Below, piece after piece: positions 1 through 64,000 of a DNA stretch of 64,000 nucleotides; within the stretch, counting starts at the first letter, position 1, and each line of letters begins with the position of its first letter. The notes below the pieces were generated by a model. That model made no database searches. It worked only from the letters and a program-made list of their open reading frames with translations, and was not told the origin of the DNA. Origin of the DNA: Octopus vulgaris (Eukaryota); contig OX597815.1 in the NCBI GenBank assembly GCA_951406725.2, positions 156,054,001 to 156,118,000 of the forward strand, in the 5' to 3' direction. The position numbers and the translations under genes were made by a program.

Positions 1-978
1 GTGCGTGTGTATGTATGTATATGAACACATAGATGTACTCAGATACTCTCAACCCCACCAAGCTTGCTTGATGAGGAGGGTGCTTATTGGACACCCTGCG
101 GGATGAAAAACAAAACCAGTCAAAGGGCGGAGGAACTCTTGAGAGTCAACGGCCATCCAATAAATGTCTTAAGGCTGTATCATGCGCGGGGACATAGAAA
201 TAATCGGACTGAATACCAGCTACGATAAAGGCTCTACTTATATTTTATTACCTACTTGTATTGACGTTTAATATTTTGGCAAAATCATCATAGATAAAGA
301 AACAAGATTTTGAGTGAGACAGCGAATGCAACCCAATTAAGATACCAACCTGAAGCAGTGCCTTTCATTTATACTGAGTTATACCTTATTAGACACATCC
401 CACTTTCTCTACTCCTCTAAAACTCATAATTTTTGTATTATGTGTCCACTAGAAAAGAATTTAGTTTTAGATGATTTAATGAAAAGTTAATTCTGCCTTA
501 TTTCCTTAATTTAACTTTTTTTGTTATTTTGGCTATTATATTCGTGATTATATTTGCTTCGTATTTCACGTCATCCATAAACAGAAAGCTAATTTGGTGC
601 CAGCGTTCAATAACAGAAGCTGAGGTGTTCCTAATGGATTGCATTTACGCATTTTATTATATCCTTTTATAACCTGAATCGAAATCCTCTTGGAATCATC
701 TTCACCTTTGTTCAATCTGCTATAGATTTATTCGACTTTAACACTAACATGAAAATGCATAGGCGTATGTCAATGCAAGAAATCAAAATAATTATATCAT
801 TAGCTTTCGTATTAATTATTGTTGTTGTCGTTGTTGTTTTTGATGTTATTGTTATAGTTATTATCGTATTACTCTTTTATTGTTAGAGTATATTCAAATA
901 GTATTTGCCTCACTGCATTCTAAAATACAGTCTCTAACACTGTCATATGACGAAATGGAAGATACATGTGTGTATTTG

Positions 979-1015
<37 letters not shown>

Positions 1016-1349
1016 GTGTGCAGTTTTTTTAAATGGTATAGATTGTTATTATATTGTGTTGATCCGTATTCTCATTCATGAAATGGAAATGACAATAGTA
1101 AAAATCTTAGAACATGATGACAAAAAAATGAAACAAATTGGAACTTGATGAAAAAGAAAACAATTTATATATATATATATATATGAAATTTAAATGATGA
1201 AAATTATTTAATTATTCTAAAGAAAAGCAGAATACAGAAAAAGAAAAAAGGTAATACGGTTAATTAACATACCCAAGAGAATTAAGCATACAAGGTATAT
1301 ACTTAACTCTGATTATAAATTAATAGAAAAAATAAATATTTTGCTAGGA

Positions 1350-1671
1350 ACTGTAAATGTAGGACAAGATACTGTGATAGCCTGGGCTTCCGAGGCCCAC
1401 AGCTCTTCAATATCCTCCCGAAGAACCTAAGAGACCTGCATGGGGTGGATGCAGATGTCTTTAAAATGAAACTGGATCTCTTCTTGTCAGGTATCCCAGA
1501 TGAACCAACTTCACGGCAGGAGGTGCAGATGAGGGCAGCTGCATCGAACTCTCTCATGCACCAAATGGCAGTTGCCAAAAAGTATTCGTGAAGTAAAACC
1601 ATGTAGCAACACCAAATGGCGGTGCCCCAGCATGGCCACAGCTCGTGAGCTGAAACTAGAATCAATCAATC
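1350..1671 (+). mobile_element. 3' end of a CR1/L2-group LINE (ORF2 C-terminus, 3' UTR, (AATC)n tail)
   Basis: Reads ...SLGFRGPQLFNILPKNLRDLHGVDADVFKMKLDLFLSGIPDEP... to TGA at 1589-1591, a typical CR1/L2-group C-terminus. Ends ggcggtgccccagcatggccacag...ctgaaactag plus aatc repeats. Confidence 0.75.
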
Positions 1672-1851
1672 TGAATTTGTGAATTCCTATATTTATCGAT
1701 TTACCAACACAGTCATCATAGAAAAACATACATTATAAAAGTGACATTATGTTTTGTTCAACAGTTTTTAGATTATATGGCAGGCAAATACAGGATTACA
1801 CAGGTGTATTTTGAAAAAAGCAATTGAATAAATGTAAGACATATTACTTAC

Positions 1852-2550
1852 CGGATCGTTGTTAGGATCCAAGGCTTCGACCAAGGTCTTTACGTGGCCA
1901 TCAGCGACAACTCTATGTTGGACGTTAGCTCCATGACACATTACGACAAGAATTCGCGCACTTAAAATTTGTAGGCAGTGATGTGTACATTGCCGTCGCC
2001 TCGTGCTAGGTGAGCACTTTTGCCGAGTTCCTATTATGCGTTTATGCATTGTGATATTATTGTGTAATACACTTAGAATCTGACTGGGGTCAGAATTGGT
2101 CAGAATTTCTAATGGAGTTCGATTTAACGGCATTATAGGTATGCGTAAATCATCCTCTTCTTGTAGACGATCATTATAACTTTGTTCCTTGAGGACAAAT
2201 TTCTTCGAACTTGATGATGGTTTACGACTAAGATTCGATGTCTCATCGAGTGATGTCTTTTGAGTAATTGGTTCTTTACGCATTGATAACCCACGGTTAG
2301 TGTTATTATCAATGTTTGCATTCGGACAGGCAGCAATGTTTTCAATGCTGTCTGTTAAAGAGCCAATTTCATAATTCCTATGATAAATGCATAAATCAAG
2401 GATTCGGTTAATAGTACTTAAAGCCGTAAAATGTAAAGATTGCTTCCCTCGCAGGAGATCAAAACCAATTCCTAACAGTTTAGTTAATTCCAGAAACAGA
2501 GAATGTTTTTCATCGTCGGATTGGGCGCCTTCCAGTTGTTCACAGCAGGT
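1852..2550 (-). CDS. Internal coding exon (233 codons, phase 0/0) of the host gene; tentatively the N-terminal region of an invertebrate phospholipase C-epsilon-like protein
   Basis: Open frame TCCEQLEGAQSDDEKHSLFLELTKLL...CTHHCLQILSARILVVMCHGANVQHRVVADGHVKTLVEALDPNNDP. Bounded by polypyrimidine acceptor (tttttttattcaag|) and donor CCG|GTAAGT. The exon call is strong; the PLC-epsilon assignment is from recalled similarity only and needs BLASTP. Confidence 0.8.
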
Positions 2551-5074
2551 CTTGAATAAAAAAAAGAGAGAAATAAAGACACATAAAGAATTTTATGCAT
2601 ATCATGGATAATATTTTTCTTATGCAAAGAGAAGATACATGAATTATTCCAGACATCTAAACAGACATCTTGGTAATTATACATACAGAGAATTTCAGAT
2701 GTTGATTTCATAAAAGCAACTCTTAATATTAAATTTTAATTCAAGGAGAAAAACGTATTATTCCATTTGAAATTATTAAAGAACCATACAATGAAGAAGC
2801 AAAACATTTTCAGTTATTCTGAATACAGTAAATCTCACATTAAATATAACATAGTTCGGGGTTGTACTTGTTTGGTTGTTTGGCAAGTGACTTAAGTATT
2901 TTTGATTTAAAAACATACTGACAGTCGTTGAGGTATATTAAGTTGCAAGGTAAACAATATACCCAATGGTATCTTATATAGATATAAAATCTGAAATTTT
3001 CATACAACGAGGAATGGAAATTTGTGACGTTTAAATTTCTTTTTAATTCCAAATGGTTTACGTGAAAAGGGTTTTAAATAGGAATCGATACTGGGTATTG
3101 TACTTTTCCCTCACGGGAGTTAACCACAGCTGTATAGCATTTGCCATAGCAAACCCTCGAATAATGAATAATGAAGACAAATCGATACATACTTAGCTTC
3201 GGGAATCTAGGAATAGAATATATCATAAACATAATTTTCAAGATTTAATTAAACAATTTTGCCATGGTTTGTATTTGTTCATTCACATGTTTATTGATTT
3301 ATAATAACTCTATAATCTTATATTAAACTTTTCTTTCTTTTTTAATTGTCAAAGAGAAGAAGAAAGTAAACTATTTATACTATTTATTCAATAAATATAA
3401 ATAGTAAAAATATGGCTTCAACTGATATTGAACAGCTTTCGTTTGACAAAACTTTGTGTATTTTACAATTAAATGTCTCTGGATATTTCTTTCCCAGAAA
3501 CAATTTCAACAAGATAGACTGAAAATGTATCGGAAATATTTAAAACCTATACCAAAATACAGAAATATAAAATTCATTTGTGTGCAAACGTGTCGAAGAC
3601 AACCTTACGTCGAGGTAATCATCCCTCTCCACAATTAATAATGACAGACGTAACTTCTACATATAAAGCAGTAAATATATTGAAGTGCCTCAATAGTGAG
3701 GCATTTCAAAGAGTTTCCTAGTCGGTTCAAAACTTGTCACTATACTTCGTTTCTTGTACTCAAAGCGACAAATATATAAGTATAATGCATTCATTTTATT
3801 TTTAAATATGAAGTGTACTCAAAATAATTTCTATAACATCTTCAGCTATCGTTATACTTTACATTTTTCATGAGAAATGTTTTCTATGCAATTTTATCAC
3901 TGATTATCATTGCTATATACCTTCAGTTCTGTTACATACAAAGAAGCGATTTGTTGGCCTCTCTTTCTTTCTCTATCCCAGTTTCTATGTTTCAGTCCCC
4001 AAAACTCGACATCATTATATAGATTAAGCCCATTAAGGAGCCTTTACACAGTCACATAATCTAGAAATAGCACCTAAGTCATCTTCAATTACATTCTCCT
4101 GAGAGGTCGTCTACGTTGTTTCTCGACCTGTTGGAAATAACAGTAAAATCTCGGTCAAATTACGCACTTCGCACCTCAAAAGATGGACTCATACAATGTG
4201 ATCCAAAATACTCTAAAAGAAGAGAACTTATGGCTGTAAAGTTGGTCGATGTATGGATCGACTGGGGTTAAGAATTCATTTCAAATTTTGGCACAAGGCC
4301 ATAAATTCCGTGGGAGGGATAAGTCGATTACATCGACCCCATTACTCAACTGAAAGTAATGGAGCTGCATAATAACATTTGGATAATATAGTCTGTTATG
4401 CGAATAATAATAATAATGGTACACACCTCCTACGTGACGAGTTATATGTGACAGTCATTATAAATACTGTCATTCCTAATACTGGAATGGTTATATGTTA
4501 CTTTTCAAGTAACAACACCAGCACAAAAAGATAAACCGAAACGCACAAGTATAAGAAAAAGTAATTGTACAGAGTTCCTGAAAGTGGATGCCAAACGAAA
4601 AATATTAAACATGTAACTGTAAAAAGGTTTTTTTAATTAAGAAAGGGAGGTGGGATGTTGTAAAGATTATTGCTATTAAAAGAAATAAAATTATATCCCA
4701 AGAAAAAAGGAAAACTTTAAAGAGATTTTACAGGGATAATAGTAATAACGGTACACCTCTTCCACATCACGAGTGATATGTGTTAGTCATTATAAACACT
4801 GTCAGTCAGTGTCAGTGTAGTAGAGAGTACGGAGTAGACGGTCATACATAGTCGTGGCCTTACTTGTCTAGCTAACTAACTACTATACCGAAGTGGCGTA
4901 CAACAGCCCGACAGAGGATTACAACATAGCCCTAGATACTCTATATCGGAAATAAAAGATGTGATATAGTCTCGAGAGAGACGCTTCTGATCATAAGTTT
5001 ATTCGATCAATATGAACCTGTAGAACAACAACAATAGCTGCAGCAACAATAAATATGTAAGAACCGGTCTTTAA

Positions 5075-5692
5075 CAATTTCAATATTTGGCACATGTCCA
5101 GAAAATACAGTTGAGGAGGGAAGTCGATTACATCGACCTCAGTACTCAGCTGGTACTTATTGTATCGACCCTGAAAGAATGAAAGGCAAAGTTGACCTCG
5201 GTGGAATTTGAACTCAGAAGGTGAAGACAAGCGAAATGATGCTAAGCGCAGGAGTGGCTGTTTGGTAAGTAGCTTGCTAACCAACCACATGGTTCCGGGT
5301 TCAGTCCCACTGCGTGGCATCGTGGGCACGTGTCTTCTGCTATAGCCCCGGGCCGACCAATACCTTGTGAGTGGATTTGGTAGACGGAAACTGAAAGAAG
5401 CCTGTCGTATATATGTATATATATATATAAGTGTGTGTGAATATGTTTGTGTGTCTGTGTTTGTTCCCCTAGCATTGCTTGACAACCGATGCTGGTGTGT
5501 TTACGTCCCCGTAACTTAGCGGTTCGGCAAAAGACCCGATAGAATAAGTACTGGGCTTACAAAGAATAAGTCCCGGGGTCGATTTGCTCGACTAAAGGCG
5601 GTGCTCCAGCATGGCCGCAGTCAAATGACTGAAACGAGTTAAAAAAAAAAAAAAAAGCATTTTGCTAAAGATTCTGCTAGTTCGTCGCCTTA
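5075..5692 (-). mobile_element. Deu/Nin-domain SINE (family B), interrupted by a family-A SINE
   Basis: Reverse complement contains the ctgagttcaaattcc...gcctttcat...gtcgata...gtaccag core. The head resumes after 5656 (gcattttgctaaagattctgctagttcgtcgcc). Confidence 0.75.
5246..5656 (+). mobile_element. Full-length tRNA-derived SINE (family A) with CR1/L2-type tail
   Basis: A box-like gtggctgtttggtaag, B box-like ggttcagtccc, internal (TA)/(TG) tract, tail ggcggtgctccagcatggccgcag...ctgaaac, poly(A). Many copies in the window. Confidence 0.9.
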
Positions 5693-6384
5693 ACTCTTGT
5701 CATTAATAATTTCTATTTTTAATCAAAGCAACCGGGATACTGATTCAAGACATCCATCTTGTCTTTTAAGCTGAAAGAGAACAACATAATTTTGTATCTC
5801 CTCTAACCATAATTCATAAACCTATTTGTTTCATAAGACGATAGGAGAGAGATTTTCACTTCTCTGATCATTCCCTATTAATTAATGAGAACATTTACAA
5901 ATATATTAGCAAAAGATCGATATTTATCTCTAAGAGCAATGGAAATCTGCGTGTTGAACAAATACAAGTCTATATTTATAAGCAATATATTCGTTCATTT
6001 AATATAGTATATAATTATTTGTACATTAATGTTACTTCTTTATTGTCAGTAGAGTATCGTTCTTTATACTTTATCAGCTTTCTGAAAGGTGTTTAAACCT
6101 TAATGAGAAAAAGAAAGAGGAAGCGAGATGAAGAGAGGAAGAAGAGATGGATAGAGAATGGTGAAGAAAAGTGGTGGGAGAGAAAAGGAAATGAACAGAA
6201 AGAGGGAGTAATGAGAAGACATCTAGAGAGAGAAAGAGGAGGAGAGAGAGAGAAGAGGAAGGAAGAGGTGTAACATTTCACCTATATCGGAAACGATAAT
6301 CATCTGATAAGATTTGAAATCCCAATTATCCGGTCGTTAATCACGTGCCAATTCTTTAATGCAAATCTTAGCCAAAAACAAAAC

Positions 6385-6426
<42 letters not shown>

Positions 6427-6934
6427 TACACACACACAAATATTGTTTTAATCAGAAGAACGGGGTTGTATACATGACATTTTTGGATCCTTCGAGATTA
6501 GTGAGGTTGATATTGATGCTGTGTTAAAATGTTAGTAAGTCAATATCCGTAAGAAAAACATGGACAAGAAGAGAATTTCATTAATTTCAGACAATTGATA
6601 CTCTGAAGATGAAGGATTGAACACAGGGGTTAGTGCAGGTCATGGGAGGGAGATTAAGAGAATAAATTGCAACGGAAAATGTCTATGTTCCGTGATCCGT
6701 GTAGTGGTTGCATGCAGCAAGCTAATTCTGGGCAGAATAAACCCTTTTAGGAATAAAGACGAGATGGCTAAATTATCTTCATCTCATACACAACCGTTTT
6801 ATAAAGGTACCGTTGGACAATATTGACAAGAGAGCTATGGCGTGATTGTCTTTGTTCATACGTTTGATCGGAGGAGGTCATTTGAGTCTTCACAACAACA
6901 AGTTCCTTTTTGACACATTTGTGTAAATAATTTG

Positions 6935-7300
6935 TGCGCAGGCACGGTTGTGTGTTTAAGAAGTTCAATTTTCAGCTGTGTGATCTCTCGTTCAGTCCCA
7001 CTGAGCCTCATCTGGAGCAAGTGTCTTCTAGTATAAGGTCGACCAATGCCTTGTGGCAGACAGAAATTGTATGGAAGTCAATCCTGTATATGTGTGCGTG
7101 TCTTTGTATCTGTGGTTATCCCGATACCAGCTGACAACCGTTGTTGGTCTAGTTCACTGAAGTATTAAGCTATAGGGACTTAAACAATCCATTTGCATTG
7201 ATACCAGACTTAAAAATCAAACACTGACGTCGATTTGTTTGACTAAAACACTAAGTTAGTTTCTCCAGCAGCGTAGCCGTACTCTAATGACTGGAACAAA
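6935..7300 (+). mobile_element. Degenerate family-A SINE
   Basis: gttcagtcccactg...caagtgtcttctagtata...ccttgtgg and tail ctccagcagcgtagccgtac...atgactggaac match the copy at 5246. Confidence 0.65.
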
Positions 7301-7725
7301 TCAAACATACACAGAGTCGACCACCTTGAGACTTTCAGCTCGTTCCCTTCGTTAGTTTTGACTATGACCGTCTGAGTTACGCGACTTGTGAAATATGCGG
7401 ATTTATTATGTACCAGCCATGATATCAAATGCGTACCGCTCGCATACTCAATTAAAACTCACTCATCAATTAACTAGCATTTCTAGTTTTCTATCTACAT
7501 CCTAATACATTTTTATCATCTAAATTTATTGGATTACTTTTCTCTATATACACCTATTCCTCCCAATAGCCAGGCCCTCACCAAAACTCCATGAACCAAA
7601 CTATTTCGCTCCCCACTGACTGTCTATCTGTCTGTCTGTCTGTCCCTCTCTCTCTCTCTCTCTCTCTCAATCTCTCTTTGTCCCTCTCAGTGTCTCTGTC
7701 TCTGTCAGTGTCTCTTTGTCTCTCT

Positions 7726-7789
<64 letters not shown>

Positions 7790-7827
7790 TATACATACAT
7801 ATATATGTGTTACATACATAAAGAAAT

Positions 7828-8217
7828 GGTGGCGAGCTGGCAGAATCGTTAGCACGCCGGGCGAAATGCGAAGCCGTATTTCGTCTGCCATTACGTTCTG
7901 AGTTCAAATTCCGCCGAGGTCGACTTTGCCTTTCATCCTTTCGCGGTCGATAAATTAAGTACCAGTTACGCACTAGGGTCGACCTAAGCCGTTTGTCTGT
8001 CCTTGCTTGTACACTCTGTGTTTAGCTCTTTGTGGGTAGTAAAGGAATAGGTATTTCGTCTGTCTTTAAGTTCTGAGTTCAAATTCCACTGAGGTCGACT
8101 TTGCCTTTCATCCTTTCGGGGTCGATAAATTAAATACCAGTTGTGTACAAGGATCAATTTAATCGACAGGCCCCCTCCCCCAAATTTTGGGCCTTGTGCC
8201 TCGAATAGAAAAGAATA
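7828..8217 (+). mobile_element. Dimeric Deu/Nin-type SINE (family B: Tx1-tailed monomer plus truncated second monomer)
   Basis: Head ggcgagctggcagaatcgttagcacgccgggcg; core gcctttcatcctttcg(c/g)ggtcgataaa occurs twice; junction at 8049/8050. Same layout as 15100-15498. Confidence 0.85.
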
Positions 8218-8250
8218 TAAACATAATGTAACATTATTTTAAATATTAAT

Positions 8251-9173
8251 GACATAGGGCAACCAGTTTTATTATTATATCTGATGAGTTCGCTTTATCA
8301 CTTGACTCAGACAAAAATTGACATCATGATTACAACGTCAGACATGTTGTCCAAAAGCTGTTGTCCTGCAGCAACCACCTATTCAGTGGCCTGTCAAATG
8401 CACCAGTTTTAATTTTCTCACAAGACAAAGCTGAAAGCTTTCTGATCAAGTATTTGAAACAGGCACAGTCTCAGCGTTTCAACACATTTTATACACTATA
8501 TAGAGTGCCCAGAATTTGTCTCGATCACTCATCAAGTTTCATGTCAAAGTAAGTAAGACAAGTTTTCTTCACAAACTTTATGATTTCGTTTCGCTGCCCA
8601 GGTAGAATGTAACATTAATGGGGACATTACAAATCTCAACTTTCATAAGGAATAATTATATTAAATCAAGGTTATATTAAATCAAGCGTAGTTTAAACAT
8701 ATCTGCGGGCAAATTCCATGAATATGAAACATGTATGATATCAAAGACCAAAGAAAGTTTTTGTTTACTTACAGCTAAATGTATTAAGAACATTTCAGTC
8801 ATCATCATAGTATTTAAAGCTGGTTAGATTGAATTAGCGAAAGTTGCCCAAGTTTAATGTTTTTTGTTTACGAAGGTACCTAAATCATGACTTTTGTTTT
8901 CACTTTTGAGGCTGCATTTACATTAAATGATATTGAAAGTCTATATTGTCAAAGTTTTGTCAAGCTACATACATGGGTATGCATTTGATTTAGCCAAATC
9001 AATCCTTAGAAATGGTGACAATACTTACAGGAAATGTTGAAAAAAGACATTTGAATGTGTGGAAAATCTTGACGTGGTAGAGTAAAATGGTTTTCAGTTT
9101 TGAAATCAGCAGTCCAAAGTTACTAGGATGCATGCTTCCAACATTAGACAACAAAAAACCTTGTTCCCCAGTG
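8251..9173. mobile_element. Possible degenerate DNA transposon remnant
   Basis: Weak terminal inverted similarity (catagggcaaccagtttt vs reverse complement cactggggaacaaggtttt). No recognisable transposase. Confidence 0.25.
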
Positions 9174-9476
9174 AAGGTGCTTTGTTTGGGATATTTTCAA
9201 TGCATTTGGTAGCCCTGACACCTAACATGCAACAGATTGGTGTCTCAGTTCCTGTGCGGGGAATGTTTTCTTGCTTTTTTTTCTACCTTTGAAAAATTCT
9301 AGATCATCTATTTCTCTCTTCTCATCACAGTCTGTTCTGGACGTTCTTGTGATATCGAACGTAGGACTAAGTCTGAAACGTCATTTACTCTGTGACTTTT
9401 TCTCCCCTTGAGCGTCCACCTACTAATGTTAACAGTAATTGTCCCTTGGCCTTTCGCCATTTTGTGTTATTTGTAT

Positions 9477-9783
9477 TTGCTTTGTTTTGTGTGTGTGTGT
9501 GTATATTTTTGTGTGTGTGTATTTACAGCTTAACATCCATGACGGTACAAGTTTATAAATAATAACACTAATACAAAAGAATAAACTAAAATAAAAGCGT
9601 AACAAACAAACAAAAAATGAAATTACAGGTTAAAAATCCCGTTAAATGTTCTGTTGTTCAATAATTTTGTAGGCTCCATGAACTGGGAGATCTTATAGTT
9701 GATAGATCCTTGAAAAGAAATTGCACCACCAGCCTTAGTAGAATTTAAAAACCAATTTAAAAACGTTTGCAATCGAACAATGT

Positions 9784-9838
<55 letters not shown>

Positions 9839-9978
9839 GGTCCCGGGTTGATTCGGGGTTAAATAAGGTACTCAATACATAGCAGAGTAAAATTAATTTT
9901 ACTTCCTGTGCTTCTGTGCTTCCTGAAGATTTCTCTTGAATGAAACAGTTCTAGTCCTGTAGAAGCTCCTTCTATATA

Positions 9979-10073
<95 letters not shown>

Positions 10074-10402
10074 GAGATGAAATATGGGATATATATATAT
10101 ATTGTTCGATTGCAAACGATACCGGAAGACGCTTTAAAATTGGTTTCTAAATTCTACTAATTCTTTTCAAGGATCTATCAACCATAAGATCTCCGAATTC
10201 ATGGAGGCTACAAAATTATTGAAACAACAGAACATTTAACTGTTTTGTTTACCCGTAATTTCATTTTTTTATATTTGTTACGCTTTTATTTTAGTTTATT
10301 CTTTTGTATTAGTGTGATTATTTATAAACTTGTTCTGTCTGTCAGGGATTTTAAGCTGTAAATACACACACACACAAACACACACACACACAAACAAAGC
10401 AA
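9477..10402. repeat. Long inverted repeat: arms 9477-9781 and 10101-10402, ~320 bp microsatellite-rich spacer
   Basis: For example ccttgaaaagaa...tagtagaatttaaaaaccaatt...gtttgcaatcgaacaat versus attgttcgattgcaaac...aattggtttctaaattctacta...ttcttttcaagg. The right arm ends at the RTE insertion. Confidence 0.9.
9918..9966 (+). ncRNA. Type I hammerhead ribozyme motif (Penelope-like pLTR fragment 9837-9984)
   Basis: GCTTC-CTGAAGA-[T TTC TCTT GAA T]-GAAA-CAG(ttctagtc)CTG-TA-GAAGC. All core bases present and stems I and III pair; the stem II closing pair is T-T instead of R-Y. Confidence 0.65.
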
Positions 10403-10781
10403 TTTGGTAGTGAAACATGGGATACAACAAAGAGAGAAGAGCAGAGATTGGTAACGGCTCAAAGAGCCATGGAGAGATCAATACTTGGAATCTCGTTGAG
10501 AGAGATGTCATCGTAGAATATACACGCAGCAAGTTTAGATGGGATAGACACGTCGCCCGGCTCACCGATAATCGGTGGACCCGCGTAGATGTCGAGTGGT
10601 ACCCGCGCGATCACTCGGAAGGCCTCCACGACGGTGGAGTTACGATTTGAGGAGGGCGATAGGGATCGCGTGGATGAGGAAGGTGCGATCCAGAGAGGAG
10701 TGGACAGCGTTCTTTGACCAGCGGTGTCAAATAGACGCCCGACGGACTGGTCGGTCAAGGTGATCAAGGTGATCAAGGTGA
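10403..10781 (+). mobile_element. 5'-truncated RTE-clade LINE
   Basis: [19 protein letters not shown]...EWYPR...[14 protein letters not shown]...W is the RTE ORF C-terminus. 3' tail (tcaaggtga)x3 followed by (TA)n. Confidence 0.85.
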
Positions 10782-10803
10782 TATATATATATATATATAT
10801 ATG

Positions 10804-10870
<67 letters not shown>

Positions 10871-11637
10871 ATGTGTGTGTGTGTGTATGTGTGTATATAG
10901 ACATGTATATATATATATGCATATATATATATATATATTTATTATTCAACTTCTGCCGTAGTTGAACAATATTCTTAAGGCCGTAATTTACTTACACATA
11001 GCATCTTCAGAGCCTTGTCGCTAATTCAGTTCTTAACCAAAGTAAGAAATATTAACACTTTTGAAGAGGACTGGCATAAAAGAAATTGTGATTTGATCCA
11101 GTAGAAAAAGTCTGCATCAAAATTTGTAGCAACTTTACAGATGATTGAGTAACGACTCCAATCAAATTAAGATCTAAATAACTCTTTTATTTTAAAAGCA
11201 AATTATATCTATCTTAGTTTCAGTGACAGAAGAAATCATGAAGAATTTCATAGTTTTGGTCCCAAGCAAAAAAACAAATTATATTCAAAAAGTTGTAAGG
11301 TAAAATACCATGAAAAAATATAAGTAAGGCAAACAATTAAATTCAAGTATAATTAACTTTTTATTTTAAAAACAAATTATATTTTAATTAAGCTTTAATG
11401 ATAGAGATCAATTCAAGGAATTTCATGGTATCAATCTGATGCCATGAAGTTTTAAGAGAAAAAAGCTATGAGTGTTTGTTTCTCAAATTTGAGAGTGATA
11501 ATATAATATTTTTATGAATATAGTTCTTTAAGAGTACTTTTAGTACATGTCACCGGCATCATTGGGGTGATTTTCAATAATATAAAATCATAAATTATTA
11601 ATTAGCATAAGAGCATGGCCTGGAAAAAATATGGATT

Positions 11638-12395
11638 ACATGGAACAATGCGAGCAAGAGAAATAATATTCTTAAGATTATAAACCTTGAAAAATACAGG
11701 ACAGGTTTTTACACTTGGAAATGTTCAGGAAAAGTTACTACATCTGGTAAAGTACAGAACAGGGAAATTATTATTTAAAATATTGCAGTTAAGGATAAAA
11801 TTTGAACATTAAAATTTATTCGCTTTTAATTTACAAAGTAACATTATAATTTTAAAAAAATGTGCCATCATTTTGTTAAAATATCCACTCACTAGAATAC
11901 TTAAAAAATGAGAGCCAGAAGTACCAATATAGCTAAAGTTTTATGCTAAGTAGAATAGTTTATACGGTAAGCAAATTCATTATGTAAAAAAATAGGAATT
12001 GGGGTAAGAATAAAATGTGAAAACTTGGCAATAACTTCGTTAACAACTCTAGCAAATTTTCCTGAGAACTTGTTCCAGGTAGATTTTACTATATTATATA
12101 ACTAATTTTTGTATTATTCTATTCATTGTACTAATCATGTACTACTATCATTTTAAATAAATTTTTTCTATAAATAAAATTTATACTTTTAATAAAAAGC
12201 TAATATTTTCTAAAGCTAAATATTTTATCTGAAATTTTATCCTTAGCTGCAATATTTTAAGTAAAATTTTTCTTGTTCTGTACATAACTTGATGTAATAA
12301 CACTTTTATTACACTTTTCCAAGTGTAATAACTTACCGTGTACTTTCCAAGTCTATAATCTTAATATTATTTCTCTTGCTCGCATTTTTCAATGT
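11638..12395. mobile_element. MITE-like non-autonomous DNA element with ~200 bp terminal inverted repeats
   Basis: Left aatgcgagcaagagaaataatatt...aaaatattgcagttaaggataaaattt is mirrored by aaattttatccttagctgcaatatttt...aatattatttctcttgctcgcatt. Confidence 0.75.
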
Positions 12396-12422
12396 TGTAT
12401 ATATATATATATATATATATAC

Positions 12423-13374
12423 GTGAACAATAATAATAATAAATAGTAATAATGTTTTATGAATGGCGCAACAATACACTATAATAACTGGTGCACTTTA
12501 ATCATCTATAGCCTGACATAATATTTCAGAATATAAAAATTCCTTCTTCAGATATTCCTAAGGATTGATCGAGTTACTGCTACAATCGATTTTCCAAAGG
12601 CTTTTTTGTTGTTTTTTTTTCTTTTCCGCCCCCTTCTTCCTGCTTCCTTTTCCCCTTTTTTTATTTCCCCAGAAGTGTCTCTGCAATGGTCTCACGAAGC
12701 TCCTTCCGAAATTCCTCGTGAGAAGTGCGTGAGGGCAACCATGTCTCAGGCTCGTGTGTGCTGGCACATCCGTAGCGCTACTTTTGTTATGTATTATATG
12801 CGCAGTTTCCTCTTTTTTCTCCTTCTCTTTCCTTTTTTTCTACTCTTTTCTTTTATCTTTTCTTTCTTCACCCTTGCTTTTTATAAATATTTCATGAGCA
12901 TGTCGTAAATATTTTTATGATATGCCCATGTATTATTTATATAAAAAAAGGCGAAGAGAAAAAGGGGAAGGAAAAAGGGGAAGAAGAAGGAGAAAAAGTG
13001 GAAATTGTACGTACAATACATGACTTAGAATCAGCGCTACGGATGTGCCAGCACAAACGAGCCTAAGACATACCCGTCCTCACGCATTTCTCACGAGGAA
13101 TTCCAGAAGGAGCTTCGTGAGACAATTGCAGAGACACTTCCGGGGAAATAAAAAAAAGGGAAAACAAGAAGAAGGAAGAAGGGGGCAGAAAAGAAGGAAA
13201 AAAACGTTGGAAAATCGATTGTAGCAGTGACTCGATCAATCCTGAGGGATATCTGAAGATTATATCAGACTATAGATGATTAAATTACACCATTTATTAT
13301 AGTCCATTGTTGTTCTAATAATGCATTGTTGTCTCATTTAAAACACATTATTACCATTTCTTATTATTGTTCAC
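12423..13374. repeat. ~950 bp imperfect palindrome (axis near 12912), probably a Penelope-like inverted insertion
   Basis: Arms pair along their length, e.g. aagtgtctctgcaatggtctcacgaagctccttc / gaaggagcttcgtgagacaattgcagagacactt, with almost no spacer. The left end abuts (TA)n. Confidence 0.9.
12515..12556 (-). ncRNA. Minimal (dimer-type) hammerhead-like motif within the palindrome arm
   Basis: Minus strand ATAT-CTGAAGA-A-GGAAT(ttttat)ATTCT-GAAA-TA-TT-ATGT with palindromic 4-nt stem III. The mirror arm near 13247 keeps gatatCTGAAGA but has lost stem II/GAAA. Confidence 0.45.
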
Positions 13375-13457
13375 AAATAATACTCAATGCGTCAAGCGAA
13401 CTATAATACTGCCCTATATACATATACGTAAATGTTTATGACAATCATTTAAATTCA

Positions 13458-13597
13458 GCTTCAAATTCCACCGATGTCGACTTCGCCTTTCATCCTTTCG
13501 AGATCGATAAATTAAATACCAGTTGCGTACTGGGGTCGATCTAATCGACTGGGCCCCTCCTCCCAAAATTTCGAAACTTGTGCCTAGAGTAGAAGGG
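13458..13597 (+). mobile_element. 5'-truncated family-B SINE
   Basis: ttcaaattccaccgatgtcgacttcgcctttcatcctttcgagatcgataaattaaataccag...cttgtgcctagagtagaa. Confidence 0.75.
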
Positions 13598-15099
13598 AAA
13601 AATTTAAATTCAGCTCATTTCTGAATATACTTTTATGGAAGTAGTTGAGCATTAGTTACCTCCTCCTATCTTACTTCATATTATACTGAAATCATAAAAT
13701 TAAAATAGTTCTTGTGTGTAAGATTACTATCAGAAATGTTAGCGATCCAGTTGTCATATGGAACAATGACTGTAAATATGTTTATGCTACAATTAATTCC
13801 GTTAAACACAGGAGCATTGAATAATTTACAAATGTTTCATAATTCTGTGTTGTATTCAAATCCTGTTCTGATTACAGTATAACGAGTTGCGGATCAACCA
13901 GAATAATTAACCCAAGATACATTACTCGGAGATCGAGACCTTAATGGTGTAATCACCATGACTTTACCAAGCTACTAATCATATCCTATACTTAGTTTTA
14001 AATTATCATAAATTCTGTTATATTACTTTTGTTACTGTTTATCCCTAGGTAAACGTTCACTGGGAGAACCACTATCCAAAAATATTTCAATCATGACCAC
14101 GTTGCATAAGACTACACTAACCAATTCTTCATACTCAGCCTACAATAGTGGAATGCGTTTTGAGGAAGATTTTTAACAACTATTTCTAGCAATTTGAGCG
14201 TCCAAGTTATTGCATACTTTCTTATTTTGTTAGCAGGTAATGTATTGTTGTCACGTCCATCAGTTGACCGATGACAACACTGACAGCGTGATTGAAATGG
14301 AATCTCTCCTTAACGGGAATTGAAATCAGATTGTGGTCTCTGTTCGGCATAAACATATCTCTAATCCTATTGCGCCTGCCAGTTGATACTCCAAAATTAC
14401 GTATTTAAGCTCCTGCTCGATCAGAAATAAAGCAATATAATTAAATGATTGTTGCCATAGAGGTTGATAATGCGATTGCTGAAAGTAATTAGTCTATCCA
14501 TTTGTTCTGACAGTATTGTTTTTCGCTCTTTCTATTATTTTCCTTCGAATTAGCACTAAACATAATTTATTCTCTTATTTCGAGCTTACGATACATTTTG
14601 ACTATGTTCAAGGTAAATGTTAGTAGGAAGAGCTGTTCAGCCAATTGAACTAGAACACTTTATAAAACTGGTACTTACTTAATTCAATCTCAAGGGAATG
14701 AAATTCAACACAGAAAACAGAGGGACGATGCTAAATAAATGTCTAACGTTTCCACCAACAATTTTACTCTCTAGATTATAAACCATCACAGAATCGGAGA
14801 GAAATACAATGGTTGGATAGATAAAGAGTTGGCAGTTTAATAGAATAATCGAGAGTCTATGTCCTGTCATTGTTATTGACAAATCGTAAATACAATAAAA
14901 TATTTAGACCGGCGTTCTAATGTTTGCCAACCCATTCTCTCAGTTTCGTTTGATGACTACAATTTATTTGTATTGTTTCATGTTTGCCAGTTTACACCCT
15001 TACGAACCTAACCATCTAGGTTATCACCTGCAATTTAAGGATTAACTTAAATGAATGTTTTTAATGCTGTGTAACCAGTGACAGCGTGGTTATGCCCGA

Positions 15100-15498
15100 G
15101 GAGGTAGCTGGCAGAAACGTTAGCACGCCGGGCGAAATGCGTAGCCGTATTTCGTTTGCGGTTACGTTCTGAGTTCAAATTCCACTGAAGTCGACTTTGC
15201 CTTTCATCCTGTCGGGGTCGATAAATTAAGTACCAGTTACGCACTGGGGTCAATATAATTGACTTAATCCGTTTGTCTGTCCTAGTTTATCCTCTCTGTG
15301 TTTAGCCCCTTGTGAGTAGTAAAAAAAATAGGTATTTCGTCTGTCTTTAAGCTCTGAGTTCAAATTCCAGTGAGGTCGACTTTGCCCTTCATCCTTTCGG
15401 GGTCGATAAATTAAATGCCAGTTGTGTACAAGGGTCAATTTAATCGACAGGCCCCCTCCCCCAAATTTAGGGCCTTCTGCCTAGAATAGAAAAGAATA
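15100..15498 (+). mobile_element. Dimeric family-B SINE (second copy)
   Basis: Same two-monomer layout and junction (aaata|ggtatttcgtctgtctttaag at 15330/15331) as 7828-8217. Confidence 0.85.
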
Positions 15499-16654
15499 TT
15501 TCTGATACCATCAGCGATAGCTGTACCACTAAGGGTTACCATTATTCAGGGATACGCGTTCTAAAACTAGCTCATTCTATGTTTGGATATCCTATCAAAT
15601 CTCGCTACATTTATTTTCATTATATAATTAGCGTTTTCTTTAAATCCATCTTTAAGCTACACTATTTAAGAAAGGGCAGGATCACATAATTTAGGTTAGT
15701 GTTCCAAAACTGGCAGCTACTGGGTTAATGTATTGTATTTCAGAACATAAATTCCATAGATTGATGGTATTTCCTTCCTCTACAAATCATGTTCACTTAT
15801 TTAACTTAAAACTTACATTTGTGTTTTCTTATTTTAGTTATTTTATTCTGCTTTCGAATGTTCTTAAACGTTCTCCTATTATTCAGAATATATAATATGT
15901 TAGATGATTTCAATGTGACCTCTGTTTGGTAATTTTTCATCATAACTTATTCAATCTACTGCATTGGAAATTATATCAATTTATGTTTTAATCTTAATTA
16001 CAATTTACTATCCGCTATACACCGAACTCTTTAAGCATACACTCACAAAATAACGCTACGTTCGTTTAGGATATTTGTGATTTCTAACTAAATGTTCGGT
16101 CAATGATTTATTATCCAATCCTTGACAGATAATAACAGCCAGCGAAAATTATTTTTATTCCATATTGATTAGATTCTGTAATTCAGCTCAGTTTTATTAC
16201 GTTGAACAGCATTTTACAATATATTTAACTGGATTTATGAGGCTGGACATTAAACTGTAACATTATGAACGAGAGAGTTTTGTTAAATTACATTTCTGAG
16301 ATCAAATCTTACAGGAAACCGATGCATTCTAACGTTAATAAATGATTAAATAACCATTAACGATCCAGGTATATAAAACAAGGGAGAAGTTTGGACGCTT
16401 ATATATTTGTCAAAAACGCAATAACATAAGCGATGTAAGTGAAATGAAATGGCTACAGACAGACATTAAAACCAAATCACAGAATAGCCTCTTCTCAACG
16501 GTACAACCGCGACAATATTAGTTTCTTGGTGTTTGAAAATAAATTGATTTTTACATTATTTATAAAACAGCATTAGCGACAAAACTCAAAACGAGAGAGA
16601 CACACTATGTTAGTCTTTTATTTGTTACCAAACAAGGCTAGTGGAATTATTGGT

Positions 16655-16960
16655 GTCTGGGCATTATTGTCGACAGCGATTTGCGTTGGACAAAACACAT
16701 TGCTAAAATTGCCAAGAAGGATGAGGGTGTATTGGCATCAGTCACCAAGTCCTTTGTGAGCCGCTCTCCGCCTATCTATTTGAGGCTTTATACAGCTATG
16801 GTGCGACCTCACCTGGAATTTGCATCACCGGTCTGGAACCCCTATCTTACCCAGGATATTAATCGTCTGGAAACCGTTCAGCGCCGTACAACCAAGAGAA
16901 TACCCTCCATCACGCATTTGCCATATTCTGACTACTCCTAATGTCTTATTTCCTCCCTGG
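16655..16960 (+). mobile_element. CR1-clade LINE ORF2 fragment (RT domain 7/thumb region)
   Basis: LGIIVDSDLRWTKHI...LYTAMVRPHLEFASPVWNPY...INRLETVQRRTTKRIP is the canonical CR1 post-RT motif. Confidence 0.85.
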
Positions 16961-19211
16961 AGAAAAGGGATACATATGATAATATTTATGACCATACCTA
17001 GCCATGAGCTGTCAACTCACTCTTATCCTTTATTCAAAATAGACACAGTCTTCTGGTCTTAGATTTAGTAGTACAAGTTATTTGAAGGTATCTTTTAAGA
17101 AGCTTCGCGATTATCTTCTTTAATATAGTTTATCCAATGGTTTCAAGAAAAAAATATAATCAGAAATTATAACCGGGATTTAACTTATCTAAGGTCAATG
17201 CGTAATCGATGTTGAGAACTTTAACAGCCTGGTTGTACACTATGATGATTTTAATATGTTTGAAACCACAAGAGTAAAATAGATTGATAAGCGAAAGTTG
17301 ATCCAAAGCTAAATAAGAACAACTAACATTGTGACCGAGCATAATACCAGAGCTAAACTGTTCGATATCCACAGCATTACAAACTGATCCATGATATACA
17401 GCTACCATAGCCAGCAAGACTTTTACCGTCCATTCACTTAGCATTAGTGTAATTAGCCACCAATTAGAAAGGATACATTCAGTGCTTACAGTTCAGTTTG
17501 TTGATTAAATAAATCAAAAGCTTATACAATGACAAGATTGATAGCGTTATGGTATCTAACGAGTTTACCCATTAGTTAAAACAAAATCCAATTCAACTTA
17601 ATGCAGTACAATTTGGTAGAAATCCATGCTGACCTTTATACGTTATTCTATTTCATGACAAATAAATCACAATAGTCTCTTAGGAAAGCTACTAAAAAAT
17701 ATCATCTATCCTCAATATGAATTTTTCTTTAATGAATAAATATGATTTTGGCAATTTTCCACTCAGAAAATCCATTGTATTCACGAACAGTATATTTTGA
17801 AGGAACGGCAAATTGATAAGCCATCTTTAATAGCAACCTCCGCGGAACCTATTCAGATTTAAAAAGGAAGGCAATGATATCGCTTTATATGCATCCATTG
17901 TGTCTAGCTTCCAGAGTCAGCACTCTAATGTATAATATATTGTGATTATCTTCCTCTTTATTCGTGTCCTTTTATCTAAAAAAAACATATTGATGGGCAA
18001 AATAAAGGAAAGAATAAAAACGATATCAAACATCAATAGTAGAGCATGATGAAATATTTCAGAATACTTATTAGCTACAAGAGATTTTCTCCTGGATTTA
18101 TTTTTCACTATATACATTACATCGAATCGCATCCTGTTTTAGGTAGATTGCTTTTTCTTTTATCTTTTTCAATTTTTGGTGATTGAATATTTACGATAAA
18201 AAAACGAACCTTATTGTTTACACATAGAATATACGCAGCAATATTGGAAGATAGGTGATGATATATATCAAATGGCTATGAAACTATCCCCAACTATATT
18301 ACTTGTTGCATTAGGTAAATCAATTAACGCTAGAGTACTATTAGATCTATCTGAAGTCTAACAATCTATGTAAACAGTCAGATCTTCGAAACTCCTGTGT
18401 AGATTTCCCCAGCGATTATTGCAATATAAACAAAATTATGATTTGCATATTGACACAGAAATAGCTTTAATATGAAAACAAAAATATCTGTTTAATAACG
18501 TAAGGTCGTATGATTCACTTTCCAAGAGTAATAACACTAATCCCTCATCTATGCCAAATCAGAATAAATTTAGATTCCCGGTCTAGAATTCTGCGCAATG
18601 TCATAGGATATTTGATTATCTCATCTGTGTCTCTTGAGAAGTAGGATAACGAATAAATTATGATTCGATATCGTAGATGAGGTGGATCTGGAACAACTTT
18701 CTCCTCTCCTATTTATTCAACTATTTTGCTAAATACAAAGAGGGGAAGCGATGGAAAAGATACAAAGAATTACTATGTAGTTCTACTTCTAATTGCGCAG
18801 GAATTAATGAATACTCTGGAGGTTCATAGTATTAAACGTACAATATTTCCAAACATACATGACATATTCAAGTTTAGAATTTATATACAGCAACAGAGAT
18901 GACCTGTGCTTTTCAGTTCGTTTATATTCACATGCATGTGCGTTCAACCACATTGTGAAGTGCTTTGACAAAGTACCTTCTATCATAAGCTCAGGTTGAC
19001 CCATGTTTTCTCAGTGGAATTTGGTAGACAGAACTCGGCAGTAATGGCGTATGCCTGCGTACACAGCCGCACACACACACACACACATATATATATACAT
19101 TTATATATATGTGTATTCATATATGTGAGTATATATATAAATATATATGTATGTATATATATGTGTGCGCGTGTACTTGTGTGTGTGTGTGTATATCAGT
19201 GTGTTTATTTG

Positions 19212-19323
<112 letters not shown>

Positions 19324-19842
19324 TCAGAAACTGTCGCTTCCTGAGTTGTTAGTCTGAGTTTCACGTTCCCGATGAACACAAAAATAAAGAAGCAACGTGA
19401 TAATATGCAAGTAACACTATTTGGTGTCGAGATTTGATTGTTTGCCTGAAAACATGCTACATTCAACTGCTCAATTGTCACGCGCAGAACACGTAATACA
19501 ATCATTTATTCACACGCATACTTACGTGATATTATCATATCTGTTTTCCTTATCACGCGTACAACAAAGGAAAGACGGGAGGATGTTTAGGTTTGATAAA
19601 TTTTTATTTGTTATTGAATAACTGAAGGTTTTCCAGTATGTGACCATCTTTTTGGGTATAGCAAATACATAATATTGGAATTAAAACCATTTCAGTTTGT
19701 AATATACATACATACCAGTTTGTAATTGGTAATTAGAAAGTCTACAATAAATATCGATGGAAATTCTTCAATTCTGAAACTTTGTGCAAAATTGCAAGCA
19801 GCGAAGTTATAGGATGATGATTTTTCTGCAAGAGACAACGAT

Positions 19843-20034
19843 TCATTTGACTGTGGCCATGCTGGAGCACCGCCTTTAGTCGAGCAAATCGACCCCAGGA
19901 CTTATTCTTTGTAAGCCCAGTAATTATTCTATCGGGCTCTCTTGCCGAACCGCTAAGTTAAGGGGACGTAAATACACCAGCATCGGTTGTCAAGCGATGT
20001 TGGGGGGGGGGCAAACACAGACACACAAGCATAT

Positions 20035-20069
<35 letters not shown>

Positions 20070-20569
20070 TCACCGTGATCACCGTGACCGACCAGGCTAT
20101 CAAATGTTGCTACACATCGCTGGTCACAATGCGCTTAGCATTGTTTTAGCCTTCAAATGACGCCGCCCCGCTGGCTAAGCGAGCAGGCCAACAGACGAAA
20201 GAGTGAGAGTAAGTTGTGGCGAAAGAGTACAGCAGGGATCGCCACAACCCCCTGCCGGAGCCTCGTGGAGCTTTAGGTGTTTTCGCTCAAAAAACACTCA
20301 CAACGCCCGGTCTGGGAATCGAAACCGCGATCCTACGACTGCGAGTTCGCTGCCCTAACCACTGGGCCATTGCGCCTCCACATATATATATATATATATA
20401 TATATACTCCGAGCTTCATTCAGTTTCCGTCTACCAAATCCACTCACAAGGCTTTGGTCGGCCCGAGGCTATAGTAGAAGACACCTGCTCAAGGTGCCAC
20501 GCAGTGGGACTGAACCTGGAACCATCTGGTTGTTAAGCAAGCTACTTACCGCACAGCCCCTCCTGTGCC
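19843..20569 (-). mobile_element. Family-A SINE split by a family-C SINE inserted in its internal (TA)n tract
   Basis: 5' half at 20410-20569 and 3' half at 19843-20070 match the copy at 5246 in reverse. Confidence 0.85.
20071..20381 (-). mobile_element. tRNA-derived SINE (family C) with RTE-type tail
   Basis: Minus-strand head ggcgcaatggcccagtggttagggcagcg...ggtttcgattccc (A/B boxes); tail gaccagcg...ctggtcggtcacggtgatcacggtga; (TA)n on both sides. Confidence 0.85.
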
Positions 20570-21457
20570 TATTATGGAGTCATTGCTACAGTGTGATGCG
20601 TGCTTTGCAATGCAAGAAACAATTATATAATTGCTAGTATTTCATCCTTGAACTAGACTGTGAGGCGGCTTTGCGCCTCTCTGAGATGAAATATCGCTGG
20701 AATTTTCTAAAATGGATTTTTTGTAAGCTCTATATAGATCTGCTCTATGATAGTTACAAAAAAAAGCTTAATTTGATGAGCAAGCACCTTAGAAAAACGC
20801 ATACCGTTAGTAAAATGTTTTTTCTCTTCGTACTGCGAAATTTGCCGTTTATACAGGATATAGCAGCATCAGTGACTTTGATGCAACTCCAACTCACTTT
20901 AATGTTGTATCTATTGTAAACTTTAAGATAACTGTGATCTACAGGAAAAAAAAATTATTTATTCAGTTCAGGAAAATTCTGTCAATATTGAAATGAATAT
21001 TTAAACTATGTGGACAATATTGGAATGAATATTTAAACGATGAACAGCATATTGCATTTTCTACTTTTCTATTTTGCGTTTATAAGTATTAGTTTAGCTT
21101 TATATTGAATTTAGTATGCCTTAATGTGCCATTGTAATAATAAGCGGCACGGTTAAAAGAATCCTTGCCAGTAGATAAGCAGGATATACGTATAGTTATA
21201 TTTTTGAGTTTCTAAGAATTATTGGGTGACAGTTAAAGTTAATGTCAATGTAATACGGTCAGGTTTACTAAGAGGTAGAAACAGAACTCTGCATAGAGGA
21301 ATCTCTTCCAGAGCCTATGATGTATACTTCTATCAATTCACAAACGCCAGCCTCATCATACGATCCCATTGCTACGTCAGTTTCTAATCATTACATTTAA
21401 CATGAACAGAATTATTGTAAAATAGCAAATAATTCCTGAAACAACATATCTAATACT

Positions 21458-21686
21458 TATTTCTTTACTACCCACAAGGGGCTAAACATAGAGTGGACGA
21501 ACAAGGATAGAAAAAGGGATTAAGTCGGTTACATCGACCCCAGTGTGTAACTGATATTTAATTGATCGACCCCGAAAGGATGAAAGGCAAAGTCGACCTC
21601 GGCAGAATTTGAACTCAGAACGTAGCGGCAGACGAAATACCTCTAAGCATTTCGGCCGGCGTGCTAACATTTCTGCTAGCTCGCCG
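21458..21686 (-). mobile_element. Family-B SINE monomer with Tx1-type tail and 16 bp TSD
   Basis: TSD caacatatctaatact at 21442-21457 and 21687-21702; element ends ...ccccttgtgggtagtaaagaaata. Confidence 0.9.
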
Positions 21687-22680
21687 CAACATATCTAATA
21701 CTATTAATGTAAATAACTGGAATAAAGCTCTACCGAATTCTAAAGCTTTTTCACGAATAGAGATAATATGCTACGGAAACCATACAAGAACTGCTCGATA
21801 TTCTGCATTTTTCAACGGTAACTGACACCTCAGCAAGATACAAATGGGTTCCAGATTCTTACTAAATCTCACATATAACTTTTAGTTCACACATCCAAAC
21901 TAAAAAGGAAAACGTCATCCAAGAACAGACATAACTTCACTCAGCAACTCACAACTTCTAGCTTATGAATGCGGTATATGTCTGCCTCCTATACTTTCTA
22001 TTGCTACCACCATATTGTTTACGTTTCTCTGATATTACGCACAGTGCAGCTCTAGTGTAAAAGCCTTCGCGGCAACCCTGTTGTGTTTCTCGCTCCAAAC
22101 TCTGAAATAAGAACTCATAATCAATCATCCAAGCTCCCAAGCCTCTAGAAGTTCTCATATGCTACAATATAAAGAAACAATATGTATGACGTTACTATGG
22201 CTATAATTTCATAAATCATAACCTGGAAAGAAAATTGATTACTTTTATAAAACAAAGAGAAAAAAATGAAGCTTTTTTTCTTCCTTTTACGACTTTAGTA
22301 CAGTGCTGCAAATATTCAATGTCAAGTTTTACAAAAGCAAGGCAATCATAGTCCTCTTACATACTATGCACCTACTTCTCAAAACTGATATATATTTCAG
22401 CTGATCAACAGTGTACTCAATATAAGAGCTATGAAAGAAAAATAAAGAAAACTGTAACTTTTTCAACGATATAGTACACTCTCTTTCTCACAGAGCAGCG
22501 GAAACATATTCATGGATATAAAACAAATTATTAATTGTAATACCATATAACGAATTTACTTGAAAATATAATACTGAAGGTTTTTGTAATGCATATTCTG
22601 TATGATGTCTCTGAGTACATGTATGAACTTGATGTATAAATCTTTTCCTATCTTTCTCTCTGCGTATATATGTATGGATG

Positions 22681-22744
<64 letters not shown>

Positions 22745-22754
22745 TGTATGTATG

Positions 22755-22785
<31 letters not shown>

Positions 22786-22970
22786 TAAAGTGAGTTTTAT
22801 TGATAAGTGATAATCAATAAGAAGTCATATTGTTAGAAACCTTTGGGGAACTTTACATTTTACAAAGATGTTTTGAAGTGGAAGAGAATGAAGAATGCTG
22901 AAGTTTCTGGTAAAGAATAATGATATGGAAGAAAAGACGGCAAAAAGCAAAACGACGACGACGACGACAA

Positions 22971-23050
22971 AGAAGAAGAAGAAGAAAAAGAAGAAGAAGA
23001 AGAAGAAGAAGAAGAAGAAGAAGAAGAAGAAGAAGAAGAAGAAGAAGAAG
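22971..23050. repeat. (GAA)n microsatellite
   Basis: Direct reading; source of the poly-K/L/S ORFs. Confidence 0.95.
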
Positions 23051-23790
23051 GAATGCGATGTAAAGGAGAGTGAACGGGTAGAAATTGGGGATACAGAAAG
23101 TCTGAGAAGAACGAAGGAAATGGAAGAACGCGCACGAAGATAATGCGATAACGAAAATTAGCAAAACAAAGACCGTGATAAGGAGGAAGGGGAAGAACCA
23201 AATGGCAAATAAAGAGCAAAGTCGATTAGCCGTTCAATGACCAATCTTACCCACCTGTAGAGCAGCAGGGAGATCCTGAAACTGAATACAGAATACTTCG
23301 TGACTAGATTATTATCTATAATATTCTTCTACACTTTCTTACGTTTCTGTCTGTTTTGTCCGTGTGTTGCGCTTACGGTAAGGGAGGTAATCACCCGAAT
23401 GGAGAAATACATTTATAAATGGAGAAGTGGAAACTAAGAGAAAGAGAGAGAGAGTGGGGGGACAGACAGACAGACAAACAGACAAAGACAGAGGAAGGGT
23501 GGAGGTCTAAATCATTCTGCATTTTTGTGTTAAATCGTAGGCACAGTGAGTGATTTAGTGAAATAATGTGAAGATGTAGAAATTTATGCATCAGTAGGTA
23601 GTTAAAGGTGAAATAATCTTAGGAGATAGCTGTGGTAATACACTTTTATCTTTTGCACATTCCAGACCAAAGTCTGTGGCCATGCTGGAGTATTGTCAGT
23701 ATCCATTTTTTAATATATTTTTGGCTCCAGTTCTTCTAAGTATTATGAGAGTAGGTTGATACAGCAAGAATTATAGATATGAAAGTTGAT

Positions 23791-23878
<88 letters not shown>

Positions 23879-23925
23879 AAGAAAGAGAGACAGAGAGACA
23901 GACAGATAGACAGACAGACATATAG

Positions 23926-24015
<90 letters not shown>
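23791..24015. repeat. Compound (GATA)n/(GA)n/(GACA)n microsatellite
   Basis: Direct reading. Many other TA, CA, GA, TACA and GATA tracts occur, e.g. near 6390, 7630, 9800, 10800, 19220, 22690, 26750, 27850. Confidence 0.95.
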
Positions 24016-26765
24016 TTATGTAGGTGAGTTTACAGAAATATCAACAGATATGCAGATTGAGAGATAAAGTAATTGTTATGCAAATAGATATGTAGCTGAA
24101 TAGAAACGAAATGAGAAGAAATGAAAATAAATACAATTGGTAAATAACTTGGACTGAGCCTTGTTGGTAGTCGGAAAGCAGAAAATGTAGTTTTTACATA
24201 GATACGCTCGCGAGTACACACACACATGCATAAGTTTTATGCTTGTCTTTGGATTTTATTTTTGACAAGGGTCTGTCAGTGCTGTCACCTACAATTGCTT
24301 TCAGAGTAAGTGAGAGAAAGCGAGACAAAGTTTAGTAAGGAAGAGAAGAGAAGGTGAAAACTCATTAAGGGGAGAGAACCGCTTCAGGCTTTGCCCTTAA
24401 GCTATAAAATTAATCACATTTGTCAAACATATATAGAGAAAGTTGATAAGCAATACCTTCTAAGTTCATTCTGATTAGATTTAAAAGTAAAATTTTTGAA
24501 ATTCCTAACTTAATATTTAATATGTTACTATTTTCAGACATGTTAAGTTACACCGTGGAATTTCCACGGGTCCCGTAAGGAGTAGTATTATGTTGAAAGC
24601 ATCCAAAAGGTAACGGATACTTTATCGTAAAGGCACCCAATTGTGACTTTCGCTCACGATAAATCAAAATGATCTGAAAGTTCATACCTCAGTTGATGTT
24701 TATGCCACTCTGTGATTCAGAATAGTTTTATGCAATAGTTCCTACGTTACATTTGCATAGGATGAAAAAATATTTTAAAGCTTTTATTAAAATTCTACTG
24801 TATTTGTCATTGTTGTTGCTGTTGTGCCCCAGGACAGCAATGATGGAATATGTGATCAAAGACTTTCTATCTACGATAATTCCACTTTCTTTTTCATTTA
24901 GACATAGAATAATTAAGACAACGGTATTTGAAGCATCATATTTTCTTTCTTTTATGACAGTCGGATTGCTGACATAAATTTAACTACTGATTTAGTAAGT
25001 CGAGTCCCACCCAGAAACCCTCTCGTTATCTGATTTTTCAAATTAAGCAAACATAGCTACCTAACTGAAAGACAGTTTTATTCTTATGACTATAAAACCA
25101 AGCAGGCTGAGATTAGATGTTTGGGAAATAGTGTCGCGTTATTGTCCATTCCATGCTTTGGCTATGAATTTATCAGAGTAGGAGGAAAATGTTCTATTCG
25201 ACCTAATACAAAGTGCTGAATCCTTTGAAATTAATGAGTGGATAAAAATTCAATGCCCGGATTTCCAAATAGATCAGTTATATTAAGAAGCAGGAAAGAA
25301 GGAACATGTTGGCCGAGGTGGTTGTGTAATGCAGCTTCCTGGATTCGAGAACCATCGGCTGTTGAAAAGACAGAGAGAAGTACTAACTCTGTGAGCTAGT
25401 TATTACAGTGCGTTTGTGAATATATTCGCCAATCAGTGAGATGACTTCTGGATAAGATCTAAGAAGTTTCACGTCAGTAACAGAACATAGATTCTGATAT
25501 TTTATATTGGTTGCTTCGACCTAAAACATAAATGAATTAATTTCGTTTTCACTAAACCAATCAAATGAGATGTGTATGGGAGTAAAGAATTGGGGCACTT
25601 AGGAGTTTAATTCACTAACACATGGGATATATTAGCACCACACTGTCATCCTTTTGTAAATTTGGGGAGAGTAGGATGTAGTGGGGTCATAGATCAGTAA
25701 TGTCACCAGCACTTCAATGGAATTTAATTTGTCCATCATATCTACCCAGATGTTTGGTTTGTAGACCTTAAAATTAATTTAACTCCGTTGAAGTTTGAAC
25801 TCATGAAGGGACACGGTAGAACATCAAAAAGTAATTTGCTTGCTGCTTAACCGACTCTGCTATCCTCATCACTTGACTCATCAATAAAGGTGGTTACTGT
25901 TTTATAAGAGAGTTGATGTTTCATAGAAACACACTAGCTGTCGTTCAGTAAGAGGGACAACATGTGTGTGTATTTAATTATTATAAACTTGTAAGGTTTC
26001 ATAAAAGTCCATTTACGACACGTAAAACGTAATTTTTGGGGGTGCATTAATTAAAGCTAGGCATGCTTCTTCATAAAATAGCCTTAATTTTTGCATGACA
26101 TTTCATAAATTTTGCTGACCTCAATTACACTTAATCAAATAATGCCATATTTTAGGAGCTACGTTTAGCTTTATATAGTATAGCTCTAATTATATGGCTA
26201 AAGGTTACCTCCCTTCCAAGGGTACATGTATTTACAAAACAAAATATGATGTCCCATAAATTTATTTCCGATCGATAATACACAGTTGTACATGTGAAAT
26301 GATTTCATCCTCATTTGTTTGAAAAAAATCTATGCTTTTTGATGTATTTTGAGAAGTATGTGTGTTGTGGGGGGAGGTGTTTTCTATTTACACAAAAGGG
26401 TAAGGAATGAGATTGAAAAAGAAATCGAATGTAATCAGATAAAAATATTATGAACCAAATATAGATTCTAATTTTGGCCATAACTTTTAGGGGTGAAGGT
26501 GTTAGTCAATTGCATCGCCTCCAGTGCTCAATAACAGTCGACCTCGATGGAATTTGATCTTAGGAACTTAAAGAGCTGAAAGATTCAAGAAGTCTCGGAG
26601 TTGCAAGACCTACAAATGGTATAAAAAAGTAAAGCAAAGAAAAGAAAGGATGGCCAAAAGGCGAAAATGAAAAATAAGCCAGGGCAGATGACAGTCATCA
26701 GCGTAAACATACACGTACACACATACACACACATATCTGTGTGTGCACATGTGTGTGTGTGTGTG

Positions 26766-26837
<72 letters not shown>

Positions 26838-27590
26838 TGTGTGTGTGTGTGTGTGTTTGTAAATATATATCCAAAAACGTTAGATGTATCCAGCATGTTG
26901 CCATTTAGAATTTTTTTTACGGGAGCAAAGAATTAGCTTCGAAAGAAGATATGAGTACTTAGAACTATTTTCTAAAGAAAGATAAGTTTCATCATTCTAA
27001 TGTTAATTAAAATGAACGGCAGAATGAACACATCGGTTAATAAAATAAATAAATATATGAATAATGAATAAAGCATATGATGAGTTGTGAAGGGAGAGAC
27101 ATAAAGGGAAAACAATATAAGGTTTAATATCTAAAGGAAGTTCAGAGACAGAAAGGTGAGCTTGAATTATTGGAATTTCACGCGCTGCTTATTTTGAGAG
27201 TCGGCAACCTTTTTGTTTTAAACAAAAACATTGATATAGCATCCGCATTCACCCATACTTCTTTTATCTGAATAATCATAAACACATTAATCTATATCTA
27301 TATATATATATAAAGATGAGAATGTGTGTCTGTGTGAATCACTAAAACTTGAGACTACACAACCAATTTCATTCAAATTTTACACATGCCTTACTTAGGG
27401 TCCATGTAGTGTCATGGGCAAAAAATGTTTAACTTCTTGCCTAGTGCGAGCCCACAGCAATATCATATCTTCTCTACTAATTCAGTATTACATGTCAAAA
27501 GTGAAACCAAAACATCTCTCTATTGTAATGTCAGATTCTTTCACTTTAATACTTTCACGTTAATACTGAAACTATTAAAGTGAAACTATT

Positions 27591-27732
27591 ATATAAGAGG
27601 GATGAACTGTAAGTGGACTTACATTACGCTAGAAGAAGATCCGCTATGGTCTTACCACTTACAAAGGAATGGCAGGACCATAGCGGATCTTCTTCTAGCA
27701 TAATGTCCACTTACAGGTCATCCCTCTTATAT
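27591..27732. repeat. Near-perfect ~140 bp hairpin (MITE-like), TA-flanked
   Basis: atataagagggatgaactgtaagtggac...gctagaagaagatccgctatggtc pairs with gaccatagcggatcttcttctagc...gtccacttacaggtcatccctcttatat. Confidence 0.85.
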
Positions 27733-27843
27733 GTATGCAATATATTTTTTCTGAAACTTCAGACTTTTCAATATGCTACACCATATTTTTCACCCTTATT
27801 ATCTTGAATTAAAATTTACACGAATATATATAGATGTATATAT

Positions 27844-27936
<93 letters not shown>

Positions 27937-28079
27937 TGTATATGTATACATGTATGTGTATAGCTGTATATGTGTACATGTATATGTATAGATGTACATG
28001 TAATATGTACACATATATATACACATATATACATGCATACATATATACACCCATACACACACACTCACACGCACACATA

Positions 28080-28245
28080 GGTGCAGGTGGGGCTGTGTGG
28101 TAACAAACTTAGTTCCAAAACACTTGGTCCTCGGTTCAGTTCCACTGTGTGTTGACTTGGCATGTGTCTTCTGCTATAGCCTCAGACCAACCAAAGCCTT
28201 GTCAGTGGAGTTTGTAGATAGAAACTGAAAGAAATCAATCGTATA
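28080..28245 (+). mobile_element. 5' half of a family-A SINE
   Basis: ggctgtgtggtaac...ggttcagttccactg...gtgtcttctgctatagcctc...gaaactgaaagaa. Confidence 0.75.
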
Positions 28246-28246
28246 C

Positions 28247-28279
<33 letters not shown>

Positions 28280-29411
28280 ACAGTTTGCTTTGACATACAC
28301 TTAGATTGTGATTTCTGCAATGTGGTGCATAAATTGTCAAGTAAATAAGAGGCATCTTTGCCTCCACTGATTCAGTTGCAAAGTGTTGAGTAAAGTTATT
28401 TGATTGCAGACCTCCTTTCAGTCTTTTAATTATAACTATGTCACACATAGTCCCCACATGGCAACATTGATTTCAAGGCCTTCCCAGATAAGTGACTGGT
28501 TATTCAAAGACAGTTATAGATTGTAAATTTATTCTGTCTAGTTACGTATCAGTATAGTGGTCATTTGCAAACTCCAGAGGTGACACTTTTATTTCTCCTT
28601 AGCCCTCACGTCACACAGTTGTTAATGTTTATTTCAGTTGGGTCACGCCCTTCCAATTGCTATAGATTCGTAATGCATCTTACGGCTGTGCCTGTCACCT
28701 GGATGGTGAGGAATCCTACATCGGGTGTGGTAACGACTAGGTTAGGGTAGCTGACTACTTATTGTGATCATTTGTCATTTGGTTTCCTGTAGCTTTGCAC
28801 TCTTTTACAAACCCAGTGAACATATATTTCCTATTTCAAAGAAATTCAAACAATAGATATACGACTCAAGTTAAAAAGATTCTCAGCAATTCAACTTCTC
28901 TGAGTTGACATTAAGACAGCCGCCCCCAATAGGGGCCTTAAATCTCACATGACCTCCATTTTTCAGGAGTAAAATCCTTTTAACAGGTTCTATAACACTG
29001 GAAGTTTGGAATATGCGCATAAAAATCAGTAGTATGGGATACATGTGGCACGATTACAATTTTTTAGGGTGTGTAAAGAGAAAAATAACCTTCATCTGCA
29101 ATTTTGATGAAATTCGAAACATAGGTATTCCAGTTCATTACAGAAAATATAACAGAAAAGTCTAATTCTTCAATTGCATGTGACACAGGCAACACCGGGT
29201 ATCTCTGTTAGTACATTTATATACGTGCGTTAGTAAGTACATTCATATGCATACGTTCATACATACCCGCGTTCGGGCGCTAAAACCACATATATATGTA
29301 TGAGGAGTTGCTGAAAAGTTTCTGACTTTGGGTATAAGAAGACACAGAAGAATCAACTAATTTTCATTTTAATCAACAGGAGTGGCTGTGTGGTAAGTAG
29401 CTTGTCTAACC

Positions 29412-31434
29412 TCTGAACTGTTCGGACATGTTATTTTGCTGCTCCGGTTGCCACGTTGTTTCAACGTGAATTGTTGAACTTTCGACTCGACTAAAGGTAG
29501 GAATTTTGTATTTTTGCGAGCGAAGTGAAGTTTTATTACTTGCATTAATGTTTTTTAGCATTAAATATTTTTTTAGTAGATAATAAGGCTCCACTTTGCT
29601 CCGGATATAATTTTTCTGCCTGTTGTCGGGTGTAAAGAAAATTGTGTTTTTGAGGCGGCGTATTCCGTCTACAAAAACTATTTTTGAAATTGTCGTTTTA
29701 TTTACCAAGGTGTTGTACCAACCATATATTTGGCCTGGAATACAATTTTTGGCCGAAAAAGTGAACAAAAAAAAAAGAAAAATTAATTCCTTTGGCTGAT
29801 CTGAACTCTCTTTCTCTGTCTATCATTCATTTGTAAAAAAGAACTTTTTTTGAACTGCCATTTTAATTTTATTTCTTCCCTTCTGTTGCTTGTTTTCATT
29901 CTCCTTCTGTGTCTAATTTATTTTGTAACACTTTGAACTGTTTTTTTTTACGTTATGGCAAGGAATTTCACAGTGTGGGAATTAACACCTCCCAAAAAAT
30001 ATTTGAACGAACTTGAGGAAAAGACAGTGGTGCTGAGGACATATTCGAAGTCACTCGATACCATAATGGTCTTTCCGAAAGACACAATTATGAACGAGCT
30101 GGCAGACTATATGCCAGCCGTTAAACATATTCAACGGGGAGCCAAATACTAAACGATTTGGTTGCTGTTTGACTCCCCTAAAGCAGCTTGCGATTTCGCG
30201 AGTAAGCCCATTGAGGGCGAAGAGATTCTGTTTCTCCCAAGCTATAAGGGGGAAAAATTGATACGTTTATGGGTCTGCGGCCTGCCGGCCGGCTTTGAGT
30301 CTGAGTGGGTGGAAGATTTCATCCGCCGGGGTCTGAGTGGTGGTAGCGCCAAGATCCTGAACGTGAGAATGCAGCCTGCGGCTGACTGGGAAGGGGCAAA
30401 GGCTACTTTGACTCTGTGGACCCAGTCGGCCAAGAGTCTGGTTTTGCCGGACTTCCTGAAGATGGCCGGGTCCAAGTATCCGGTGATGCTAGAGGGACGC
30501 GCCCCCAAGTGTCACCTGTGTTCGGAGACCGGCCATATTAAGAAAAACTGCCCCAGGAACCAGAGTAGGATCCTGGAGAAGTTAATATCAGAGCCTCTCC
30601 CTGCCCCACCAATGGAGGGAGAGAAACAAAGTGAGGAGGGGGAAAAATCCTCCTCCAAAAGAAAAAGAAGAGTGGGGAGCAATGTCGACCCACAAAAGGA
30701 ACCGGAGGCTGCGGAAGAAAAAGAGGACCCGGTGCGTATAGCACCGGAACCTCAACCTCCCGAGGCCCAGCGTAAAAAGAAAAAGAAAAAGAGGATCGGG
30801 ACGCCACCGGCGGACTGTAACACCCAGAAGGCGTCTCCCAGGTGTCCTCCGGCGATTGTGATGCCGGAGAAATTTTATGTAGTCCTCTTCCATAAAGGAG
30901 GCACTGTAGAAAATGAAATACGTAAGAGGAGGAAGAGAAACGAATGGGAGGGACTTCGGTCCTGCATGGAGTATCCCGAGTGGCCTTCGCAGCTGGCTGC
31001 GGAGGTCCTACTCGAAAATGATATGTGCAGGATCGAGAATTCTTTCCCGAAGGATCTCTTGCAAGTCATACCTGTATGCGGAAGCCTGACGATGGACGAT
31101 TGCGTCATTAAAGCAAGAGAGTTCATCGGTCAGGTAACGTAAAATTGTAATTGTGTTACATTGTGACAGAGGTTTATTGCCTCTGAAGAGACTTTTAAAA
31201 GTGTAAATTGTTAATTGAAATTTTTGTGAAAATTTTTTGAAATTTTTGTAATTTTTGAAATTTTGTAAATCATTGAAAAAAAAAAAGAACATTGTTTTAG
31301 AGAAGCAAAAGTCGGCGGGCGCTTTCTGACTTCTCCCATCACCATATTCATCAATCACCACCATCATCCATTAATATCCTTGTCCAGCCCGTAGCTGCTC
31401 TTTGTGCTGCCCTTGTGGCAAATTAAATGAAATA
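29412..31434 (+). mobile_element. ORF1-only non-autonomous retrotransposon (HAL1-like 'half-Tx1')
   Basis: ~540 bp 5' UTR, one ORF1-like frame, ~290 bp 3' UTR ending tggcaaattaaatgaaata like the neighbouring Tx1. Flanked by target duplications; no EN or RT sequence. Confidence 0.8.
29955..31142 (+). pseudogene. ORF1/Gag-like nucleic-acid-binding protein (CCHC knuckle) with one in-frame stop at 30150-30152
   Basis: The 65 aa and 326 aa ORFs share a frame. EGRAPKCHLCSETGHIKKNCP is a CX2CX4HX4C knuckle. Aligns with the Tx1 ORF1 (EKTVVLRTY/KRTVVFKTF, QRGAKY*TI/ARGRAYGTV, PSYKG/ASYRG). Confidence 0.8.
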
Positions 31435-31840
31435 AAGTAGCTTTGCTAACCTCACTGACAGAAGAGTGACTTTGCTTACCGTACTACGGTTTGGACGCGT
31501 TTTCTTCCCGGTAAGAGTTTTGCTGTGTTGTTAATTGTTGAATTCCTACTACTGAAAATTTGCCTTTAAACGTTGCTGAACTGTCTTGTTCTCCGGTTTT
31601 ACCGGGAAATAATTGAATAACTTCTTACCGTTGAACTGTTAGCCACTGTGGCTTTTTATTTACGTGACTATATATAGTCCTGCCAGACTATTTTCGTGCC
31701 CCTCCCCCGAATGGGGGTGGGAATTGGAATTTTTGAACTGCTTTTTTGAACTACTTTGGAAGAAAAACTTTCTATAGGTTTCCCAGTTCTGTGGGAAACC
31801 AATACTCGTAATTTTTGTGTTGTCTAATTTCAACAGAATA

Positions 31841-33244
31841 ATGTCTGTTGAAATTATTCACGAAAGTAGTGCTCTTGAGGAGAGCAATGTTAAAAAATTT
31901 TCTGCGGTAGCCGCAGTGGCTACCGGGAACATTGACGTCGATGTCAACCAGCTCGTCGAGCTATTTAAAAGAATGCAAGAGGAGGGTGGTGATGTTAAAA
32001 TATCACCCTCCGCCAGTATCGTGGAGACCGAGAAGCGGACCGTAGTGTTTAAAACTTTCTGTCCACAAAGCAGAAGGTTCAAACACTTTGAAAAAAGCAC
32101 CATCGAGAAATACCTGTCCCCGATTTGGAAGGACATCGTGTACGTCGCCAGGGGACGGGCATATGGCACTGTGGATGTCCGCTTCTCGGGGGAAGAAATG
32201 GCCCGCGGTCATTCTGTGAACCCCCTAAAAACCAAGGAGGTGGTACTTTTCGCAAGCTATAGGGGACGCAGGACGTCCCGGGTCAGGATTGTAGAAGCCC
32301 CGCCGGAAGTAGATCCGGTAGAGGTAGTGGCCGCCCTGTTATATAAAAGGGCGGACAAAATAAAAATACTAGAAGTAACATGCTCTATCCCTCGATTTTG
32401 GCTCGGGCGTAACATTAATATATTAATTCAAGGAACAGCGGAGGACCTGCAGCTCCTTCCTGAGAGGGTGCTCGTGGGCGAGAACGTAGCCCTCAGGGTA
32501 CAGGTCGAAGGCCGAAAACCCACCTGTTACGCCTGCGGCAAAAAGGGCCACATTCGTGTAGACTGTCCAGACAAGCAAAAGAAACCGCAGACACCAGGCC
32601 CCTCAGATAATAAAAAGTCCCTACCCTTGCAAACACACCTACTCCTACAAAAACAAAAAATCCCACTCCTGCTGTTACGGTGCCAACCCCAAAACAGACT
32701 GAAGAAAAAACCCAGCCCTCGCACTCACAAACCCCTACACTATTAAAACCTCCCACCCCCCTAAAAACTGCGGCGCCTACCGAACAAACTATTGCTACCC
32801 CAGACGATACCATGGAGGTATCAGAGGGGGGATTTACACCAGTTCGTAAAAGAATTCGAGCAGCATCCCCGTCCACATCCCCTACAAAAAATAATAAAAA
32901 CAAAGACACACCACAGACACGGAAAAAAAAAATCCTGCTCAACTGGCCCAGAAAAAGAAGACAAAAAAGAAAATGAACTCATATTAATTGAATTCGACAC
33001 ACAAGACAAATACATAAACGATATTGTGGTTCAGCATCAGTCAGCAAGACTGTACAACAAATACAAAGATCGAAATAGACACGCGTGGATTGCGGAAACA
33101 ACGTTCAAACAATTAAAAGACAGACACCCAAACGCCATACGGCATATCGCGAACTTGCCGGACTATCTGAAGAAAGAGGAGAAAGAAGGGGCCCACAAAC
33201 GTGTGGTGAGGTCGGCCCCCACCTCTCCAACGAAATGTAAGTAG
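31841..33244 (+). pseudogene. Tx1 ORF1 (CCHC zinc knuckle), two frameshifts
   Basis: EGRKPTCYACGKKGHIRVDCP. Continues through overlapping ORFs 32680-32976 and 32792-33244 with shifts near A-runs. Confidence 0.8.
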
Positions 33245-33261
33245 AACTTTTACTTTTTGTA

Positions 33262-36200
33262 ATGGCTTCGCTTAACCTTGGTTGTTTAAATGTGCGTGGT
33301 CTGAGTTCGAAGTGGAAGCAGGCTTGTTTCCTCGACGACCTCAGACCACATGATATACATGTGATGGTTGCTACAGAGACCAAGCTGGACAGCCTACAAA
33401 CCTTCTCGCCTCTCCTGAATGGCTACGAGAAAAGCATGTCTCCTGGCCAGACCGGAGGGCGAGGGGGCGTAGTGGTACTGATCCGTAAAGACTTGGCTCT
33501 ACAGACAAGTACAGTCTATGTAGACCCGGAAGGTGGGCTGGTCGTCCTTGATGTGACATACAGCAGTAAGGCCTTCAGGTTGATCGGACTCCATGCACCT
33601 TGTGCTAGAGGTTTCCAAACTGATTTTTATCGGCGCCTAGAGGGCTTTCTCGTGACGTCGAAGACTTTAGTGATATTAGGGGACTTTAATGCTATCGTTG
33701 ACGTACACATCGATAGCGTTGGCTCGATCTATAGGAAAGTGAACTCACGTCTCGTGGATCTGCTTAAGCGGTTTCAGCTAGCAGATCGTTGCAGACTTGA
33801 CCATCCGAACGTCCCAGAGTGGACCTGGATGAGTGGCGACGGAAGGTTCAAGTCTTATCTAGACAGGATAGTGATAAGAACTAGAGATAAGTCTAGTTTT
33901 AGTTGTCCACAGCTCGTCCAGGTGCCCTATACTGACCATAGAATGGTCACGTGTAGACTGGACATAGATAGCACACTTAAGATAGGAACCGGCTACTGGA
34001 AGCTGAACAAGTCTATTTTGACACGCGAGGCATACCGTTGCCGGATTAAGGTGTTAGTGCAGAGGGCGTTAACCGGAGCCGTGGTTAATAACCGGTGGTG
34101 GTTCACCCTCAAAAGAGCCATTCGATTCGAGTCCATTAGATTTAGTAAACAACTAAGACTAGATAGGGCTAGAATAGAAGGGCAACTAGTTAAGAACTTA
34201 GAGGAGGCGTTGAGGTTGGGCTCTGCATCTCACATTTTAGCGGCGAGAACGGCATTAGACCGTCACCTCAAAACCAAACATGAGGGATGTAGAGTCCGGG
34301 CTAAAGTACGAGCATTGGGCCGTGAGGGAATTAATGTTGCCGGATGGGCCCGTACGATAGAAACACAGCGTGGAAACGATGCCACAATTGGGTCTCTTGA
34401 TGAAAACGGATGCACGATCAAGAAGCGGGACGAGATGTGTGAGGCACTTCACAAGCACTTCGCCGAGTTGTTCGGGAGGTGCGGGACGCTGGATCATGGT
34501 GAGGCCCTTAGGGACTTCCTGTCTGGTGGCCCGCGCCTATCGACACGAGAGGCTGAGTACTGTGAAGGGCCAATCACAGCCGAGGAAGTAATCGAGGTGT
34601 TGGGCAAGTGCCCCGGGGAGAAGTCGCCGGGTCTCGATGGTCTGCCCTATGAATTTTATAGAAGTATGCCAGACTTGTTCGGGCACCTGCTGGCTAGCGT
34701 CTACGCCAACTGGCAGCAGAATGGGAGAATTCCCAAGTCTGCGAGCCGGGGGGCGGTGACGTTGATCAGGAAGGACCCGAACAAGGGGGACGAGATAGGG
34801 AACTTCAGGCCCATAACTCTGTTAAACACAGAGTTAAAGATTCTGGCCAAGGTGCTAGCAAAAAGGTTGGCGCGGGTCGTGGACAAACTTGTCGGGGAAG
34901 CGCAAACGTGCGCTATCCCCGGCAGAACGATCCACGACAATCTCCACCTTATACGCTACTCCTTAGAGAGGGTGGGGAAGCTTTCTGGCGCAGGGGGAGC
35001 ACTGGTACATTTAGACCAGTCCAAAGCATTTGATAGGGTCGACCATCGGTACCTGGCGGCGGTCCTCGGAGAGGCTGGCCTAGGCCCGACCTTTCGAGGT
35101 TGGATCGCTGCTTTGTATAGCGACATCGAGTCTGTAGTCAAGGTGAACGGTTCCTTTTCGAAGCCGTTCAGGATCGAGCGTTCAGTTCGTCAAGGGTGTC
35201 CCCTGTCCTCGCTCCTATACGTATTGGCTCTTGAGCCTTTGCTGCGGAAGTTGGAGGCACTAGGGGCGCGCCGCATGATCTATGGTGTGGAAGAGGAGCT
35301 ACGGCGTATGCGGATGACACCTCCATCATCGTGGCAGACGAAGGCCTGCTTCCAGTGGTGGAAGAGGCCATCAAAAGCTACGAGGCGGTGGCAGGAGCAA
35401 AGGTTAACAAGGACAAGTCGGTCGGTTTGCAACTCGGCACCTGGAGGGGAAAGCCGATGCCGTCCAATAACGTCGTAGGGCGTTGGACGGAAGGTCCTGT
35501 TAAGCTGCTCGGAGTCTGGTTCGGGCCAGACCTCCAGATTGAGAAAAATTGGAGTGAGGTGGCCAACAAGGTGACCGCTCTAACCCAGACCTGGTCTGGG
35601 CAGGTGTTATCCCTGCTAGGGAAGGCGGAGGTGGTGCAGATGTTTATAGCATCAGTAATCACCTACCGTCTGACCGTGGTGCCTTGCCCCGATTTGTGGC
35701 TGAACAATTTGGAGAGAATCCTTTTCCGATTTTTGTGGAAAGGAGGAAAGCCACTTGTAAAGCGCTCTGTCTGCTGCCAGAAACCGCTAAAGGGTGGGCT
35801 AGGGATGCCTTGGCTGAGGATGCGAAAACTCGCGTTGAGGTTGAGGCACCTCTGGCTTTACCTGGATGGAGAGCAGGTGTGGTCGCCGCACGTCCAGTTC
35901 TATCTTCCCCAGTTAACATCCCTAATGGACATCGGTGCATGGATCAAGCGGAGACCTAAACTGAGTGAATGGCATTTGGAGTGCCGTCAGGCGCTCCAGC
36001 TACTATCTCGGGTGGGCAACGCCGGCAAAGGAGTTCCACCACGGATTTCTATAGCGGGTTAGTGGAGATTAAGTCCGAAGATGCCTTGGGGGAGACCCTG
36101 GGCTACGATGAAAATCAGTTGGTCAACCTGTTCCGGAGGACGTTCGGGCCGGGGTATCTGGATAATTACCAGAAATCCCTAGCCTGGCAGTGTTTCCGTG

Positions 36201-36658
36201 CGGCTTTACCTGTTCGCGACAAGCTGTCAAGGCACGGTAGTGCCGTCTCGCCGACATTCCCGCGATGTGAGCAGGATAGGGAGACCGTCTTGCACGCATT
36301 CGTGGAGTGTCCGGAGTTATCGGGACTGATAGCTTTTGTTGAACAACTGTTGTCAGTGATGGGAAGAGTACAGCTATCAGCTGAGTCTATCATCGAGATT
36401 GTGCCGCCCTCTTTCCTTAACAGGGAAAGAAAGGCTTGTTTTTTCTGTGTAGTAGCCATACTGAAAGAAACAGTATGGAAGACGCGTACGAAAGGTATAG
36501 TGACAGGCACCTTTGACTCCGGCCAGGGGTTGATTAACTTTTTTAGTTACCACCTCAGTAGCAAAATCAGGCTGGAGAAGAGGTGTCTGTCACGAGATAT
36601 GTTTGTGAAAAGATGGAAGCCTGTGGCATACAAGATGGGTATGTTTGGCACCAGGTAA
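33262..36658 (+). pseudogene. Tx1 ORF2: APE endonuclease, reverse transcriptase, C-terminal zinc finger; two frameshifts
   Basis: NVRGL, GDFN, YLDRI, TDH (APE). KSPGLDGLPYEFY, FRPITLLN, LDQSKAFDRVDH, RQGCPLS, with YADD in a shifted frame near 35307. (F)PRC..ETVLHAFVEC finger has its first Cys lost. Confidence 0.92.
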
Positions 36659-37016
36659 GTGTGACCGGATCAGAAAGTAAAGGTTCGACCCGGATGGCTG
36701 GGTGTCCGTCCTTCGACATGATCATTAATATTTTTAAACATTGCCTTCGTAAAATTCATTGTTTATAATCTTATCCGTAATTTCATTCGAAAATTGTAAC
36801 TTCACCCTTTATATTTGTCTGTCCTTGTTTGTCCCCTCTTTGTAAATCCCTAAATGGCAAATTATATGAAATAAAGTAGTTTGCTTACCAACCACATGGT
36901 TCCGAGTTCAGTCCCACTGCGTGGCACCTTGGGCAAGCGTCTCCTACTATAGCCTCGGGCCGACCAAAGCCTTGTGAGTGGATTTGGTAGACGGAAACTG
37001 AAAGAAGCCCGGCGTA

Positions 37017-37072
<56 letters not shown>

Positions 37073-37677
37073 CGTGTGTGTTTGTGTGTCAGTGTTTGTC
37101 CCTCTAGTATTGCTTGACAACCGATGCTGGTGTGTTTATGTCCCCGTCACTTAGTAGTTCGGCAAAAGAGGCCGATAGAATAAGTACTGGGCTTACAAAG
37201 AATAAGTCATGGGGTCGAGGTGCTCGATTAAAGGTGATGCTCCAGCATGGCCGCAGTCAAATGACTGAAACAAGTAAAAAAGTAAAGAGTAAAAGAGTAT
37301 CTTCCTCTTTCTCATTCACACACTTGCTACAGTGGCCCTTCAGTATTTTTAAAGCTCTTAAAAGAATTCGGAAGTTTGGGCCTCCATCGAGGCCTTTGGC
37401 AATACCCTTAAAGCCAGGAATTTTTCAGCACCTTCTCGAATGCAGGCGCGCGCGCACACACACGTACACCCACACACACACGTACACCCACACACACACA
37501 CATGTTTGCACGCTTACGTTAGCTTTTGCTTTTGTACTACACATATTCAATTATATTCATTTTGGTTTCGCAATAATACAAAGTTATTTTATAGCTCTTA
37601 AGTAATTGCTGTCCAACTTTATGAGTTTTAATTTTACTAAGTTAATCAACAATATTTTCAATATTACAGAATAATGT

Positions 37678-38012
37678 GGGCGCAAGTAAAGCTATGTAAT
37701 TAAGAAGCTCGCTTCGCAACCACGTGGTTTTGAGGTCAGTTTAACTGATTTATTGGGCAAGTCTTTCTTACTATAGCCCTGGGGCGACCAAAGCTTTGTG
37801 GGTGAATTTAGTTGACGTATATCTTATAGAACTCCATCATGCGTGTATGTGCGCGTTTGTGTGTGTGTGTGCGCGCCCACGTGTGTGTGTGTGTGTGTGT
37901 GAGTGTACGTGTTCGTCCGTGTCTGTCTCCATCACTTGACACTCGCTGGTTTGTTTACGTATCTATAATCTAGCAGTTCAACAGTAGACACTGACTGAGT
38001 AAGTACTAGCCT

Positions 38013-38049
<37 letters not shown>

Positions 38050-38135
38050 TACGGAAATCGATTTTTTTCGACTAAAACTCACCAAGGCAATGATCCAGCA
38101 TATCCGCACTTTAATGTCTGAAACAAATAGAAGCT
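37678..38135 (+). mobile_element. Degenerate family-A SINE
   Basis: gggcaagtctttcttactatagccctggggcgaccaaagc...aaggcaatgatccagcatatccgcac...tctgaaacaa. Confidence 0.65.
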
Positions 38136-40515
38136 AAAAGATAAGAGAAAGCTATGCAGTTCGTTCTGCGATATAATTCACCTGACCTAAAATATAGGAT
38201 GTTTAAAGTAAAGACCTGCACAGCTAACATTGCAGTATTATAATCGATATTGAAGGGATGCTACATACAAAGTGCATTAGACCATATGTAAATTAGATGT
38301 AAATGAGATAACATCCCCTTGGACACAGATTGTGTATCTTTTTCAATTATCTGTTGAATTTTAATTAATTTTACCTAATCTATATTCGGTTGTTGTCTCC
38401 CCTTCCACTGTTGGCCTGAATTAATCATTTAGTTATTTTGTTTTCCCCACATTACGAGGTGTGATTTTAATGAATTCGAATTTCTACTTCATTGAATTTA
38501 TGTACGTTCGTATCAAGTTTAGAATGAGCTTTTTTCCTTTGCATTAAAATAGCATTTATAAACGGTTACACCTCCCATAAACTCATTACTTTTTCTACAC
38601 TTGTTGAGCAGACAATTAATACATATGCAAAAGTGGAGTAATAATCGTATCATTAATGTTCCTGTTGATCTTTAACTCTAGGAAAGCTCTGAAAGCCCAA
38701 TGGCTTTCCAGTTATGTTCATCCGACTGTATTTCAAACAGTACAACCTTCATTTATATGATGGTAGGGTTTGGCTTGAACGACATGCGAATATTATTTCT
38801 AACAAATTAAGCAAGCATAAAAAAGTTCCTTATGAAATTGAGTCAATCGTATATTGTTGCCTAAAAGGATGTAACATTGACAATGGAAGATTAAGTAATA
38901 TATATTTTATCACTGATGATTTTATGAGAAATCTGTTATTCTCAATGTCTCTATCCTCATAGTTGTGGATAGATAACATATGGTAAATACACGTTACTAA
39001 TGCAAACAAGAGAAATGCTGTACAATTTTACGCATATCATGTTTGTTAAATAGTTAATCTCTTATAGTACTACTCAGTTATAACAAAATCCGTCAGATAT
39101 TCGTTTTCTATTTCTTTGGGTTCGACTGCATCGATGTAAAGTACCTAAACTGTAGCCCGGTTCCATTTCTAGTCTTGATACTTTGAAGTGGGCCATGTGT
39201 ATATATTTATGTATAAGTTATCCAAATGGACTGCAACTACATGCTGATATAATAGTAGTATTAATATCGTAGTATTAACCTATCATTAATTACGTTCTTT
39301 TCGACTACAACAAGGTGTTGGCAATATCGTTGAAGTGTCAATGTGTTTCTTGCTATATAATCAGAGTTTCGAATGCGAAAACCAACAGTATTCATAAAAT
39401 GTGCTCAAACAATTGGAGACAGAATGTTGTTAGCTATCTTATATATTCAGTATGAACTTCTGAAAAAAAGGTTACTGTAGAGAAGTATTTAAGTAGGCAG
39501 TCCAGAGGTTTCTGAGAAATAGCGCTTTAAAATAATTCTTAATACGAGGTCTGATGAATGCAAAGCATTAGATGTGATCAGATGCCGGAAGAGTAGTGAT
39601 AAGGCTATTCACTATCGTCACCGTATATCCTAAAGTGGTTTTCTCCTCTGCAACGTTGTATAGATTTCAGATACACAAATACGTTTAATACGAGATATAT
39701 TGATGTGGACTCCGTTTGATCATATTAACCTAACTGAGACAGCAATCTCTTCGTACCAGAGCAAGCCACAATAATTTTTCTCCTGAGGGAATATAACCAG
39801 AGTCATCTGCAATAGTTGTAGTTTCTAATTTAAGATGATCACTTGAGATATATTCGGTTTTGATTAAAAAGAGCAAAATTACATATTTCTATGCTTTTAA
39901 GATCACTTTACTTCTGAAGCTATTTAAGGCAAGGGATTGAAAGAATCGGTGGAGCGTCGACCAAATATCTCTGCAGTAATTAGTTACGGCCATTTACATT
40001 CAGAGTTCAAATCCCACTAAGGTCAACTTTTCTTTTAACTTTCCCGTGTTTTATAAAATAAAGTACTGATATGGAAGGCTAATGAAATCCACGGGCGCAT
40101 TGCCATTTTCTAGAATGATAGAAAAAGGAAAAAAAATACTGAAGTCGAATCAATATTGTTATAAAGCATCACAAATATGAATGGAATTGTAATTAGTATT
40201 CTGAACGTTAAGGTCACAAAACTATCCCCTGAGTTTTGTGAAAACTAGTGAAGGCTTTTGTATGGTACAGGTATAAAAGAATAAGGGTTGATGTGAATTC
40301 CTTCATTATTCCGCTACATTCTTTAGAGATGGAGCTGAATTCAATATTGCTTTCCAATGTTGGCACGAGGCCAACAGTTTCAGAGAAGAAGGCTAGTCAA
40401 TTACATCGACCCCAGATAAAGACGGACGAAATGCCACTAAGCATTTTCCCCGGCGTACTAACAATTCCGTCAGTTCACTGCTTTAGAGATTAATTCACTA
40501 TCACACGAACTATTA

Positions 40516-40702
40516 AAGGGGCTAGCTGGCGGAATCATTAGCACGCCGGAAAAAAATTTTCCGAGTTCAAATTTCGCCGAGGTCGACTTTGCCTTTCATC
40601 ATTTCGGGGGTTGATAAAATAAATACCAGTTAAAACTGAGGTCGATGTAAGTGACTCACCCCTCCCCCAAAATCGCTGGCCTTGTAGCAAAATTTGAAAC
40701 CA
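40516..40702 (+). mobile_element. Family-B SINE with TSD
   Basis: Flanks tatcacacgaactatt / tattacacgaactatt; Deu/Nin-like core. An inverted partial copy lies at ~40350-40480. Confidence 0.75.
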
Positions 40703-43346
40703 GTATTACACGAACTATTCATAAGCAATTGTGTTCTACTAACCACTTAACCTGTTATCAACCAATGATGTTGCCGTTGGTCTTTATTTCCAGATTTGTT
40801 CCTATTGAATGTTTAAAGGTGTTTCAGGCGCGACCATCACGTTTCTTTTTTATTCTATTTTCATAAAATATATATAGGACGACGTAATTCAACGGTTCTT
40901 TCCTTTCATATGACGGTGCTGTAAAATTTAGGGACATTTTGATTGCTTCTTCAAGTAGATGCCACTTGTTCGCTTGTAACAATCAATGATTTGTAGGAAA
41001 TTACAATATATTTCTGCTGGTGAGGATTTTTTTTTGTTTGATACATAGCGTAGCGCGGATGACCTGTTGTGACTAATTAGTTGCTTGAGCTCGTCATACT
41101 GAATTCTTCTCTGTTTTATTAAATTCTTATGAATTTCCGTAGCTATCCAAGCCAGATTTCGAGAACCAATTGTCTATCGAGGTAATTTAACGACTCAACG
41201 TGATATTCCAATAATGAAGACATTAAAATTTCTAAACTGAAGACATCATGGAGCAGCTGTTTCATATGTAATTATAATAAAAATAATAAAATATCATTTA
41301 ATGAATTTAGTAACTGCGTGTTACTAATTTATAATTAATTTGTTAACTGATATATTAGGAGATGATTACTTGCTTTCCTTGAAATGAGTGTGTTTCCTCT
41401 GAAAGACTGCTTTAAATGTCTTATATCCGCTGTGTTTATATTAAGTACTGATAACGGGATTCTAAATTTCAAAATCTGAATGTCATCACATTGATGAAAA
41501 CCAAAAATTTCTACTTGGAAATAGAAATTAATTAGTTTTATATTCCACTTGGTTTGTCATTGTTTTATATTTTATTTATTCTTTTCTTTTATTTTGTTCG
41601 CTAATTTTCAGTTTGATTTTGATTTCTTTTGTATTGATTGAAAGTTACATTAATTACTCTGCTTGTAGCAATTGAAAGAGAATTATTAGAATTTTAGTGA
41701 AAGCTCTTCTGAAGACATGCTGACATGAGGACCGGTAACGAATACAAATAAGGGTTAAGGGAATTTGGTATCTCTGAAATGTCAGAAGATCTGATGTGGG
41801 AGTAGCAATTAAAAAAAAATAATAAATTAAAAATTATGGATCTTAAAATTGCATTGCGTCATGTAAATGTGTCTCTGCCTTACACTGTAGTCTGGATACC
41901 ATGAAAGAATGATGACGACGGCGAGCATTATAATTGCCGCAGCACGGATGAGTAATCACAGTTTCAATCGGAAGCCTCTTCCAAAAAAAAAAAAAAGCTC
42001 TGGCTGATTCTAAAGCTCGTATCCGTCGTTCTACCTGATGAATGGGAATTACATTTGTTTCAAACTTGCCAACGTCCACATGGTTTGTGATTCATGGAAA
42101 TTCGATGAGGTGGCGGACAGTAATGCATTAGTGTGTGTGTGTTCGTGCGCGCGCACACAATCTGACACACATACGCACATGCACATTCGATACACGCCAT
42201 CTTTCGGGAAGGACACTGATGCAATACTACTTACCAATGAACTTCATTACTATACCTCATACTACATTACCACCGATAAAGCCCAATCGCACCGTTCAAC
42301 CAGAAAATATGTCATCCCCCTGCGGTGGATTTAACGAACACAGCAGTTACTCTTTACTCATCTTCCCTGTAAATAGTGGGGTAGCTAGAGTGTGTGCCAC
42401 TCGGGGAAGCTCTTCAGTTTACTACATGTCCCATGTTACTAAGACTATGCAGGCTTAAGCAACAGACCCACAGCGCCGCTCCCATAAAAAACTGTTGCTG
42501 CTCTGTCTCTATGCGCCTCGTGAGGCTTAGCCGATTATAGACCCATCAAAATTATAGCCTAATAAAACCAGGTGTGTCTTATACAACAGTTAATACGCAT
42601 ATACCATGCACTGCTTCATCTTTAGTGCAGACGAATAGCAGCTTTGAACAAACCAGTGAAATAGAACGGAACAGATGGTAACATCTACAAAATGAAAAAT
42701 ATAAGAAAATGAGAAGCAAGAAATTCGTTTAAATTACTAATAAATAGGACGGTGGAACAAATCGAAAAAAAAGAAGTCACCAGAGGGTATCAAATTAATA
42801 AATAAACGCGTGAATAAATTCTGAATTATGTTACTAACCAAAAATATAATTATGAACCATCTGACCTCAATTTATGCGGTCAGTAACAACAGCAACAACA
42901 ATCTGATATTAAACGACACTATTCAGCTACAGTAGCAGTCGAAGTCTACTAATAGTCTGACCTATGACACTAGCGCAGTAATCAAAGAACGTCGCTATTA
43001 AACATATACTTGCGATAGAGACAAGCAGCTTACGCAACATACTTGCGATAGACACAAGCATCTTACTCACTCTCTTACAAAACTATACCAATATCAATTT
43101 CACTTAGTAGGAGTATCTTCGGTCGTTCAGCTTTGCTTTCTTGTTTGTGATACGGACGTTTCGACGTATCGTACTCAAGAATAGGTTGTCTCATATGAAA
43201 TGTCGTAATCTATAAATGGATTTTTAATGAGTTTACTCTTAACTGTTTTTCTAGACAATACTATTATTTAAAATTGCTACCCGCAGCTCTTAAGACAATG
43301 TTGCCAACTGAACAATATCGAATGATTTTCTTGTACGAATACAAGT

Positions 43347-43467
43347 TGGAGCCGCGTGGAGCTTAGGTGTTTCGCTCATAAGAACCCACATCGCCCAGTC
43401 TGAGATTCGAACCCACGATCCCTCGACCGCGAGTCCGCTGCTCTAACTACTAGGCCATGTGCCTCCA
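43347..43467 (-). mobile_element. 5' head of a family-C SINE
   Basis: Minus strand ggcacatggcctagtagttagagcagcggactc...gggttcgaatctc...gagcgaaacacctaagctccacg matches 20260-20381. Confidence 0.75.
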
Positions 43468-43629
43468 CACATACACACACACACACACACTCTCTCTCTC
43501 TCTCACATTCACGCATATATACTGTTGTGCCTGAGGAGAGTCATTTTCTTTTTGTGCCTTATAATGTAACACACTCATATAAAGAATCTTGCAAACCAAA
43601 TCCAAAAACGAAATATATATATATATATT

Positions 43630-43660
<31 letters not shown>

Positions 43661-43754
43661 ATACATACATATACAGAATAATACTTATCACACACCACAC
43701 ACACAGAAACAAACACACACACACACATACACACACACACACATATATATATAT

Positions 43755-43905
43755 GAGTGGCTGTCTGGTAAGTAGCTTGCTTACGAACCACATGATTGGT
43801 TCCAGGTTCAGTCCCACTGCGTGGCACTTTGGGCAAGTGTCTTCTACTATAGCCTCGGGCCGACCAAAACCTTGTGAGTGGATTTGGAAGATGGAAACTG
43901 AAAGA
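43755..43905 (+). mobile_element. 5' half of a family-A SINE with intact target site
   Basis: gagtggctgtctggtaagtagcttgcttacgaaccac...ggaaactgaaagaag. Confidence 0.8.
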
Positions 43906-44100
43906 AGTTTACGAAAATAAACAAAAGACGAAGGCAGGTGGAGTACAAACAAACAAATGTATTAGTATGGCGCTCAGGAATAGAAATAGAACAAGTCTTT
44001 TACGTTTGGAGCCTACGCTCTTCGACAGAAAGATACACAGAAAAGAAACAAGGAGAGAAAAAAATGCGTGTAGGAACTAACGGTCCATTATGGTGTTCTG
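43906..44100 (-). mobile_element. Penelope-like pLTR fragment with degenerate hammerhead-like motif (43996-44033)
   Basis: Minus strand TCTTT-CTGTCGAA-GAGC(gtag)GCTC-CAAA-CG-TA-AAAGA. Downstream sequence resembles 9360-9480. Confidence 0.4.
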
Positions 44101-44114
44101 ACTTCAGGCAGAAG

Positions 44115-44180
<66 letters not shown>

Positions 44181-44181
<1 letters not shown>

Positions 44182-44338
44182 ATAAAATATTAGGGAATAA
44201 ATCCAAACTTGCAGGGAAAAATCAGATTTAGGATTGAATCCAATTTTATAGTAAAATATTATATTATATTAAATTAGAGATATTGGCTTAAGTTTTTCAT
44301 TGTATGATTTGCCTAATAGTGGTTTTATCTCTAATTTA

Positions 44339-44347
<9 letters not shown>
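44181..44347. repeat. Short insert in (TA)n with a terminal inversion (21 bp inverted repeat, 44262-44345)
   Basis: tattatattaaattagagata ... tatctctaatttaatataata. Confidence 0.6.
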
Positions 44348-44385
<38 letters not shown>

Positions 44386-45811
44386 CTGTATAAATGCTAC
44401 AGGTACAAATATTCTAGAACATGAGTTACCAAAATTTAGCTGACTTTTTAGGGAACTTTCAGTCATCTACACATATAATCATTCTACCTGCGTCATCCTG
44501 CCATCCCCTACACTATTATTTAACCTTTTAATTTACTAGAGTTTACTATTTCTTAAAGCAGCATACTATGTACCACTCCTGTGGAAGCTCACATAATGTA
44601 TTGGCTTCCCCATTATTCGTCATCTCTGCATTGCCCTGTAAAATCCACTGAATACATACGTCTCATTTTTGCTAATCAAACTTTCAATGTTACATCATTT
44701 CTGATTAGTCGCCTCCCGTCATTTCTTTATACTTACGTGTTGTGCTGCTGCGCACGCCAGCCCTTCCGCGAGGTACTACATTTATAACTACTCGACACTT
44801 TTCCAAATCCTAAATCCTCTCTAACAACAATCTTCCGGGACTCTCCACTACCAACTTCTCTCCACACATTGATTTTTAGAAATATGAGCTGCACAGGACT
44901 TATGTCAACCTTATCAATCACAGAGGAAGTCCTATTGTTATAGACTTCTTCGTACACCATATTGGATATACAACTATGATTATAGCCATATATAATCCCT
45001 AAAATGTGGCGATCAAAATATTTATGCCACGCTTGTTGCAGGCAGCTGAAATCTATATTTATATGAAAATGTTTAGTAGTCCACCTTTTTTGGTTGCTTC
45101 TTATTAACGACCAAGAAAAAGTAGCTAAGTCATAAGATTTGTAAGGCTTTAAGGAAGCGAACTAGTGAGCCAGACGTTCATTCTAGTTGATGGATGTCTT
45201 GATTATCTTCTTGAAAGACACACAGGAAATTGCACCAGATATAGATTCAATATTCTTTGACTGGAGTGAAAAAGATGTTTGCTGAAAATGGGAGGTTGTC
45301 AGAGATCCAATAAATGTTTATAACAGTATCGGAAGTGTTAACTTTCTTGAAGTACTTTTTACAAAACTAAATAAGAATGATTGAGTACCATGATGCAATG
45401 CGCAGAATAAATAATATAATGTAACTGCGTAACTACGAAGTGGTTAAGGCATTTTTTTTTCTTTTAGAAAGGCTCTAGGGAAGGAAACAGTTCATTTGGA
45501 AAAAGGATTGTTATTGAATATCGGCAAATGAATTGATTTTTCAAGAAGAATTAGAAAAAAAATCTATAATAATTTACTCCCATTATCACTATTTGTATTT
45601 GCATCAAAATGTTATTGTACAGAAGCAAATTAACTTCGCTTTGGTGCAATCATCTTCGTCATTTTGTTGATTTTATAAATAATATAGCTCAGTAATTTAT
45701 AAACACAAGTTGCATAATTTCTTTTTACATACATCTAGATAATCACTAGCGCTCGTGAAGCGATGCAGACAATTTCAGAATGGGCAAGCTTTCATTTTTT
45801 GTGAATTTTTG

Positions 45812-45827
45812 ATAATAATAATAATAG

Positions 45828-45861
<34 letters not shown>

Positions 45862-45900
45862 AATAACAACAACAACAACAACAACAACAATATCGATGAA

Positions 45901-45931
<31 letters not shown>
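45812..45931. repeat. Compound trinucleotide microsatellite (TAA/CAA/GAT)
   Basis: Direct reading. Confidence 0.95.
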
Positions 45932-45933
<2 letters not shown>

Positions 45934-46485
45934 TATTTTTCTTCCTTTTTATACGAATAATAATGATACTCCTCAATGAAGTCTTTCATAAGATAGCATC
46001 AATACATACTTATCTCATTTTTACGATTAATTTTCTACTCAGCTGTTATATTGTAGTTATCAAACAGCTTTTCTTCTCTTCATAATTATTTATATTGACG
46101 AGACACAAAGGAAATTAATGTGTAGAGTAATATGTATAGTCTATCGAACCATTCACAGAATTTTTGTGGCATTAATTCTATTGACTGAGAATATGAGTGG
46201 CTACGTTAACCGCGACGAATTTGATCGCAGAAGAGTCTGGCAGGTTGGCCCTAAAATGGCACACCCATGATTCACAATATTTAAGCCGTGACTATTTCAT
46301 TATTTTCAGACATTGTATATATGTTGACCAATGGTTTCATTTTATTTCAGATAGTAGCATATGATTTGAGCTCCTACTTCTAGCAAACCATGTGCCTATT
46401 GACAAGCAACTACTGTTCGATAGTGTGTCGGATCTATCACTTTCACTGATACATTCTTTAAATGCCAATAACTAGCTAGGTTTAA

Positions 46486-46680
46486 GGCGGCGAGCAGACA
46501 GAATTTTCAGCACGACGGGAAAAATACTTAGCGGCGTTTCATCCGTCCTTACGTTCTGAGTTCAAATTCCGCCTTTCATCCATTCGAAGTCGATAAAAAT
46601 AAGTACCAGTTGAGCACTGAGAGCAATGTAATTGATTAAACTTCTCCGAAATTGCTGACCTTATGCCAAAATTTGGAACC
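46486..46680 (+). mobile_element. Family-B SINE with TSD
   Basis: Head ggcggcgagcagacagaa, core gcctttcatccattcgaagtcgataaa, flanks aataactagc / agtaactagc. Confidence 0.75.
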
Positions 46681-49634
46681 AGTAACTAGCAGAAGCACCT
46701 GGGTGACATAATCAAGAGTAGAGACATAAACCTTCAAATCACAATCCTCCGTAACTAACTAGCTTAACTGGTACTTACTTTTATCAATTTGGCTTCGATA
46801 AAAAAAGTGAAATCGACTTGGGTGAGATTTGAAACACTGAATGTAAAGAGGCAAAATTAAGTAATAATTACTGCAAGATATTCTATCGTTCCTGCCTTCC
46901 AAGGCCTTTCTAATATCTAGTAAAGAAAGTCTATTCGTGCTCACTCGAATCTGCTAGAAAAGATAGTCAGACCTCTCAACGTTCTATGGTCTTACTAAAA
47001 CAAAAGAAACATAAGGTAACACAGTCCTACACAACGAAAACAATAGAATGGAAAGTCCTTGATCCTAAGTCTACTCAACCACCTAATGCAGTATTTTGTC
47101 TCATTATGTCGACTCTAAATAGTAATACACTTACTTTTACAACTCAACGCCCACCTACGTTTCTCTTCAATATTAAACTAATGATAGTTTCTTGACTACA
47201 TAGAAAACATAACGGAACCAACATATTACGTTATGCAATGAACAATAATCCATTACTAAGTGAAATTATAGTTACGTAAGTGACGGTGAGATTAGTGTGC
47301 TTAAATAATGCCGAGATGTCTCACAGCGAATGCAAGACTAAGTAAGTATTATAACAAAGCAAAATTCTTAGTTGCGACATTTGTCTAACAAAATCGGTTA
47401 ATGGTTTCCTAAATAGAAATTATTCCGTTAACTTTTATTCAATCTACAAAAATAATCTTGTACTGATATGGTATGAAAAATAATGTATTTTATTTGATTT
47501 CCTTTGATCCCGAAATCTACTACGGTCTCCAAAGATTCTAGCTATTTCTATCACACTGTTTTTCGTATTTCTTCTGTTAAAACTCAACTGATTGGTTGAG
47601 ACAGTTGATACTTCTCACTCACAATGTCTTCATCTTATTATTGTAGCAAAATAAACTCTCGTTTTACATACCATACAACCATCTCGGATGTCAATTTTAA
47701 TCATTGAAGTGCTTTGAAAGAATCGTGATATTTTGTTTGCAATGTAAGACCAGAGACCAAGTTGTGCTCATTGTTACTATTTAGATACATGCCAGCACTG
47801 ACAGAGTCGACCTATGATCGGAGATATTCAAGAAATACTATCATTTTAAGCAAAGTGTATTATAGACTGCAGTTGTCAGTGTCTTCTTATTTACTTGAGA
47901 TAGCGTGCTTTTCCCATTTGCCTTTTTTTTTAGGTGGGGGGATTCGATTAGATTTACACTAAAAAGTGTAAAACAGCTTTGTCAAATAGTTGTTTGAAAT
48001 TACCTATTTGGGAATTCCATTAATAGCAAGAGTATTAAAATTCAGTTTTGTCTTTGTTAAACGACACTTTATTCTGTGGCAACTTGCTCTGGTTTTCAGT
48101 GACACGAAAGCAGCAGTCACGTTCTCGGAGTGAATTAGAAGAGGAATTTTCTATTAGGTACAAGGTTACGCTGAGTTGGCTATTTCCTTGGTCTTGAAAT
48201 AACCAGATAAAAAGAACAGCGAAGTGCAGATTGCCTGGAAGAGGTGTTTATGTTGTATGAACAGATGCACACACACATAATAGTTATAGATAGAGATATA
48301 GGCAGATAAATATAAAAACAGATAGACTGACACACAGATGAATGGATGGATGGGTGGAATAGAAAGGAATGGGGTAAACAGATGGATGGATGGATGGATG
48401 TGTCAGTGTCTGTTCAAAAGAGTCTGTATGTGTAAAACAATGCTGCAATTTGTGTCAAAGAAAACTTAGCGATTCGATAAGTTGAGATTGATTGCTGAAA
48501 GAATTATTGGAGTTGATATGATCGATAAAATCTGTAAAAGAGGTACTCAATATAGCCACAGCCAAATGACTACATGTGAGAGAGTAAACTTATGAAAGAC
48601 TTATTATATACAAGAAGCCTACTGTAGTCAGAGGAATTATTAAAATGATGTTAATGATTATATTTTTTAATTGCATTTTTAAACATTTATGCATTAGGAA
48701 TGTTAATACTAACTTACCCTTACCGATAGTTTCTCTTACGTTTTGTTGTTTCGGAATTATCCAATATTTAATCAAACCGTGCTTAATTAAGAAATTAATT
48801 CCACCATGCTTTTACTGCCGCCCACAATTGAGTTATATGATTTGTAATATCAAATTACAGCTGATGCAACAATTAAGATTGAAATAGCTTAGCCACGACG
48901 CGACGTTCTGCTGGATAGAAGATGCGAATGTGCAACAGCATTCAACGGGTTGACAAATAATCCATCGTGTAGGCTATTCTTTTTGCTGGAACAGCTTCAA
49001 GTAATTGTAACTATAAGTTTAAGTCAATGAATCAGGCTTTTAGTCTCTGCTCAGAGTGCGATAAAATTGCTTAGATGAGGAAGAATTCTAAAGTGTGATG
49101 TTCATGTCTTTATTTTTCTAAAGGCATTAGCTGTTTAAGACATAAAACTACTTTCCTCTGTAGCTGTGACTCATTGAAATAACCAGTTTAAAGGTTTTAA
49201 GTTGCTAAACATTCACACTTTCAGCAAAGATGTGGTGAATGTGATTCAGCTTTCGTCATCAGCTATAATCGCAAACAAGAACGATGCAGTGACAAATGAA
49301 GACAAAGTAATTGTGTTTAATGAAATTATTACATATTACACTGGAACGAGCTACTTTATTGGTGCAGTTTCTGAAAAGGACATTAAGCCAATGCTATTTG
49401 TATCAGCATTTAGTGGGAATGGTAATTGAGTGGGGCATTCTCCCGTTTTGCACTTCAATATTTGGTAAGAGATGAACCATTATTGTCATCCATAAAGTGT
49501 GACTGAGATAGACAATAACTAGCAGTCCATTACTTCAAAAGCTTGTTAAAAGCATTTCATATAACCTATACTCTTTAACAGCGACTTCATATGTAAGAAA
49601 CAGAAGCGAAGTGTCTTTCAGTCCGTACTATACC

Positions 49635-49865
49635 TATTTCTTTATTACCCACAAAGGGGCTAAACACAGAGTGTACAAGCAAGGACAGACAAACGGCTTA
49701 GGTCGATTATATCGACGCTAGTGCGTAACTGGTACTTAATTTATCGACCCCGAAAGGATGAAAGGCAAAGTTGACCTCGGCGGAATTTGAACTTCGAACT
49801 TAACGGCAGACGAAATACGGCTACGCATTTCGCCCGGCGTGCTAACGTTTCTGCCATCTCGCCGC
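49635..49865 (-). mobile_element. Family-B SINE monomer with Tx1-type tail, 7 bp TSD
   Basis: TSD ctatacc at 49628-49634 and 49866-49872; ends ...cccctttgtgggtaataaagaaata. Confidence 0.85.
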
Positions 49866-50466
49866 CTATACCGTCTTAAAGAGTGACTACCACAGGAAGA
49901 TTATGTTGTACAAGAGACACAGAGTCTTAATTAAAAATTGATGGTCCCGGTTGTGAAGCCGTTATTTTAGGTCTGCTAGATGAAGGCTGATCTGGATTCA
50001 GACAACAAAAGGTACAAAAACACTAAAAAAAAAAAAAAAAAATGAAAACCTTTGGACCCTCCTCATATATATGATGGCTTCTGAGCCAGTATGAAATTGT
50101 TACTTTCGTTGAATATAACAAATGTCCTGTATTACATGTTTAGTTTCGGTTTTTATTTGTCGATAAGGTGATTATCGATTGATTTCTATGAAGTGGAACA
50201 GATGATAAAAGTCCTGATGAAATGCACTTTAGTATTGTTCAGGACATTACGTTTAGAAGCAAAAACCATCTCGTAGAGGACATTACTGTCTTTGATATGG
50301 CTGTGATCGATAACTATTAGTTGCAATAATTTACTGAGACAATTCAATCGTATACGCTCCTTTAGAAATCAATAATCATTAATGAAAGTAAAAATAAGAC
50401 TACAAAAAAACATTAAAACATTAGAAAATCGAGAATACAATGTTTCAAATATCAAAGTTAACTGAC

Positions 50467-50670
50467 CCGTATAATTTGGTTGAACAATTCATTGATAGCC
50501 TTTTCGACTCCTGAACATTCTATCTGGTCGACAATCCCTATGACAGTCTTCAGGTATGATCCGAGTCCATCCAAAAGAGCTGAAAGACATTCTGGATTGC
50601 AGGCTAACTTTTTCAGAGCACCCAACGACCTTTCAGTATCTTCGCAAGCTGTTTTATCTGAAGAAGACAT
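50467..50670 (-). CDS. Probable first coding exon of the same host gene (68 codons)
   Basis: MSSSDKTACEDTERSLGALKKLACNPECLSALLDGLGSYLKTVIGIV...NQIIR, then phase-0 donor CGG|GTCAGT. An upstream acceptor (ttttacag| at 50737) would give a 66 nt UTR part. Phase is compatible with exon 1852-2550. Confidence 0.7.
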
Positions 50671-52437
50671 TAAAATGTAAGATGTTATTTCAGAATTTAA
50701 AAATATAATTTAATAAATATCGAAGCTTCATTTTACCTGTAAAATAGTTTCGTAATTTGTGCCCGGATTTCGATTTTGTAAATATATGATATAACTATAA
50801 ACTTGATTTTATAAACGATCTTTATACAAACACATGAAACTGTAGATATGTATATATATGTTTTTAAGTACCAAGGAGTATACATTCAGTAGTCTTGCGT
50901 CGTTAGCTAGTTCTTCTGTCAAAAAATCTTTTTTGTATTTCTCCGACTTTTATTTCTTACTCCTACAATTAATTGACACCATCATTTACGTAATATACTC
51001 TTGTATCTCATGTAACATTGTCATTAATAGATTCCGGCATTAGCAAACCTCACCGGTTTCGGCGAGTAAGGGATGTAGTCAACCTCAATATATAACTGAT
51101 ACAAATATTTTTCGGGAATATGAAAGGGAAAGTCGAACCTGGTTGTATTTGAACCTCAAGTTACAAAAATGTCACTAAATACAGTAATTTTACCTTTTTG
51201 TGTACCACATTCCACCAGAACAGATTGCTATTAAAATTGGAAGAATGCCATTTTGAGAAGAGGTGTATACTGACACAAAAAGACCGTATATGGTCTGCGA
51301 TACATTAAGATTAATGTCTTCGCCAGTGAAAGAGGCAACAATGAACAGTACAATGTTCTTACCCACTAAATAAGTAATGTTTTATTCAAGCAGTCAAAAT
51401 TACAGTGCATCATATGAATTTCGCTCTATGTTTCAAGAGGAAAATCGTACAAATACTAGAGGAATGTTAGTTCATCAAACCATAAACAACAACTGACACC
51501 AACGTTTTACTACAAACTATAAACAAGTAAAGCTAACAAACTGGTACAACAAACAATAAAGTAATGGATATAACATGTTGGTATATCTGGTACAAAAACT
51601 GTAAACAATTATTCAAAACATATTGATATAACAAACTACAAGCAACCACCAATAATATGTTGATACAGTAAGCAATAAAATGACTGAATCATTTGACGGA
51701 ATAACAGATAATATATTGTAAAATGGCTTTATAGAAATATGAGTGGGAATTTGGTGTATATTTGTGAAGGCCGTATATAAAGATAATAATTGTATCGCAC
51801 ACGAAACTAGTTGTATTATATATACCACGTCGTAGATAAGTCAACAACATTTCAGATTAGATAACATTCGGTGAGCTTTATAATGGAGCATGAAGTTGAT
51901 CAGAGCTGAAATTATTTATGGTTCAGAAGAGATTTGTCTGATATGCTAACTTTACAATTTCAGAGATTGTCAGCAAGTATCAGCAGATAAGTGGCCGTGT
52001 CCTGGATATTTCTACAGTCCCATCATGCTAGCAGGATTAATGCAGATAATTTTGAACTTGGTATTCTGAGCAAGTAAAGAATTTCAAGAAGCTGCACTCC
52101 TGGAGGAAAAGATTGAGCACTGAGTTTTACGTGATGTTTGGGGATGATACACAATGGAAAAGGCATGGATTGGAGAGAAATCAGGAGCGAGAGAGAAAAC
52201 GCAGTATGTGTGAAGTACATTGGGTGTAGCGTGTTGTTAATGTCTCTTTGCCAATCGATCGAATAACCATCGTTTGGTCGTTATAACTCTGTGTGTAAGA
52301 ACAATGTAGCAAATATGTCATCAGTACTACCTAGAATTCATAACACTTGTGAAAGTTTTAGTTATGCTATTTAGGTATAATAAATGAGTAATGAAAAACT
52401 ATTTTTCGTACAAGTAGTTACGGTCCTAAGATGATAC

Positions 52438-52566
52438 TGCGAGTGGGTGTTGAAAAGTTCCCGGCTTTAGGGCTATATCGAAAAGCCTGATTGGAAACCC
52501 AAACTTACGAGTTCTTTTACAGGGCTTAGAAAAACTGAAGGACCGTTGCAATAAGTGTGTGAATCT
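52438..52566. mobile_element. Fragment of the same mariner-type MITE
   Basis: cgagtgggtgttgaaaagttcccggcttt...aaaaactgaaggaccgttgcaataagtgtgtgaat is the reverse complement of 37316-37438. Confidence 0.75.
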
Positions 52567-53639
52567 TTTGAGATTTTGTAATAGGTCTGGTGGTTCGCAG
52601 GATCAAAGAGGCTCTACGTCTTGTTAACTAACTGAAAGTACTTGGATCTTCGGACAGCACGAAAAAATAAAGTGGGCGCTCTTGCTTAGATACTGGTTAA
52701 ACTTAGGTACTGGTTAAATAATAAAGTATTTGCCCTTTTAGATAGTTGTAAGAGAGTGTTAATAGGTATATGCATTACAGTTTTCTGTGATGATGACTTA
52801 AAAACTGTTCAGACATTATAGATATTTCGTAAGAGTCGAACAACAACTGCTAGCTGGAGAAATATGGAGACTAGTATCCAGCGAAGAATATTTGGCTTGT
52901 CTTTAATTTATTCTCAGCATGTAAAGTACTAGATCATAAAGATACTAATGTAAAGCGAGGACAAATACTATTTGCTGTCCACTTTAGTATAATATAAATG
53001 CGGAATCTGTTATAACGGAACTAAGTGGTCAGCCCTTTCATTCTTGTGTGAAGTCGTACTAATTTTGATGTTTGCTTGAAATTATAAAACTGTGGGCTTG
53101 AGAAATATTCATGAAAGCTATAACAAAAAGAATATTTTACTGTAAATATCATACAGATGACTATAATATTGTTTCTTTCAAGTAAAATACGAAAATTTAA
53201 TTCTCTCAAAACAAGCCATTTTTAATGCTATTTTTCAAAGAAATGTAGCATTAAGAATCTATCGATGAAATGTCTTATTGATGTAAAACATTATCGATAT
53301 ACTTTTGCCAACATCTGTTACCAATTTCTTCTCACATAAACATGGTAACTGGAATTTGTAGGGCAGGGTAGAGATATAGTATATAACATTAACGTCTTTG
53401 TTAAATGTTTAATAATCGACATAGATATGTAAATGAAGGGAAATTGATACAGCAAGGAATATTGGTTCAGAACGAGCCATATTGGTTTGCAATTTCGCTT
53501 TCCTATATCTAGCCTCTCGTAAACTACCCAAATATGACAGTAGAATTCTTAACAGTAAACATTTCTCATTTGCATTAAGTCGGGCTATCTCTAACTTTTT
53601 TTCCAAAGTTGTACTTCAAATATATTCATAGAAACATAC

Positions 53640-53817
53640 ACATACATACATACACACATACATACATACATACGTACGTACGTTCATACATACAAACATA
53701 CCTACATATATACATACATACATACATAGATACATACATACATACATACATACATACATACATACATACATACATACATACATACATACATACATACATA
53801 CATACATACATACATAC
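53640..53817. repeat. (TACA)n microsatellite
   Basis: Direct reading. Confidence 0.95.
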
Positions 53818-54422
53818 AAGAGATACATTCTCCTTACACCCACTGACAGCATGCATAAGCATTCAAATATTTCTAAGACTTCAGATATAGCAGGAAGTAT
53901 TTCATCAGCTATTTTAAAATATGCTAAACATCAACAAGCTTCGGTTTAAGAGAGGGTAATGAACTCCCACACTGTCACCATTATCAGATGGCTTTTGATC
54001 TTATTTACACATTGCTACACTCAATTCAGGGTGGCCATCAAAAAGGCCAGAATTATAAAATCTCTAATAACACACGTGATAAATAACGTCCTACGCCAGA
54101 AATGTATGATTGTCACATCTTTTTTTTAAAGAAAGCACATTTTCTTTAAGGCAGCACACGTTCATACCACAGGGAACTGAAGTTGTAGTCATTCGTATTT
54201 CAACCATTCAGTTTATCGTTTGATTCAAGAGATATTGATTTCATCATTAATTTGTTTTTTCTTACTAAGAAATTAATTCTCTATCAGTAAATATGTTTCT
54301 TATTGATATGAAATAATTATACGTTAAATCCATAGAGATGGGTAGAAAGATAGATAGACAGACAAGTAGATAGACAGACATAAATATAGACAGACAAATA
54401 GATAGGTAGTTAGATAGGTAAT

Positions 54423-54480
<58 letters not shown>

Positions 54481-54515
54481 GAGCTGTAGATGGATAAATC
54501 GATAGATAGAGAGAG

Positions 54516-54548
<33 letters not shown>

Positions 54549-54638
54549 ACTTTCTTTATTGGCCACACAGGGCTGGACACAGAGGGGACAGTTTCAAATG
54601 TAGAGCTTTTCTTTTCGGAGGTGGAAAAGGGAAAAGAA
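54549..54638 (-). mobile_element. ~90 bp 3'-end fragment with Tx1-type tail inside a (GATA)n tract
   Basis: Minus strand ...tgtcccctctgtgtccagccctgtgtggccaataaagaaa; GATA repeats on both sides (54345-54680). Confidence 0.6.
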
Positions 54639-55829
54639 GATATATGGATAGATAGATAGATTGATAGACAGACAGACAGATTCAAATAAATATTGCAATT
54701 TCTATCAAGTTAGGTCAACCACCTCGTGGTCTCATGATAAATCCAATCTTCGAAAATGTATGACTTTTCTATTGGTTGAAGGAAGTTTAAGAATAAATAC
54801 TTAACATTAAAATACTATAATTATATGTTTATACATAAAAAGCAATGCACCATGGAGCAAATGATATGATTACTTCTGCAGGAGAAAATAGAAGGTTATT
54901 GTAAAATAAACTCAAGCAATATGATCTGCCATATACTCAGTTTCGGAATTTAGTAATTGTAGGGTGTATTACAAAATTATTGCTATATAACTAAGACGCG
55001 TATAAAATTAGTTTCACGTCTGAAGAAATTTAAAACAACGTTATTATGACTACAATCGGTGCGTCTGTCTTTACTTATCAAACTATTCTCATTCTTAGAA
55101 TTGATTGCCCGCTTCATCATATTTATCTTTGCAAATACTATCAATAACACAGAGGAATTTCTGTAAGCGATTAGGTTTCCTATCCAGACTTGTATATTGT
55201 TCCAACTCCGGATGCTCTTCAAATTTATATTTCCTACATTTAAGCAATTATACTCTGTTTTCATATTCGTTTCTTTCTTCTTCATTAGAGATGTTTGGAA
55301 GAATTCTGATTAAAGCTTTACGCTTCATTAAAAATCTCAGGTTGGGCAAACGGATACGAAGAATATCTATCATCTATTATGCGTGTACGTCAATAAATAT
55401 AAGTATTTTTGACAGATGGTTCCCGCTTAATCCAATTTACTTAAGGAAATTCTATAATATGAACTTTATTATATTATAGGTAAAGTTCCATTTCTCAACT
55501 CTGATACTTCATATATATGTATATATATATTGCTCTTGCTGCATATTGATTTCTATATTATCTATAATCGAAATTACATTCTAAACTCTTATTTTATACT
55601 TAAATACCAACAAGATTTATTAGAATACCTTCTTCAAAGCTTACACATGCTGACTGATTCATAAAACACACACTTGTACATATATTCGTCCAATAATATA
55701 CACATAAGTATACAATTTCCTTGGATCAGATTTAGTGAATGTATAAAAGAATGGATAATTGAGTGAATTGTTCTGTGTCAACGAAGACACTTCCGTACAG
55801 GCACTCAGAATGCTAAAAATAACTGCTAA

Positions 55830-56060
55830 ATCTCAAAACTCCTTGAAATCTTACTGCCTGAATATAGTTTGAGGATAAAACTGAGGATGATGGAAGTTGA
55901 GTGCAGAGCGTTCAATGTGGGTGAATGTGGAGTGGACGGGTAGGTGAGGTGGAATGGTCTAACAGCAGAAGTTTTCATGGATAGCGAAGCTGTTGGCAAG
56001 TAACCATGGAAGCAGACACTGAGTAAGGCACCGCAATGCAATAACAACCAGCCTGGTAGA
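55830..56060 (-). mobile_element. Old L2/Crack-like LINE C-terminal remnant
   Basis: Frame-broken remnants FHGY...THP...RTQL..SFI resemble L2/Crack ORF2 ends. Confidence 0.3.
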
Positions 56061-59000
56061 GATGTAGAGTATTTATATAGTCGAAATATCCATAATGTGT
56101 AGCGTCGTTGCTGATGATACTACTGTGTTAGCAACGAGGGGCTTTGGTACTTTTTATTTTTTCTAAAAGTGAATTAACGTGACGGATAAAGTATTTCTGA
56201 ATACAATAAACCATAGAAAGGAGTTGATATGATCATGGCTTGAACAGCAGTTCAAAGATGAAGGTTCATCTCAAAGAAATAGTTTACAAATGTCATGTTC
56301 AATTGTTTGGTCGACTAAACTGCGTACCCTATCACATCTTGGTCTGAATAGATCTGGGTTTCAGCACTAGGGAAACAGTATAACGGAGGGACTGCGAGAG
56401 AGAGGGAGGGAGAAAGAGAGAGAGCGGAGAAAGCAAGAAAGAAAGAAAGAGTATGTGCGCGTTTAGCAGTTATTCGACACCTCGTTCTTATAAAACGTTT
56501 CATGTTCACATTATTTCAGATAAGGATAGTCATAAGGTAAAAATGTGCGAAAAACTACTTAATTTTCGGGCTATTTTATGGTCCATGGGCTGGCGTCAAT
56601 TTTCACTTGCTATATTTTAGTGCTGCGTTTTAATATTAAATTAACCAAATAAATTTATGTCTGGAAGCAGGTGAAAATAATTTACAAATTTCATCTAATT
56701 GATTTAAGGAGACAGATAACATACAAAGTTTCTCATAAATAAAATACTTAACGCCTATCTCTATTTCTAAATATTACCACAAAGTTTAGAATTGCTCACG
56801 TAGATAATGATTAGAGATATAGCTAATATTTTCTGCATAAACTGAGGCCTGAAGCACATTAAAACATTAACTCACACACAGAAGGTTGTTCATATTACAT
56901 GACAAGAGTAGACAATTGTGATATGTGAAACTTATGTAAGATAAACACAGAAACTTATAGCGACCTCATACACGAATGAATAATAAATTTTTCTAACAGC
57001 ATAAATAATAGTTTCAAAGCAAAAGACTTAATAGAAGCAGCAGGACACAACATCTAAGACAATGCTAAGCAAAACTACAAAACACTCATTTTTATACGAA
57101 ACAGATAAATTCAGAAACTCAACAAATTACTGTAAATTTGATCCAACCAAAAATACAGTATACCGGAGTAGTTTTATATATAAGAAATAATAAAAATAAT
57201 AAGAATATTTCAGTTTACAAAAAGTCAACGGAATAGTTAGGCAGAATTAGCGCATCGTTGTGTGTAAAAAGCCAGTTAATGCAAATTTACTTGAAGGACC
57301 ATTGGCAATTATTACTAACCTTGTATTATGTATAGTATGCACAGTCATATTTAATATGCTTGTGTACATTCGGACATGGAAAAGTAATACGCTGCAAAAT
57401 TGTTTCGAGAGAAGAAATTCTTCTTATAGACAATATGGGTGTAAACACATCAGTTATTCTGAGAGACTAAGAACCGGTCTCTCATAAATTAAAATAGCAA
57501 ATTGTGCATTTACTGATGTGCAAAAGATCTTGACAAGCTATAATAAATTAATTAGACGAGCACAATATCGTGTTCAGGTGTGGTGTAAATAATAATGTTT
57601 AGCAGTTAATTCCTGCCTCCGCTTGCTGTAGCAGATCTATGACAAACGTCACTTCAGTTTTCACCATTGTATATCCGTTCAGACAAAATGCATTTAGAGG
57701 AACATTATCCAGTGTGTCCTTCAGAAAAGGCAGCAGAGCATAATGTGATGTAACAGTTAAGAAGAACAACCGAGAGGATCATATTACAACCAGCATAGAA
57801 TACCGAAATAAGAAAAATGTATTCAATATTGAAAGAACGCTGGAATACTAATTATAATGGTTCCTTATTTAGATACAGACTGGTAGCTTCGAGTGGAAAG
57901 TATTAGCCGATTTCATCGACCGAGTACATGCCTGGTGCTTTATTTCATTAACTCCGAAAGGATGAACGACAAGTTGACCATAGAGAATTTTTACTCAGAA
58001 TGTAAGCGATCAGAAAAATTACACGCGCCATTTTTGTAACGTTTTAACCATTCTGCCAAGGTTGCAGCTGATCGAGTCCTCAGGCTGCCAGAATTCTAAG
58101 CTAAGTGAATCATGTTCGTATTCATTCATTTCTGCTAACCACAATTAATTCGAAGGACCCAGTTGAACTAGTGAGCTACAAATGAGTAAATACAATCGGA
58201 TAGTATATTTTTCGACACATTACTGTACGATATACTGCTGTTATTTAGAGCTAAATCAACCCCTTTTTAAGCAAATCTATCATCGAAAGCATTCCATTGC
58301 GATCACCCTATTTTGTGATATCCAATGTATCCATGTTTGCTCAGAACGATGCGGATTTAATTAGAGTGAGATTTTAATGCTTTTGTTAGCAAAGCAGACC
58401 ATGTGACCATATACAGGCTATTTGGCCCGCAAGATTCAATGTATATATTTCCTTATTCTGGCAGTTTGGGGCTATATTCCCTAAAAGGCAAAACATGCAA
58501 AATTGTAACATCCTAAGTAGTAATGCAAAATGTTTCTAAACTGAAAAATAGCATGGTACTTGAGATAACCTTATCTATTATGCTTATATCCTTATTGTGC
58601 ATGTATGTACAATATTCATTAGGAAAACTCCTCTCAAATTGGAACGATTGATTAACTTTTACAACGATTTAATTAACCTACACAGACCCCTTTCATTCGC
58701 CATGATATTTCTCTCTTAATCTATGTCTTATTTACACAAGTTATGAGTCGTTGAGTAAATTCATTATAAACTCTCGAATAAAATCCCATGATATATTTCC
58801 GATTTCAAATCAAAATACCACCCACTAAACGAAATTTTATAAAACAACTCTAATTTACTCGTATAGATGTGCCTTCAGTTATAATATGCTATAAATAAAC
58901 TCCTTTATATAGTACAAACTGAACTTGGTTTTAAAATCTAAAAACAAATATTAGTTATACACTGTTCCGGTTTTCGGGATACATAAATTATTTCTGTCCA

Positions 59001-59815
59001 TAATGCTTAGTTAGAACATACCGAACTGCGTGGGGGTAAATTTAGGTGTTCATGTCAGAAACAACCGGTGGACCATTCGAATCAACGAACGAGCCTAATT
59101 CCAGTCCCCCATTTGACCTGCTAAAATTACCAACTAAATTGACCCCAAACGACAACAAACAGTCTTTTAAAAAATTATCGACAATAACTGATTAATTCCC
59201 TCTTGGGTGTATTAGTCTAGACAAAAGAGTGTTTGATCGCGTGGCTTGGTCAAACGATGAAACGTTGGTATCTATAAATCGTAAAACTAATTCGGGTGCT
59301 CGTCAGACTTGTAAGCATTTTTGATAAAATATAATAAATAAAAGCATGGTATCGTTCCATCAATTTCCAATTACCAATTACATTAACCACATGAACCGTT
59401 TGCTCATATTTCATTTCTCAAGAAAAGATTTATCTCACTGAGGCAATTTTCAGTTTAAAAATCGATGTACTAGATAACGCTGTTAAGTAGTTATATATAG
59501 ACAAATTGTCTCATATTTGCAAGAATATATTAAACTATGTTATCTAGGAAATGCCAATGGTCGTTTGGGAACGAAGTAAAAGTGGTTATGAGAATAGAAA
59601 CTAATTTATTTCAAAAACAAAAATAAAGCATACTGCCTAAATGTTAGTTCTTAGATGGACTGCTTCTTTCTCAGAAAGAGAATGGAAAAGACACTACAAC
59701 ATCACGCCATGATGACCGCAATTGAGGAATTACGGGGATTTGTGAAAGAACGCTCGTGCTGAGACACGAGAAAGACACAATTAGAAAATGCTACCTCTGC
59801 TGCTGCTACCACTAT

Positions 59816-59848
<33 letters not shown>

Positions 59849-59850
59849 AA

Positions 59851-60384
59851 ATAATGACCTGGTGCAGTATAAGTTAGTGGCTCTCATGGCTTCTGATCTT
59901 AACTGATTAAACGTGTTATCATGTATATGCTTTGTATTGTTATAAAAGTTGGACTTCAGCAAATATTCAGCTCAATACTACAGATTTGCTTCTCAGTTGT
60001 TTGATCTTAACTGGCATGTTCCTTGGTGGCTGACGATATCTGCATCACTGATCGTGAGCATCATAGCCATGTGTGGAGAGGAATTCTTTGGGGTTTGAAT
60101 AAATCACATTTGGAAACATGGGTGTTTCGTTCATCGTCATGAAATAACTCTTATTCATGAATCTTTTGAGTGAGATGGGCTATTCAACCTGTAGAAAATT
60201 CTAACTGGGCCCCTCCTGCAAGGTCATACACTGTTTATTTAGATATGAGATCATGTCATGTACGTATGTTTGTGATGCATGTACCTGGTGTGTCCTTATC
60301 AGACGGGTAGTCATAATTGGTATATTGGGCTTCGTATATTTGTATCCTAGGGTCACTTTGATGGCATGCACTACTCTCTCACTC
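59851..60384. mobile_element. Unclassified ~530 bp non-coding insert between (CTA)n/AAT and (AAT)n tracts
   Basis: Sharp boundaries against trinucleotide repeats, no credible ORF, first unit of the Dong stack. Repeat status is inferred; there is only one copy in the window. Confidence 0.4.
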
Positions 60385-60430
<46 letters not shown>

Positions 60431-60453
60431 GTTGCCAATTACAGTAGACATCT

Positions 60454-61067
60454 ATCATATTATCTCTGGCTGCCCAGTCCTGGCTAAGAAGGAATATATT
60501 CACAGACATGACAGATTTGGAACCTACATACACTGGAAGCTATGCCAACATTATGGAATAACAACAGAAAAAAGATGGTATAGGCACACACCAGAAAAGG
60601 TCACAGAAAACGAGAAAGCAACCATACTCTGGGATATGCCGATATACACAGATAGAGAAATTAAGGCCAACAGACCAGATATAGTTGTCAGAGATCATGA
60701 AGAAAAAAATGCTTTCTAATTGATGTATCAATACCGGCAGATGACAACGTTTCTCTAAAAGAAATGAAGAAACTTTCAAAATACAAAGATCTGGAAATAG
60801 AGGTAACCAGAATGTGGAATCTAAAAACAGAAACAATTCCTAGGCATGATAAAAAAATATTCAGACAAATACATAACAAAAACACCAGGACTTACAAACA
60901 CATAACATACAGAAAATTGCACTACTAGGCACTGTACACATCCTACGCAGAACACTTTCCATACAATAACCATCAGAGCATCACAACAAATCACAGCACA
61001 TACCTAAGGCACACAGAGCTGCGCTCGGTAGTGAAGTGAAAGCACGCTATAAAAATAAAACTACTGA
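60454..61067 (+). mobile_element. 5'-truncated R4/Dong-clade LINE, copy 1
   Basis: HIISGCPVLAKKEYIHRHD...ILWD...NRPDIVV (restriction-like endonuclease); near-identical to 62003-62637; (AAT)n tail. Confidence 0.9.
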
Positions 61068-61087
61068 ATAATAATGATAATAATAAT

Positions 61088-61149
<62 letters not shown>

Positions 61150-61151
<2 letters not shown>

Positions 61152-62637
61152 TCAATGAAATAAAAGAATTAGACCAAAGCCAAACTTACAAACACTTAGG
61201 AATCCATGAACTAGATAAGACACAACACACACAAATGAAAGAGAAAATAAAAAAAGAATATTATAGACGAGTTAGATCAATACTAAAAACAGAGCTCAAT
61301 GCTAAAAACAAGATAATAGGTATCAGCACTTTAGCTGTCCCAGTTATAAGTTACAGCTACAATATCCTTAACTGGACACGAAATGAACTGTCCAAAATAG
61401 ATAGGAAAACAAGAAAAATACTGACAGGATCTAGGATGCATCACCCAAAATCCGACATAGAAAGACTATATATACAACGTATAGAAGGTGGTAGAGGCCT
61501 TATACAGCTGGAAAACTACTATAAAATAACCACCATAGGACTGCAAAAATACCTACTTCAGAAGGAAGGAAAACTGATCCAGATAGCAGCAAAACACGAG
61601 CAAAACAAAAAACTGTTCTCAGTATTTAAGGAAGCTGACAAATACAAACAAGAAATCATACCACCTAATAAACACAAAGAAGAAGAAGAAGATGATGAAG
61701 AAACAACAAAAGCTATAAAACAAAAGAAATCCAAACTAAAAATAGAACAGCAACGAGCCATGATAAAACGATGGCAAGAAAAGCCCCTTCATGGTAAATA
61801 CTGCACTAAACTAAACGCAAAAGAAATAGACAAAGAAAAATCCCAGCAATGGTTGAGAAGCTCAGGACTCAAAGCAGAAACAGAGGGATTTTTAATTGCA
61901 GCACAAGACCAAAGCCTCCCCACCAGAAATTACCAAAAACATGTAATGAAAAGAAATATTACAAGTAACTGCAGAATATGTGGAGATGGACAAGAAACAA
62001 TAAATCATATTATCTCTAGCTGCCCAGTCCTGGCTAAGAAGGAATATATTCACAGACATGACAGAGTTGGAACCTACATACATTGGAAGCTATGCCAACA
62101 TTATGGAATAACAATAGAAAAAAGATGGTATAGGCACACACCAGAAAAGGTCACAGAAAACGAGAAAGCAACCATACTCTGGGATATGCCGATACACACA
62201 GATAGAGAAATTAAGGCCAACAGACCAGATATAGTTGTCAGAGACCATGAAGAAAAAAATGCTTTCTAATTGATGTATCAATACCGGCAGATGACAACGT
62301 GTCTCTAAAAGAAATGGAGAAACTCTCAAAATACAAAGACCTGGAAATAGAGGTAACTAGAATGTGGAACCTGAAAACAGAAACAATTCCTATCATAGTA
62401 GGCGCATTAGGCATGATAAAAAAAATATTCAGACAAATACATAACAAAAACACCAGGACTTACAAACACATATAACATACAGAAAATTGCACTACTAGGC
62501 ACTGCACACATCCTACGCAGAACACTTTCCATACAATAACCATCAGAGCATCACAACAAATCACAGCACATACCCAAGGCACACAGAGCTGCGCTCGGTA
62601 GTGAAGTGAAAGCACGCTATAAAAATAAAACTACTGA
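61150..62637 (+). mobile_element. 5'-truncated R4/Dong-clade LINE, copy 2 (RT end, CCHC finger, RLE)
   Basis: TYKHLGI, GGRGL, AAQDQ, CRICGDGQETINHIISSC, RHD, RPD; after a shift LIDVSIP...KYKDLEIE to TAA at 62537-62539. Flanked by (AAT)n. Confidence 0.92.
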
Positions 62638-62681
62638 ATAATAATAATAACAATAATAATATGTAAATTCCTTTATGTACA

Positions 62682-63052
62682 GGAGTATAAGGACCTGGAA
62701 ATTGAAATACAAAAGATGTGGAAACATAAAGCGAAAACTGTTCCTGTTATTATAGGTATGATAAAAAAAGGGGATGCCATAAGCATTTAGTCAACATTCC
62801 AGGAGAACCGTGTCTCAAGGAAATCCAAAAGATTCTGCTGACAAATGCTGCTCCTATACTTAGAAAAGCTCCATCAATGTAAATGTTTGTGCTGTATTAT
62901 CTGGAGGTATTTTTCTACTGCTCTCACCACGTTCGCTTACCAAGCATTCAGTTATATTTCAACATTTCTTAACTTTCACTTGCCCTAGGGCGCTGAGTAT
63001 ATCCCAGCAAGTGATTGCATCAAACATACAGATTAAAAGTAAACAACAGTGA
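62682..63052 (+). mobile_element. Diverged R4/Dong-clade 3' fragment, copy 3
   Basis: EYKDLEIEIQKMWKHKAKTVPVIIG...EIQKILL...ILRKA; different 3' UTR; ataataataat tail. Confidence 0.75.
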
Positions 63053-63689
63053 TAATAATAATATTGTAACAGAACCAAAAGAAAATCAGGAGCGTATACA
63101 TTTGAAGGGTTAGGATAATACTAAAATTTAAGCAGAACTGTAGGAATCCATCACTAACATGCACGTAAAAGCCGTAGCCATCTCATCAGGTATGGCGCCG
63201 GAAAATCAAATTCACAATGGTAGATAAACAGTGAAATTGCCGTCAATTTACGGAACCTTACAGGCAGATATCGACAGATTTTATATTTCAGCAAAGGAAT
63301 AAAAGTAGCGGATTCATAAGTGTAGAAAACTGGGAGAAATGGAGAGGTTGAGAGAATAGGTTACTGACAGCGAAGAGTGATTTTGGTAGTAGTAAGAATA
63401 GAAATTTATTCTCTTTCCCCAATTGAGGGAACGGAAAAAAGTGAAGTTCTCGGAGCTAGAAAATATCATTACAGTCAGAAAAACTTACATCGACGGTTCT
63501 TCAAAATAGTGAAGACTATCGAAATCAGAAATCGTCTTAATGGCTAAAGAAAGGTGTGTTAAAAAAAAAGAGACAAAGGATTTATACTAGGTGTGTACAT
63601 CAACAAATCAGAATACGATACTTCAGAAACAACATAGATAAGCAAGATGTCATGCACAAATTGAAAAGCGCTAGAATTTTCGGTAAGTC

Positions 63690-63900
63690 CTTGGCCGAAT
63701 CTCAAACTCATCGTTCAGCAGAGTTATTCGGTCAAATGTTATATACGATATTTTCTCGTGAGCATCTGTTCTTAGTAGAGTTTCTTTCCGGTTCACAGCA
63801 CTAGGATTTGTCCTGTTTTGTTGCCAATTACGGTAGACATCTTTCAAGAAGTTGCTTGACAAGTCCGGTATGTATTTGTAAAACTCATAGAGATGGTATT
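63690..63900 (-). mobile_element. Old Tx1-family RT fragment
   Basis: LYEFYKYIPDL...VYRNWQQN...ITLLN aligns with LPYEFYRSMPDL...VYANWQQN...ITLLN of the element at 31452. Confidence 0.75.
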
Positions 63901-64000
63901 CAAGCAGAATGATTTGCAGCTTTTGCTACCGCTCACCTCCTAAATTTGGCTACAGCTCACCACCTCTCAAATTTCAACTACTCAAATAGGGTCTTGATTG

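Follow-up and report, generated by a model that had tools for sequence, protein, structure and literature searches.

Results

A SINE interrupted by two elements

Within the window, by which we mean the whole 64,000-nucleotide stretch of Octopus vulgaris DNA analysed, a family-A SINE is interrupted just past an A-box-like motif, and its head and body (the latter ending at about 37298) rejoin when set against the intact copies found at 5245-5440, 20379-20568 and 43755-43907. Between the two parts lie a 2.0-kb element with ORF1 only (EL1) and a 5.4-kb LINE (EL2), both on the + strand (Table 1). In all this, as in the three target motifs at 29395, 31435 and 36874, the original prediction from the window was right. 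The triplicate does not consist of three plain target duplications: the elements' own 5' ends encode the 3' part of the first two copies. The 16-mer, at up to three mismatches, has five matches in the window (0.52 expected), two of the three junction copies carrying an extra T and lying outside these five.

Table 1. Features of the composite locus (window coordinates)
Feature	Position	Strand	Basis
Host SINE head, 5' piece with A-box-like motif, stops at insertion point	29377..29394	+	94% match to intact SINE at 5245
Junction 1: duplicated target start and passenger's own target-like 5' end, extra-T form	29395..29411	+	Motif position, junction classes
EL1, 2.0-kb ORF1-only non-autonomous element, HAL1-like passenger	29412..31434	+	Multi-copy
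EL1 ORF1, CCHC zinc knuckle, one in-frame stop at 30150-30152	29955..31142	+	26-30% identity to EL2 ORF1
EL1 antisense box, one base off its family's AGCTACT in window copy	31393..31399	+	Tail comparison
EL1 3' end: 4-bp hairpin then GAAATA, without poly(A)	31408..31434	+	
Junction 2: duplicated target start and LINE's own target-like 5' end	31435..31451	+	
EL2, full-length 5.4-kb LINE, L1/Tx1 group	31452..36873	+	109 exact family tails genome-wide
EL2 ORF1 (zf-CCHC), two frameshifts in window copy	31841..33244	+	455-467 aa in open copies
EL2 ORF2: APE endonuclease, reverse transcriptase, zf-RVT; two frameshifts in window copy	33262..36658	+	1133 aa open in five other copies
EL2 box-deletion site: window copy without 13 bp that hold family's antisense box	36795..36805	+	154 vs 167 bp match
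EL2 3' end: hairpin (one mismatch in window copy) then GAAATA, without poly(A)	36847..36873	+	
Junction 3: target sequence belonging to SINE itself	36874..36889	+	
Host SINE 3' part: B-box-like motif at 36898, (TA)n, tail closing in short AAAAGAG repeats	36874..37298	+	

A- and B-box-like motifs are visible in the SINE head. An Rfam search with the head gave no tRNA match to E 10, and ARAGORN reported no tRNA at default and a tRNA-like fold only at 70-80% thresholds; a tRNA origin is thus weakly supported. The host may be one of the tRNA-derived octopus OK/OR families of Ohshima and Okada 1994. Its tail is unlike the hairpin-GAAATA end of the two elements, contrary to a partner-SINE model, and the target follows none of 53 distinct SINE tails, which speaks against self-targeting by the host SINE. 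The 1994 work of Ohshima and Okada on octopus SINEs is referenced in PMC4824008.

Insertion at a single base, genome-wide

The earlier proposal that these elements target the SINE head is borne out by 120/120 sampled junctions at one base (LINE 3' 30/30, passenger 3' 30/30, 5' ends 30/30 and 30/30), and a genome-wide census of tails agrees. Of 109 LINE tails, 95 are exactly on site and 10 of 12 fetched exceptions still lie at it, making 105 of the 107 examined; the two off-site tails are fragments (193 and 29 bp) and another two of the 109 were not seen. Passenger-type tails sit at AAAGT in 64 of 78 cases and at the AAGAAG form in the other 14, 12 of these clearly, so that 76/78 are clearly on site and two are degenerate. 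Rather than falling mostly in unrelated sequence, 3' junctions across the genome sit at the SINE site. A SINE head precedes the 5' end in 27/30 LINE and 22/30 passenger copies elsewhere, orientation is fixed as well as site, and target duplications measure 0-16 bp. Of the junctions read, none showed an element in a real tRNA gene. The genome holds more than 60,000 exact and dispersed SINE sites, about 0.9% of them filled. With a median divergence of 9% between SINE bodies, against 1% between LINE tails, the targets are independent, older copies. In sum, insertions of a young LINE family and of its shortened passengers are almost confined to one exact SINE base, where they stack.

The LINE and its passengers

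Pfam recognises Exo_endo_phos, RVT_1, zf-RVT and zf-CCHC domains in the ORFs of EL2, and the order of parts (ORF1 upstream of ORF2, N-terminal APE, RT, C-terminal zinc finger) is that of the L1/Tx1 group. Catalytic motifs of the endonuclease can be made out in the alignment; an AlphaFold model of this domain from a single sequence reached a pLDDT of 37 and was not used. The best solved relative is human L1 ORF2p (E 3e-67, vs 1e-19 for R2). In a quick RT tree of 96 rows of 160, thinned at 80% identity and with named Tx1 or vertebrate L1 references absent among its hits, an Argonauta protein joins EL2 (SH-aLRT 99), amphibian elements fall in a looser group with them (95), and plant L1s stand apart; Argonauta has a relative at 64% identity. 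No clade name came from the ESM Atlas or from cluster look-ups. Target preference, a feature of many Tx1 members that has been defined by more than 20% of flanks lying in one repeat (PMC4494074), is displayed by the on-site tails counted above, and membership of the EL2 family in the Tx1 clade seems likely. The family is young; distances among 55 full-length copies have a pairwise mean of 1.9% and a minimum of 0.13%, and the nearest relatives of the window copies differ by 2.3% (EL1) and 1.03% (EL2).

The ORF1 products of EL1 and EL2 match each other at E 1e-16 to 1e-21. An ORF of 384-415 aa is open in 13/36 short (EL1-type) units, and passenger subfamilies are divergent, with ORF1 identities of 42-44% between groups and dN/dS of 0.21-0.29 in most between-subfamily pairs. 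With ORF1 only, no ORF2, insertions of its own and an ORF1 kept by purifying selection, EL1 is, as judged from these comparisons, a HAL1-like passenger. LINE and passengers have in common a hairpin-GAAATA 3' end without poly(A), and the hairpin has undergone double-sided changes (outer pair T-A 26, G-C 9).

Junctions and stacking

Two sources contribute to the triplicated 16-mer: a target duplication, again of 0-16 bp, and a target mimic that belongs to the 5' end of the element itself. Where targets carry T13, 20/21 informative sites read A13 at the 5' junction: the allele of the SINE has given way to the target-like 5' end of the element. An extra T occurs in 15/21 vs 9/40 junctions (Fisher p 3e-4), which indicates that junction form depends on the match between mimic and target. 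Nick positions are not uniquely readable because the A's of the tail overlap the AA of the target.

Stacking was found at 5/49 loci in an unbiased count, compared with a site occupancy of 0.9-2% (p 7e-5 to 3e-3), an enrichment that, at an assumed 4% of filled sites, is only borderline (p 0.046); a wider count of 10/77 includes loci picked for being stacked. At one locus (L216) all three junctions copy the same private target base, which points to sequential insertion and disfavours a single template-jump event, though other stacks may differ. The passenger is probably the earlier arrival in the window, the LINE having then entered at the passenger's 3' junction, an order that rests on distances to sampled relatives. 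The younger copy lies upstream in some stacks (C9 triple, L215).

Sequencing runs of four organism labels contain pieces of both elements and were not used for dating. Contigs of four runs from other animals end at the SINE head at the window locus, and raw reads of three runs gave no alignment there. Skips over 29398-36881 in other-animal contigs were considered as an empty allele and rejected, as they derive from other SINE copies.

An antisense box in the tail

An antisense box of 6-9 nt, complementary to the target allele, is present in many tails, among them 61/62 of the main family cluster. Among 167 distinct tails, the box at AAGTAG sites reads AGCTAC in 122 and AGCTTC in none, and at AAGAAG sites AGCTTC in 10 and AGCTAC in two; in a follow-up set it matches the target allele in 13/14, which brings the discordant loci to three (two in the main set, one in the follow-up). 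Shuffles, as the control for the box, gave 2.2%. The 41 tail clusters split 14 / 8, with one discordant and 18 without a box; since the latter still reach the site, the box is not required for all passengers. It occurs at two non-homologous tail positions (about -79 and -41 to -50) that switch alike. Because tail clusters are related, the independent switches behind this covariation are few (at least two). That the box is complementary to the target and changes as the target changes makes it likely that RNA pairing helps the elements to aim.

Discussion

How the site is found

To our minds, the findings are best accommodated by a scenario we regard as quite probable, in which an APE-type LINE family and its ORF1-only passengers insert at one base just past the A-box-like motif of the SINE, likely by target-primed reverse transcription with the element RNA likely pairing to the target at both ends. 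ORF2p would bind the shared 3' hairpin, and passengers, in view of their common target and 3' end, would borrow it in trans. Bottom-strand nicking by the endonuclease would fall at CTACTT/A, with the top-strand nick at a distance of up to 16 nt. The RNA likely reads through into downstream target (AAGUAGCUU) and would pair with the nicked strand, giving an exact, tail-less 3' junction, while the antisense box may keep the RNA extension in a stem or pair with the displaced top strand. The target-like cDNA end could then anneal to the top strand, seamlessly if alleles match and often with an extra T if not, and both junctions would stay usable, so that elements stack. A bolder version, which we find rather doubtful, sees the box as a short guide that pairs with the target strand during priming, such that one compensatory base change in its RNA would retarget an APE-type LINE and would have allowed the lineage to keep up with its host SINE as subfamilies turned over. 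If true, insertion would be redirected by joint alteration of the box and the RNA ends.

Pure protein targeting, with the endonuclease alone reading the site, the box only folding the RNA or being a by-product and the 5' mimic an inherited old duplication, would fit the reach of the boxless passengers to the same base, the two T-type boxes at AAGAAG sites and the report that nicking by Tx1L-EN in vitro is almost restricted to its own target (PMC1950540). Yet the box base tracks the target base at two separate positions of two lineages and junction form varies with the mimic match, so this view seems unlikely to us. Far less probable still is recruitment to transcribed SINE copies by the Pol III machinery or the SINE transcript (through factors at the A/B boxes or box-SINE RNA pairing), with the cut made at the nearest suitable step: the site immediately past an A-box-like motif, the complementarity of the box to the SINE sense strand and stacking in excess of occupancy, as hot copies would give, are all in its favour, but elements also stack at sites whose A and B boxes are by then separated by kilobases, and many targets have eroded heads. 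Finally, one fused unit, or a LINE carrying SINE pieces as its own ends, is hardly credible and was rejected for the family as a whole, for although a few other loci (L136, L189, L147) have an EL1-type element immediately 5' of EL2 and homogeneous arrays (L140, C9 triple) could stem from tandem duplication, EL1 and EL2 are mostly apart or with other partners and differ in flanks and ages, 56/77 EL2 loci have a SINE head directly upstream (by a strict script rule), at least four different tail types occur upstream of EL2, SINE bodies are far more diverse than LINE tails, and 5'-truncated copies occupy the same site with their own duplications.

Relation to known site-specific elements

Insertion into other mobile elements has precedents in Tx1L (Tx1D, Xenopus), Tx1-Mar (Mariner-N4_AMi), Tx1-9_AMi (Harbinger), and Tx1-8_Crp and Tx1-4_AMi (LTR elements) as described in PMC4494074. 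Like them, EL2 is an APE-RT LINE with a CCHC ORF1 that enters another mobile element family, and passengers share its target preference. Unlike them, the host here is a SINE, dispersed over more than 60,000 exact sites, about 98% of insertions are on site at one base, the passengers code for ORF1, the tail box is complementary to the target and the lineage spans two SINE subfamilies with matching changes. Among families directed at RNA genes, Dewa inserts at tRNA arrays. Keno enters U2, further Tx1 targets being U5, 5S and a microsatellite (PMC4494074). EL2 resembles these in a site fixed within small-RNA-like multicopy sequence, whereas the sequence it enters is a fast-changing selfish repeat instead of a conserved gene. 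A SINE as the target of Tx1 elements was not found in the literature searched, and Repbase may already list these families with their target.

As for the passengers, HAL1 (half-L1) is a non-autonomous L1 derivative that encodes only ORF1p and has several origins in mammals (PMC5753468). EL1 likewise is ORF1-only, is under purifying selection and has a 3' end in common with its autonomous partner, but it is site-specific, non-mammalian and split into several divergent subfamilies. With R2 and R1, the elements would share precise junctions from target sequence at the RNA ends: R2Ol insertion is raised by read-through 28S bases at the RNA 3' end (PMC6530143) and 28S-derived sequence is found in the 3' UTR of some R2 (PMC5035012). 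Here, by contrast, the box is internal and antisense, not a sense copy, and the endonuclease is of APE rather than restriction-like type.

A LINE homing into a SINE reverses the usual parasitism of SINE on LINE. The abundant SINE may offer such a LINE a safe harbour, as the original prediction proposed. Target, element 5' end and tail box have changed together across young and older families, and since copies with open ORF2 exist, this natural series makes the gain or shift of specificity in APE LINEs (protein loop vs RNA pairing) directly testable. A 5.4-kb integrator that is precise, tail-less and mostly full-length is also of interest for targeted gene insertion.

Insertion into one site of a SINE head

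The SINE pieces flanking the tandem pair both align to intact SINE copies at other positions in the window. EL1, an ORF1-only passenger, codes for a single zinc-knuckle ORF with 1 in-frame stop, and EL2, an APE-type LINE, for ORF1 and ORF2 (APE-RT-zf-RVT) with 2 frameshifts in each; beyond their last 35 bases and the junction, they have almost no DNA in common. The closest named relative is an Argonauta protein (64% identical), and Tx1 membership of EL2 is likely from architecture and behaviour rather than from a tree.

Positions of the SINE pieces, junctions, inserted elements and other features in the window
Feature	Position	Strand	Remark
Stop-free frame, 274 aa	1771-2592	-	possibly host-gene exon
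Further host SINE copy	28083-28263		more diverged (76%)
SINE head, 5' piece	29377-29394		
Junction 1	29395		
EL1, 2.0 kb	between junctions 1 and 2	+	
Junction 2	31435		
EL2, 5.4 kb	between junctions 2 and 3	+	
Junction 3, then SINE body	36874		
Further host SINE copy	37701-37817		more diverged (71%)
Open frame, 409 aa	61040-62266	+	resembles piece of another retroelement
RT fragment	63677-63889	-	40% identity to EL2 RT

The original prediction, that these elements target the SINE head just after its A-box-like motif, is borne out at all four element ends. With element DNA alone as query against the genome (2.8 Gb, 227 contigs), we read 30 of the 40-60 matches listed per end, the window's own copy included: AAGTAG follows EL2 3' ends in 30/30 loci (27 SINE body, 3 a sister, i.e. 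a related element of the same targeting system), and EL1 3' ends (21 SINE body, 9 sister), EL2 5' ends (27 SINE head, 3 sister tail) and EL1 5' ends (22 head, 8 sister tail) are likewise on site in 30/30 each. Genome-wide, 95 of 109 exact EL2 tails have the target exactly next; among the other 14, 12 were fetched and comprise 8 variant SINE sites, 2 with the target start alone and 2 short off-site fragments (193 and 29 bp). AAAGT follows 64/78 EL1-type tails, and the remaining 14 are in sites of the AAGAAG form (12 clear, 2 degenerate). No poly(A) tail occurs at any EL2 or EL1-type junction examined. Targeting is real, precise and genome-wide. For 62,922 exact sites that are empty, there are 543 exact filled junctions (0.86%). 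In one EL1 subfamily (L116, L119, L120, L096) A or G replaces T immediately before the site in several insertions, and upstream of L083/L127 the first 20 bases of the SINE head are tandemly repeated ahead of the filled copy.

Across 55 EL2 loci, EL2 tails are 1% apart while SINE bodies differ by a median of 9% (ungapped comparison, with 1131 pairs below 30% retained), and the flanks of filled loci are unique, which identifies the SINE as a host outside the element. Since the host SINE and the element have dissimilar tails and 0/53 distinct SINE tails have the target next, the SINE is not shown to be a passenger of the LINE.

Stacking and the repeated target

That the pair might always move as one fused unit is contradicted by EL2 loci at large, where most EL2 copies sit alone in a SINE and upstream partners vary, with multiple tail types: by script classes, a SINE head lies directly upstream in 56/77 and a sister tail in 7, while the 14 left unclassed are mostly truncated or rearranged. 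We therefore regard EL1 and EL2 as two separate elements. In the window, the distance from EL1 to its closest sampled relative (2.3%; private changes 1.31% vs 8 relatives) is about double that for EL2 (1.03%; 0.59% vs 54 relatives). Within the limits of sampling, these distances suggest that EL2 inserted at the 3' junction of EL1. A sister lies alongside in 5/49 consecutive census loci. Stacking exceeds the level predicted from occupancy (p 7e-5 at 0.86%, 3e-3 at 2%), albeit borderline if 4% of sites are filled (p 0.046). Homogeneous arrays (L140, and a stack of three copies on C9) may also have grown by tandem duplication. Arrays of 4-6 ORF1-only units at ~2-kb spacing (G000:C5:78746211-78756158, C10:101175584-101186112, C1:223694774-223700802) have sequential insertion and tandem duplication as alternative origins.

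The triplicated target, originally read as duplication, proved to be so in part: the repeated 16-mer has two sources, target duplication and a target mimic encoded at the element's 5' end. Duplications in 5'-truncated copies span ~1 to 16 bp (16 bp in L144 and L158; shorter in L153, L154, L160, L164, L173), and at L216 an identical private base at position 11 in all three junctions indicates that target DNA was copied at each insertion. In 61 full-length copies AACC ends the 5' junction almost irrespective of target; targets with T at position 13 have A there on the 5' side in 20/21, and an extra T marks the junction of 15/21 mismatched targets vs 9/40 (p 3e-4). It is these constant ends and extra bases which place a mimic in the element. 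The mimic restores a complete site after insertion and likely anneals in second-strand joining.

An antisense box that switches with the target

A second SINE form (AAGAAG, TTCCC), likely older than the AAGTAG one, offers 4,092 exact empty sites and, by a broader pattern, 104 filled junctions. Its occupants are more divergent sister families (~70-90% identical to the young ones) with 5' mimics of old type (L234, L252, L293); of EL2 tails, 0/107 are at this form vs 6% expected (p 1e-3).

Many element tails carry a box of 6-9 nt that can pair with the target sequence. In a set of 167 distinct tails, those at AAGTAG sites have AGCTAC in 122, AGCTTC in 0 and no box in 22, and those at AAGAAG sites AGCTTC in 10, AGCTAC in 2 and no box in 11; by tail cluster (n=41) box against target gives 14, 8, 1 discordant and 18 without box, and the figure for shuffles is 2.2%. 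Autonomous elements have the box near -79 and passengers have it at -41 to -50; the contexts differ, and its base switches with the target at both positions. For the 14 EL1-type tails lacking AAAGT next, an AAGAAG site with an AGCTTC box was predicted, and the box was found in 13/14; one further tail at these loci is discordant. In the window, EL2 has lost its box with a 13-bp deletion and EL1 retains it with one base changed. When tail and downstream target were folded together, the box paired with the target in 5/10 examples; its partner may be read-through sequence of the RNA itself, the displaced strand of DNA, or SINE RNA. To our minds, the box and mimic changes are signs, read from sequence, of RNA-target pairing that tracked host SINE evolution.

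R2Ol priming is aided by read-through target bases (PMC6530143), and the endonuclease of Tx1L shows sequence specificity in vitro (PMC1950540). Targets described for Tx1 families include U2, U5 and 5S, satellites and microsatellites as well as other transposons (PMC4494074). In a 2026 annotation of octopus repeats, 13 L1-Tx1 families with recent activity are listed, with 421 insertions, and the available part of its text does not contain the word 'target' (PMC13282606). A literature search outside Repbase and subscription journals found no report of a LINE targeting a SINE. We see a new form of transposon-targeting Tx1-like LINE here, with ORF1-only passengers and signs of pairing that followed the host.

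The LINE family and its passengers

EL2 belongs to a young, large family: 55 full-length copies differ pairwise by a mean of 1.9% (minimum 0.13%), and in five copies among 20 regions examined ORF2 is open over 1133 aa. The same site is used by a second autonomous family of 5.7 kb (L213, G000:C2:95672000-95680700), whose ORF2 is also open, 1133 aa long and 93% identical to that of EL2. Because ORF2 sequence is present in just 5/40 filled sites taken from pattern lists, passengers and truncated copies predominate. An ORF1 of 384-415 aa is open in 13/36 short units, and over its first 210 codons passenger dN/dS is 0.21-0.29 for most between-subfamily pairs, the outliers being one at 0.09 and two within-subfamily pairs (0.79 and 2.1) with very few changes. 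All share a 3' end in which GAAATA comes after a hairpin of 4 bp that shows double-sided changes (41 representatives, of which the script misplaced 4); this is the likely ORF2p binding site. HAL1 resembles EL1-type passengers in being ORF1-only (PMC5753468).

Some ORF1-only elements look mosaic (L139-_2840, L209-_308, L140-_5729), one tail being common to different ORF1s, and some mosaic ORF1s are 68-72% identical to L140 ORF1 overall while their N-terminal part groups with EL1. In some EL1 subfamilies (L139, L201, L218, L219 and other EL1 matches) the 5' UTR contains repeated monomers of ~200 bp, comparable to those of mouse L1 promoters. A separate passenger group has no box (L122, L229 and L234, with ~1.5 kb units, and L230, L236, L237, L242, L260), and the ORF1 of several of its members is nearer to that of EL2 (~38-42%) than to that of EL1.
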